NCBI RefSeq assembly: GCF_053078305.1
Contig: NZ_CP166879.1
Length of the DNA stretch: 64,000 nucleotides
Direction: 5' to 3' (one strand)
Every line of letters begins with the position of its first letter. The first letter of the stretch is position 1. The notes beneath the pieces are model-generated. The model did not search any database, was not told where the DNA came from, and saw only the letters and a list, made by a program, of their open reading frames with translations. Positions 1 through 64,000 of this stretch are shown here, in pieces. The position numbers and the translations under genes were made by a program.

Positions 1-910
1 CATTGAGGGTAAATGTGTCAGTGATATCAAACTGATCCATGATCAAATGCTCAATGCCACCCTGTATTACTCCGGCTCTGGTGGCCTGGTGATGAACACG
101 ATTTCCTGTGTCGATCTGGCTCTGTGGGATCTGTTCGGCAAAGTGGTCGGGCTTCCGGTTTATAAACTTTTAGGCGGCGCTGTTCGTGATGAGATTCAGT
201 TCTACGCCACAGGTGCGCGTCCGGATCTGGCAAAAGAGATGGGCTTTATCGGTGGCAAAATGCCGACGCACTGGGGGCCACATGATGGCGATGCGGGGAT
301 CCGCAAAGATGCCGCTATGGTCGCGGATATGCGTGAAAAATGCGGTGAGGATTTCTGGTTAATGCTCGACTGCTGGATGAGTCAGGACGTGAACTATGCG
401 ACCAAACTGGCCCACGCTTGCGCGCCCTATAACCTGAAATGGATCGAAGAGTGCCTGCCGCCACAGCAGTATGAAGGTTATCGCGAACTGAAACGCAACG
501 CGCCAGTCGGAATGATGGTCACCAGCGGTGAGCACCACGGCACACTGCAATCTTTTCGTACGCTTTCAGAAACCGGTATCGACATTATGCAGCCGGATGT
601 TGGCTGGTGCGGTGGCTTAACCACGCTGGTGGAAATTGCCGCAATCGCCAAATCCAGGGGGCAACTGGTGGTGCCGCACGGTTCGTCTGTTTACTCCCAC
701 CATGCGGTGATCACCTTCACTAATACGCCATTCAGCGAATTCCTGATGACCAGTCCGGATTGTTCAACGATGCGTCCGCAGTTTGACCCGATTCTGCTCA
801 ATGAGCCGGTTCCGGTGAATGGTCGTATTCATAAATCAGTGCTTGATAAACCCGGTTTTGGCGTCGAACTCAATCGTGACTGCAATTTGAAACGCCCCTA
901 CAGCCACTAA
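1..910 (+). CDS. rhmD: L-rhamnonate dehydratase (enolase superfamily), 5' end lies outside the window
   Basis: Frame is open from position 2 to the stop at 908-910 (ORF track 47..910). Followed by rhmT and rhmA in the order of the rhmRDTA operon. Confidence 0.85.
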
Positions 911-966
911 TCACTCCGGGCGTTGCTGTGACAACGGTAACGCCCACATATTCTAAGGAGCTTTTT

Positions 967-2256
967 ATGAGCACCGCTTTGCTTGACGCCGTGGTGAAGA
1001 AAAACCGTGTGCGTTTAATTCCGTTTATGTTGGCGCTGTATGTGCTGGCGTTTCTCGACCGTTCGAATATCGGTTTTGCCAAACAGACCTACCAGATTGA
1101 TACCGGGTTGAGTAATGAAGCTTATGCGCTGGGAGCAGGCATTTTCTTTGTGGTATATGCGTTTCTGGGTGTTCCGGCGAATCTTTTGATGCGCAAACTG
1201 GGGGCCAGAACCTGGATTGGTACGACAACACTGCTGTGGGGATTTCTTTCGGCAGCCATGGCATGGGCCGATACTGAAGCGAAATTTCTGATAGTTCGCA
1301 CTCTGCTTGGTGCTGCGGAGGCCGGATTTTTCCTTGGTATGATTTATCTCACCTCGCAATGGTTTCCGCAGCGTAATCGCGCCAGCATTATGGGGCTGTT
1401 CTATATGGGCGCACCGCTGGCGTTAACACTGGGATCACCGCTTTCCGGCGCGCTGCTGGAGATGCATGGATTTATGGGGCATCCCGGCTGGTTCTGGATG
1501 TTTGTGATTGAAGGATTGTTGGCAGTCGGCGCTGGGGTATTCACATTCTTTTGGCTTGATGACACACCGGAGCAGGCACGTTTTCTGAGTAAACAAGAAA
1601 AAACGTTGCTTATCAATCAACTGGCAAGTGAAGAACAACAGAAAGTGACTTCTCGGCTGAGCGATGCGCTGCGTAATGGGCGAGTCTGGCAACTGGCGAT
1701 TATCTACCTGACCATTCAGGTGGCGGTTTACGGATTAATTTTCTTCCTGCCGACCCAGGTTGCGGCATTGCTGGGAACAAAAGTGGGCTTTACAGCGTCG
1801 GTGGTCACCGCCATTCCGTGGGTTGCGGCCTTGTTTGGGACCTGGCTTATTCCGCGCTATTCCGATAAAACCGGCGAACGGCGTAATGTCGCAGCGCTGA
1901 CATTACTGGCGGCGGGCATTGGTATTGGTCTGTCCGGGCTGCTTTCTCCAGTACTGGCGATCGTAGCGCTGTGTGTTGCAGCCATCGGGTTTATTGCCGT
2001 GCAGCCGGTGTTCTGGACGATGCCGACACAACTGCTTTCCGGTACGGCGCTGGCTGCGGGGATTGGTTTTGTAAACCCGTTTGGTGCAGTGGGCGGGTTT
2101 ATTGCCCCGATTCTGCGCGTGAAAGCAGAAACGTTATTTTCCAGCGATGCGGCGGGATTACTGACGCTGGCAGCGGTGGCGGTCATCGGTTCGCTGATTA
2201 TTTTCACTCTGCGTGTAAATCGCACCATTGCGCAGACCGACGTGGCACATCATTAA
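967..2256 (+). CDS. rhmT: MFS transporter for L-rhamnonate (YfaV)
   Basis: ORF 928..2256. ATG at 967 ([12 protein letters not shown]...) is preceded by the RBS taaggag at 954-960. Multi-helix hydrophobic MFS-type protein. Confidence 0.9.
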
Positions 2257-2273
2257 ATAGGTTAAGGAACACG

Positions 2274-3077
2274 ATGAACGCATTATTAACCAATCCCTTT
2301 AAAGAACGTTTACGCAAGGGCGAAGTGCAAATTGGTCTGTGGTTAAGCTCAACGACTGCCTATATGGCAGAAATTGCCGCTACTTCCGGTTATGACTGGT
2401 TGCTGATTGACGGGGAGCATGCGCCAAACACCATTCAGGATCTTTATCACCAGCTACAGGCGGTAGCCCCCTATGCCAGCCAACCCGTGATCCGTCCGGT
2501 GGAAGGCAGTAAACCGCTGATTAAACAAATCCTGGATATTGGCGCGCAAACTCTACTGATCCCGATGGTCGATACTGCCGATCAGGCACGTCAGGTGGTG
2601 TCTGCCACGCGCTATCCTCCCTACGGTGAGCGTGGTGTCGGGGCCAGTGTGGCACGGGCTGCGCGCTGGGGACGCATTGAGAATTACATGGCGCAAGTTA
2701 ACGATTCACTTTGTCTGTTGGTGCAGGTGGAAAGTAAAACGGCACTGGATAATCTGGACGAAATCCTCGACGTCCAAGGGATTGATGGCGTGTTTATTGG
2801 ACCTGCGGATCTTTCTGCGTCGTTGGGCTACCCGGATAACGCCGGGCACCCGGAAGTGCAGCGAATTATTGAAACCAGTATTCGGCGGATCCGTGCTGCG
2901 GGTAAAGCGGCTGGTTTTCTGGCTGTGGCTCCTGATATGGCGCAGCAATGCCTGGCGTGGGGAGCGAACTTTGTCGCTGTTGGCGTTGACACGATGCTCT
3001 ACAGCGATGCCCTGGATCAACGACTGGCGATGTTTAAATCAGGCAAAAATGGGCCACGCATAAAAGGTAGTTATTGA
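2274..3077 (+). CDS. rhmA: 2-keto-3-deoxy-L-rhamnonate aldolase (HpcH/HpaI aldolase family)
   Basis: ATG at 2274 ([24 protein letters not shown]...) with RBS aaggaa. The longer ORF-track frame from 1971 is an upstream in-frame extension overlapping rhmT. Confidence 0.9.
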
Positions 3078-3117
3078 TATCAAAGGCCCATGGGGATCGG
3101 CTGTGGGCCTGTGTTAA

Positions 3118-3342
3118 TTAGTGGTTATTCGCTGCCAAATCGGCTTCGCTTAGCTGGGTGGCCGCGAGCACCTGGTCACGATCAATGCCCTGTTCCAGCA
3201 TGCGCAAAGCAATTTTAATGGCTTGTTCATGCATACCTTCCTGCAAACCTTCTAATTTACCTTGCTGCAAACCTACTAATTTACCTTCTTGCCAGCCAAT
3301 TTGATGTCCTTCCTGCCGTAGCCGTTCAGCAATAGTCATCAA
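3118..3342 (-). CDS. ypaA: Rpn-family C-terminal fragment paralog (YpaA-like)
   Basis: 74-aa ORF nearly identical to the C-terminal ~70 aa of the adjacent rpnB product ([21 protein letters not shown]...), including the 24-nt repeat. Confidence 0.6.
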   Translation of the reverse strand: MMTIAERLRQEGHQIGWQEGKLVGLQQGKLEGLQEGMHEQAIKIALRMLEQGIDRDQVLAATQLSEADLAANNH

Positions 3343-3351
3343 TCTCTCCTT

Positions 3352-4323
3352 TTAATGACAGTTCGGAATATCAGCATCAGTGAGTTGGGTTGCCGCCAGC
3401 ACAATCTCACGTTCAAAGCCCTGCTCCAGCATGCGCAAGGCAATTTTAATGGCTTGCTCATGCATGCCTTCCTGCAAACCTTCTAATTTACCTTTCTGCA
3501 GACCCTCCAATTTACCTTGCTGCAAACCTTCTAATTTACCTTCCTGCCAGCCAATTTGATGCCCTTCCTGCCTCAGCCGTTCAGCAATAGTCATTAATCT
3601 CTCCTTTTGTAGTGGTGAACGTTCGGCAATCTCCTGAATAAAACGGGTGAAACGGGAGGTATCGCCGCATTGCAGCAGATAATTAAACAGTGTTTGTAGC
3701 TGGCTGTCATTAGTGAAGCCTCTAACCAAAAGCGTGGTGATCCTGTCGACCATACCGATTAAATCGCGGTCGCGAATATGCTTTTGAATCAGTTCAAGCA
3801 GAGCTATACGCCGATGTTGCATGATCTCATCGTCAGGTACGATGGTAATATCCACCAACGGAAAAGCTTCGGTGTACAACTGCCGGGCAAGTTGCGGATC
3901 GTCAAACTCATCCAGCCAGTTGAGTGAGTACGGGTAGGGCGAGGTTTCGCCATGATAAAACAGCAACGGCACCACCAGCGGGACTCTGTCATAGCCTTTG
4001 TCCAGGTGACGCTGCATGGCGGCAGTGGCATAGCGCATTAGCCGAAAAGCCATATTCTTTTCTGCAGAGCTTTGATGTTCAATCACGCAGTAGATATAGC
4101 CGTCACCGTCGCTGGTTTCCACGGACCACAAAACATCCGAGTAGTAAGCGCGTAAACTTTTTTCAATAAAACTAGTGGGTTCCAGGCGTAAGGTTTGCAG
4201 GTTGCAAAGCTTGCGCAGTGGTTCTGGTAAATGTATTTCGAGAAAATCCCGTGCGGTTTCGGGTGTGAACATAAAGGTTTTAAATACTGCATCATGCGGG
4301 GAGGAGGTTGTTGATTCGGTCAT
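3352..4323 (-). CDS. rpnB: Rpn (YhgA-like) recombination-promoting nuclease / transposase_31 family protein
   Basis: 323-aa ORF ([17 protein letters not shown]...). Position between rhmA and glpC matches yfaD/rpnB. C-terminal GKLEGLQ repeats. Confidence 0.8.
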
Positions 4324-4515
4324 GGTTGTCCGTCACCTGATATTTATGATGACGCGACATTACGGTTATCCCAGGCCTTTGACATCTGCCAGTTTCAGCC
4401 TTTGCGAGACGTTTTCAGAGGAATTTTCACTGCGTTGCAACGCATACATTGGGCACGGAATCGTGTACGCAAAAATGCCCGGTAACCACATGCTTACCGG
4501 GCATCAGAAAGGAGT

Positions 4516-8580
<4,065 letters not shown>

Positions 8581-8852
8581 TGTTATCCCTCTGAAGTTCG
8601 TTTTTTACCATTTAGCCATAGTAAAAACATGAATTGTTTGATTTCGCGCATATTCGCTCATAATTCGAAAGTGAAACGTGATTTCATGCGTCATTTTGAA
8701 CATTCTGTAAATCTTATTTAATAATGTGTGCGGCAATTCACATTTAATTTATGAATGTTTTCTTAACATCGCGGCAACTCAAGAAACGGCAGGTTCTCTC
8801 ACTGAATCAGGCTGTTAATCATAAATAAGACCACGGGCCACGGAGGCTATCA
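8581..8852. promoter_or_regulatory. divergent glpACB / glpTQ control region, AT-rich, with a near-consensus CRP site at 8727-8742 (TGTGC-ggcaat-TCACA)
   Basis: 272-bp AT-rich gap between divergent operons. The CRP-like palindrome is read directly. GlpR operators are expected here from established knowledge but not individually mapped. Confidence 0.6.
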
Positions 8853-10211
8853 ATGTTGAGTATTTTTAAACCAGCGCCACACAAAGCGCGCTTACCTGCC
8901 GCGGAGATCGATCCGACTTATCGTCGATTGCGCTGGCAAATTTTCCTGGGGATATTCTTTGGCTATGCTGCTTACTATTTGGTTCGTAAGAACTTTGCGC
9001 TTGCTATGCCTTATCTGGTTGAGCAGGGATTCTCACGCGGTGATTTAGGTTTTGCCCTTTCGGGGATCTCGATTGCTTATGGATTTTCGAAATTCATCAT
9101 GGGTTCGGTATCGGATCGCTCGAATCCGCGCGTTTTCCTGCCCGCAGGTTTGATTCTGGCGGCGGCAGTGATGTTGTTTATGGGCTTTGTGCCATGGGCG
9201 ACGTCGAGCATTGCGGTGATGTTTGTACTGTTGTTCCTCTGCGGTTGGTTCCAGGGGATGGGGTGGCCGCCGTGTGGTCGTACTATGGTGCACTGGTGGT
9301 CGCAGAAAGAACGTGGCGGCATTGTGTCAGTGTGGAACTGTGCGCACAACGTCGGTGGTGGTATTCCGCCGCTGCTGTTCCTGCTGGGGATGGCCTGGTT
9401 CAATGACTGGCACGCGGCGCTCTATATGCCCGCTTTTTGCGCCATTCTGGTGGCATTATTCGCCTTTGCGATGATGCGCGATACCCCGCAATCCTGTGGC
9501 TTGCCGCCGATCGAAGAGTACAAAAATGATTATCCGGACGACTATAACGAAAAAGCGGAACAGGAGCTGACCGCGAAGCAAATCTTCATGCAGTACGTGC
9601 TGCCGAACAAACTGCTGTGGTACATCGCCATCGCCAACGTGTTCGTTTATCTGCTGCGTTACGGCATCCTCGACTGGTCACCGACTTATCTGAAAGAGGT
9701 TAAGCATTTCGCGCTGGATAAATCCTCCTGGGCCTACTTCTTCTATGAGTATGCGGGTATTCCGGGCACCCTGCTGTGCGGCTGGATGTCGGATAAAGTC
9801 TTCCGTGGCAACCGTGGGGCAACCGGCGTTTTCTTTATGACACTGGTGACCATCGCGACTATCGTTTACTGGATGAACCCGGCAGGTAACCCAACCGTCG
9901 ATATGATTTGTATGATTGTTATCGGCTTCCTGATCTACGGCCCTGTGATGCTGATCGGTCTGCATGCGCTGGAACTGGCACCGAAAAAAGCGGCAGGAAC
10001 GGCAGCGGGCTTTACCGGTCTGTTTGGTTACCTGGGCGGTTCGGTGGCGGCGAGCGCGATTGTTGGCTACACCGTGGACTTCTTCGGCTGGGATGGCGGC
10101 TTTATGGTAATGATTGGCGGCAGCATTCTGGCGGTTATCTTGTTGATTGTTGTGATGATTGGCGAAAAACGTCGCCATCAGGAATTACTGCAAAAACGCA
10201 ACGGAGGCTAA
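8853..10211 (+). CDS. glpT: glycerol-3-phosphate:phosphate antiporter (MFS)
   Basis: 452-aa ORF ([31 protein letters not shown]...). RBS cggagg at 8841-8846. Confidence 0.95.
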
Positions 10212-10215
10212 TGGC

Positions 10216-11292
10216 ATGAAATTGACGCTGAAAAACCTTAGCATGGCGATCATGATGAGCACTATAGTCATGGGAAGCAGTGCAATGGCGGCGGACAGCA
10301 ACGAAAAAATAGTCATCGCCCATCGCGGTGCCAGTGGATATTTGCCGGAGCATACGCTGCCAGCAAAAGCGATGGCGTATGCGCAGGGAGCGGATTATCT
10401 GGAACAGGATTTGGTGATGACCAAAGACGACCATCTGGTTGTTCTGCATGACCATTACCTCGATCGTGTTACTGATGTTGCCGATCGTTTCCCGGATCGG
10501 GCGCGCAAAGACGGTCGTTACTACGCGATAGATTTCACGCTGGATGAAATTAAGTCGTTGAAATTTACCGAAGGTTTCGATATTGAAAACGGTAAAAAAG
10601 TGCAGACTTATCCAGGGCGTTTCCCAATGGGTAAGTCCGACTTCCGGGTGCACACATTTGAAGAAGAGATTGAATTTGTTCAGGGGTTAAATCACTCTAC
10701 CGGGAAAAATATCGGTATCTATCCAGAAATCAAAGCGCCGTGGTTCCATCATCAGGAAGGGAAGGATATTGCGGCAAAAACGCTGGAAGTGCTGAAGAAA
10801 TATGGTTACACCGGTAAAGACGATAAAGTTTATTTGCAATGTTTTGATGCTGATGAGCTGAAGCGTATTAAGAATGAGCTGGAACCCAAAATGGGCATGG
10901 ATCTCAATCTGGTACAGCTGATTGCCTATACCGACTGGAATGAAACGCAGCAGAAACAGCCGGACGGAAGCTGGGTTAATTACAACTACGACTGGATGTT
11001 TAAGCCGGGTGCCATGAAACAGGTGGCGGAATATGCAGATGGTATTGGTCCGGATTACCATATGTTGATTGAGGAGACATCGCAGCCGGGTAATATCAAA
11101 CTCACTGGCATGGTGCAAGATGCTCAGCAGAACAAGCTGGTAGTGCATCCTTATACCGTGCGGTCAGATAAACTGCCTGAATACACAACTGATGTGAATC
11201 AGTTATATGATGCTCTGTATAACAAAGCGGGTGTAAATGGGTTGTTTACTGATTTCCCTGATAAAGCGGTTAAATTCCTTAATAAAGAGTAA
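10216..11292 (+). CDS. glpQ: periplasmic glycerophosphodiester phosphodiesterase
   Basis: ORF 10159..11292; start taken at ATG 10216 (MKLTLKNLSMAIMMSTIVMGSSAMA signal peptide, then HRGASGYLPEHT GDPD motif), 4 nt after the glpT stop. Confidence 0.93.
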   Translation: MKLTLKNLSMAIMMSTIVMGSSAMAADSNEKIVIAHRGASGYLPEHTLPAKAMAYAQGADYLEQDLVMTKDDHLVVLHDHYLDRVTDVADRFPDRARKDGRYYAIDFTLDEIKSLKFTEGFDIENGKKVQTYPGRFPMGKSDFRVHTFEEEIEFVQGLNHSTGKNIGIYPEIKAPWFHHQEGKDIAAKTLEVLKKYGYTGKDDKVYLQCFDADELKRIKNELEPKMGMDLNLVQLIAYTDWNETQQKQPDGSWVNYNYDWMFKPGAMKQVAEYADGIGPDYHMLIEETSQPGNIKLTGMVQDAQQNKLVVHPYTVRSDKLPEYTTDVNQLYDALYNKAGVNGLFTDFPDKAVKFLNKE

Positions 11293-11302
11293 TGCTGCTA
11301 CT

Positions 11303-11366
11303 GCAGGATGGCGTTCATGCGCCATCCTCTGCTAAAGCGAAATAATGCTACTACCGGTTATTCTTT
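11303..11366. terminator. two adjacent hairpins downstream of glpQ (AGGATGGCG/CGCCATCCT and ACCGGTTA/TAACCGGT); no strong U-tract
   Basis: Inverted repeats read directly. Position fits a glpTQ transcript end. Confidence 0.4.
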
Positions 11367-11515
11367 TCATTAACCGGTGCGTCCTGTAAAAAAGATGCCA
11401 ACATAATTTTCGTAAAACTCATTCGTTAAAAAAGCTAACACTGGGCATTGTTATTCTTTAAACAGTATGAATAGGTCTCAATAATAAATTGTAATGCAGT
11501 TTATACTGTAAAGTA

Positions 11516-12586
11516 TTATTCTAATTTCGGAAAGGTAAAGAAAATATTAATGTATCTTATTAATTTATCATATTGTTCTTGGGTGAATGCTGTTTGCACA
11601 CCTTCAGGGCAATATTTACCAGTAATAACCAGTTGCCCATTGCTGTGTTGTACCATTAAACCTTCTTTTTCCTTTGGATCTACAAACTTAGAATTATCAA
11701 ATGTGAAGATATTTTTTTCCTGTTTTGAGTAAGCAAAGAAATCTCGTGTATAGCTGAAACTATCATTTATTAATGGTGCTAACTTTTTGTCGGTGATATC
11801 GATAAGCTCACCACTTAATTTATTGATGTATTTCATTTGGTTCAATTTTTTCTGCGCTTGTACAATTTGCTTGTAGGTATTTTTAATTTCCTTAGAAGAA
11901 TTCTTGAATTTATCATAGCGTTCCTCGGAGGATGCGTATTTGTACCATTCTGTATTTTTTCTCAGAATGTAGTAGCAGGTCTGTATATTTTTTTGATCGC
12001 TGTAAAGTTGACTTTTAATACTTTCCTTACTGCTGGTTTTATAAGGTTTATCAGAGCTGTTTATTTTTGAAATGTCTTTTTCTGTCGGTGACTGGACCGT
12101 GTTGTGGATATTTTCTTTTATAACATGTTCATTGATGATGTTAATTGCAGTTTCATATTCATTTAAGTTTATTGTTCTTTGTGAAATAAACCCTTCTTTG
12201 CTTTCGACACTCAAAATACCTTCGTTGTTTTCACCTCGGGTAAAGGTAAGGGTATAGGGTTCATAATCCGCTGCAAATTCATTTTTATACGTTATGACAT
12301 GTTCGACAAAATGTCTTATTGGTACGAAACCATAACTGTGAACGTCAATTTTTTGGGTCTTGATACTATCAATTGCATCTGAGGCTTTCGTGAAAAAAGC
12401 CAATAAATTAGCTATGCTGTCTGTTGAGGTTGATAACCCGTATCTACTTTGAGATATTTTTAGAAACTCATCGCAAAAAAACTCAAGTTTGGCGGTTTGT
12501 TGTGATTCTTTGTAAATTTCTGCTGGTTGCAATTTATTATTTTGTAAAATATTATAGCGAGATAAGTGAATAGATGTATCTGGCAT
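11516..12586 (-). CDS. hypothetical protein, low-GC orphan gene (Lys/Asn/Ser-rich, no recognisable motif)
   Basis: ORF 11516..12622 begins on TTG. ATG at 12586 (MPDTSIHLSRYNILQ...) has an AAGGA RBS 9 nt upstream. Strongly AT-rich codon usage unlike the flanking genes. Confidence 0.55.
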   Translation of the reverse strand: MPDTSIHLSRYNILQNNKLQPAEIYKESQQTAKLEFFCDEFLKISQSRYGLSTSTDSIANLLAFFTKASDAIDSIKTQKIDVHSYGFVPIRHFVEHVITYKNEFAADYEPYTLTFTRGENNEGILSVESKEGFISQRTINLNEYETAINIINEHVIKENIHNTVQSPTEKDISKINSSDKPYKTSSKESIKSQLYSDQKNIQTCYYILRKNTEWYKYASSEERYDKFKNSSKEIKNTYKQIVQAQKKLNQMKYINKLSGELIDITDKKLAPLINDSFSYTRDFFAYSKQEKNIFTFDNSKFVDPKEKEGLMVQHSNGQLVITGKYCPEGVQTAFTQEQYDKLIRYINIFFTFPKLE

Positions 12587-13049
12587 AAATGATTCCTTGT
12601 ATTGTGAGTTAACAAGATACAATTTAATCTTTGCAGAATATATTCACTATCAAATTTAGCTCATTTTATTACGAAGACCTTTACGCATGTTAGAAAGTAT
12701 CATTATTGTTAATAAATACGGTAATAAGTAACAAACAGATATTGATAGCTTCCCTGACAAGTTATTAGGTATCCCACTTGAAGATTGAGAATGGCTCCAG
12801 AGTAAACTGTGTACTGTTCGCCGGAGTGTCATTACTCTCAACAATCGGATTTGACAGTGAGTCGGGCGCTTCATACCGGTTTCTACCTGGAGTCATTGTC
12901 ACTTCTCCCAACTGGATAAATATATCGCCAATTCACAAAGTGGGCCAAAATCAGGTGAAAACGAATTATTACGCCTGGTAAAGGCTATAGTACAACTAAG
13001 TGTGGCGAATCAGGCAGTCTTGCATTTGTCATCAATCTCATGTCTTACA

Positions 13050-13928
13050 TCAAATTTTTCCACTCACCACTAGTTGTTCCGTACACATTTGTAGTAAAAA
13101 CAGTGGACTGCCTTCTACCGGCTTTTCTTTAGCCAGCAACGAAATCTGTCGATAGAAGGTTGGTTCGAGAGGAACGGAACACAATTCATCTGCAATGGTT
13201 TTCAGCGTTAACTCTGGTAATAAGGCGATGCCTAATCCCTGTCGAATAAAACTGATCGCTGTATCCGGGTGATTAAATTCATATTTTATCTGTGGGGTAA
13301 TATTCTTTTCTTTAAATAGTGCCATAATGCTTAATTCATAGCGTCCTTTACTAATGATTAATGGTTCACCCATTAATTCTTCCACTGTAATAGTGCTGTT
13401 TTTTGCCAGAGCATGGTTGGGCGGTAACACTACGGTGAATTTATCCTGATAAATGGGCACGGAGTACATTCCGCTCACCGGAAAATGAACAAAACCGGCA
13501 TCAATGGATTCATTCTGAAGCGAATCAATAATCGCTGTGCTATTTTCCTCAAAAGGAATAATTTTTATATTCGGATGATGAATTTCAAAGTAGCGAATCA
13601 CAACCGGTAAGATACAGGCGCAGACGCTGGGGAAACAACCAAGTCTCAGCGTTCTTTGAGGGTTCTGCTTTTCCTGCTCGGCTATCTCTTTTACTGCGTT
13701 AACTTCCCGATTAATGGCGCGCAGATGTTGCACAATGCGATGACCTGCTGTGGTCAGTTGTATAGCTTTACGGCGATCGCGTAACAGTATATTCACACCA
13801 AGTTCTTGTTCGAGGGCAGCAATTGCCTGACTTACCGCCGACTGCGTCATGAACAATCGCTTGCTGGCTTCAGTAAAGCCACCGTAATCCAGCACGGCGA
13901 GTAAAGAATTTATTTGGGTAAGAGTCAT
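13050..13928 (-). CDS. LysR-family transcriptional regulator (intact)
   Basis: 292 aa. N-terminal HTH (LFMTQSAVSQAIAALEQELGVNILLRDRR) plus LysR substrate-binding domain. Divergent from the MFS gene at 14080. Confidence 0.85.
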   Translation of the reverse strand: MTLTQINSLLAVLDYGGFTEASKRLFMTQSAVSQAIAALEQELGVNILLRDRRKAIQLTTAGHRIVQHLRAINREVNAVKEIAEQEKQNPQRTLRLGCFPSVCACILPVVIRYFEIHHPNIKIIPFEENSTAIIDSLQNESIDAGFVHFPVSGMYSVPIYQDKFTVVLPPNHALAKNSTITVEELMGEPLIISKGRYELSIMALFKEKNITPQIKYEFNHPDTAISFIRQGLGIALLPELTLKTIADELCSVPLEPTFYRQISLLAKEKPVEGSPLFLLQMCTEQLVVSGKI

Positions 13929-14079
13929 TAGAGTTTGCTAATCAATAATATTAAAACGATTAATTTCTCTAATAGCATGCCGCCATTTATACTTCTGTTC
14001 TGCAAAGTACATCACAATTTGACGCAACCGCAGTAACGGGAGTGTTGTCTGCGTGCGTCATCCTGACAGGCGGTAGGGT

Positions 14080-15270
14080 ATGAAAGAGAAGTTATGGACG
14101 AAAGATTTTTGGGCAATCACCATTATTAGCTTTATTATCTTTTTCGTCTTTTATGTGTTGCTGACCTTATTACCTATTTATATCTCCGATCGTCTCCATG
14201 CATCCCCTGATAAAGCTGGTCTGCTGGTGACATTATTTTTAATTGCGGCGATTGTTATTCGACCCTTTGCCGGGCAATGGGTGGGTAAATATTCGAATAA
14301 AACTATTCTGGTGCTCTCTTCTCTGGCCTTTTTGGTGGTCACTGCGCTGTATCCTTTTTGCCACTCAATAGAATCACTGCTTTTTATTAGGGTGCTTCAT
14401 GGTATTACCTTCGGGGTTATCACAACGGTAAAGGGAACGATTTCCGCGCGGCTGATCCCGGCCTCCCGACGTGGGGAGGGCATCAGTTTTTTCTCTCTGG
14501 CAATGGGGCTGGCAATGGTGGTCGGGCCGTGGATTGGCCTGAATATGGCGCGCTGGGAGGCCTTTAATATGGCTTTCTGGTTATGTACTGGCGTTGCGGC
14601 GGTGGGGATTATCCTGTCGCTGATTATGACCGTGCCGCCGGTTATCAGCCATGCCGACGGTTCAAAGCCAAAGATGGGCTTCGCCGCCATGTTCGATCGC
14701 GCGGCGTTGCCATTTGCGATGGTCACCTTTTTTATGACCTTTTCGTATGCCGGGGTTTCTGCTTTTCTGGCGCTTTATGCTCGCGAACTTAACCTGATGT
14801 CGGCGGCCAGTAATTTCCTGCTTTGCTACGCCATCTTCCTGATGATCTGCCGTACCTTTACCGGCAATGTCTGCGACAAAAAAGGACCGAAATATGTGGT
14901 TTACCCTTGCCTTGTGTTCTTTACGGTAGGACTGGTGGTTCTCGGCTACACCCAGGGAAGCATAATGATGGTTGTTTCTGGCGCGTTGATTGGTATCGGG
15001 TATGGTTCCGTGACGCCAGTTTTTCAGACGCAGATTATCAGTTCAGTGGAACCCCATAAAATTGGTGTCGCAAACTCCCTCTTCTTCAATGCGATGGATG
15101 CAGGCCTGGCGCTGGGAGCCTGTGTGATGGGGATGATGGTTGCACATACTGGCTACCGAATGATTTATCTGCTGGGCGCACTATTAGTGGTAGTGGCTGG
15201 TGGAGTCTATGCGCTGCAAATGAAGGGTAAAAGCGGTGTCGTGCTAGTAGTGGCAAAAGAAATTCATTAA
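14080..15270 (+). CDS. MFS transporter (12-TM type)
   Basis: 396-aa highly hydrophobic ORF, divergently paired with the LysR regulator. Confidence 0.85.
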   Translation: MKEKLWTKDFWAITIISFIIFFVFYVLLTLLPIYISDRLHASPDKAGLLVTLFLIAAIVIRPFAGQWVGKYSNKTILVLSSLAFLVVTALYPFCHSIESLLFIRVLHGITFGVITTVKGTISARLIPASRRGEGISFFSLAMGLAMVVGPWIGLNMARWEAFNMAFWLCTGVAAVGIILSLIMTVPPVISHADGSKPKMGFAAMFDRAALPFAMVTFFMTFSYAGVSAFLALYARELNLMSAASNFLLCYAIFLMICRTFTGNVCDKKGPKYVVYPCLVFFTVGLVVLGYTQGSIMMVVSGALIGIGYGSVTPVFQTQIISSVEPHKIGVANSLFFNAMDAGLALGACVMGMMVAHTGYRMIYLLGALLVVVAGGVYALQMKGKSGVVLVVAKEIH

Positions 15271-15350
15271 TACGACACGTTTCATTAAGATTTTTCGCAG
15301 GTAACCACCTATAGTCATTGTCGTTAATAAAAAATGACAGGCGATAGGGT

Positions 15351-16001
15351 ATGGCAGTTTCAGCAAAGCACGACGAATTTAATCACTGGTGGGCAACAGA
15401 GGGCGACTGGGTTGAAGAGCCTAACTATCGCCGTAATGGTATGAGCGGGGTGCAATGCGTCGAGCGCAACGGCAAAAAGCTATATGTAAAGCGCATGACG
15501 CATCATCTGTTTCATTCCGTACGTTATCCTTTCGGCCGACCAACGATTGTCCGTGAGGTTGCGGTAATTAAAGAACTGGAACGGGCCGGTGTCATCGTGC
15601 CGAAGATCGTTTTTGGTGAAGCGGTGAAAATTGAGGGTGAATGGCGAGCGTTGCTGGTGACTGAAGATATGGCGGGGTTCATCAGCATTGCTGACTGGTA
15701 TGCCCAGCATGCAGTATCGCCTTATTCTGACGAAGTACGGCAAGCCATGTTGAAAGCAGTGGCGCTGGCGTTTAAGAAAATGCATAGCATTAATCGTCAG
15801 CATGGCTGTTGTTATGTTCGCCATATCTATGTGAAAACAGAAGGTAAGGCAGAAGCTGGTTTTCTTGACCTGGAGAAAAGTCGTCGCCGCTTGCGTCGCC
15901 ATAAAGCGATCAATCATGACTTCCGCCAGCTGGAAAAATATCTGGAGCCAATTCCCAAAGCGGACTGGGAGCAGGTAAAAGCGTATTACTACGCCATGTA
16001 A
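15351..16001 (+). CDS. inaA: acid-inducible Kdo/WaaP-family kinase-like protein
   Basis: 216-aa ORF (MAVSAKHDEFNHWWATEGDWVEEPNYRRNGMSGVQCVERNGKKLYVKR...). Confidence 0.9.
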   Translation: MAVSAKHDEFNHWWATEGDWVEEPNYRRNGMSGVQCVERNGKKLYVKRMTHHLFHSVRYPFGRPTIVREVAVIKELERAGVIVPKIVFGEAVKIEGEWRALLVTEDMAGFISIADWYAQHAVSPYSDEVRQAMLKAVALAFKKMHSINRQHGCCYVRHIYVKTEGKAEAGFLDLEKSRRRLRRHKAINHDFRQLEKYLEPIPKADWEQVKAYYYAM

Positions 16002-16005
16002 TCGT

Positions 16006-16046
16006 TGTAGGCCAGATAAGACGCATAAGCGTCGTATCTGGCACTA
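16006..16046. repeat. REP-like palindromic element
   Basis: gtaggccagataagacgc...gcgtcgtatctggc inverted repeat immediately after inaA. Confidence 0.5.
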
Positions 16047-16054
16047 CAACCAAT

Positions 16055-16309
16055 TCACATCTCGATTTCAATATCGCCTTTTGCCCGGCAACAACAGGGC
16101 AAAATTTCCCCCGGCTGAATAAAGGCTAACGGTTCGGCAATCCAGTCCACCTGACCTGCGACCAGTCGGGTGCGACAGGAGCCGCAGTAACCTTCGCGGC
16201 ACTGGTACTCAACCGCCACATTGTGGGATTCCAGCGCCGCCAGAAGGGAAGGGTGTTCATCCTGGCACAGCAGTTGTGTGCCAGTGATGCGCAGGGTAAC
16301 GCGAGCCAT
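16055..16309 (-). CDS. yfaE: 2Fe-2S ferredoxin associated with ribonucleotide reductase
   Basis: 84 aa with CxxxxCxxC...C pattern (CREGYCGSCRTRLVAG...CCC). ATG overlaps the nrdB stop (TGATG). Confidence 0.9.
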   Translation of the reverse strand: MARVTLRITGTQLLCQDEHPSLLAALESHNVAVEYQCREGYCGSCRTRLVAGQVDWIAEPLAFIQPGEILPCCCRAKGDIEIEM

Positions 16310-17439
16310 CAGAGCTGGAAGTTACTCAAATCGTCGGTGTCCACTTCCGAGTCAATCTGCCCGACCAGATAAGAACTGACTTCCACTTCCTGCGGAGCAA
16401 CCTGCACGTTATCAGACACCAGCCAGGTGTTGATCCACGGGATCGGGTTGGAGCGCGTCTGGAACGGCAGATCCAAACCGACTGCCTGCATGCGGATATT
16501 GGTGATGTATTCAACGTACTGGCAGAGAATGTCTTTATTCAGACCAATCATCGAACCGTCACGGAACAGATAATCCGCCCAGTCTTTCTCTTGCTGTGCC
16601 GCCTGGACAAACAGGTCATAGCACTCCTGCTTACATTCTTCGGCAATTTCCGCCATCTCCGGATCATCCGCACCGCTGCGCAGCAGATTCAGCATATGCT
16701 GAGTACCGGTCAGGTGCAGGGCTTCGTCGCGGGCAATCAGGCGAATAATTTTGGCGTTACCTTCCATCAGTTCGCGTTCTGCAAAGGCAAAGGAACAAGC
16801 AAAGCTGACGTAGAAGCGGATCGCTTCCAGCGCGTTAACGCTCATCAGGCAGAGATACAGTTTTTTCTTCAGCTCGCGCAGGCTAACGGTCACGGTTTTA
16901 CCGTTAACAGTGTGGGTGCCTTCGCCCAGCAGGTGCCAGTAGCTGGTCATTTCGATCAGCTCATCGTAGTAGCTGGAGATCCCTTCCGCACGTTTCTGGA
17001 TCTGCTCGTTGGTGACGATATCGTCAAACACAACAGACGGATCGTTAACGATATTACGAATGATATGAGTATAGGAACGGGAATGAATCGTTTCTGAGAA
17101 CGCCCAGGTTTCTACCCAGGTTTCCAGTTCCGGAATAGAAATAAGCGGCAATAGCGCCACGTTCGGGCTACGACCCTGAATGGAGTCCAGCAGCGTCTGA
17201 TATTTCAGGTTGCTGATAAAGATGTGTTTTTCGTGTTCAGGCAGCGCCTGGTAATCGATACGGTCACGAGAAACGTCAACTTCTTCCGGACGCCAGAAGA
17301 AAGAGAGCTGCTTTTCGATCAGCTTTTCGAAGATGTCATATTTTTGCTGATCGTAGCGAGCCACGTTGACCGGCTGACCAAAAAACATCGGTTCTTTGAG
17401 CTGATCATTTTTCGTCTGTGAAAAGGTGGTATATGCCAT
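16309..17439 (-). CDS. nrdB: ribonucleoside-diphosphate reductase 1, beta subunit
   Basis: ORF 16309..17670; start taken at ATG 17439 ([24 protein letters not shown]...). The upstream extension runs through REP elements. Confidence 0.93.
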
Positions 17440-17449
17440 GAGTGTGTCC

Positions 17450-17668
<219 letters not shown>

Positions 17669-17672
17669 AATA

Positions 17673-19958
17673 TCAGATCTTACATGCGCCGCTTTCGCAG
17701 CCATCGTCCTGGATTGACGGCACCAGATCGTCCTGCGCGTCTTCAGCGCCGTCACGGGTGTTCTGATAATACAGCGTTTTGACCCCGAATTTGTAGGCGG
17801 TGAGCAGGTCTTTCAGCAATTGCTGCATCGGCACTTTTCCTGACGGGAAGCGTGACGGATCGTAGTTGGTGTTAGCAGAGATCGACTGATCGATAAATTT
17901 CTGCATGATACCCACCAGTTGCAGGTAGCCATCGTTACCCGGCATTTCCCACAGCAGCTCATAGGCGTCGTGCAGATGCTCGTAGTCCGGCACCACCTGG
18001 CGCAGAATACCGTCTTTCGACGCTTTGATGCTGACGTAACCGCGCGGCGGTTCAATACCGTTAGTGGCGTTAGAGATCTGTGAAGAAGTCTCGGACGGCA
18101 TCAGGGCAGAAAGCGTGGAGTTACGCAGACCGTGCGTTTTGATCGATTCACGCAGTGCTTCCCAGTCGTAATGCAGCGGCTCATTAGCGATGGTATCCAG
18201 ATCTTTCTTATAGGTATCGATCGGCAGGATCCCTTTCGCGTAAGTGGTTTCGTTAAACCACGGGCACGCGCCTTGCTCTTTCGCCAGCTCATTAGACGCT
18301 TTCAGCAGGTAATACTGAATCGCTTCGAAGGTTTTATGCGTCAGGTTGTTGGCGCTGCCGTCGGAGTAGCGTTTACCATGCTTCGCCAGGTAGTAAGCGA
18401 AGTTGATCACACCAATACCCAGCGTACGACGACCCATCGCTCCACGTTTGGCGGCCGGGATCGGGTAATCCTGATAATCCAGCAGCGCGTCAAGTGCACG
18501 AACCGCCAGAATTGCCAGCTCTTCCAGTTCATCCAGGCTATTAATTGCGCCCAGGTTGAAAGCAGACAGCGTACACAGCGCGATTTCACCGTTCTCGTCG
18601 TTGACGTCGTTCAGCGGTTTGGTCGGCAGGGCTATCTCCAGGCACAGGTTAGATTGACGCACTGGCGCGATGGCCGGATCAAACGGGCTATGGGTATTGC
18701 AGTGGTCAACGTTCTGAATATAGATACGACCGGTAGACGCACGTTCCTGCATCATCAGCGAGAACAGCTCAACGGCTTTCACACGCTGCTTGCGGATGCT
18801 GTCGTCTTTCTCATATTTGGTATACAGGCGTTCAAACTCTTCCTGATCGGCGAAGAATGCGTCGTACAGCCCCGGTACGTCGGACGGGCTGAACAGGGTG
18901 ATATCTTCACCTTTCAGCAGGCGGGTATACATCAGTTTGTTGATCTGTACCCCGTAGTCCATATGGCGCACGCGGTTGCCTTCCACACCACGGTTGTTTT
19001 TCAACACCAGTAGGCTTTCCACTTCCAGATGCCACATCGGGTAGAACAGCGTTGCCGCACCGCCGCGCACGCCGCCCTGGGAGCAGGATTTCACCGCAGT
19101 CTGGAAATGTTTGTAGAACGGAATGCAGCCGGTATGGAACGCTTCGCCACCGCGAATCGGGCTACCCAGCGCACGAATACGCCCGGCGTTGATGCCGATC
19201 CCGGCACGCTGGGAAACATATTTCACAATCGCGCTGGAGGTGGCGTTGATGGAATCCAGGCTGTCGCCGCACTCGATCAGTACGCAGGAGCTGAACTGAC
19301 GAGTCGGGGTACGCACGCCGGACATGATTGGCGTCGGCAGCGAAATTTTAAATGTGGAAACCGCGTCGTAAAAACGCTTCACATATTGCAGGCGCGTTTC
19401 ACGCGGGTAGTTCGAGAACAGGCACGCGGCAACCAGAATATAAAGGAACTGGGCGCTTTCGTAGATTTCGCCGGTCACGCGGTTCTGTACCAGATATTTG
19501 CCTTCCAGCTGCTTAACGGCAGCATAAGAGAAGGTCATATCACGGTCGTGATCGATAAACGTGTCCATCTGCTTGAACTCTTCTTCCGTGTAGTCTTCCA
19601 GCAGATGATTATCGTATTTGCCCATCTCGACCATTTTCACCACGTGGTCGTACAGCGCAGGCGGCTCAAACTGGCCGTAGGCTTTTTTACGCAGGTGGAA
19701 GATCGCCAGGCGCGCGGCGAGATACTGATAATCCGGCGCATCACGGGAGATCAGGTCTGCGGCAGCCTTGATAATAGTTTCGTGGATGTCAGAGGTCTTG
19801 ATACCGTCATAAAACTGAATGTGGGAGCGCAGTTCGACCTGGGAAATCGAAACGTTATGCAGTCCTTCTGCCGCCCAATCCAGAACGCGATGGATTTTGT
19901 CGAGATTGATGCGCTCTGTGCTACCGTCGCGCTTTGTCACCAGCAGATTCTGATTCAT
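17673..19958 (-). CDS. nrdA: ribonucleoside-diphosphate reductase 1, alpha subunit
   Basis: 761-aa ORF ([32 protein letters not shown]..., ATP-cone N-terminus). Confidence 0.95.
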
Positions 19959-20653
19959 GTATGTCGTACCTGTTTTTGGAATTCTTTCCGCAATAGTTTC
20001 GTGCAGACTACCTGTAGTACGGGAAGCTGCTTAGAACACTATATATAGGGGGTATGTTTGGGATTCACTGCAAGATAGTGTGAAAATGGCCCTCTTGCAA
20101 GTGCATAACTTTGTGGATAACTCAGGAAGGAAAAAGTGGCTTTCGCGCACCTTAGGTCAGACAAGGTGTCCGGGAAAGTCAATGGGAAGAGAAAAATTTG
20201 TTAAAAATAACTGTTCGGCGATTTCTTGAACGGCAGAATAGGTTGGATAAATTGATATAGATGGTTTATTAATCTTTTTGCTAATGATTGCAAAAATTGA
20301 TCTAAGCACGAGTCATCACATAATCTGATGTATCAGTTGTGGTCAATATATAAGCGAATGTAAGCGATTGTTGATGTCGAAATGGTTGTTTTCTATTCGG
20401 TTATTGTTAAATGCGAAGCCATTTTGTTAATTTACCTTATGTTATAAGAAAATTATTCATTACTTTAATTTAGTTTAAATATAACTGGTATCCCTTAAGG
20501 TTATTAACTTGAATTATGACGCACTGATACTATTCATTAAATAATAACAAAATAGCTATTGCATCGGGTTGGACAATTTACAAAAGAAAGATAACCCATA
20601 TTGTATAATGCGTTTAAATATGCCGTCTTATATAAAATGATGGTCAGATTAAT
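19959..20653. promoter_or_regulatory. divergent nrdAB / yfaL control region, markedly AT-rich over 20200-20650
   Basis: 695-bp non-coding gap. The nrdAB promoter with DnaA/NrdR/Fis inputs is expected here from established knowledge; individual sites are not mapped. Confidence 0.5.
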
Positions 20654-23600
20654 ATGCGGATTATCTTTCTACGCAAGGAGTATTTATCTCTACTCCCGTC
20701 AATGATTGCATCTCTTTTCTCTGCTAACGGTGTCGCGGCGGCCATTGATTCATGCCAGGGATATGATATCAAAGCGAGTTGTCACGCCAGCAGGCAAAGC
20801 CTTTCAGGCATTACGCAGGTCTGGAGTATCGCCGATGGGCAATGGCTGGTTTTTTCGGATATGACCAATAATGCCAGCGGTGGGGCCGTATTTTTGCAAC
20901 AAGGAGCGGAATTTACATTATCACCAGAAAATGAAACTGGAATGACTCTGTTTGCCAATAACACCGTTTCAGGAGAATATAATAACGGCGGGGCAATATT
21001 TGCTAAAGAAAACTCAACGCTGAATCTTACGGATGTTATTTTTTCTGGTAACGTCGCAGGCGGCTATGGTGGCGCAATCTATTCTTCTGGTACTAACGAT
21101 ACCGGTGCCATCGATTTACGTGTCACTAACGCCGTGTTTCGCAATAACATCGCTAATGACGGCAAAGGTGGTGCAATTTATACCATCAATAATGATATCT
21201 ATTTAAGTGATGATGTTTTTAACAATAACCAGGCATATACATCAACAAGTTACAGTGATGGCGATGGCGGCGCAATCGATGTCACAGATAATAATAGCGA
21301 CAGCAAGCATCCTTCAGGTTATACGATAATAAATAACACCGCATTTACAAATAACACTGCCGAAGGTTATGGCGGGGCGATTTATACCAATAGTGTGACG
21401 GCTCCCTATCTTATTGATATTTCAGTTGATGACAGCTACAGCCAGAACGGCGGCGTGTTAGTCGATGAGAACAATAGCGCAGCAGGCTATGGAGATGGTC
21501 CTTCCTCTGCGGCGGGTGGCTTTATGTATCTCGGCTTAAGTGAAGTTACATTTGATATTGCCGACGGAAAAACGCTGGTTATTGGCAATACAGAGAATGA
21601 CGGAGCTGTTGACTCTATTGCTGGTACCGGGGTAATCACCAAAACAGGTTCCGGCGATCTGGTACTTAATGCAGATAACAATGACTTTACTGGTGAGATG
21701 CAGATTGAAAACGGTGAAGTTACCCTGGGCCGCAGCAACTCCCTGATGAATGTCGGCGATACGCATTGCCAGGACGATCCGCAAGACTGCTACGGTCTGA
21801 CGATAGGGAGTATTGATAAGTACCAGAATCAGGCAGAGCTAAATGTTGGCTCCACCCAACAAACCTTTGTGCACTCATTGACGGGCTTTCAGAATGGCAC
21901 TTTAAATATCGATGCTGGTGGCAATGTTACTGTTAATCAAGGCAGTTTTGCTGGCACCATCGAAGGTGCTGGTCAGCTCACCATTGCGCAAAACGGCAGC
22001 TATGTGATGGCGGGGGCGCAGTCGATGGCGCTAACCGGCGATATAGTGGTGGATGCTGGTGCGGTGCTTTCGCTGGAAGGCGACGCGGCAGATCTTGCCG
22101 CTCTCCAGGACGATCCGCAGTCGATCGTGTTAAACGGCGGTGTGCTCGATCTCTCTGATTTCTCCACCTGGCAGAGCGGTACATCATACAAAGATGGCCT
22201 TGAAGTCAGTGGCAGCAGCGGAACGGTTATCGGCAGTCAGGATGTGGTAGATCTTGCAGGCGGAAACGATATGCATATCGGCGGCGACGGGAAAGATGGC
22301 GTCTACGTGGTGATCGATGCGGGTGACGGGCAGGTCAGCCTGGCAAATGACAATCAATACCTCGGCACAACGCAAATCGCTTCCGGTACGCTGATGGTGA
22401 GCGACAACTCGCAGCTTGGAGATACCCATTATAACCGCCAGGTTATCTTTACCGATAAGCAACAAGAAAGCGTGATGGAGATTACTGCCAATGTCGATAC
22501 TCGCTCTACAACGACTGAGCATGGGCGTGATATTGAAATGCGCGCCGACGGTGAAGTGGCAGTTGATGCGGGGGTAGACACGCAGTGGGGCGCACTGATG
22601 GCTGACAGCAGCGGGCAGCATCAGGATGAGGGTAGCACATTGACGAAAACGGGGGCGGGTACGCTGGAGCTGACCGCCAGCGGTACAACGCAGTCGGCAG
22701 TACGTGTCGAAGAAGGCACCCTGAAAGGCGATGTTGCGGATATCTTTCCTTATGCTTCGTCACTGTGGGTCGGTGATGGGGCGACGTTCGTTAGTGGCGC
22801 GGATCAGGATATTCAGTCAATTGATGCTACTTCCAGCGGCACTATCGACATTAGCGATGGTACGGTTTTGCGCCTGACCGGGCAGGATACTTCCGTCGCC
22901 CTTAATGCCTCACTGTTTAACGGCGATGGGACGCTGGTGAATGCCACCGATGGCGTGACGCTGACAGGCGAGCTTAATACCAGCCTTGAAACTGACAGCC
23001 TGACTTATCTTGCCGACGTGACGGTTAATGGCAATCTGACCAATACGTCCGGTGCGGTTAGCCTGCAAAATGGCGTCGCTGGCGATACGCTGACGGTAAA
23101 CGGTGATTACACCGGCGGCGGTACGTTACTGTTCGACAGCGAATTAAACGGCGATGACTCAGCAAGCGACCAGTTGGTGTTGAACGGTAATACTGCTGGC
23201 AACACAACTGTGGTGGTTAACTCCATTACAGGGATTGGCGAGCCGACCCCAACGGGTATTAAAGTGGTTGATTTCGCAGCTGATCCCACGCAGTTTCAAA
23301 ACAATGCGCAGTTCAGTCTGGCAGGCAGCGGCTATGTCAATATGGGAGCGTATGACTACACGCTGGTGGAAGATAACAACGACTGGTATCTGCGATCGCA
23401 AGAAGTAACGCCGCCATCGCCACCTGATCCAGACCCGACTCCCGATCCCACGCCGGATCCTGATCCAACACCCGACCCGGAACCTACGCCTGCTTACCAG
23501 CCGGTGCTGAATGCCAAAGTTGGCGGTTATCTCAATAACCTGCGGGCGGCAAATCAGGCGTTTGTGATGGAGCGACGCGATCACGCAGGTGGCGATGGTC

Positions 23601-24400
23601 AGACGCTGAATTTACGTGTTATCGGTGGAGATTATCATTACACAGCAGCGGGGCAACTGGCTCAGCATGAAGACGCTTCTACGGTGCAGCTTAGCGGCGA
23701 CTTGTTTAGCGGGCGCTGGGGCACGGATGGCGAGTGGATGCTTGGGGCGGTTGGTGGCTACAGTGATAATCAGGGCGACAGCCGCTCTAATATGACCGGA
23801 ACTCGCGCCGATAACCAGAACCACGGTTATGGCGTTGGGTTGACCTCAAGCTGGTTTCAGCACGGTAACCAGAAGCAGGGGGCCTGGCTGGATAGCTGGC
23901 TGCAGTATGCGTGGTTTAACAATGATGTTTCCGAACATGGCGATGGCGCGGATCATTACCACTCGTCGGGGATTATCGCCTCGCTGGAAGCGGGGTATCA
24001 GTGGTTACCGGGGCGTGGTGTGGTGATTGAACCGCAGGCGCAGGTGATTTATCAGGGCGTGCAGCAGGATGATTTTACCGCCGCTAACCGTGCGCGCGTG
24101 TCACAATCGCAGGGTGATGATATTCAGACGCGGCTGGGTTTACACAGCGAATGGCGTACCGCTGTTCATGTCATACCAACATTAGATCTGAATTATTATC
24201 ACGATCCCCATTCGACGGAAATTGAAGAGGATGGCAGCACTATCAGTGACGATGCGGTGAAGCAACGGGGTGAAATAAAAGTGGGAGTCACGGGCAATAT
24301 CAGTCAGCGAGTGTCCCTGCGCGGCAGCGTGGCGTGGCAGAAAGGGAGTGATGATTTTGCCCAGACGGCAGGGTTTTTGTCGATGACGGTGAAATGGTAA
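20654..24400 (+). CDS. yfaL: AIDA-type autotransporter adhesin with Pro/Asp/Thr-rich linker and C-terminal beta-barrel
   Basis: 1248-aa ORF. Gly/Asn/Thr-rich beta-helix passenger; linker PPSPPDPDPTPDPTPDPDPTPDPEPTP at about 23400-23490; C-terminal translocator. Confidence 0.9.
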   Translation: MRIIFLRKEYLSLLPSMIASLFSANGVAAAIDSCQGYDIKASCHASRQSLSGITQVWSIADGQWLVFSDMTNNASGGAVFLQQGAEFTLSPENETGMTLFANNTVSGEYNNGGAIFAKENSTLNLTDVIFSGNVAGGYGGAIYSSGTNDTGAIDLRVTNAVFRNNIANDGKGGAIYTINNDIYLSDDVFNNNQAYTSTSYSDGDGGAIDVTDNNSDSKHPSGYTIINNTAFTNNTAEGYGGAIYTNSVTAPYLIDISVDDSYSQNGGVLVDENNSAAGYGDGPSSAAGGFMYLGLSEVTFDIADGKTLVIGNTENDGAVDSIAGTGVITKTGSGDLVLNADNNDFTGEMQIENGEVTLGRSNSLMNVGDTHCQDDPQDCYGLTIGSIDKYQNQAELNVGSTQQTFVHSLTGFQNGTLNIDAGGNVTVNQGSFAGTIEGAGQLTIAQNGSYVMAGAQSMALTGDIVVDAGAVLSLEGDAADLAALQDDPQSIVLNGGVLDLSDFSTWQSGTSYKDGLEVSGSSGTVIGSQDVVDLAGGNDMHIGGDGKDGVYVVIDAGDGQVSLANDNQYLGTTQIASGTLMVSDNSQLGDTHYNRQVIFTDKQQESVMEITANVDTRSTTTEHGRDIEMRADGEVAVDAGVDTQWGALMADSSGQHQDEGSTLTKTGAGTLELTASGTTQSAVRVEEGTLKGDVADIFPYASSLWVGDGATFVSGADQDIQSIDATSSGTIDISDGTVLRLTGQDTSVALNASLFNGDGTLVNATDGVTLTGELNTSLETDSLTYLADVTVNGNLTNTSGAVSLQNGVAGDTLTVNGDYTGGGTLLFDSELNGDDSASDQLVLNGNTAGNTTVVVNSITGIGEPTPTGIKVVDFAADPTQFQNNAQFSLAGSGYVNMGAYDYTLVEDNNDWYLRSQEVTPPSPPDPDPTPDPTPDPDPTPDPEPTPAYQPVLNAKVGGYLNNLRAANQAFVMERRDHAGGDGQTLNLRVIGGDYHYTAAGQLAQHEDASTVQLSGDLFSGRWGTDGEWMLGAVGGYSDNQGDSRSNMTGTRADNQNHGYGVGLTSSWFQHGNQKQGAWLDSWLQYAWFNNDVSEHGDGADHYHSSGIIASLEAGYQWLPGRGVVIEPQAQVIYQGVQQDDFTAANRARVSQSQGDDIQTRLGLHSEWRTAVHVIPTLDLNYYHDPHSTEIEEDGSTISDDAVKQRGEIKVGVTGNISQRVSLRGSVAWQKGSDDFAQTAGFLSMTVKW

Positions 24401-24404
24401 TCGC

Positions 24405-24535
24405 TGTCTGACCATCACTATTGCCGGATGCGGCGTAAACGCCTTATCTGGCCTACGGAGAGCATTTGTAGGCCTGATAAGACGCGGCAAGCGTCGCATC
24501 AGGCATTGGCGCGGTTGCCGGATGAATCCAAACAA
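24405..24535. repeat. REP elements
   Basis: gccggatgcggcgtaaacgccttatctggcctac... motifs between the convergent yfaL and ubiG. Confidence 0.75.
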
Positions 24536-24540
24536 CAACC

Positions 24541-25263
24541 TCACTTATTCTGCGTGTGCAGCATATAGTTCACATCCACGCCGGGGCCGAGTTTAAAAGT
24601 ATTAGTGATCGGGTTGTAATGTAGCCCGGTTATATGTCGCTCTTTAAGGCTTGTCTGATCTACCCAGCCAAGCAGCTCTGCCGGTTTAATAAACTTCTTC
24701 ACATCATGCGTGCCTTTGGGCACCATGCGCAAAATATATTCCGCGCCAACCACCGCCATCAGCCATGACTTGCCGTTGCGGTTAAGCGTCGAGAAAAAGA
24801 CATCGCCGCCTGGTTTCACCAGTTGCGCACAGGCTCTCACCACTGACTGCGGATCGGGAACGTGCTCCAGCATCTCCATGCAGGTCACCACATCATACTG
24901 CCCGGCATGTTTTGCCGCGTGCTCTTCCACGGTTTCCTGCACGTAATCCACCTGAATGCCGCTTTCCAGCGCGTGCAGTTTTGCCACCTGCAATGGCTCA
25001 AAGCCCATATCCAGACCGGTCACCGTCGCACCTTCGCGCGCCATACTCTCGGCCAGAATGCCGCCGCCACAACCGACATCGAGCACCTTTTTGCCGAATA
25101 AACCGCCAGCACGCTCGGCAATATAGCCCAGACGCAGCGGGTTAATGCGGTGCAGCGGTTTGAACTCACCTTCCAGATCCCACCAGCGGGAGGCGACGGC
25201 TTCAAATTTAGCGATCTCTTCGTGGTCTACGTTATGGTTTACCGGCGATTTTTCGGCATTCAT
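24541..25263 (-). CDS. ubiG: ubiquinone biosynthesis O-methyltransferase
   Basis: ORF 24541..25311; start taken at ATG 25263 ([21 protein letters not shown]...). SAM-binding VLDVGCGGG motif. Confidence 0.93.
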
Positions 25264-25329
25264 TGGCACTTCTACTCCGTAATTGGCAAGACAAACGAGT
25301 ATATCAGGCATTGGATGTGAATAAAGCGT

Positions 25330-25366
25330 ATAGGTTTACCTCAAACTGCGCGGCTGTGTTATAATT
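25330..25366 (+). promoter_or_regulatory. candidate gyrA promoter (-10 TATAAT at 25360-25365)
   Basis: Perfect TATAAT about 45 nt upstream of the gyrA ATG; the -35 element is not clear. Confidence 0.45.
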
Positions 25367-25409
25367 TGCGACCTTTGAATCCGGGATACAGTAGAGGGAT
25401 AGCGGTTAG

Positions 25410-28037
25410 ATGAGCGACCTTGCGAGAGAAATTACACCGGTCAACATTGAGGAAGAGCTGAAGAGCTCATATCTGGATTATGCGATGTCGGTCATTGTTG
25501 GCCGTGCGCTGCCAGATGTCCGAGATGGCCTGAAGCCGGTACACCGTCGCGTACTTTACGCCATGAACGTACTAGGCAATGACTGGAACAAAGCCTATAA
25601 AAAATCTGCCCGTGTCGTTGGTGACGTAATCGGTAAATACCATCCCCATGGTGACTCGGCGGTTTATGACACGATCGTCCGTATGGCGCAGCCATTCTCG
25701 CTGCGTTACATGCTGGTAGACGGTCAGGGTAACTTCGGTTCCATCGACGGCGACTCTGCGGCGGCAATGCGTTATACGGAAATCCGTCTGGCGAAAATTG
25801 CCCATGAACTGATGGCCGATCTCGAAAAAGAGACGGTCGATTTCGTTGATAACTATGACGGCACGGAAAAAATTCCCGACGTCATGCCAACCAAAATTCC
25901 TAACCTGCTGGTGAACGGTTCTTCCGGTATCGCCGTAGGTATGGCAACCAACATCCCGCCGCACAACCTGACGGAAGTCATCAACGGTTGTCTGGCGTAT
26001 ATCGATGATGAAGACATCAGCATTGAAGGGCTGATGGAACACATCCCGGGGCCGGACTTCCCGACGGCGGCAATCATTAACGGTCGTCGCGGTATTGAAG
26101 AAGCTTACCGTACCGGTCGCGGCAAGGTATATATCCGCGCCCGTGCTGAAGTGGAAGTTGACGCCAAAACCGGACGTGAAACCATTATCGTCCACGAAAT
26201 TCCGTATCAGGTAAACAAAGCGCGCCTGATCGAGAAGATTGCGGAACTGGTAAAAGAAAAACGCGTGGAAGGCATCAGCGCGCTGCGTGACGAGTCTGAC
26301 AAAGACGGTATGCGCATCGTGATTGAAGTGAAACGCGATGCGGTCGGTGAAGTTGTGCTCAACAACCTCTACTCCCAGACCCAGTTGCAGGTTTCTTTCG
26401 GTATCAACATGGTGGCATTGCACCATGGTCAGCCGAAGATCATGAACCTGAAAGACATCATCGCGGCGTTTGTTCGTCACCGCCGTGAAGTGGTGACCCG
26501 TCGTACTATTTTCGAACTGCGTAAAGCTCGCGATCGTGCTCATATCCTTGAAGCATTAGCCGTGGCGCTGGCGAACATCGACCCGATCATCGAACTGATC
26601 CGTCATGCGCCGACGCCTGCAGAAGCGAAAACTGCGCTGGTTGCTAATCCGTGGCAGCTGGGCAACGTTGCCGCGATGCTCGAACGTGCGGGCGACGATG
26701 CTGCGCGTCCGGAATGGCTGGAGCCAGAGTTCGGCGTGCGCGATGGTCTGTACTACCTGACCGAACAGCAAGCTCAGGCGATTCTGGATCTGCGTTTGCA
26801 GAAACTGACCGGCCTTGAGCACGAAAAACTGCTCGACGAATACAAAGAGCTGCTGGATCAGATCGCGGAACTGCTGCGTATTCTTGGTAGCGCCGATCGT
26901 CTGATGGAAGTGATCCGTGAAGAGCTGGAGCTGGTTCGTGAACAGTTCGGTGATAAACGCCGCACTGAAATCACCGCCAACAGCGCAGACATCAACCTGG
27001 AAGATCTGATCACTCAGGAAGATGTGGTCGTGACGCTCTCTCACCAGGGCTACGTTAAGTATCAGCCGCTTTCTGAATACGAAGCGCAGCGTCGTGGCGG
27101 GAAAGGTAAATCTGCCGCACGTATTAAAGAAGAAGACTTTATCGACCGACTGCTGGTGGCGAATACCCACGACCATATTCTGTGCTTCTCCAGCCGTGGT
27201 CGCGTCTATTCGATGAAAGTTTACCAGTTGCCGGAAGCCACTCGTGGCGCGCGCGGTCGTCCGATCGTCAACCTGCTGCCGCTGGAGCAGGACGAGCGTA
27301 TTACCGCTATCCTGCCGGTGACCGAGTTTGAAGAAGGCGTGAAAGTCTTCATGGCGACTGCTAACGGTACTGTGAAGAAAACCGTCCTCACCGAATTCAA
27401 CCGTCTGCGTACCGCCGGTAAAGTGGCGATCAAACTGGTTGAAGGCGATGAGCTGATCGGCGTTGACCTGACCAGCGGCGAAGACGAAGTAATGCTGTTC
27501 TCCGCCGAAGGTAAAGTGGTGCGCTTTAAAGAGTCTTCTGTCCGTGCGATGGGCTGCAACACCACCGGTGTTCGCGGTATTCGTTTAGGCGAAGGTGATA
27601 AAGTCGTCTCTTTGATCGTGCCTCGTGGCGATGGCGCAATCCTCACCGCAACGCAGAACGGTTATGGTAAACGTACCGCAGTGGCGGAATACCCGACTAA
27701 GTCGCGTGCGACGAAAGGGGTTATCTCCATCAAGGTTACCGAACGTAACGGTTTAGTTGTTGGCGCGGTGCAGGTAGATGACTGCGACCAGATCATGATG
27801 ATCACCGATGCCGGTACGCTGGTACGTACTCGCGTTTCGGAAATCAGCATCGTGGGCCGTAACACCCAGGGCGTAATCCTCATCCGTACTGCGGAAGATG
27901 AAAACGTGGTGGGTCTGCAACGCGTGGCTGAACCGGTTGACGAGGAAGATCTGGACACCATCGATGGCAGTGCTGCGGAAGGAGACGACGAAATCGCTCC
28001 GGAAGTGGACGTTGACGACGAGCCAGAAGAAGAATAA
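25410..28037 (+). CDS. gyrA: DNA gyrase subunit A
   Basis: 875-aa ORF ([53 protein letters not shown]...), acidic C-terminal tail. Confidence 0.97.
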
Positions 28038-28185
28038 TTTTACTTCTTCATGCCAAAAGGGAGCTATCTCCCTTGTTTGAATTGAAAAGTCCAGGCTGCA
28101 AAGTCTGGGCTTTTGTCGTATTAGGGCGCGGTAAAGTTTGGCTGTGTCCGTAAAAAATGGCTGGCTATACACAAGGAATGTGGCA

Positions 28186-35032
<6,847 letters not shown>

Positions 35033-36682
35033 GTGAACTGGCGCAGAATCGTCTGGCTATTGGCGTTGGTTACTCTGCCAACGCTTGCGGAGGAGACGCC
35101 GTTACAACTGGTGCTGCGCGGTGCGCAGCACGATCAACTGTATCAGCTGTCGTCATCAGGCGTGACCAAAGTCTCAGCATTACCTGACTCGCTCACCACG
35201 CCGTTAGGGAGTTTGTGGAAACTGTATGTTTACGCCTGGCTGGAGGATACCCATCAACCGGAGCAGCCCTACCAGTGTCGCGGAAACTCCCCGGAAGAGG
35301 TTTATTGTTGTCAGGCTGGGGAGAGCATAACGCGCGATACCGCGCTGGTACGTTCCTGTGGGCTCTATTTTGCGCCGCAGCGGTTGCATATTGGCGCAGA
35401 TGTGTGGGGGCAATACTGGCAACAGCGTCAGGCACCTGCGTGGTTAGCGTCTCTTACTACGCTGAAGCCAGAAACCTCGGTAACGGTTAAATCGCTGCTT
35501 GATTCATTAGCGACGTTACCTGCGCAAAACACAGCTCAGGAAGTCTTACTGGAAGTGGTGCTGGACGAGGCGAAAATCGGTGTCGCATCCATGCTCGGTA
35601 GTCGGGTACGGGTGAAAACCTGGAGCTGGTTTGCCGATGATAAACAGGAAATCCGTCAGGGTGGTTTTGCTGGCTGGTTAACCGATGGTACACCGCTGTG
35701 GGTTACTGGCAGTGGCACCAGCAAAACGGTACTGACCCGTTATGCGACGGTGCTTAATCGGGTTTTGCCAGTGCCGACGCAAGTTGCCAGTGGGCAATGT
35801 GTAAAGGTGGAGCTGTTTGCCCGCTATCCGCTGAAGAAAATCACAGCGGAAAAGAGTACGACGGCAGTAAAACCCGGCGTACTTAATGGGCGCTATCGTG
35901 TGACGTTTACTAATGGTAACCACATTACGTTTGTCAGCCACGGTGAGACGACCTTACTGAGCGAAAAGGGCAAACTGAAATTGCAGTCGCATCTTGATCG
36001 TGAAGAGTACGTTGCCAGAGTTCTGGATCGCGAGGCGAAAAGTACGCCCCCTGAGGCAGCGAAAGCCATGACCGTGGCGATTCGCACTTTTTTACAGCAA
36101 AACGCCAATCGGGAAGGCGATTGCCTGACCATCCCTGACAGCAGCGCCACGCAGCGTGTTTCTGCTTCGCCAGCTACCACGGGGGCGCGAACGATGACCG
36201 CCTGGACGCAGGATCTCATCTATGCGGGCGATCCGGTTCATTATCACGGCAGTCGCGCTACCGAAGGGACGCTTTCCTGGCGGCAAGCCACGGCCCAGGC
36301 GGGACGGGGAGAGCGTTACGACCAGATACTCGCGTTTGCTTATCCCGACAACAGCCTTAGCCGCTGGGGAGCGCCACGCTCAACCTGTCAGTTATTACCC
36401 AAAGCGAAAGCCTGGCTGGCGAAAAAAATGCCGCAGTGGCGGCGTATATTACAAGGCGAGACGGGGTACAACGAACCAGACGTGTTTGCGGTCTGTCGTT
36501 TAGTCTCAGGTTTCCCCTATACCGATCGGCAGCAGAAACGGCTGTTTATTCGTAACTTCTTTACGCTTCAGGATCGGCTGGATTTAACCCATGAGTATCT
36601 GCACCTGGCCTTTGATGGTTATCCCACCGGGCTTGATGAGAACTATATCGAAACGCTGACCCGACAATTATTAATGGACTAA
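35033..36682 (+). CDS. yfaQ: DUF2300-type protein YfaQ
   Basis: 549-aa ORF starting on GTG directly after the yfaS stop. Confidence 0.8.
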   Translation: MNWRRIVWLLALVTLPTLAEETPLQLVLRGAQHDQLYQLSSSGVTKVSALPDSLTTPLGSLWKLYVYAWLEDTHQPEQPYQCRGNSPEEVYCCQAGESITRDTALVRSCGLYFAPQRLHIGADVWGQYWQQRQAPAWLASLTTLKPETSVTVKSLLDSLATLPAQNTAQEVLLEVVLDEAKIGVASMLGSRVRVKTWSWFADDKQEIRQGGFAGWLTDGTPLWVTGSGTSKTVLTRYATVLNRVLPVPTQVASGQCVKVELFARYPLKKITAEKSTTAVKPGVLNGRYRVTFTNGNHITFVSHGETTLLSEKGKLKLQSHLDREEYVARVLDREAKSTPPEAAKAMTVAIRTFLQQNANREGDCLTIPDSSATQRVSASPATTGARTMTAWTQDLIYAGDPVHYHGSRATEGTLSWRQATAQAGRGERYDQILAFAYPDNSLSRWGAPRSTCQLLPKAKAWLAKKMPQWRRILQGETGYNEPDVFAVCRLVSGFPYTDRQQKRLFIRNFFTLQDRLDLTHEYLHLAFDGYPTGLDENYIETLTRQLLMD

Positions 36683-36686
36683 TGCT

Positions 36687-37463
36687 ATGCGAAAGATTTT
36701 TCTTCCGTTGTTACTGGTGGCGCTTTCGCCTGTCGCTCACAGTGAAGGTGTGCAGGAAGTCGAGATTGACGCACCGCTCTCAGGCTGGCATCCGGCAGAG
36801 GGCGAAGATGCCAGTTTTTCACAATCGATCAATTACCCGGCGTCGTCCGTCAACATGGCAGATGATCAAAATATCTCAGCGCAGATCCGCGGAAAAATAA
36901 AGAATTATGCTGCGGCGGGTAAAGTTCAGCAGGGCCGGCTGGTGGTCAACGGTGCCAGTATGCCGCAGAGAATTGAATCCGATGGTTCATTTGCACGCCC
37001 TTATATTTTCACTGAAGGCAGCAACAGCGTGCAGGTCATCAGCCCGGATGGGCAAAGCCGACAAAAAATGCAGTTTTACTCAACGCCGGGTACAGGAACG
37101 ATTCGTGCACGTTTACGGCTGGTTCTCTCGTGGGATACGGACAATACCGATCTCGATCTCCATGTTGTCACGCCCGATGGAGAACACGCCTGGTACGGTA
37201 ACACCGTGCTGAAAAACAGTGGTGCACTGGATATGGATGTCACGACGGGGTATGGACCCGAGATTTTCGCCATGCCAGCGCCAGTTCACGGACGCTATCA
37301 GGTGTATATCAACTACTATGGCGGACGCAGCGAAACGGAATTAACCACCGCCCAACTGACGCTGATCACCGATGAAGGATCGGTCAATGAGAAACAGGAA
37401 ACATTTATTGTACCGATGCGTAATGCTGGCGAGCTGACGCTGGTGAAAAGTTTTGACTGGTGA
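36687..37463 (+). CDS. yfaP: DUF2135-type protein YfaP
   Basis: 258-aa ORF with signal peptide (MRKIFLPLLLVALSPVAHS). Confidence 0.85.
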   Translation: MRKIFLPLLLVALSPVAHSEGVQEVEIDAPLSGWHPAEGEDASFSQSINYPASSVNMADDQNISAQIRGKIKNYAAAGKVQQGRLVVNGASMPQRIESDGSFARPYIFTEGSNSVQVISPDGQSRQKMQFYSTPGTGTIRARLRLVLSWDTDNTDLDLHVVTPDGEHAWYGNTVLKNSGALDMDVTTGYGPEIFAMPAPVHGRYQVYINYYGGRSETELTTAQLTLITDEGSVNEKQETFIVPMRNAGELTLVKSFDW

Positions 37464-37519
37464 TCCATCCCTTCACACAACCTGGCTCTTTCTTTTTTCA
37501 GATAAGACTGCTGGGCGAT

Positions 37520-37559
37520 CTGCCGACGCCAGGATATAACCATTAACAAGCGTCGGCAG
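37520..37559. other. 10-bp perfect inverted repeat (ctgccgacgc ... gcgtcggcag) in the yfaP-rcsC gap
   Basis: Read directly; 20-nt loop, followed by a T-rich stretch. Possible terminator or scar. Confidence 0.4.
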
Positions 37560-37737
37560 ATTGGTCATTTCTTATTTTTCGTACTGAGAACTGTCCATTT
37601 ACTCCGGCTTTCCTGGTTAAGGCAATGGTTTCTAAGCGATACGCATTATTGCAATGGTGACAGAACATTGCGGTAACACGCTTTTACCGCTACCTTAACC
37701 ACACTCCATCGGTCACCTGAGGCGGAGCTTCGCCCCT

Positions 37738-40786
<3,049 letters not shown>

Positions 40787-41437
40787 TTAGTCTTTATCTG
40801 CCGGACTTAAGGTCACAGAAGAGAGATAATTCAGCAGGGCGATATCGTTCTCGACACCCAGCTTCATCATCGCAGATTTCTTCTGGCTACTGATGGTTTT
40901 AATACTGCGGTTCAGCTTTTTAGCGATCTCGGTCACCAGGAAGCCTTCCGCAAACAGGCGCAGAACTTCACTCTCTTTTGGCGAGAGACGCTTGTCACCG
41001 TAACCACCAGCACTGATTTTTTCCAACAGGCGAGAAACGCTTTCCGGGGTAAATTTCTTCCCTTTCTGCAGCGCGGCGAGAGCTTTCGGCAGATCGGTCG
41101 GTGCACCTTGTTTCAGCACGATCCCTTCGATATCCAGATCCAATACCGCACTAAGAATCGCCGGGTTGTTGTTCATGGTCAGAACAATGATCGACAGGCT
41201 TGGGAAATGGCGCTTGATGTACTTGATTAAGGTAATGCCATCGCCGTACTTATCGCCAGGCATGGAGAGATCGGTAATCAACACATGCGCATCCAGTTTC
41301 GGCAGGTTGTTGATCAGTGCTGTAGAGTCTTCAAATTCGCCGACAACATTCACCCACTCAATTTGCTCAAGTGATTTGCGAATACCGAACAAGACTATCG
41401 GATGGTCATCGGCAATAATTACGTTCATATTGTTCAT
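40787..41437 (-). CDS. rcsB: Rcs phosphorelay response regulator (LuxR/FixJ-type)
   Basis: 216-aa ORF (MNNMNVIIADDHPIVLFGIRKSLEQ...). Confidence 0.97.
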   Translation of the reverse strand: MNNMNVIIADDHPIVLFGIRKSLEQIEWVNVVGEFEDSTALINNLPKLDAHVLITDLSMPGDKYGDGITLIKYIKRHFPSLSIIVLTMNNNPAILSAVLDLDIEGIVLKQGAPTDLPKALAALQKGKKFTPESVSRLLEKISAGGYGDKRLSPKESEVLRLFAEGFLVTEIAKKLNRSIKTISSQKKSAMMKLGVENDIALLNYLSSVTLSPADKD

Positions 41438-41481
41438 GTACTTGCACCTATGTATTAACTATTTGATTTTAAAAATATATT

Positions 41482-42771
41482 CTATGCTTTGTTTAGTCGT
41501 TGGGGCACCTGTGGGACATAAGTACATAGCTTTCTGTTTAGTACTTCTACCTGGGACTGGTTATTGTCTTTCATCCATGCACCGTAAACATTGTAAACCA
41601 TCTGGGCATTCGCATGTCCCATCTGGTTGGCTATGAAGTTTGGATTTGCTCCGGCAGTTAAAGCCCAGCAAGCATAAGTATGCCGAGACTGATACGCTTT
41701 TCTATGGCGAATTTTTGCTCGTTTTAATGCAGATTCCCATGTTCTGTTGATGGATGTTACGGCATAATGAACTCCTGAGTTACCTGTGCGATCTAATATC
41801 TGAGGATTGAAAACAAAGCTGCATGAGTGAGTGCTTGTCCGGCCATACTCTCGCAGCTTTACTTCTATCTGATATTGTTTACCAAGCCTGGTTAATGTCG
41901 CCTGATTTTTTAATACGTCAATTGCTGGCTGTATGAGTTGTATTACCCTGTTTGTTCCTGCATCTGTTTTGGGTAGTGTAAATTCCTTTGTCTGAGTGTA
42001 ATTCCTTTTGACGGTCAAGGTACCCGCTTCCAGATCGATATCCTCCCATGCTAGCCCACACAGTTCGCCATGCCGCATCCCGGTATATACAGCCAGCGAC
42101 CAGAAATTTTTAGTTTGCTGGTGGTGGCACGCATCAATCAGTCTGGCAAACTCATCTTTTGTTAGTGGATCGGGAGGTGTTTTCGCTCTTTTCAGTGATG
42201 GAAGCTCACTGAAAGGGTTTTTGCCTATATACCCATTGTTTGCCGCAAAACGGAACATCCCGGAGATAATTGTCATATAGCTATTTACAGTAGGTACACT
42301 ACGACCTTTAATAGGCTTCCTCTGATTTTTTCCTGGCAACTGATATCCCGTTAATAATTCTTTACGAAAAATGAGAACATCTTCCTGTGTAATTGATGAT
42401 GCCAGTTTGTTCCCTCCAAGGCAGTCAAGGCAATTTCGGATAGCTGATTTGTATCTGACCATGGCATTTGCTGTTATTTCCATTTTCTTAAGCTCAAGCC
42501 ATTTTTCCGAAAGTGCCTTAATGGTTATCTCTTTTTTTCCCAGACCAAAATGTTTCAGGTTAGGGGAATTAGGGAACTGCGCGGCGTAGTCGAAGCTCCC
42601 CATTCTTATTGCAAAACAAACGGAAGTGCGAAGTTCACCTGCGATCTTCCGGTTTTTGGCGGTGTCAGGAACACCGAGGTTTTCTCTGACACGTTTGCCG
42701 TTATAGTGAAACCATATGCGGAGTGATCCTCCATGGTTTTCAACGCCTGTCGGGTATGATGCGTTACTCAT
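41482..42771 (-). CDS. int: phage integrase (tyrosine recombinase, Rac IntR-like)
   Basis: 429 aa. C-terminal catalytic region with ...HTYACWALTAGANPNFIANQMGHANAQMVYNVYGAW... (R-H-R-Y family pattern). Confidence 0.92.
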   Translation of the reverse strand: MSNASYPTGVENHGGSLRIWFHYNGKRVRENLGVPDTAKNRKIAGELRTSVCFAIRMGSFDYAAQFPNSPNLKHFGLGKKEITIKALSEKWLELKKMEITANAMVRYKSAIRNCLDCLGGNKLASSITQEDVLIFRKELLTGYQLPGKNQRKPIKGRSVPTVNSYMTIISGMFRFAANNGYIGKNPFSELPSLKRAKTPPDPLTKDEFARLIDACHHQQTKNFWSLAVYTGMRHGELCGLAWEDIDLEAGTLTVKRNYTQTKEFTLPKTDAGTNRVIQLIQPAIDVLKNQATLTRLGKQYQIEVKLREYGRTSTHSCSFVFNPQILDRTGNSGVHYAVTSINRTWESALKRAKIRHRKAYQSRHTYACWALTAGANPNFIANQMGHANAQMVYNVYGAWMKDNNQSQVEVLNRKLCTYVPQVPQRLNKA

Positions 42772-42804
42772 TAAACCTCCCAGACGTCCAGGAGCATTAA
42801 CAGG

Positions 42805-43059
42805 TTAACCGGAACTTGCATTTTTGGCACCTGGTTGTTTCTGGTTTTCGATCCAGCGCATAATTTCCTCAATGTTGTATACACATTCACTGAAAGGCCC
42901 GGGCTCTCCTTCTGCTGCGTAATGACGGTATTCTTTCCCCAGTAACCAGGATTTTTTTCTTGCTCTGGCAATGGTTCCTGATTTCAGTCCAGTTGCAGCA
43001 ATAAGGGTTCTTTCTGTGCACCATTTGCTGGGCGTTATCTGATAGATGATTGTTTCCAT
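42805..43059 (-). CDS. xis: excisionase-like small DNA-binding protein
   Basis: 84-aa ORF immediately upstream of int, with an HTH-like segment (TERTLIAATGLKSGTIARARKKSW). Confidence 0.5.
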   Translation of the reverse strand: METIIYQITPSKWCTERTLIAATGLKSGTIARARKKSWLLGKEYRHYAAEGEPGPFSECVYNIEEIMRWIENQKQPGAKNASSG

Positions 43060-43233
43060 TCCTGACTCACACTATCTTCAGGCCACGGCAGTGGCACCAC
43101 ACGTCAAACATTCGCTTTACAACTTCACGGCAGTAGAAGCCGTGAGCATCTCTGGTTAAATCGTATCGGTACCCGTATCTGAGTCGTATCCATATTTCAA
43201 ACTCGCGATTCACGACTTATTCTCCTGCTGTCT

Positions 43234-43476
43234 TTATGCCAGTTCATCCGGTTGCGCTGGGGCCCAGGCCTTCCGTGGCCTGTATTTGCGGCGTTTTCTG
43301 GCTTCAATGCGTATCTTTGTCACCCTGACTGGCTTTGGTTCGTGCCGGAACACTTTGTTTCTGATATTACGCCGTGTATTCATCATCCAGATAAAACGCT
43401 GGGTATGGTCGCATCCGTCATCAACGGTAATTACTGTGCGGACCAGTTCATCGTTAATATCAACCATTTCACCCAT
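43234..43476 (-). CDS. hypothetical phage protein (basic, 80 aa)
   Basis: ORF in the early-left operon; overlaps the next gene's stop. Confidence 0.5.
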   Translation of the reverse strand: MGEMVDINDELVRTVITVDDGCDHTQRFIWMMNTRRNIRNKVFRHEPKPVRVTKIRIEARKRRKYRPRKAWAPAQPDELA

Positions 43477-44371
43477 TCACTGAGCCCTCATACGCGAATT
43501 TCGTGGCTTCCATCAGTTGCGTCCATACCCATTCAAGAAATTGTGCGTTTTCTCCTGAGCGGTCATATTCATCGACGCTGCGGGGCTTGATGGTCGCCAG
43601 TAGTGGCACAATCCGGTACTTCATCTGTTCGGTTAACTTGTCCGGTACAAGTCGCCAGCCGTTATATTTCGATGGAACATGGTGGTATTCAGCCAGGAAG
43701 CGTCGTATATCGTTTTTCATTTCCTCGCATGAGTTCTGATCATGAAGTGCAGCGGAAAGCCAGCGTCCGATATATTCAGGGATTCGCACATCAAGTACTT
43801 TTTCTGCCGTCGTCAGCATTGCCTGTCGGCAGGCGTTCCAGCCGTTGACATAGTGACGTGTTGCATCCCATGAAACCTGCACATCAGGGTAAGCATCCTG
43901 TTCTGTTCTCACTGGCGGTATCTGAGGAACAGTGAATAGTGGACTGACGATATATTTATCCAGAGAGCCTCCCCGCTCTTCTGCAAGATTTTCCCACGAT
44001 GTCATTGTGGGGACCCTGTAACCTGCTTTTTTGTGCGTATACATCCATGCTACTCTGCCGTTATCATCTGCGGCGGCAATGCGCTGCCAGGCAGGATAAA
44101 GCGGGGTGTATGTTTCTCTGTCATTACGGGCGTCAGGCATGGCATCAATACTGCAAACTTCCCCCGTAAGGTTATTCAGCCAGGCCTTCGGGCTAATCTC
44201 TGACGTTACGATTTCATCCAGTTTTTTCTCCAGATTTTCTATGTGACTGATTAGCGCAAGGATAACTGGCGGAGTGGCAAGGGAGTGAAATGCTTCCAGA
44301 TCACATCCCTTGTCTCCATATACGGTATTTTGTGCGGCGTCACGCAGTGCTTTCAGATCAGCTTCTTTCAT
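43469..44371 (-). CDS. hypothetical phage early protein (300 aa)
   Basis: Long ORF with protein-like composition in the int-proximal early region. Confidence 0.6.
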   Translation of the reverse strand: MKEADLKALRDAAQNTVYGDKGCDLEAFHSLATPPVILALISHIENLEKKLDEIVTSEISPKAWLNNLTGEVCSIDAMPDARNDRETYTPLYPAWQRIAAADDNGRVAWMYTHKKAGYRVPTMTSWENLAEERGGSLDKYIVSPLFTVPQIPPVRTEQDAYPDVQVSWDATRHYVNGWNACRQAMLTTAEKVLDVRIPEYIGRWLSAALHDQNSCEEMKNDIRRFLAEYHHVPSKYNGWRLVPDKLTEQMKYRIVPLLATIKPRSVDEYDRSGENAQFLEWVWTQLMEATKFAYEGSVNG

Positions 44372-44592
44372 CGTTCAGACTCCCTTGTTGCTGTTTTGTA
44401 GGCGCGCAGGATGTCGCGTGTTTTTCCTGATAATGACGACTTAACCAGGAAAAAGCCGCTCCGGCTTTCTGTGATGTCCGGCGTGCACAGAAGTACCGCA
44501 TCAACGACACGATTATGTTTTCGCAATGTCAGGCGGGAACTGGTGATAATCAGTTTTGCCTGTTCGCCGTAATCGGTGAATGAAATAATCAT
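44368..44592 (-). CDS. hypothetical phage protein (74 aa)
   Basis: Internal ATG of ORF 44368..44802 (MIISFTDYGEQAKL...); the longer frame would overlap the next gene out of frame. Confidence 0.4.
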   Translation of the reverse strand: MIISFTDYGEQAKLIITSSRLTLRKHNRVVDAVLLCTPDITESRSGFFLVKSSLSGKTRDILRAYKTATRESER

Positions 44593-44608
44593 CTGATGGC
44601 GATCTCCG

Positions 44609-44971
44609 TTATGAAAGTGTTCCTGCTGGTTCAATGCTGATAATTTCTGCTGCAATAAGCATACCTGCCAGCCATGCTTCGCCGAGCATGTCCTCATCCG
44701 TACATGCAAGATCACCGATCTGTATTGTGGCCATAATGTTAGTTTCACCGGTATATTCATCCTGTGCTTCTTCATACGGCAGCTCTTCATAAAGGTTTTC
44801 AATTGCGCAGGTTATTACATCCAGTCCCGTCAGATTGCCGACAACGTCCACTTCAAATGTTTCGCGGTACTCCCATTGCCCGAGTGTCAGACGAACCGTC
44901 TGTCTTGCCATGCGCCTGCATAATGTCATGTTCGGGTCGTAGTTCATGATTGCCGCAGTAGTGCTATTCAT
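44609..44971 (-). CDS. hypothetical phage protein, acidic (about 120 aa)
   Basis: ORF 44609..45016; ATG at 44971 (MNSTTAAIMNYDP...) follows the upstream gene's stop by 4 nt. Confidence 0.5.
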   Translation of the reverse strand: MNSTTAAIMNYDPNMTLCRRMARQTVRLTLGQWEYRETFEVDVVGNLTGLDVITCAIENLYEELPYEEAQDEYTGETNIMATIQIGDLACTDEDMLGEAWLAGMLIAAEIISIEPAGTLS

Positions 44972-45833
44972 GTTCTGCCTCCGGTGTGTAAATAGCTTTG
45001 TCGTGTTTAAATTCACCGTTCCAGTTTTTCTTCATAGGGAGTTCACCGTTCATGTAAAACTGGTATAAACGGTGGCATCCTTTTTCCAGCAATACGGGGG
45101 TGAATTTCGTGAATGTTGCTTTCCCGTGTGGAGTGATCTGTACTGCTTCTTCGGTCAGGTATCTGTCACGGGCATAAGAGGCCGTGCGCCAGCGGGGTGT
45201 TTTCTCCGGATCGCGTTGTTCGTTGAATACCCATTTTCGGCCAGACAGCCACCACATTATCTGGCTGGTATTTACGCCGTTCAGCGCACGGCAGAACTGG
45301 GGAACAGTCATGCCTTTAGAGAAATGTTTTTCCAGACTGTCTACGGTTGCAGAGAGCGTTTTATTTTCCAGGGCCATAGCTTCAGCCCGTTCTTCGGCCT
45401 CAATAACCATCAACGCGAGTTCCTTGCGAGTGAGTACGCGCTGAACATCGATGTTTTCCCGCTGAGTGAAGTAGAACTCCACAAGGTCTTCGTGATAGTT
45501 CCACGCCTGATCCGTTTCCAGCAATTTTGCGTGGTTGGCTGCGCCGCGTTCGGTCCAGAGGATGAGGGATCGAACATTGCTGGCAATTTTCACAGAGTAG
45601 CTTTGAGATACTCTGTGCTTAAGTTCACGTAGTTCATCGCCTTCCAGCAAAAAATAATGCTTTCCAACAACGAATCGTTCTTCGTTTCGGGAATGATTCT
45701 GGCGAATACGGATTGGTGTTGCTCCATAACCTGCCGCCAGTTGTTCAGTGGTCACAACGCGTTGACCGCGATATTCGATAATTTGCAAATCACGGGCTGC
45801 CACCGGCACAAGTTCAGTTGATTTTTTCATCAT
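44964..45833 (-). CDS. phage antirepressor-like protein (ORF6N / KilA-type N-terminal domain suspected)
   Basis: 289 aa (MMKKSTELVPVAARDLQIIEYRGQRVVTTEQLAAGYGATPIRIRQNHSRN...). Assignment is from motif memory, not a search. Confidence 0.45.
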   Translation of the reverse strand: MMKKSTELVPVAARDLQIIEYRGQRVVTTEQLAAGYGATPIRIRQNHSRNEERFVVGKHYFLLEGDELRELKHRVSQSYSVKIASNVRSLILWTERGAANHAKLLETDQAWNYHEDLVEFYFTQRENIDVQRVLTRKELALMVIEAEERAEAMALENKTLSATVDSLEKHFSKGMTVPQFCRALNGVNTSQIMWWLSGRKWVFNEQRDPEKTPRWRTASYARDRYLTEEAVQITPHGKATFTKFTPVLLEKGCHRLYQFYMNGELPMKKNWNGEFKHDKAIYTPEAEHE

Positions 45834-45853
45834 TACACCTCACGAAAAGCTGA

Positions 45854-46438
45854 TTAGTGGAACACTCTGGTTTCCGGTTCTGAGTTGTCAGTGGCTTCAC
45901 TGATAAGCCCATCCAGAATCATGTGCATCGCTCTGTAACCTTCCATTGTGATGCCGGTTTTTTCGCCGTCGCCCAGAGCGCCGGTGAATGCTTTGTACAT
46001 AAGAATGCTTTTGAGCAGCCCTGATTCCGCTCCGTAAGTTTCTATGAGTGCCCATTCCATATAGTTCTGCATAGCGAGACGTAATGGTTTCAGGTAGATT
46101 GTCATGCCACCGTTGTGGCCTCTGTACATGGTGCCCTTGTCTGTACCGCCATTCTCGTTAAGCACTTCGGTCCAGCCGTTTCTGGTGAGCTGTTCAGAGA
46201 AGAACATGGCGGTATAAAGCCAGCGCCAGTACATGATTGTCTTTTCCGGCGCGAGCTCACCTGTCATGCCTTTTTCTTCTGCTTCACTGATGCAACACAC
46301 TATTTCCAGACCATGCCAGATCGGCTCGTCAAAACAGCCTTCATCGAGCATTTCCAGTGCTTTGTTGATATCAAGCAGTCCGTAAGGTGTGTGGATACCT
46401 TCAGCGGTAAGAAAAAATAACTGTTCAGTTGCAGTCAT
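45854..46438 (-). CDS. hypothetical phage protein
   Basis: ORF 45854..46627; ATG at 46438 (MTATEQLFFLTAEGIHTPYG...). Confidence 0.5.
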   Translation of the reverse strand: MTATEQLFFLTAEGIHTPYGLLDINKALEMLDEGCFDEPIWHGLEIVCCISEAEEKGMTGELAPEKTIMYWRWLYTAMFFSEQLTRNGWTEVLNENGGTDKGTMYRGHNGGMTIYLKPLRLAMQNYMEWALIETYGAESGLLKSILMYKAFTGALGDGEKTGITMEGYRAMHMILDGLISEATDNSEPETRVFH

Positions 46439-46985
46439 GGTTTGCTCTCTTCTTAAATGGTCTTTGCGCGACAAGCCGGCAATACTGATCAATCCAGGCG
46501 TTGTATTTTTCCATCCAGGCATCAAACTGTTTTCTGCGTGCAAGGATGCGCAACAGGCGATGAAAACAACGCCCGTGAGCTCTGTAGTATTCGGGCGTAA
46601 TTTCTCCCGGATGAAAGACTTCTCCATATTCCGGATGCATCAGGCGCTGGTCAGGCAGACGTTTTTCAAAACCTGAACTTTCGAATACCTTCGTTGTCAT
46701 AAAATGAGCGAGATGTATGATGGCCGTTTTTCGCGTGAAGCATTTCTTAACTTGTCCGTGGCGGCAGACTCTGTAAACAGGGCCGCAATCGAGTTCGTAT
46801 TTATGAAAAGCACGGTCGATTCCGGCATTATTTATTGCACTGTATTCCGTATCACTGAAGAAAGGTGGAAATACGATGTATCCTTCCATTGTCAGCGCCA
46901 GAACGCGCGGATCGGTTTCTGTCAGCCATTCGTTTTCTGTGAATTCTTCAGAATTAATTTCAATGATTTCAGGTTCTTCTTTCAT
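46425..46985 (-). CDS. hypothetical phage protein (186 aa)
   Basis: ORF with protein-like composition, operon-packed with its neighbours. Confidence 0.5.
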   Translation of the reverse strand: MKEEPEIIEINSEEFTENEWLTETDPRVLALTMEGYIVFPPFFSDTEYSAINNAGIDRAFHKYELDCGPVYRVCRHGQVKKCFTRKTAIIHLAHFMTTKVFESSGFEKRLPDQRLMHPEYGEVFHPGEITPEYYRAHGRCFHRLLRILARRKQFDAWMEKYNAWIDQYCRLVAQRPFKKRANHDCN

Positions 46986-47157
46986 GGTTACTCCGTGTTC
47001 ATCCGGTGTTAATTACTTTTATTCACTCTGAGCGCAGCCAGAAGATGTGGCTCAGCAATTCGTTTGTTGCGATATATCTGTGATACAGCCTGGCCTTTTC
47101 AGGTTGTAAAAATCCCCGACAATAAAGCTGTAAATTAATTACTGTTCTTAAATAATG

Positions 47158-47352
47158 TTATTCGTTTTCAGTCCGGCACAGATGCTTTTCTGCTTTGTCT
47201 GCTGTACAGGATAATGAGCGGAAAAGACAATTCATCATGTTTAGCGCATCTGGTGAACCAATATCACCGCTGTCAATAATCACCTGTAACAAAGACAGGC
47301 TTTCTGTTATCTCGCAGTGGACATTATCGAGTACTTCAACGCAATTATTCAT
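47158..47352 (-). CDS. small hypothetical phage protein (64 aa)
   Basis: Shares a pattern with the 47930..48130 product (...SGD.G..D...C.RS...T..KA). Confidence 0.4.
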   Translation of the reverse strand: MNNCVEVLDNVHCEITESLSLLQVIIDSGDIGSPDALNMMNCLFRSLSCTADKAEKHLCRTENE

Positions 47353-47392
47353 TTTTCATTATCTCCGTTATTCCGGGGGAGGAGCTATGCTG

Positions 47393-47755
47393 TTAATGAT
47401 TAACGCATCTGGTAATATGCCCCTCTTTAATGTAATCGATGCATTCATTCAAAAGTTCATCAATGATTAACTTTCCTGATTCAGTCAGATACTCACCATG
47501 TTGGTTGATACCGACAGCATCCTGGTATGCAGTGCGTATTGCTGTTTCACCATCTTTCCGCCCAAACTCACCACGGGTAACGCCTTCAAATCGTAATAGC
47601 AACTGGTTTATGAACTGTTCTGTTATTTCAATAGTTGTTAACTCTCCATCATGACGCTTTACAGTGAGGAGATTACTTCCTGTTTTTCGTTTCATCCGCC
47701 GCAGTGCTGCAACCGTTATGCGGCGACGATATGCAGAAATGTATTTATCTTTCAT
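47393..47755 (-). CDS. hypothetical phage protein (120 aa)
   Basis: ORF in the leftward early operon. Confidence 0.45.
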   Translation of the reverse strand: MKDKYISAYRRRITVAALRRMKRKTGSNLLTVKRHDGELTTIEITEQFINQLLLRFEGVTRGEFGRKDGETAIRTAYQDAVGINQHGEYLTESGKLIIDELLNECIDYIKEGHITRCVNH

Positions 47756-47929
47756 TTGTTATTTCCCGTATGCCTTTTTGAGAAACAATACTGCAACTGA
47801 CCAGTATCCGGCATCAGCCATTAATAAAGCGGTTTTATAGGCATGTTTGTCTTTCATGTGTCATCCCCATTTTTAAATAGTGAGAATTCACGACCGCAGA
47901 CCGTCATGTTTTTATGTATGATTGTCTGT

Positions 47930-64000: not shown

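Follow-up and report, generated by a model that had tools for sequence, protein, structure and literature searches.

The 64,000-nucleotide stretch of DNA analysed here (henceforth the window) carries two minus-strand open reading frames (ORFs) between yfaU, which ends at position 3077, and glpC. The longer one (3352..4323, minus strand) encodes a 323-residue protein, RpnE-L, which ORF analysis, Pfam, NCBIfam and RefSeq concur in describing as a PD-(D/E)XK nuclease of the Rpn/YhgA-like type, the predicted toxin of the locus. RpnE-L matches Pfam PF04754 (Transposase_31) with E=6e-88 and 294 bits against a cut-off of 21, which places it in the Rpn/YhgA-like family, and TIGR01784 with 179 bits against a cut-off of 52. 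The NCBIfam equivalog model for RpnE (NF007418/PRK09956) scores 722 bits, above its cut-off of 583 for RpnE orthologues, while the RpnA NCBIfam model stays below its own cut-off on the long ORF. Of 5,426 complete E. coli genomes, 5,420 contain a match to the locus region. All the genomes examined, K-12 MG1655 among them, have the orthologue flanked by glpC and yfaU (rhmA) in the order glpC-rpnE-ypaA-yfaU, and wherever RefSeq names the gene in these genomes, the name is rpnE. Taking the equivalog score, the glpC/yfaU position and the RefSeq name together, we assign the long gene as rpnE (yfaD). The initial annotation had named it rpnB, an identity (RpnB, YfcI) that we rejected because the K-12 orthologue (L002) is annotated rpnE, the best equivalog is RpnE and Zhong et al. 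pair ypaA with rpnE; the exclusion draws on annotation, NCBIfam models and the literature. The locus of the window is not of the K-12 type, the closest complete genome at this position being that of strain 95-3192 (99.3% identical).

Nested in the rpnE frame lies an internal cistron, rpnE-S (3352..3594, minus strand), predicted to encode an 80-residue intragenic antitoxin with the C-terminal HTH_Rpn_C domain. Its start is an in-frame ATG at 3592-3594, 80 codons upstream of the stop and preceded by AAAAGGAGAG, and its Shine-Dalgarno (SD) site, read from the sequence as AAGGAGAG, occupies 3599..3606 on the minus strand. The string AAAAGGAGAGATTA-ATG at 3592-3608 thus combines an internal SD with an in-frame ATG, as in an RpnS cistron, and AAAAGGAGAG stands upstream of 68 of the 70 S-type ATGs in the loci that we collected. 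This organization is known from the Rpn toxin-antitoxin system (Zhong et al., 2023, PNAS, PMC10400941), in which the Rpn proteins are toxins and the C-terminal domain, which an internal start allows to be made separately as well (RpnS), is the antitoxin. Neutralisation was demonstrated for RpnA, RpnB, RpnC and RpnP2, and a plasmid-encoded Rpn protects against phages (PMC10400941). A consensus scan of positions 3050-4520 found no sigma-70-like internal promoter, and the internal transcription start reported for K-12 is not visible in this way. PADLOC 2.0 contains no model for Rpn proteins.

The shorter ORF (3118..3342, minus strand) comprises 74 codons when read from a TTG and 73 when read from the ATG at 3337-3339. 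In the latter form (3118..3339) it is ypaA (rpnE-Ss), which the ORF and alignments mark as a free-standing duplicate of rpnE-S. An SD site that was duplicated along with the gene (3344..3351, minus strand) overlaps the end of rpnE, whose stop codon lies at 3352-3354. In an alignment of ypaA and the 3' region of rpnE that starts at AAAAGGAGAGATT(A/G)ATG, the two are near-identical from the SD through the repeats described below to the helix-2 region, with one 24-nt di-unit as the sole indel; their last ~20 codons are far more diverged, one of the two ending in ...DRDQVLAATQLSEADLAANNH. In alignment A2 the homology extends ~36 nt upstream of the ATG and ~25 nt beyond the SD, and in copy 1 it breaks at ...GCTGAT|ATT.... 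The upstream homology and this break together suggest that ypaA arose by a tandem duplication of ~250 bp, whose boundaries can be placed approximately from the same alignment. Copy 1 would span 3370..3630 (minus strand), from the rpnE linker through the S domain, ending ...GATGCTGAT, and copy 2 would span 3139..3369 (minus strand), taking in the last rpnE codons and ypaA up to ...GAAGCCGAT. The residues IPNCH* with which rpnE now ends apparently represent the duplicated linker in a different reading frame. Alignments A1 and A2, with their single 24-nt indel, thus agree with the initial view that ypaA duplicates the C-terminal part of the rpn gene beside it. The published work likewise describes ypaA as a second copy of RpnE-S, named rpnE-Ss and expressed in K-12, where both RpnE-S and YpaA proteins were detected by SPA tag, and considers that Ss genes derived from their upstream rpn gene (PMC10400941).

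In most genomes RefSeq/PGAP gives ypaA as an incomplete pseudogene, 'missing N-terminus', and extends it to the rpnE stop; only some records describe it as a protein or as a 'Rpn/YhgA-type helix-turn-helix domain-containing protein'. Despite the pseudogene label, ypaA is an intact, conserved ORF of 57-81 aa with its own SD and ATG: the ORF, the SD and the ATG are preserved in 32 of 32 two-gene loci. The consequence for annotation is that the long gene should be called rpnE rather than rpnB and that ypaA should be treated as intact, though it is usually marked as a pseudogene fragment. The convergent genes yfaU and ypaA are separated by 40 nt, which include a GC-rich hairpin of 10 pairs (3084-3110) that may be a terminator shared by the two genes; its T-run is weak.

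Both rpnE and ypaA contain a tandem repeat array. Tandem Repeats Finder, run on the whole 64-kb window, reported a period-24 array at 3467-3547 in rpnE (3.4 copies, 84% matches, score 127) and another at 3234-3292 in ypaA (2.5 copies, 88% matches, score 97), which coincide with the tandem 24-nt repeats first noted at 3470-3545 and 3238-3290; just three further tandem arrays in the window reach a score of at least 50. Self-identity at period 24 is 0.84 in the rpnE array and 0.89 in the ypaA array, compared with 0.45 at period 12 and ~0.2 at the remaining lags. The idea that the arrays are a chance resemblance or an assembly artefact has a negligible probability and was ruled out by the repeat finder and by shuffling: the highest count of periodic matches in 20 shuffled 64-kb windows was 32, whereas the rpnE array has 48 of 57. 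The same arrays also recur in many complete genomes, and strain THO-010 (L024) has a protein haplotype identical to that of the window; no point in favour of chance or artefact was found.

The coding strand of both arrays is the minus strand, on which GGT AAA TTA GAA GGT TTG CAG SAA is translated as GKLEGLQ(Q/K/E), in accordance with the GKLEGLQQ/E reading given in the initial annotation. At the protein level each array is a row of four-residue units (xxxG), each closed by Gly, in which KLEG-type units alternate with LQxG-type units, and the 24-nt period exists because of this alternation. The basic unit of change is 12 nt (4 aa), not 24, the 24-mer being a KLEG+LQxG di-unit. Counted in this manner, the rpnE array (3466..3549, minus strand) consists of WQEG followed by six 4-aa units, corresponding to residues 16-43 of RpnE-S and to 3.4 x the 24-nt di-unit, and the ypaA array (3235..3294, minus strand) consists of WQEG followed by four 4-aa units, or 2.5 x the di-unit.

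These are the already published strain-variable four-amino-acid repeats of the Rpn antitoxin domain, and not a new kind of feature; all that we observed agrees with the account of Zhong et al. (2023). All E. coli RpnS and RpnSs proteins carry strain-variable 4-aa repeats, located 8-20 residues after the Met in the first, dimerising helix (PMC10400941). In agreement with this description, the rpnE repeats vary among strains and begin at residue 16-20 after the internal Met. Of the 13 N-terminal residues of RpnE-S, 12 are the same in the crystal chain of RpnA-S (PDB 7TH0, 49 aa), the overall match being weak (E=0.19). RpnA-S lacks an insert and runs directly into the segment that aligns after the RpnE-S array, which puts the rpnE repeats where the published insertion in helix 1 is located. 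A precomputed PF27070 (HTH_Rpn_C) assignment is recorded on near-identical homologues. In an AlphaFold2 model of the RpnE-S monomer there are two helices, essentially one long helix, with residues 3-57 including the entire array in one helix at a pLDDT of ~84-89; a Foldseek search of this model against the PDB gave no match. The tested member of the published system is RpnC-S and the solved one RpnA-S (7TH0); it belongs to the same family and includes the same locus as the one studied here, and we see no difference in kind, the repeat numbers being 6 and 4 in the window versus 0 and 1 in K-12. The first account of this DNA was right about the repeats and the duplication, and had not recognised that the repeats are held in an RpnS antitoxin domain or that ypaA is a free-standing antitoxin gene.

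Repeat number, n, is counted here in 4-aa units from the end of ...GWQEG up to MHEQ. To sample the locus, we took complete genomes across the BLAST ranking together with contigs encoding two YpaA variants, which yielded 32 two-gene loci including that of the window. Units were counted from the sequences themselves; the lengths of BLAST spans were dropped as a counter, being confounded by the paralogy of the two copies. Among the 32 two-gene E. coli loci, n is 0, 1, 2, 3, 4, 5, 6 or 8 in rpnE and 0, 1, 2, 4 or 6 in ypaA, with 15 distinct combinations of the two. Database proteins from E. coli, Shigella, E. fergusonii, the cryptic Escherichia clades and Salmonella always differ by whole 4-aa units and have up to 9 of them (best 120 of 264). 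Every indel comprises a whole 4-aa unit and leaves the four-residue spacing of Gly intact. Certain deletions are not in register with the unit (KLEG-LHEQ in K-12), as expected if they come from slippage between short homologies. The differences in RpnE length among strains (299-331 aa) are thus repeat polymorphism and not errors. The proposal that repeat number varies in the rpnE-type gene and in ypaA is upheld by the strain comparison that had been suggested as its check: repeat number is not identical among strains and changes in whole 4-aa steps across the 32 two-gene loci. In one metagenome contig (L021, OEQM01000798.1), the frame of the rpnE copy continues beyond ...MLEQG into a tail of unrelated sequence, probably through a frameshift or a misassembly near the contig end, and this locus was left out of the counts.

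Matched spans do not differ among K-12 derivatives, among O157:H7 strains or among members of the H72-H77 clonal group. The arrays thus differ between lineages yet are stable within clones, and the locus is therefore not phase-variable. We rejected a phase-variable contingency locus on this constancy and on the fact that the 12-nt units are always in frame. The two genes appear to vary independently in repeat number. In the first 22 two-gene loci (14 combinations), rpnE and ypaA never had equal n, a pattern with P=0.16 under random pairing; a common haplotype in which each gene has four units (L033-L036) then refuted it. In most genomes, the n of YpaA differs from that of the resident RpnE.

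The functional meaning of repeat number has been worked out in RpnC. There, one repeat added to RpnC-S or to RpnC-L abolishes neutralisation unless both have it, so that RpnC-L is blocked only by an RpnC-S of equal repeat number, a specificity shown in RpnC only (PMC10400941). The reading that we favour, and hold with good though not complete confidence, is that the variable 4-aa repeats of the Rpn family tune the pairing of RpnS with RpnL, and do so both in rpnE and in its duplicate ypaA. RpnE-L would be a toxic PD-(D/E)XK nuclease, and the internal SD and ATG would yield the RpnE-S antitoxin from the same frame. The long first helix, which makes up the S-S and S-L interface, would contain the repeats; one more unit would add roughly a turn to this helix, and the pairing of S with L proteins would thereby be tuned by unit number. 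Gain and loss would proceed in whole 12-nt steps, most simply by slipped-strand mispairing or by unequal exchange between near-identical 12/24-nt units, slippage being a mutational mechanism that we infer. The tandem duplication of ~250 bp would have given ypaA a second, independently varying array. By analogy, RpnE and YpaA are expected to behave like the tested Rpn antitoxins. If the RpnC rule applies here, YpaA, whose n is usually unlike that of RpnE, would fail to neutralise the resident RpnE-L in most genomes. The text supplements of Zhong et al. (2023) contain no table of RpnE-S versus YpaA repeat numbers within genomes, and our literature search found no later paper on RpnE or YpaA. The locus would illustrate the published principle of a toxin and an antitoxin in one frame whose pairing is tuned by four-residue helix repeats.

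A neutral explanation would be that the array is a slippage-prone helical linker whose unit number drifts without functional effect, and that ypaA is a decaying duplicate, a pseudogene. The RefSeq/PGAP label carried by ypaA in most genomes fits this explanation, as do the ~40% of sampled genomes that lack ypaA, the one with an IS2-disrupted rpnE, and the apparent independence of n in the two genes, where the initial absence of equal pairs had P=0.16 and an equal pair was found later. A decaying gene is, however, hard to reconcile with an ORF, SD and ATG intact in all 32 two-gene loci or with the detection of YpaA protein in K-12 (PMC10400941), and a neutral linker with indels that are all whole 4-aa units preserving Gly at every fourth position or with the loss of RpnC-S/RpnC-L neutralisation upon addition of one repeat (PMC10400941). 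We consider the neutral explanation unlikely.

The copies also recombine with one another. Among 60 evenly spaced genomes, ~35 have both genes, 24 have one gene only and one has an IS2-disrupted rpnE. All four one-gene alleles that were read (O157:H7, HS and two others) join the rpnE N-terminal region to a ypaA-type tail. One of the one-gene alleles (L011) follows the rpnE copy of its two-gene relative (L019) through the rpnE-specific array and then switches cleanly to the ypaA copy within the shared ...CTGGAACAGGGC segment, a junction that, judged from its sequence, is the product expected of an unequal crossover. On the reading that we favour, such crossovers between the copies would delete ypaA and create rpnE-ypaA fusion alleles. 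The present analysis establishes the anatomy of the locus, its polymorphism in 4-aa steps, the conserved internal start and the crossover chimera. Chimeras occur among database proteins as well, P0011 having an rpnE-type array on a ypaA tail and P0040 a hybrid tail. Recombination between ypaA and the rpnB-type gene, as it was then called, had been anticipated in the initial annotation, and the L011 crossover and the chimeric proteins bear this out; of the hot spot proposed there, the exchange between rpnE and ypaA stands, whereas change is seen between lineages and none within clones. A metagenome scan for the junction of rpnE stop and ypaA start returned 2 loci only, one of them cut at a contig end. 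When species-representative genomes were searched with the SD-ATG 28-mer, the matches comprised one E. coli contig and no outgroup by which to polarise the one-gene state. In E. coli UTME-10 (L017, NZ_CP157104.1 1677904-1681613), IS2 truncates rpnE just past the start of the S domain and the rest of the locus is displaced.

Four array types are common to rpnE and ypaA in the collected loci, and the F/I and L/Q variants of the YpaA tail occur in all four combinations. Because of these shared types and combinations, the L011 junction, the hybrid P0040 and the independent repeat numbers, the data are compatible with ypaA acting as a silent cassette that swaps arrays and C-terminal tails into rpnE by unequal crossover or gene conversion, a role that we nonetheless judge rather unlikely. 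If it were true, E. coli would have a built-in means of re-keying the specificity of the RpnE toxin-antitoxin pair, for example for escaping phage-encoded antitoxin mimics.

A further possibility, along the lines of the hot spot beside a recombination-promoting nuclease gene in the initial annotation, is that RpnE-L itself cuts at or near its own repeats and promotes RecA-independent recombination, thereby changing n and making or deleting ypaA. Exchange between rpnE and ypaA does exist, and the same possibility is raised in the Discussion of PMC10400941, where RpnL as a driver of repeat expansion and duplications is the authors' speculation. Against it, the arrays are constant within K-12 derivatives, O157:H7 and the H72-H77 group, so that any rate must be low; the L011 crossover lies in ordinary shared homology, as for homologous recombination; and repeats of 12/24 nt slip without a dedicated enzyme. 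We therefore regard nuclease-driven change as very unlikely. It concerns the mechanism of change, and as such it could be compatible with the toxin-antitoxin explanation.

Repeats of similar design are found in other proteins. The TAEL repeats in HsdS of EcoR124I and EcoR124II (cited in PMC10400941) are also in-frame 12-nt (4-aa) units in a helical spacer, and their copy number alters specificity via helix length. The length of the TAEL array determines how a DNA recognition sequence is spaced, whereas rpnE array length is proposed to set protein-protein pairing, and the proteins are unrelated. The GxxxG repeats of FliH/YscL (Trost and Moore, 2009, PMC2674601) also place Gly at each fourth residue in an E/Q/K-rich, predicted helical segment, and their number varies widely (m=0-12 in FliH) between species rather than strains (PMC2674601). 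Homology to FliH/YscL was rejected, as the best match reached 37 bits against a cut-off of 293 and reflects composition, namely the Gly-every-fourth pattern. The Deca-GX3 motif of Yae1/Lto1 (Paul et al., 2015, PMC4523923) is likewise a GX3 repeat helix and mediates heterodimer formation; unlike rpnE, these proteins are eukaryotic and have a fixed repeat number, and there is no common descent. Pfam Yae1_N matched the arrays with E=2e-4 and 6e-4, below the gathering score. The Gly at each fourth residue accounts for the weak, sub-threshold matches to both Yae1_N (deca-GX3) and FliH (GxxxG).

Other repeats lie elsewhere in the window. A perfect heptanucleotide array, (GACCAGC)x120, occupies 55285-56128 (844 bp, 100% identical) and starts 9 nt past the ATG of a gene (55276-58176, plus strand) for a 966-aa HsdM-family N6-adenine methyltransferase, in which it is in frame and encodes 40 x DQRPATS. 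This HsdM-family locus is present in only 28 of 5,426 complete E. coli genomes, with a matched span of 523 to 1057 bp elsewhere versus 1251 bp here, and several of the differences are not multiples of 21. The heptanucleotide repeat, very long and apparently variable in length, could act as an on/off switch for a Type I restriction-modification system. Inside an hsdS-like ORF (58251-59360, plus strand) for a Type I specificity subunit (Pfam Methylase_S) is a perfect 24-nt repeat of 2.8 copies (58657-58723) that encodes IEELEAAH IEELEAAH IEELEA and resembles the TAEL helical-spacer repeats of EcoR124I/II, in which the copy number determines how long the gap in the recognition sequence is. Finally, an 87-nt unit is repeated 1.9 times at 17496-17664 with 93% matches and contains a GCCGGATAAGGCG-type palindromic (REP/BIME-like) sequence.

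Follow-up and report, generated by a model that had tools for sequence, protein, structure and literature searches.

In the annotated K-12 genome, the genes of the ato locus lie between a sensor kinase gene and the yfa cluster, in the order rcsC-atoS-atoC-atoD-atoA-atoE-atoB-yfaP (b2219-b2224). An earlier note on the DNA described here had given this map, which agrees with the annotated K-12 record, and had reported that yfaP is followed directly by rcsC. The locus raises the question of whether ato was deleted on this chromosome or inserted in K-12-like lineages, and also of how old the difference is and what the short sequence now separating the two genes does. We refer to the analysed stretch of 64,000 nucleotides (64 kb) of an E. 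coli chromosome as the window.

The gap between yfaP and rcsC

The plus strand of the window carries gyrA, yfaA, yfaT, yfaS (30413-35032), yfaQ (35033-36682) and yfaP (36687-37463), followed by a gap and rcsC (37738-40587). The yfaP gene encodes 258 amino acids and is the last member of the yfaA-yfaT-yfaS-yfaQ-yfaP cluster, while rcsC starts with TTG and encodes the 949-residue sensor kinase of the Rcs phosphorelay. The two genes are adjacent and co-directional, and the gap between the last base of yfaP and the first of rcsC measures 274 bp (37464-37737), exactly as the earlier note had stated. Annotated relatives have the identical gene pair at equal spacing. On the other side of rcsC, rcsB (40787-41437) is encoded on the minus strand, and two tandem copies of the REP-type naRNA4 element (RF02564) occupy the interval between them (40587-40663 and 40701-40777); a third naRNA4 repeat (RF02564) is found further upstream, at 17546-17616. 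Within the yfa cluster, yfaS, a member of the alpha-2-macroglobulin family, is an intact long open reading frame, whereas it is a pseudogene in K-12, and yfaQ is intact, whereas the EDL933 copy has an internal stop.

The chromosomal site and the flanking genes are shared with K-12. High identity to K-12 is lost at 37464, one base past the yfaP stop codon, and is regained at 37662. The 197 nt between the K-12-like flanks have no K-12 match by megablast. A tblastn search with the six K-12 Ato proteins detected no ato gene anywhere in the 64-kb window, and the sole matches correspond to the paralogous kinase and receiver domains within rcsC. The K-12 ato locus is thus absent, as had been claimed, although the absence is not a clean one and a decayed remnant of atoS is left behind.

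The remnant can be followed on the minus strand, where the gap aligns collinearly with K-12 through the rcsC-atoS spacer and into atoS up to approximately codon 49, with many substitutions and internal deletions of about 50 nt. When the window-specific 197 nt are compared to the whole 26-kb K-12 locus, the best local match is atoS nt 79-147, with an alignment score of 60 against 17.5 +/- 2.2 in 1000 shuffles (z = 19). A database-wide blastn search with the scar as the query also returned annotated atoS, at 79.7%. The minus-strand peptide (M)TNLPTLVNGYILASADRPAVLSEKRK resembles residues 23-49 of K-12 AtoS, MVIVPTLTIGYIVETEGRSAVLSEKEK. The coding capacity of atoS is destroyed, as its start region is decayed and only about 49 of 608 codon equivalents are left.

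Four parts can be distinguished in the gap. The 24 nt next to yfaP (37465-37488) represent the left deletion junction; their origin is not assignable, and they are the most diverged part when the scars of E. coli and E. whittamii are compared. They are followed by the decayed 5' remnant of atoS (37489-37582, minus strand), equivalent to approximately codons 1-49 with the internal deletions of about 50 nt, and by the decayed former divergent rcsC-atoS intergenic region (37583-37661), which aligns with K-12. The identity of its rcsC-proximal portion (37614-37661) to the K-12 spacer is about 68%, as judged by eye. The final 76 bp upstream of rcsC (37662-37737, plus strand) are identical in ato+ and scar haplotypes and presumably contain the rcsC promoter and leader. 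A scan of 37300-37900 with consensus promoter sequences found no promoter-like site.

Small open reading frames can be found in the remnant. In strains 2017.06.04CC and A65EC, PGAP calls a hypothetical protein of 41 amino acids inside the scar (L020 1519-1644, equivalent to window 37473-37598, minus strand), and the call is made in only some genomes. This frame is the residual atoS-derived frame, opened by two substitutions, and it is closed in the window. We also considered a conserved small protein encoded by a 31-codon minus-strand frame, which was ruled out by a stop at codon 15 in E. whittamii, where the residual atoS frame contains a TAG.

Since the gap consists of the decayed 5' end of atoS and the old spacer, ato appears to have been deleted here rather than inserted in K-12. 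We conclude that the gap is very probably the scar of an old deletion of approximately 7.2 kb, representing one of two diverged haplotypes. Lost with this deletion would be atoS from about codon 50, atoC, atoDAEB and the spacer between atoB and yfaP, including a convergent hairpin terminator, a segment corresponding approximately to NC_000913.3 2,320,190-2,327,365. What the minus strand would have kept is the old spacer between rcsC and atoS with some 49 codons of atoS, both of which would then have decayed by substitutions and small deletions, and the yfaA-P cluster would have been left pointing straight into rcsC. We regard three things as established: the deletion-scar origin of the gap, its occurrence across genomes, and its age in comparison with other alleles. 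Searches of the literature found no explicit description of the scar or of ato loss in O157 or B1 strains, only reports on the LAA pathogenicity island and a discrepancy of enterohaemorrhagic E. coli models, both discussed below.

Distribution and age of the scar

The scar sequence is present in 1,536 of 5,426 complete E. coli genomes (~28%), and a contiguous yfaP-rcsC junction in 1,537. The full ato locus was found in 3,899 of these genomes and any ato DNA in 3,932, with 1,494 having no detectable ato DNA. As 3,899 and 1,536 add up to more than 5,426, at least 9 complete genomes must combine the scar with a full ato locus, a co-occurrence known from the counts alone and not from an individual genome. 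Among the records listed, the window scar is 100% identical to that of O157:H7 and O55:H7, and 99.1% identical to that of O103:H2, O111:H8 and many others. We take these serotypes to represent phylogroups E and B1. EDL933 carries exactly this scar, and its annotated genome makes plain that O157:H7 lacks ato. The absence of ato is a common, ordinary gene-content polymorphism that is essentially known; what the present analysis adds is the atoS remnant, the age of the allele and its sharing across species, the recurrence of independent losses, and a possibly co-opted hairpin. The earlier note was right to see a lineage different from K-12, but the lineage concerned is a large one, and its allele is old.

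The strain itself has no close counterpart for the wider region. For 28000-41440 (13.4 kb), the closest of the complete E. coli genomes is 99.2% identical, even though the scar within it is 100% identical to O157:H7. The lineage of the strain is not represented in the complete-genome collection, and the region looks mosaic.

Several other genomes bear on the direction of the change. In the E. albertii type strain, yfaP is followed by a K-12-type atoB-yfaP spacer, in a contig that ends 64 bp into it. E. coli E69 has the full ato locus. The scar of the window recurs in E. whittamii, where the gap measures 273 bp and the end points are identical. Two further genomes, as the window, have lost ato between rcsC and the yfa cluster. 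In Escherichia sp. MOD1-EC7003 (L004 10781-11535), a different deletion fuses atoS codons 1-90, which retain 91% amino-acid identity, to the 3' end of atoB, and the atoB terminator and a REP element are also kept. In E. coli PCP06171 (L025 2501-4155), an IS1-bounded deletion extends from about codon 138 of atoS into yfaQ, also removing yfaP and part of yfaQ. The end points and ages of these two deletions are unlike those of the window scar, which is older and far more decayed. The ato-type spacer of E. albertii, the intact locus of E69 and the three distinct deletions together indicate that ato is ancestral between rcsC and yfaP and that at least three separate losses have occurred.

The relative age of the scar was estimated from a stretch comprising the diverged spacer and atoS codons 1-49. 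The intact alleles of K-12, MOD1-EC7003 and E69 are 95.8-98.3% identical to each other in this stretch, and the window and E. whittamii scars are 90.5% identical. The scar and the intact allele, which differ in that all six ato genes are gone and the leftover is non-coding, are only 72.5-75.5% identical with 92-125 gapped columns; as the remnant is short and about one column in three of the alignment is a gap, these identities and the ages drawn from them are rough. For the flanking genes, divergence at four-fold sites is 3-6% within E. coli, 11-18% between E. coli and MOD1-EC7003, 28-40% between E. coli and E. whittamii, and 34-39% between E. coli and E. albertii. The flanks of the scar are 97-100% identical to those of ato+ strains right up to the diverged core, having been homogenised by recombination to its edges (37464 and 37662). 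These values point to the scar allele being one of two old, deeply diverged haplotypes, both of which occur in more than one Escherichia species.

Other histories of the site have to be weighed against an old deletion. The ato locus could be a genomic island inserted in K-12-like lineages, with the window preserving the ancestral empty site. At first sight, the approximately 197 bp of the gap that lack a K-12 megablast match do resemble an alternative filler, and the ato cluster is able to travel on a mobile island, LAA (PMC5539235). However, what fills the gap is the atoS-rcsC spacer and the 5' end of atoS, both decayed but ordered and oriented as they should be; an ato-type spacer adjoins yfaP in the E. 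albertii type strain, and the two additional deletions leave fresher ato fragments. We consider this history very improbable, and as a candidate it was rejected on the grounds of the atoS remnant in the gap. It is also improbable, by only a slightly smaller degree, that ato was deleted recently and only in the O157:H7/B1 branch of E. coli, which the wording of the earlier note had implied. While the 99-100% identity of the scar across the sampled E. coli carriers and the 97-100% identity of its flanks to K-12 would be expected of a young event, E. whittamii has the scar with identical end points, and the scar differs by about 25% and many indels from every intact allele, whereas the intact alleles of three lineages differ by 2-4% and four-fold-site divergence within E. 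coli is just 3-6%. The distance of the scar from the closely similar intact alleles argues for an old allele and against a recent lineage-specific loss. A third history accepts the old deletion and has the scar allele enter E. coli or E. whittamii by homologous recombination between species, instead of being a polymorphism that predates their split. The divergence between the two scars (~10-16%) is well below that of the flanking four-fold sites (28-40%), as a transfer would predict. The differences are distributed unevenly, though, with near-neutral segments (37465-37490, 37573-37612 and 37640-37648) and a conserved hairpin block, and in the one E. whittamii genome compared this pattern fits local constraint better than a single recent import. 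Transfer is thus a serious but rather unlikely alternative. A scar-to-scar divergence below the neutral expectation could reflect either transfer or constraint, and the deletion scar would accordingly represent either a polymorphism older than the split of E. coli and E. whittamii or an allele that crossed between the species.

The inverted repeat in the scar

The gap contains a perfect inverted repeat of 12 bp. Its left arm, ATCTGCCGACGC (37518-37529), falls in a heavily changed part of the remnant corresponding approximately to atoS codons 36-39, and its right arm, GCGTCGGCAGAT (37550-37561), corresponds approximately to codons 25-29. The arms are 20 nt apart. The 10-bp perfect repeat that had previously been described at 37520-37559 is real, but represents only the inner 10 bp of the full 12. 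When the gap was shuffled 2000 times with its dinucleotides preserved, 2 of the shuffled sequences contained a perfect inverted repeat of at least 12 bp, so that the repeat exceeds chance. Compared to K-12, the right arm has changed at 4 of 12 positions, which is the background level, and the left arm at 6 of 12, with all of the changes creating complementarity. We infer that the left-arm changes arose either in a single templated (quasi-palindrome) event or through selection. The simplest course would be a templated change that produced the repeat inside the atoS remnant.

The repeat forms the core of an extended hairpin in the yfaP-sense strand (37501-37576, plus strand), predicted to contain 7 + 3 + 14 pairs with a folding energy of -34.7 kcal/mol. 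The z-score of the folding is -5.1, and none of 200 shuffles fold as well. The stem is directly followed by TTT (37577-37579) within a T-rich run. Of the 30 differences that separate the E. coli scar from that of E. whittamii, just 3 fall in a block of 82 nt around the repeat (37491-37572); when differences are placed at random, so sparse a stretch arises in 0.3% of cases. Five E. coli scar haplotypes all have the repeat in unchanged form. In E. whittamii, 2 of the 3 differences in the conserved block break pairs of the repeat, with no compensatory change seen. A consensus terminator scan of 37300-37900 did not recognise the hairpin as a terminator; it returned one site in the gap, on the minus strand (37690-37670), and another terminator-like site inside rcsC. 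In Rfam 15, no family matched 37300-37900 even at E-values up to 1, nor the gap at the gathering score.

A role for the hairpin as a terminator or insulator is attractive, since the native yfaP terminator was deleted and yfaP is now placed head-to-tail with rcsC. As a candidate element of this kind, it may bring the yfaP transcript to an end and protect rcsC from read-through; this is the reading of the hairpin that we prefer, although we think it less likely than not. It shares with Rho-independent terminators a position behind the final gene of an operon, a strong stem rich in G+C on the sense strand, and a T-rich tract downstream of that stem. Such terminators, however, have a loop of 3-8 nt and an immediate U-tract, with a clean run of 7-8 U right after the G+C stem, whereas the loop of the gap hairpin is 20 nt long, the clean run is absent and only TTT directly follows the stem.

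The alternative that the repeat has no function and is a neutral by-product of a templated (quasi-palindrome) mutation in dead sequence has about an even chance of being correct. The repeat sits in a pseudogene remnant, it is neither a canonical terminator nor a member of an Rfam family, and the two pair-breaking substitutions in E. whittamii are uncompensated. A neutral by-product would not readily account for the surrounding 82-nt block being significantly more conserved between the species than the rest of the scar, or for the repeat being unchanged in the five E. coli scar haplotypes; moreover, yfaP lost its native terminator with the deletion and requires some other signal to end transcription there. 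It is scarcely credible that the repeat was left behind by a mobile element (as IS or MITE ends, or as a REP sequence) that caused the deletion. Perfect inverted repeats at deletion junctions are often derived from mobile elements, and IS1 caused one of the independent ato deletions, but both arms align to the atoS coding sequence and are not flanked by direct repeats. A 216-bp scar query matches a median of 1 place per genome and at most 2, with none on plasmids, and a mobile or repetitive element was ruled out on the basis of the single copy and the atoS origin. The O157 small RNA Esr41 was likewise excluded from the gap, as it is located in O-island 43, between z1181 and z1182.

The most far-reaching interpretation combines both lines: the presence or absence of ato would be a long-lived polymorphism maintained by selection across species, and the hairpin would have been co-opted as a terminator, insulator or regulator between yfaP and rcsC, shaping Rcs envelope-stress signalling in O157:H7 and B1 strains. 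The recurrent independent losses and the carriage of ato on the LAA island would fit a polymorphism under selection, but we consider the combination as a whole distinctly unlikely. Should a fragment of a dead gene prove to act as a terminator ahead of rcsC, this would be an attractive case of exaptation, though not a new kind of system. Independently of the hairpin, the site, with two old diverged haplotypes and at least three ato losses, is useful as a marker and shows on a small scale how genes can be lost repeatedly.

Acetoacetate use and the prophage beside rcsB

The gene content predicts that neither AtoSC signalling nor the AtoDAEB pathway is provided by the native locus. The strain, like approximately 28% of completely sequenced E. 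coli, would lack AtoSC-mediated acetoacetate sensing and the use of AtoDAEB from this site, which matters for metabolic models and for how acetoacetate and short-chain fatty acids are used in the gut. The earlier note had likewise expected no ato-dependent acetoacetate catabolism from this locus. The genes are indeed gone, but the inference to phenotype needs two caveats, ato genes carried elsewhere and positive Biolog tests.

In some LEE-negative Shiga toxin-producing E. coli (STEC), module I of the LAA pathogenicity island carries atoSC and atoDAEB beside pheV or selC (PMC5539235, PMC6174562, PMC9729726). The ato content therefore varies among STEC, and strains can have ato away from the native site. 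The pheV and selC positions are outside the window, which covers 64 kb of this genome. The LAA island could be one way for a genome to hold both the scar and ato. Metabolic models of EDL933 and Sakai predicted no growth on acetoacetic acid, while Biolog plates were positive (PMC3229490). As EDL933 has the scar, a missing ato locus cannot simply be equated with a negative acetoacetate test. From the reported discrepancy between model and Biolog result, we infer that the absence of ato is built into the O157:H7 models.

On the far side of rcsB, a lambdoid prophage begins immediately upstream of the gene and runs off the end of the window (41441-64000). Its integrase (41482-42771) and excisionase (42805-43059) are encoded on the minus strand. 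Identity to K-12 stops 3 bp short of the rcsB ATG, where TACATGAACAATATGA is all that the two sequences share. The rcsB gene is thus cut off from rcsD and the upstream promoters and lies directly downstream of the phage int gene. No rcsD was found in the 64-kb window. Of the 5,426 complete genomes, only about 10 have this insertion.

Strain 2013C-3033 has an Stx1c prophage with which the window prophage is collinear. The segment containing stxA1c and stxB1c (L024 39803-41568) is missing at window 59662-59677, and the window prophage is an stx-negative relative of the 2013C-3033 Stx1c prophage. A match to the small RNA STnc100 follows right after the break (59719-59930). The prophage also contains a hok/sok-type module, with a sok match at 54776-54947, and a type I restriction-modification system identified by similarity to an annotated relative, with hsdM at approximately 55719-58130 and hsdS at approximately 58251-59360.

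Follow-up and report, generated by a model that had tools for sequence, protein, structure and literature searches.

The window, that is, the whole 64,000-nucleotide stretch of DNA analysed here (contig NZ_CP166879.1), carries on its minus strand an integrase gene, int, followed downstream by rcsB (Table 1). The spacing between the int stop (41482) and the rcsB ATG (41437), read from the sequence, is 44 nt (41438..41481), with both genes on the minus strand, just as the first-pass annotation had described. The same annotation had drawn attention to a TAA triplet at 41457-41455, which does indeed stand 17 nt ahead of the rcsB ATG and shares its frame with the TAG of int. The coding sequence of rcsB is whole, and the uninterrupted genome NZ_CP026345.1 encodes an RcsB protein identical to the one in the window. 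The intergenic space between the convergent genes rcsB and rcsC (40600-40790) is occupied by palindromic repeats of the REP type (GCCGGATGCGGCGTAAACGCCTTATCCGGCCTAC-like), which is ordinary for E. coli. On the other side of rcsC, the genes atoSCDAEB, found between rcsC and yfaP in K-12-like genomes and in the lysogen 2012EL-2448 (24142-31553 of locus L002), are missing from the window at about 37464-37738. This absence is common to many other E. coli, in which the stretch matches in one piece, and it looks like an ordinary lineage polymorphism.

Table 1. Features of the window around rcsB, and the attachment-site sequences compared (inner brackets enclose the core)
Feature	Position	Strand	Basis or remark
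rcsC	37738..40587	plus	convergent with rcsB, as in other E. coli
rcsB, intact CDS, 216 aa	40787..41437	minus	ORF list, translation
att core of attL, TACATGAACAA, 11 bp	41430..41440	minus	attB-attL-attR comparison
Phage attP P' arm, non-coding part, now the entire 5' flank of rcsB	41441..41481	minus	homology to yecE-type arm; no rcsD-rcsB similarity
Phage-supplied Shine-Dalgarno for rcsB (predicted), AGGTG	41445..41449	minus	predicted duplex with 16S 3' end
Sigma-70-like site, TAAACA, 18-nt spacer, TAAAAT, straddling the int stop	41466..41495	minus	consensus scan, 9 of 12
int, lambda-type tyrosine integrase, 429 aa	41482..42771	minus	Pfam domains, catalytic residues, 73% identity to yecE-type Int
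Candidate arm-type Int-binding motif GTCCCACAGGTGCCCCA, within int 3' end	41501..41517	minus	related motif TGTCCCATACATGCCCCAT on the P arm at attR
Excisionase-like gene, 84 aa	42805..43059	minus	RefSeq xisR, excisionase family, for the identical gene in relatives; PF06806
CI-like repressor, helix-turn-helix and LexA-type self-cleaving domain	48816..49514	minus	NCBIfam; RefSeq "LexA family protein"
Lambdoid, Stx-phage-like prophage, left 22.5 kb of ~62 kb	41441..64000		collinear with the prophages of 2012EL-2448 and 04-00955
attB, CCTAT[TACATGAACAA]TATGAAC			uninterrupted genome NZ_CP026345.1
attL, GCAAG[TACATGAACAA]TATGAAC			window
attR, CCTAT[TACATGAACAA]CGTACTT			12 genomes

The alignment of attB, attL and attR indicates that the prophage end is located, to the base, on the start codon of rcsB. 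In the uninterrupted locus of NZ_CP026345.1, rcsD ends in ...CTGTAG and is followed by a 16-nt spacer, CAAGGTAGCCTATTAC, and then by rcsB, ATGAACAATATGAACG. When the window is aligned with this locus, similarity starts at TAC-ATG, from 41440 downwards, and TAC is all that is shared with the native spacer. In 11 other loci, attL has this same junction. At the opposite end, attR of 2012EL-2448 reads, from rcsD, ...CTGTAG CAAGGTAGCCTATTAC ATGAACAA CGTACTTGTTGCATTTTAAAAATCG, and this junction is identical in 12 of 12 relatives (2012EL-2448, 04-00955 and ten further assemblies), where attR retains the TAG stop of rcsD and the native 16-nt spacer in full. The three sites share the 11-bp core, which contains the rcsB ATG (41437-41435) together with 3 nt upstream and 5 nt downstream of it. 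Empty sites have a single copy of the core, and lysogens have two, directly repeated, one at each end of the prophage, with attR known from the relatives. The 44-nt gap between int and rcsB is the prophage end, attL; three of its nucleotides (TAC) belong to the core, and the other 41 (41441-41481) are phage DNA.

A different reading had been offered by the first-pass annotation, which let the att core overlap the 3' end of rcsD. On such a model, the TAA at 41455-41457 would be a rebuilt stop codon of rcsD, and the last 17 nt before rcsB would be native. The distance of 17 nt from TAA to ATG does come near the native spacing of 16 nt. However, the native rcsD ends in TAG rather than TAA, the gap contains no rcsD sequence and has only TAC in common with the native spacer, its 41 phage nucleotides are homologous to the arm of a phage attachment site, and in 12 genomes attR still carries the unbroken native stop and spacer. 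Because the TAA sits in the phage P' arm, its distance from the ATG is a coincidence. The alignment with an uninterrupted rcsD-rcsB locus that the annotation had proposed did locate the core of attL, only not in the 3' end of rcsD, and the comparison of attB, attL and attR refutes that placement so thoroughly that we attach practically no probability to it. By contrast, the same annotation was right in placing rcsD, with its internal rcsB promoters, beyond the prophage. A search of the window for attR, a second att core or rcsD found none of them; the 41-mer around the gap is single-copy, and neither ompC nor rcsD sequence is present. The window ends (64000) within the lysis genes, and attR and rcsD lie beyond it. 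Both were found at the other prophage end, where the annotation had suggested looking, in 12 relatives; the rcsD adjoining attR is complete (890 aa) and lies 62-65 kb from rcsB (about 65 kb in 2012EL-2448).

At attR of the relatives (3220-3246 of locus L003), the native rcsB Shine-Dalgarno sequence and ATG are fused to phage DNA, giving an 8-codon open reading frame (MNNVLVAF, then a stop). Reconstruction of attP places the core between the halves of a perfect 7-bp inverted repeat, CAAGTAC ... GTACTTG, outside which lie AT-rich elements in a roughly symmetrical arrangement. This is the usual appearance of core-type integrase sites, and a centred 7-bp overlap, TGAACAA, would fall wholly within the 11-bp identity.

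The junction between int and rcsB is present in 13 of 5426 complete E. coli genomes (rcsB is whole in 12 of them and cut by an insertion sequence, IS, in the 13th) and also in many draft assemblies. The exact Int protein occurs in 4046 blocks of a public assembly index, and in 10 of 10 places inspected among the matches listed it lies 44 nt upstream of rcsB. Thus, the prophage junction next to rcsB that had been proposed from the window recurs in 12 complete E. coli genomes and 10 of 10 public assemblies inspected. This recurrence bears on a further alternative, namely that the junction arose by inversion or recombination between prophages, or is an assembly error, rather than by site-specific integration. 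In E. coli strains that carry many lambdoid prophages, rearrangement between them is frequent. Nonetheless, many independent genomes, complete as well as draft, share attL and attR to the base, the host flanks keep their collinear order (ompC-rcsD at one prophage end, rcsB-rcsC at the other), and the core is found once in empty sites and twice in lysogens, so that an origin by rearrangement or misassembly seems scarcely credible.

Over 7290 nt, the contig JPQG01000003.1 of GCA_000736735.1 matches the window with 100% identity, and the host backbone of the window shows at most 98.8% identity to complete genomes. Since the host flanks of different lysogens diverge by 0.6-1.8%, and since one lysogen, 04-00955, is an O2:H6 STEC/UPEC hybrid (PMC3958309), the rcsB site is, on this comparison of sequences, used in several host lineages. 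No description of rcsB or rcsD as a prophage integration site was found in the open-access papers and bioRxiv preprints searched. The locus is also visited by insertion sequences. In the lysogen FHI_NMBU_10 an IS3-family element interrupts rcsB (4364-6325 of locus L007), and in EH031, from which the prophage is absent, IS600 lies between rcsD and rcsB (1697-2969 of locus L008). These elements likewise part rcsB from rcsD or interrupt rcsB, although they do so by transposition, with no integrase or att system.

The integrase has the features expected of a lambda-type enzyme. It contains an arm-binding domain (PF12167, Arm-DNA-bind_2, residues 7-70, E = 1.3e-23) and a Phage_integrase domain (PF00589, residues 203-396), and residues R233, K268, R363, H386 and Y396 align with the catalytic motifs of Tn1549 Int, a tyrosine integrase of solved structure, the His of the HxxR motif being ambiguous in the alignment. 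By these sequence features, Int is a heterobivalent tyrosine integrase, and the integration is of the ordinary lambda type at an unusual position. The likenesses to the lambda Int/attP system include, besides a heterobivalent tyrosine integrase with an arm-binding domain, an int gene that adjoins attP and comes to lie beside attL in the lysogen, a short identical core duplicated at the prophage ends, and the inverted repeat around the core. In contrast, the attB of lambda is intergenic (gal-bio) and its use splits no operon, and the similarity of the rcsB-type Int to lambda Int is marginal (E ~1e-4).

The nearest relatives of this integrase lie elsewhere. Among sequenced phages, the best matches are the integrases of Stx phages that integrate in yecE, with 73% protein identity overall; no sequenced phage with an rcsB-type integrase was found beyond this level. 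The first ~80 residues, covering the N-terminal arm-binding domain, are identical to those of the yecE-type Int, the central and C-terminal parts diverge, and at the nucleotide level similarity to phage records ends after xis and the 5' third of int. The 40-mer of the reconstructed attP had no match in IMG/VR viral contigs and none in JGI metagenome contigs.

The kinship extends to both arms of the attachment site. In two phages of the yecE type, Stx2_12E129_yecE (LC567842) and YYZ-2008 (NC_011356), the order xis-int-attP is the same, and the spacers from the int stop to the annotated core duplication (39 nt and 37 nt, respectively) are homologous to 41441-41481, with the common sequence AAAATCAA(A/T)TAGTT; the TAA at 41455-41457 falls in this conserved arm element. 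The int stop thus lies 37-41 nt off the core across both phage types. On the opposite side, the P arm beside attR is 86% identical to the yecE-type P arm over ~240 bp, starting 13 nt off the core. A motif, TGTCCCAyAsrTGCCCCA, is found on both attP arms of both phage types. The copy in the window, GTCCCACAGGTGCCCCA, lies within the 3' end of int, and a related motif, TGTCCCATACATGCCCCAT, is found on the opposite (P) arm at attR (about 3345-3365 of locus L003) and on both arms of the yecE-type attP. GTCCCACAGGTGCCCCA and TGTCCCATACATGCCCCAT are candidates for an arm-type integrase-binding site, which in int would double as coding sequence. The cores of the two phage types, on the other hand, are unrelated: the yecE-type phages have a duplication of 21 bp, compared with 11 bp here, and their target is yecE instead of the start codon of rcsB. 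As far as these alignments tell, the attP/Int scaffold is that of the yecE type, with another core and another core-recognizing part of Int, a pattern that suggests modular retargeting, with rcsB in place of yecE.

The rest of the prophage portion of the window fits a lambdoid element. The leftward block headed by the CI-like repressor and ending in xis, int and rcsB has all of its genes on the minus strand. The repressor matches DicA/RstR in its N-terminal and LexA/UmuD in its C-terminal part in NCBIfam, whereas the 84-aa excisionase-like protein has no match in that collection. Unlike in the yecE-integrating Stx phages, stx genes were not seen: none occurs among the gene matches of the window, or in the RefSeq annotation of related prophages, in the interval between the Q-like gene and the lysis genes (~54.7-60.0 kb). 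The place of stx in Stx phages is occupied here, downstream of the Q-like gene, by an HsdM-like methyltransferase gene (569 aa) and an HsdS-like specificity gene (369 aa) on the plus strand (56467-59360), both with weak NCBIfam matches; a restriction subunit was not seen. An open reading frame of 966 aa at 55276..58176 was rejected as a real large gene, being a mechanical over-extension of the 569-aa HsdM-like gene. In related prophages, the last gene before attR encodes a 1330-aa serine-protease autotransporter of the S6 family and is convergent with rcsD (34981-38973 of locus L004; 3771-7763 of locus L003). Transcripts from the rcsB promoters inside rcsD would enter the phage arm at attR, antisense to this protease gene. 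GCA_000736735.1 was not among the places listed for an exact-sequence search with the protease gene. Near the autotransporter gene, the related prophages also carry genes for YadA-like adhesins and an 8.4-kb gene with an LPD38 domain, that is, cargo of a virulence type at the prophage end.

The position of the junction has consequences for the expression of rcsB. The major rcsB promoters lie inside the coding region of rcsD, and the rcsD promoter contributes a minor share (bioRxiv 10.1101/2020.01.14.906271; PMC3572086). In the lysogen, all native sequence upstream of position -3 of rcsB has been replaced by phage DNA and moved to attR. Since the known promoters are on the far side of the prophage, rcsB must, judging from their published positions, be transcribed from phage DNA in the lysogen, and the change in rcsB transcription that the first-pass annotation had anticipated follows from their displacement with rcsD.

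As to translation, the phage arm supplies a predicted Shine-Dalgarno sequence. Position 41445, 8 nt ahead of the rcsB ATG, is polymorphic, and a G there lengthens AGGT to AGGTG. The G allele is present in the window, 04-00955, GCA_009296305.1 and GCA_000736735.1, whereas the remaining 8 lysogen loci that were examined have an A. The predicted duplex with the anti-Shine-Dalgarno sequence has an energy of -6.1 kcal/mol for the G allele and -3.8 kcal/mol for the A allele, compared with -4.0 kcal/mol for the native AGGT. Because the yecE-type arm carries GGTAG at the equivalent position, the AGGT may have been inherited from an ancestral arm, with no selection for it as a Shine-Dalgarno sequence.

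As to transcription, neither a terminator-like site nor a structured RNA was found in the 44-nt gap, and the predicted fold of the region is less stable than that of shuffled sequence (z = +1.75). A scan of the leftward block from the repressor to int gave no convincing terminator on the minus strand. The site with similarity to sigma-70 promoters that straddles the int stop is the sole such match near rcsB, and it is weak, such sites being rarer in the region than in shuffled sequence. Since the gap has neither a terminator nor a stable hairpin, read-through from int is plausible, and read-through from int or the leftward operon would be the most likely route by which rcsB is transcribed.

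From what was observed (where the core and the junctions lie, that rcsB and rcsD are unbroken, that the gap is phage DNA and that it holds no terminator), we infer how rcsB might be transcribed, and with it the amount of RcsB and the phenotype. Very probably, a lambdoid prophage of ~62 kb has its attL on the rcsB start codon, with rcsD and the native signals at attR, so that rcsB would be expressed from phage signals. The heterobivalent Int would recombine at the core containing the start codon, and the prophage thereby lands between rcsD and rcsB. The reading frame of rcsB is kept because the ATG and the following 5 nt are in the core. The gene rcsD, its stop, the native 16-nt spacer with its Shine-Dalgarno sequence, and all native rcsB promoters come to lie at attR, 62-65 kb away. 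At attL, the P' arm, which extends 41 nt past the int stop, turns into the 5' flank of rcsB, offering AGGT or AGGTG at a workable spacing from the ATG and no terminator. Translation of rcsB would then most likely start with the help of the phage-supplied Shine-Dalgarno sequence, and its transcription would come from leftward read-through of the cI...xis-int block, from the weak promoter at the int stop, or from both. The supply of RcsB would be uncoupled from rcsD and tied to transcription of the prophage, and a rise would be expected upon prophage induction. As regards the origin of the site, this phage and its relatives of the yecE type have the attP arms and the arm-binding domain of Int in common, and differ only in the core and in the core-binding and catalytic part of Int.

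It could also be that rcsB is silent or poorly expressed in lysogens. Integration would then have a polar effect, shutting off rcsB or reducing it strongly, with an rcsB-low phenotype. Every known rcsB promoter has been removed, the one promoter-like site that remains is weak (9 of 12), and the leftward early genes and int of a repressed lambdoid prophage are expected to be little transcribed. The lysogen with an IS3-family element inside rcsB and the strain with IS600 between rcsD and rcsB also speak for such a loss. Moreover, the outcome would be in line with the widespread loss of rcsB function in STEC that reviews cite (PMC10562709). On the other hand, a usable Shine-Dalgarno sequence is predicted, with a stronger allele in four genomes, and phage transcription toward rcsB is unshielded by any terminator found. 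RcsB is unaltered in 11 of the 12 lysogen loci examined (the exception has the IS3-family insertion), an observation that carries little weight, given the high conservation of rcsB in general and the possibility that the integrations are recent. On balance, silencing, the main alternative, is the less likely outcome, and expression of rcsB from phage signals remains the reading that we prefer.

Other elements that split operons offer useful comparisons. SpyCIM1 at mutL of Streptococcus pyogenes and the comK prophage of Listeria reportedly do so at the 5' end of a gene, an arrangement referred to as "active lysogeny". Like them, the rcsB prophage separates a host gene from its expression signals, being placed between an upstream gene, rcsD, with the rcsB promoters, and the downstream gene rcsB, and precise excision would restore the operon. 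The cases differ in that the coding sequence of rcsB stays whole and gains a putative phage Shine-Dalgarno sequence. In another group of prophages, which includes phage 21 and e14 at icd, 933W at wrbA, and those that integrate in tRNA genes, the phage supplies a replacement gene end. There, as here, the phage arm rebuilds a functional version of the part that it displaces. Those phages, however, replace 3' coding ends, whereas at rcsB the 5' untranslated region and all transcription signals, and no coding sequence, are replaced.

The Rcs envelope-stress phosphorelay has RcsB as its output regulator, which controls capsule, motility and biofilm. Together with GadE, RcsB controls acid resistance, and it influences the expression of virulence genes in EHEC. 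The prophage breaks up the rcsDB operon and puts phage DNA in place of the entire 5' control region of rcsB, leaving the gene intact. If rcsB is expressed normally under these conditions, the start codon of rcsB is merely one more integration site. A bolder idea, which we regard as speculative and rather improbable, is that the prophage rewires the Rcs phosphorelay, with RcsB low or altered in stable lysogeny, a surge by leftward read-through upon SOS induction, and the native rcsDB operon restored by precise excision. If true, this would be an operon-splitting switch over capsule, motility, biofilm, acid resistance and phage susceptibility in STEC, clinical strains of which, along with a STEC/UPEC hybrid, are among the hosts, and in other E. 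coli. Apart from this idea, the junction itself provides a natural and easily testable case of a phage taking over the expression of a global regulator. In addition, the locus may offer a clean example of a lambdoid attP/Int module acquiring a new target, rcsB instead of yecE, through changes confined to the core and the core-recognizing part of Int.
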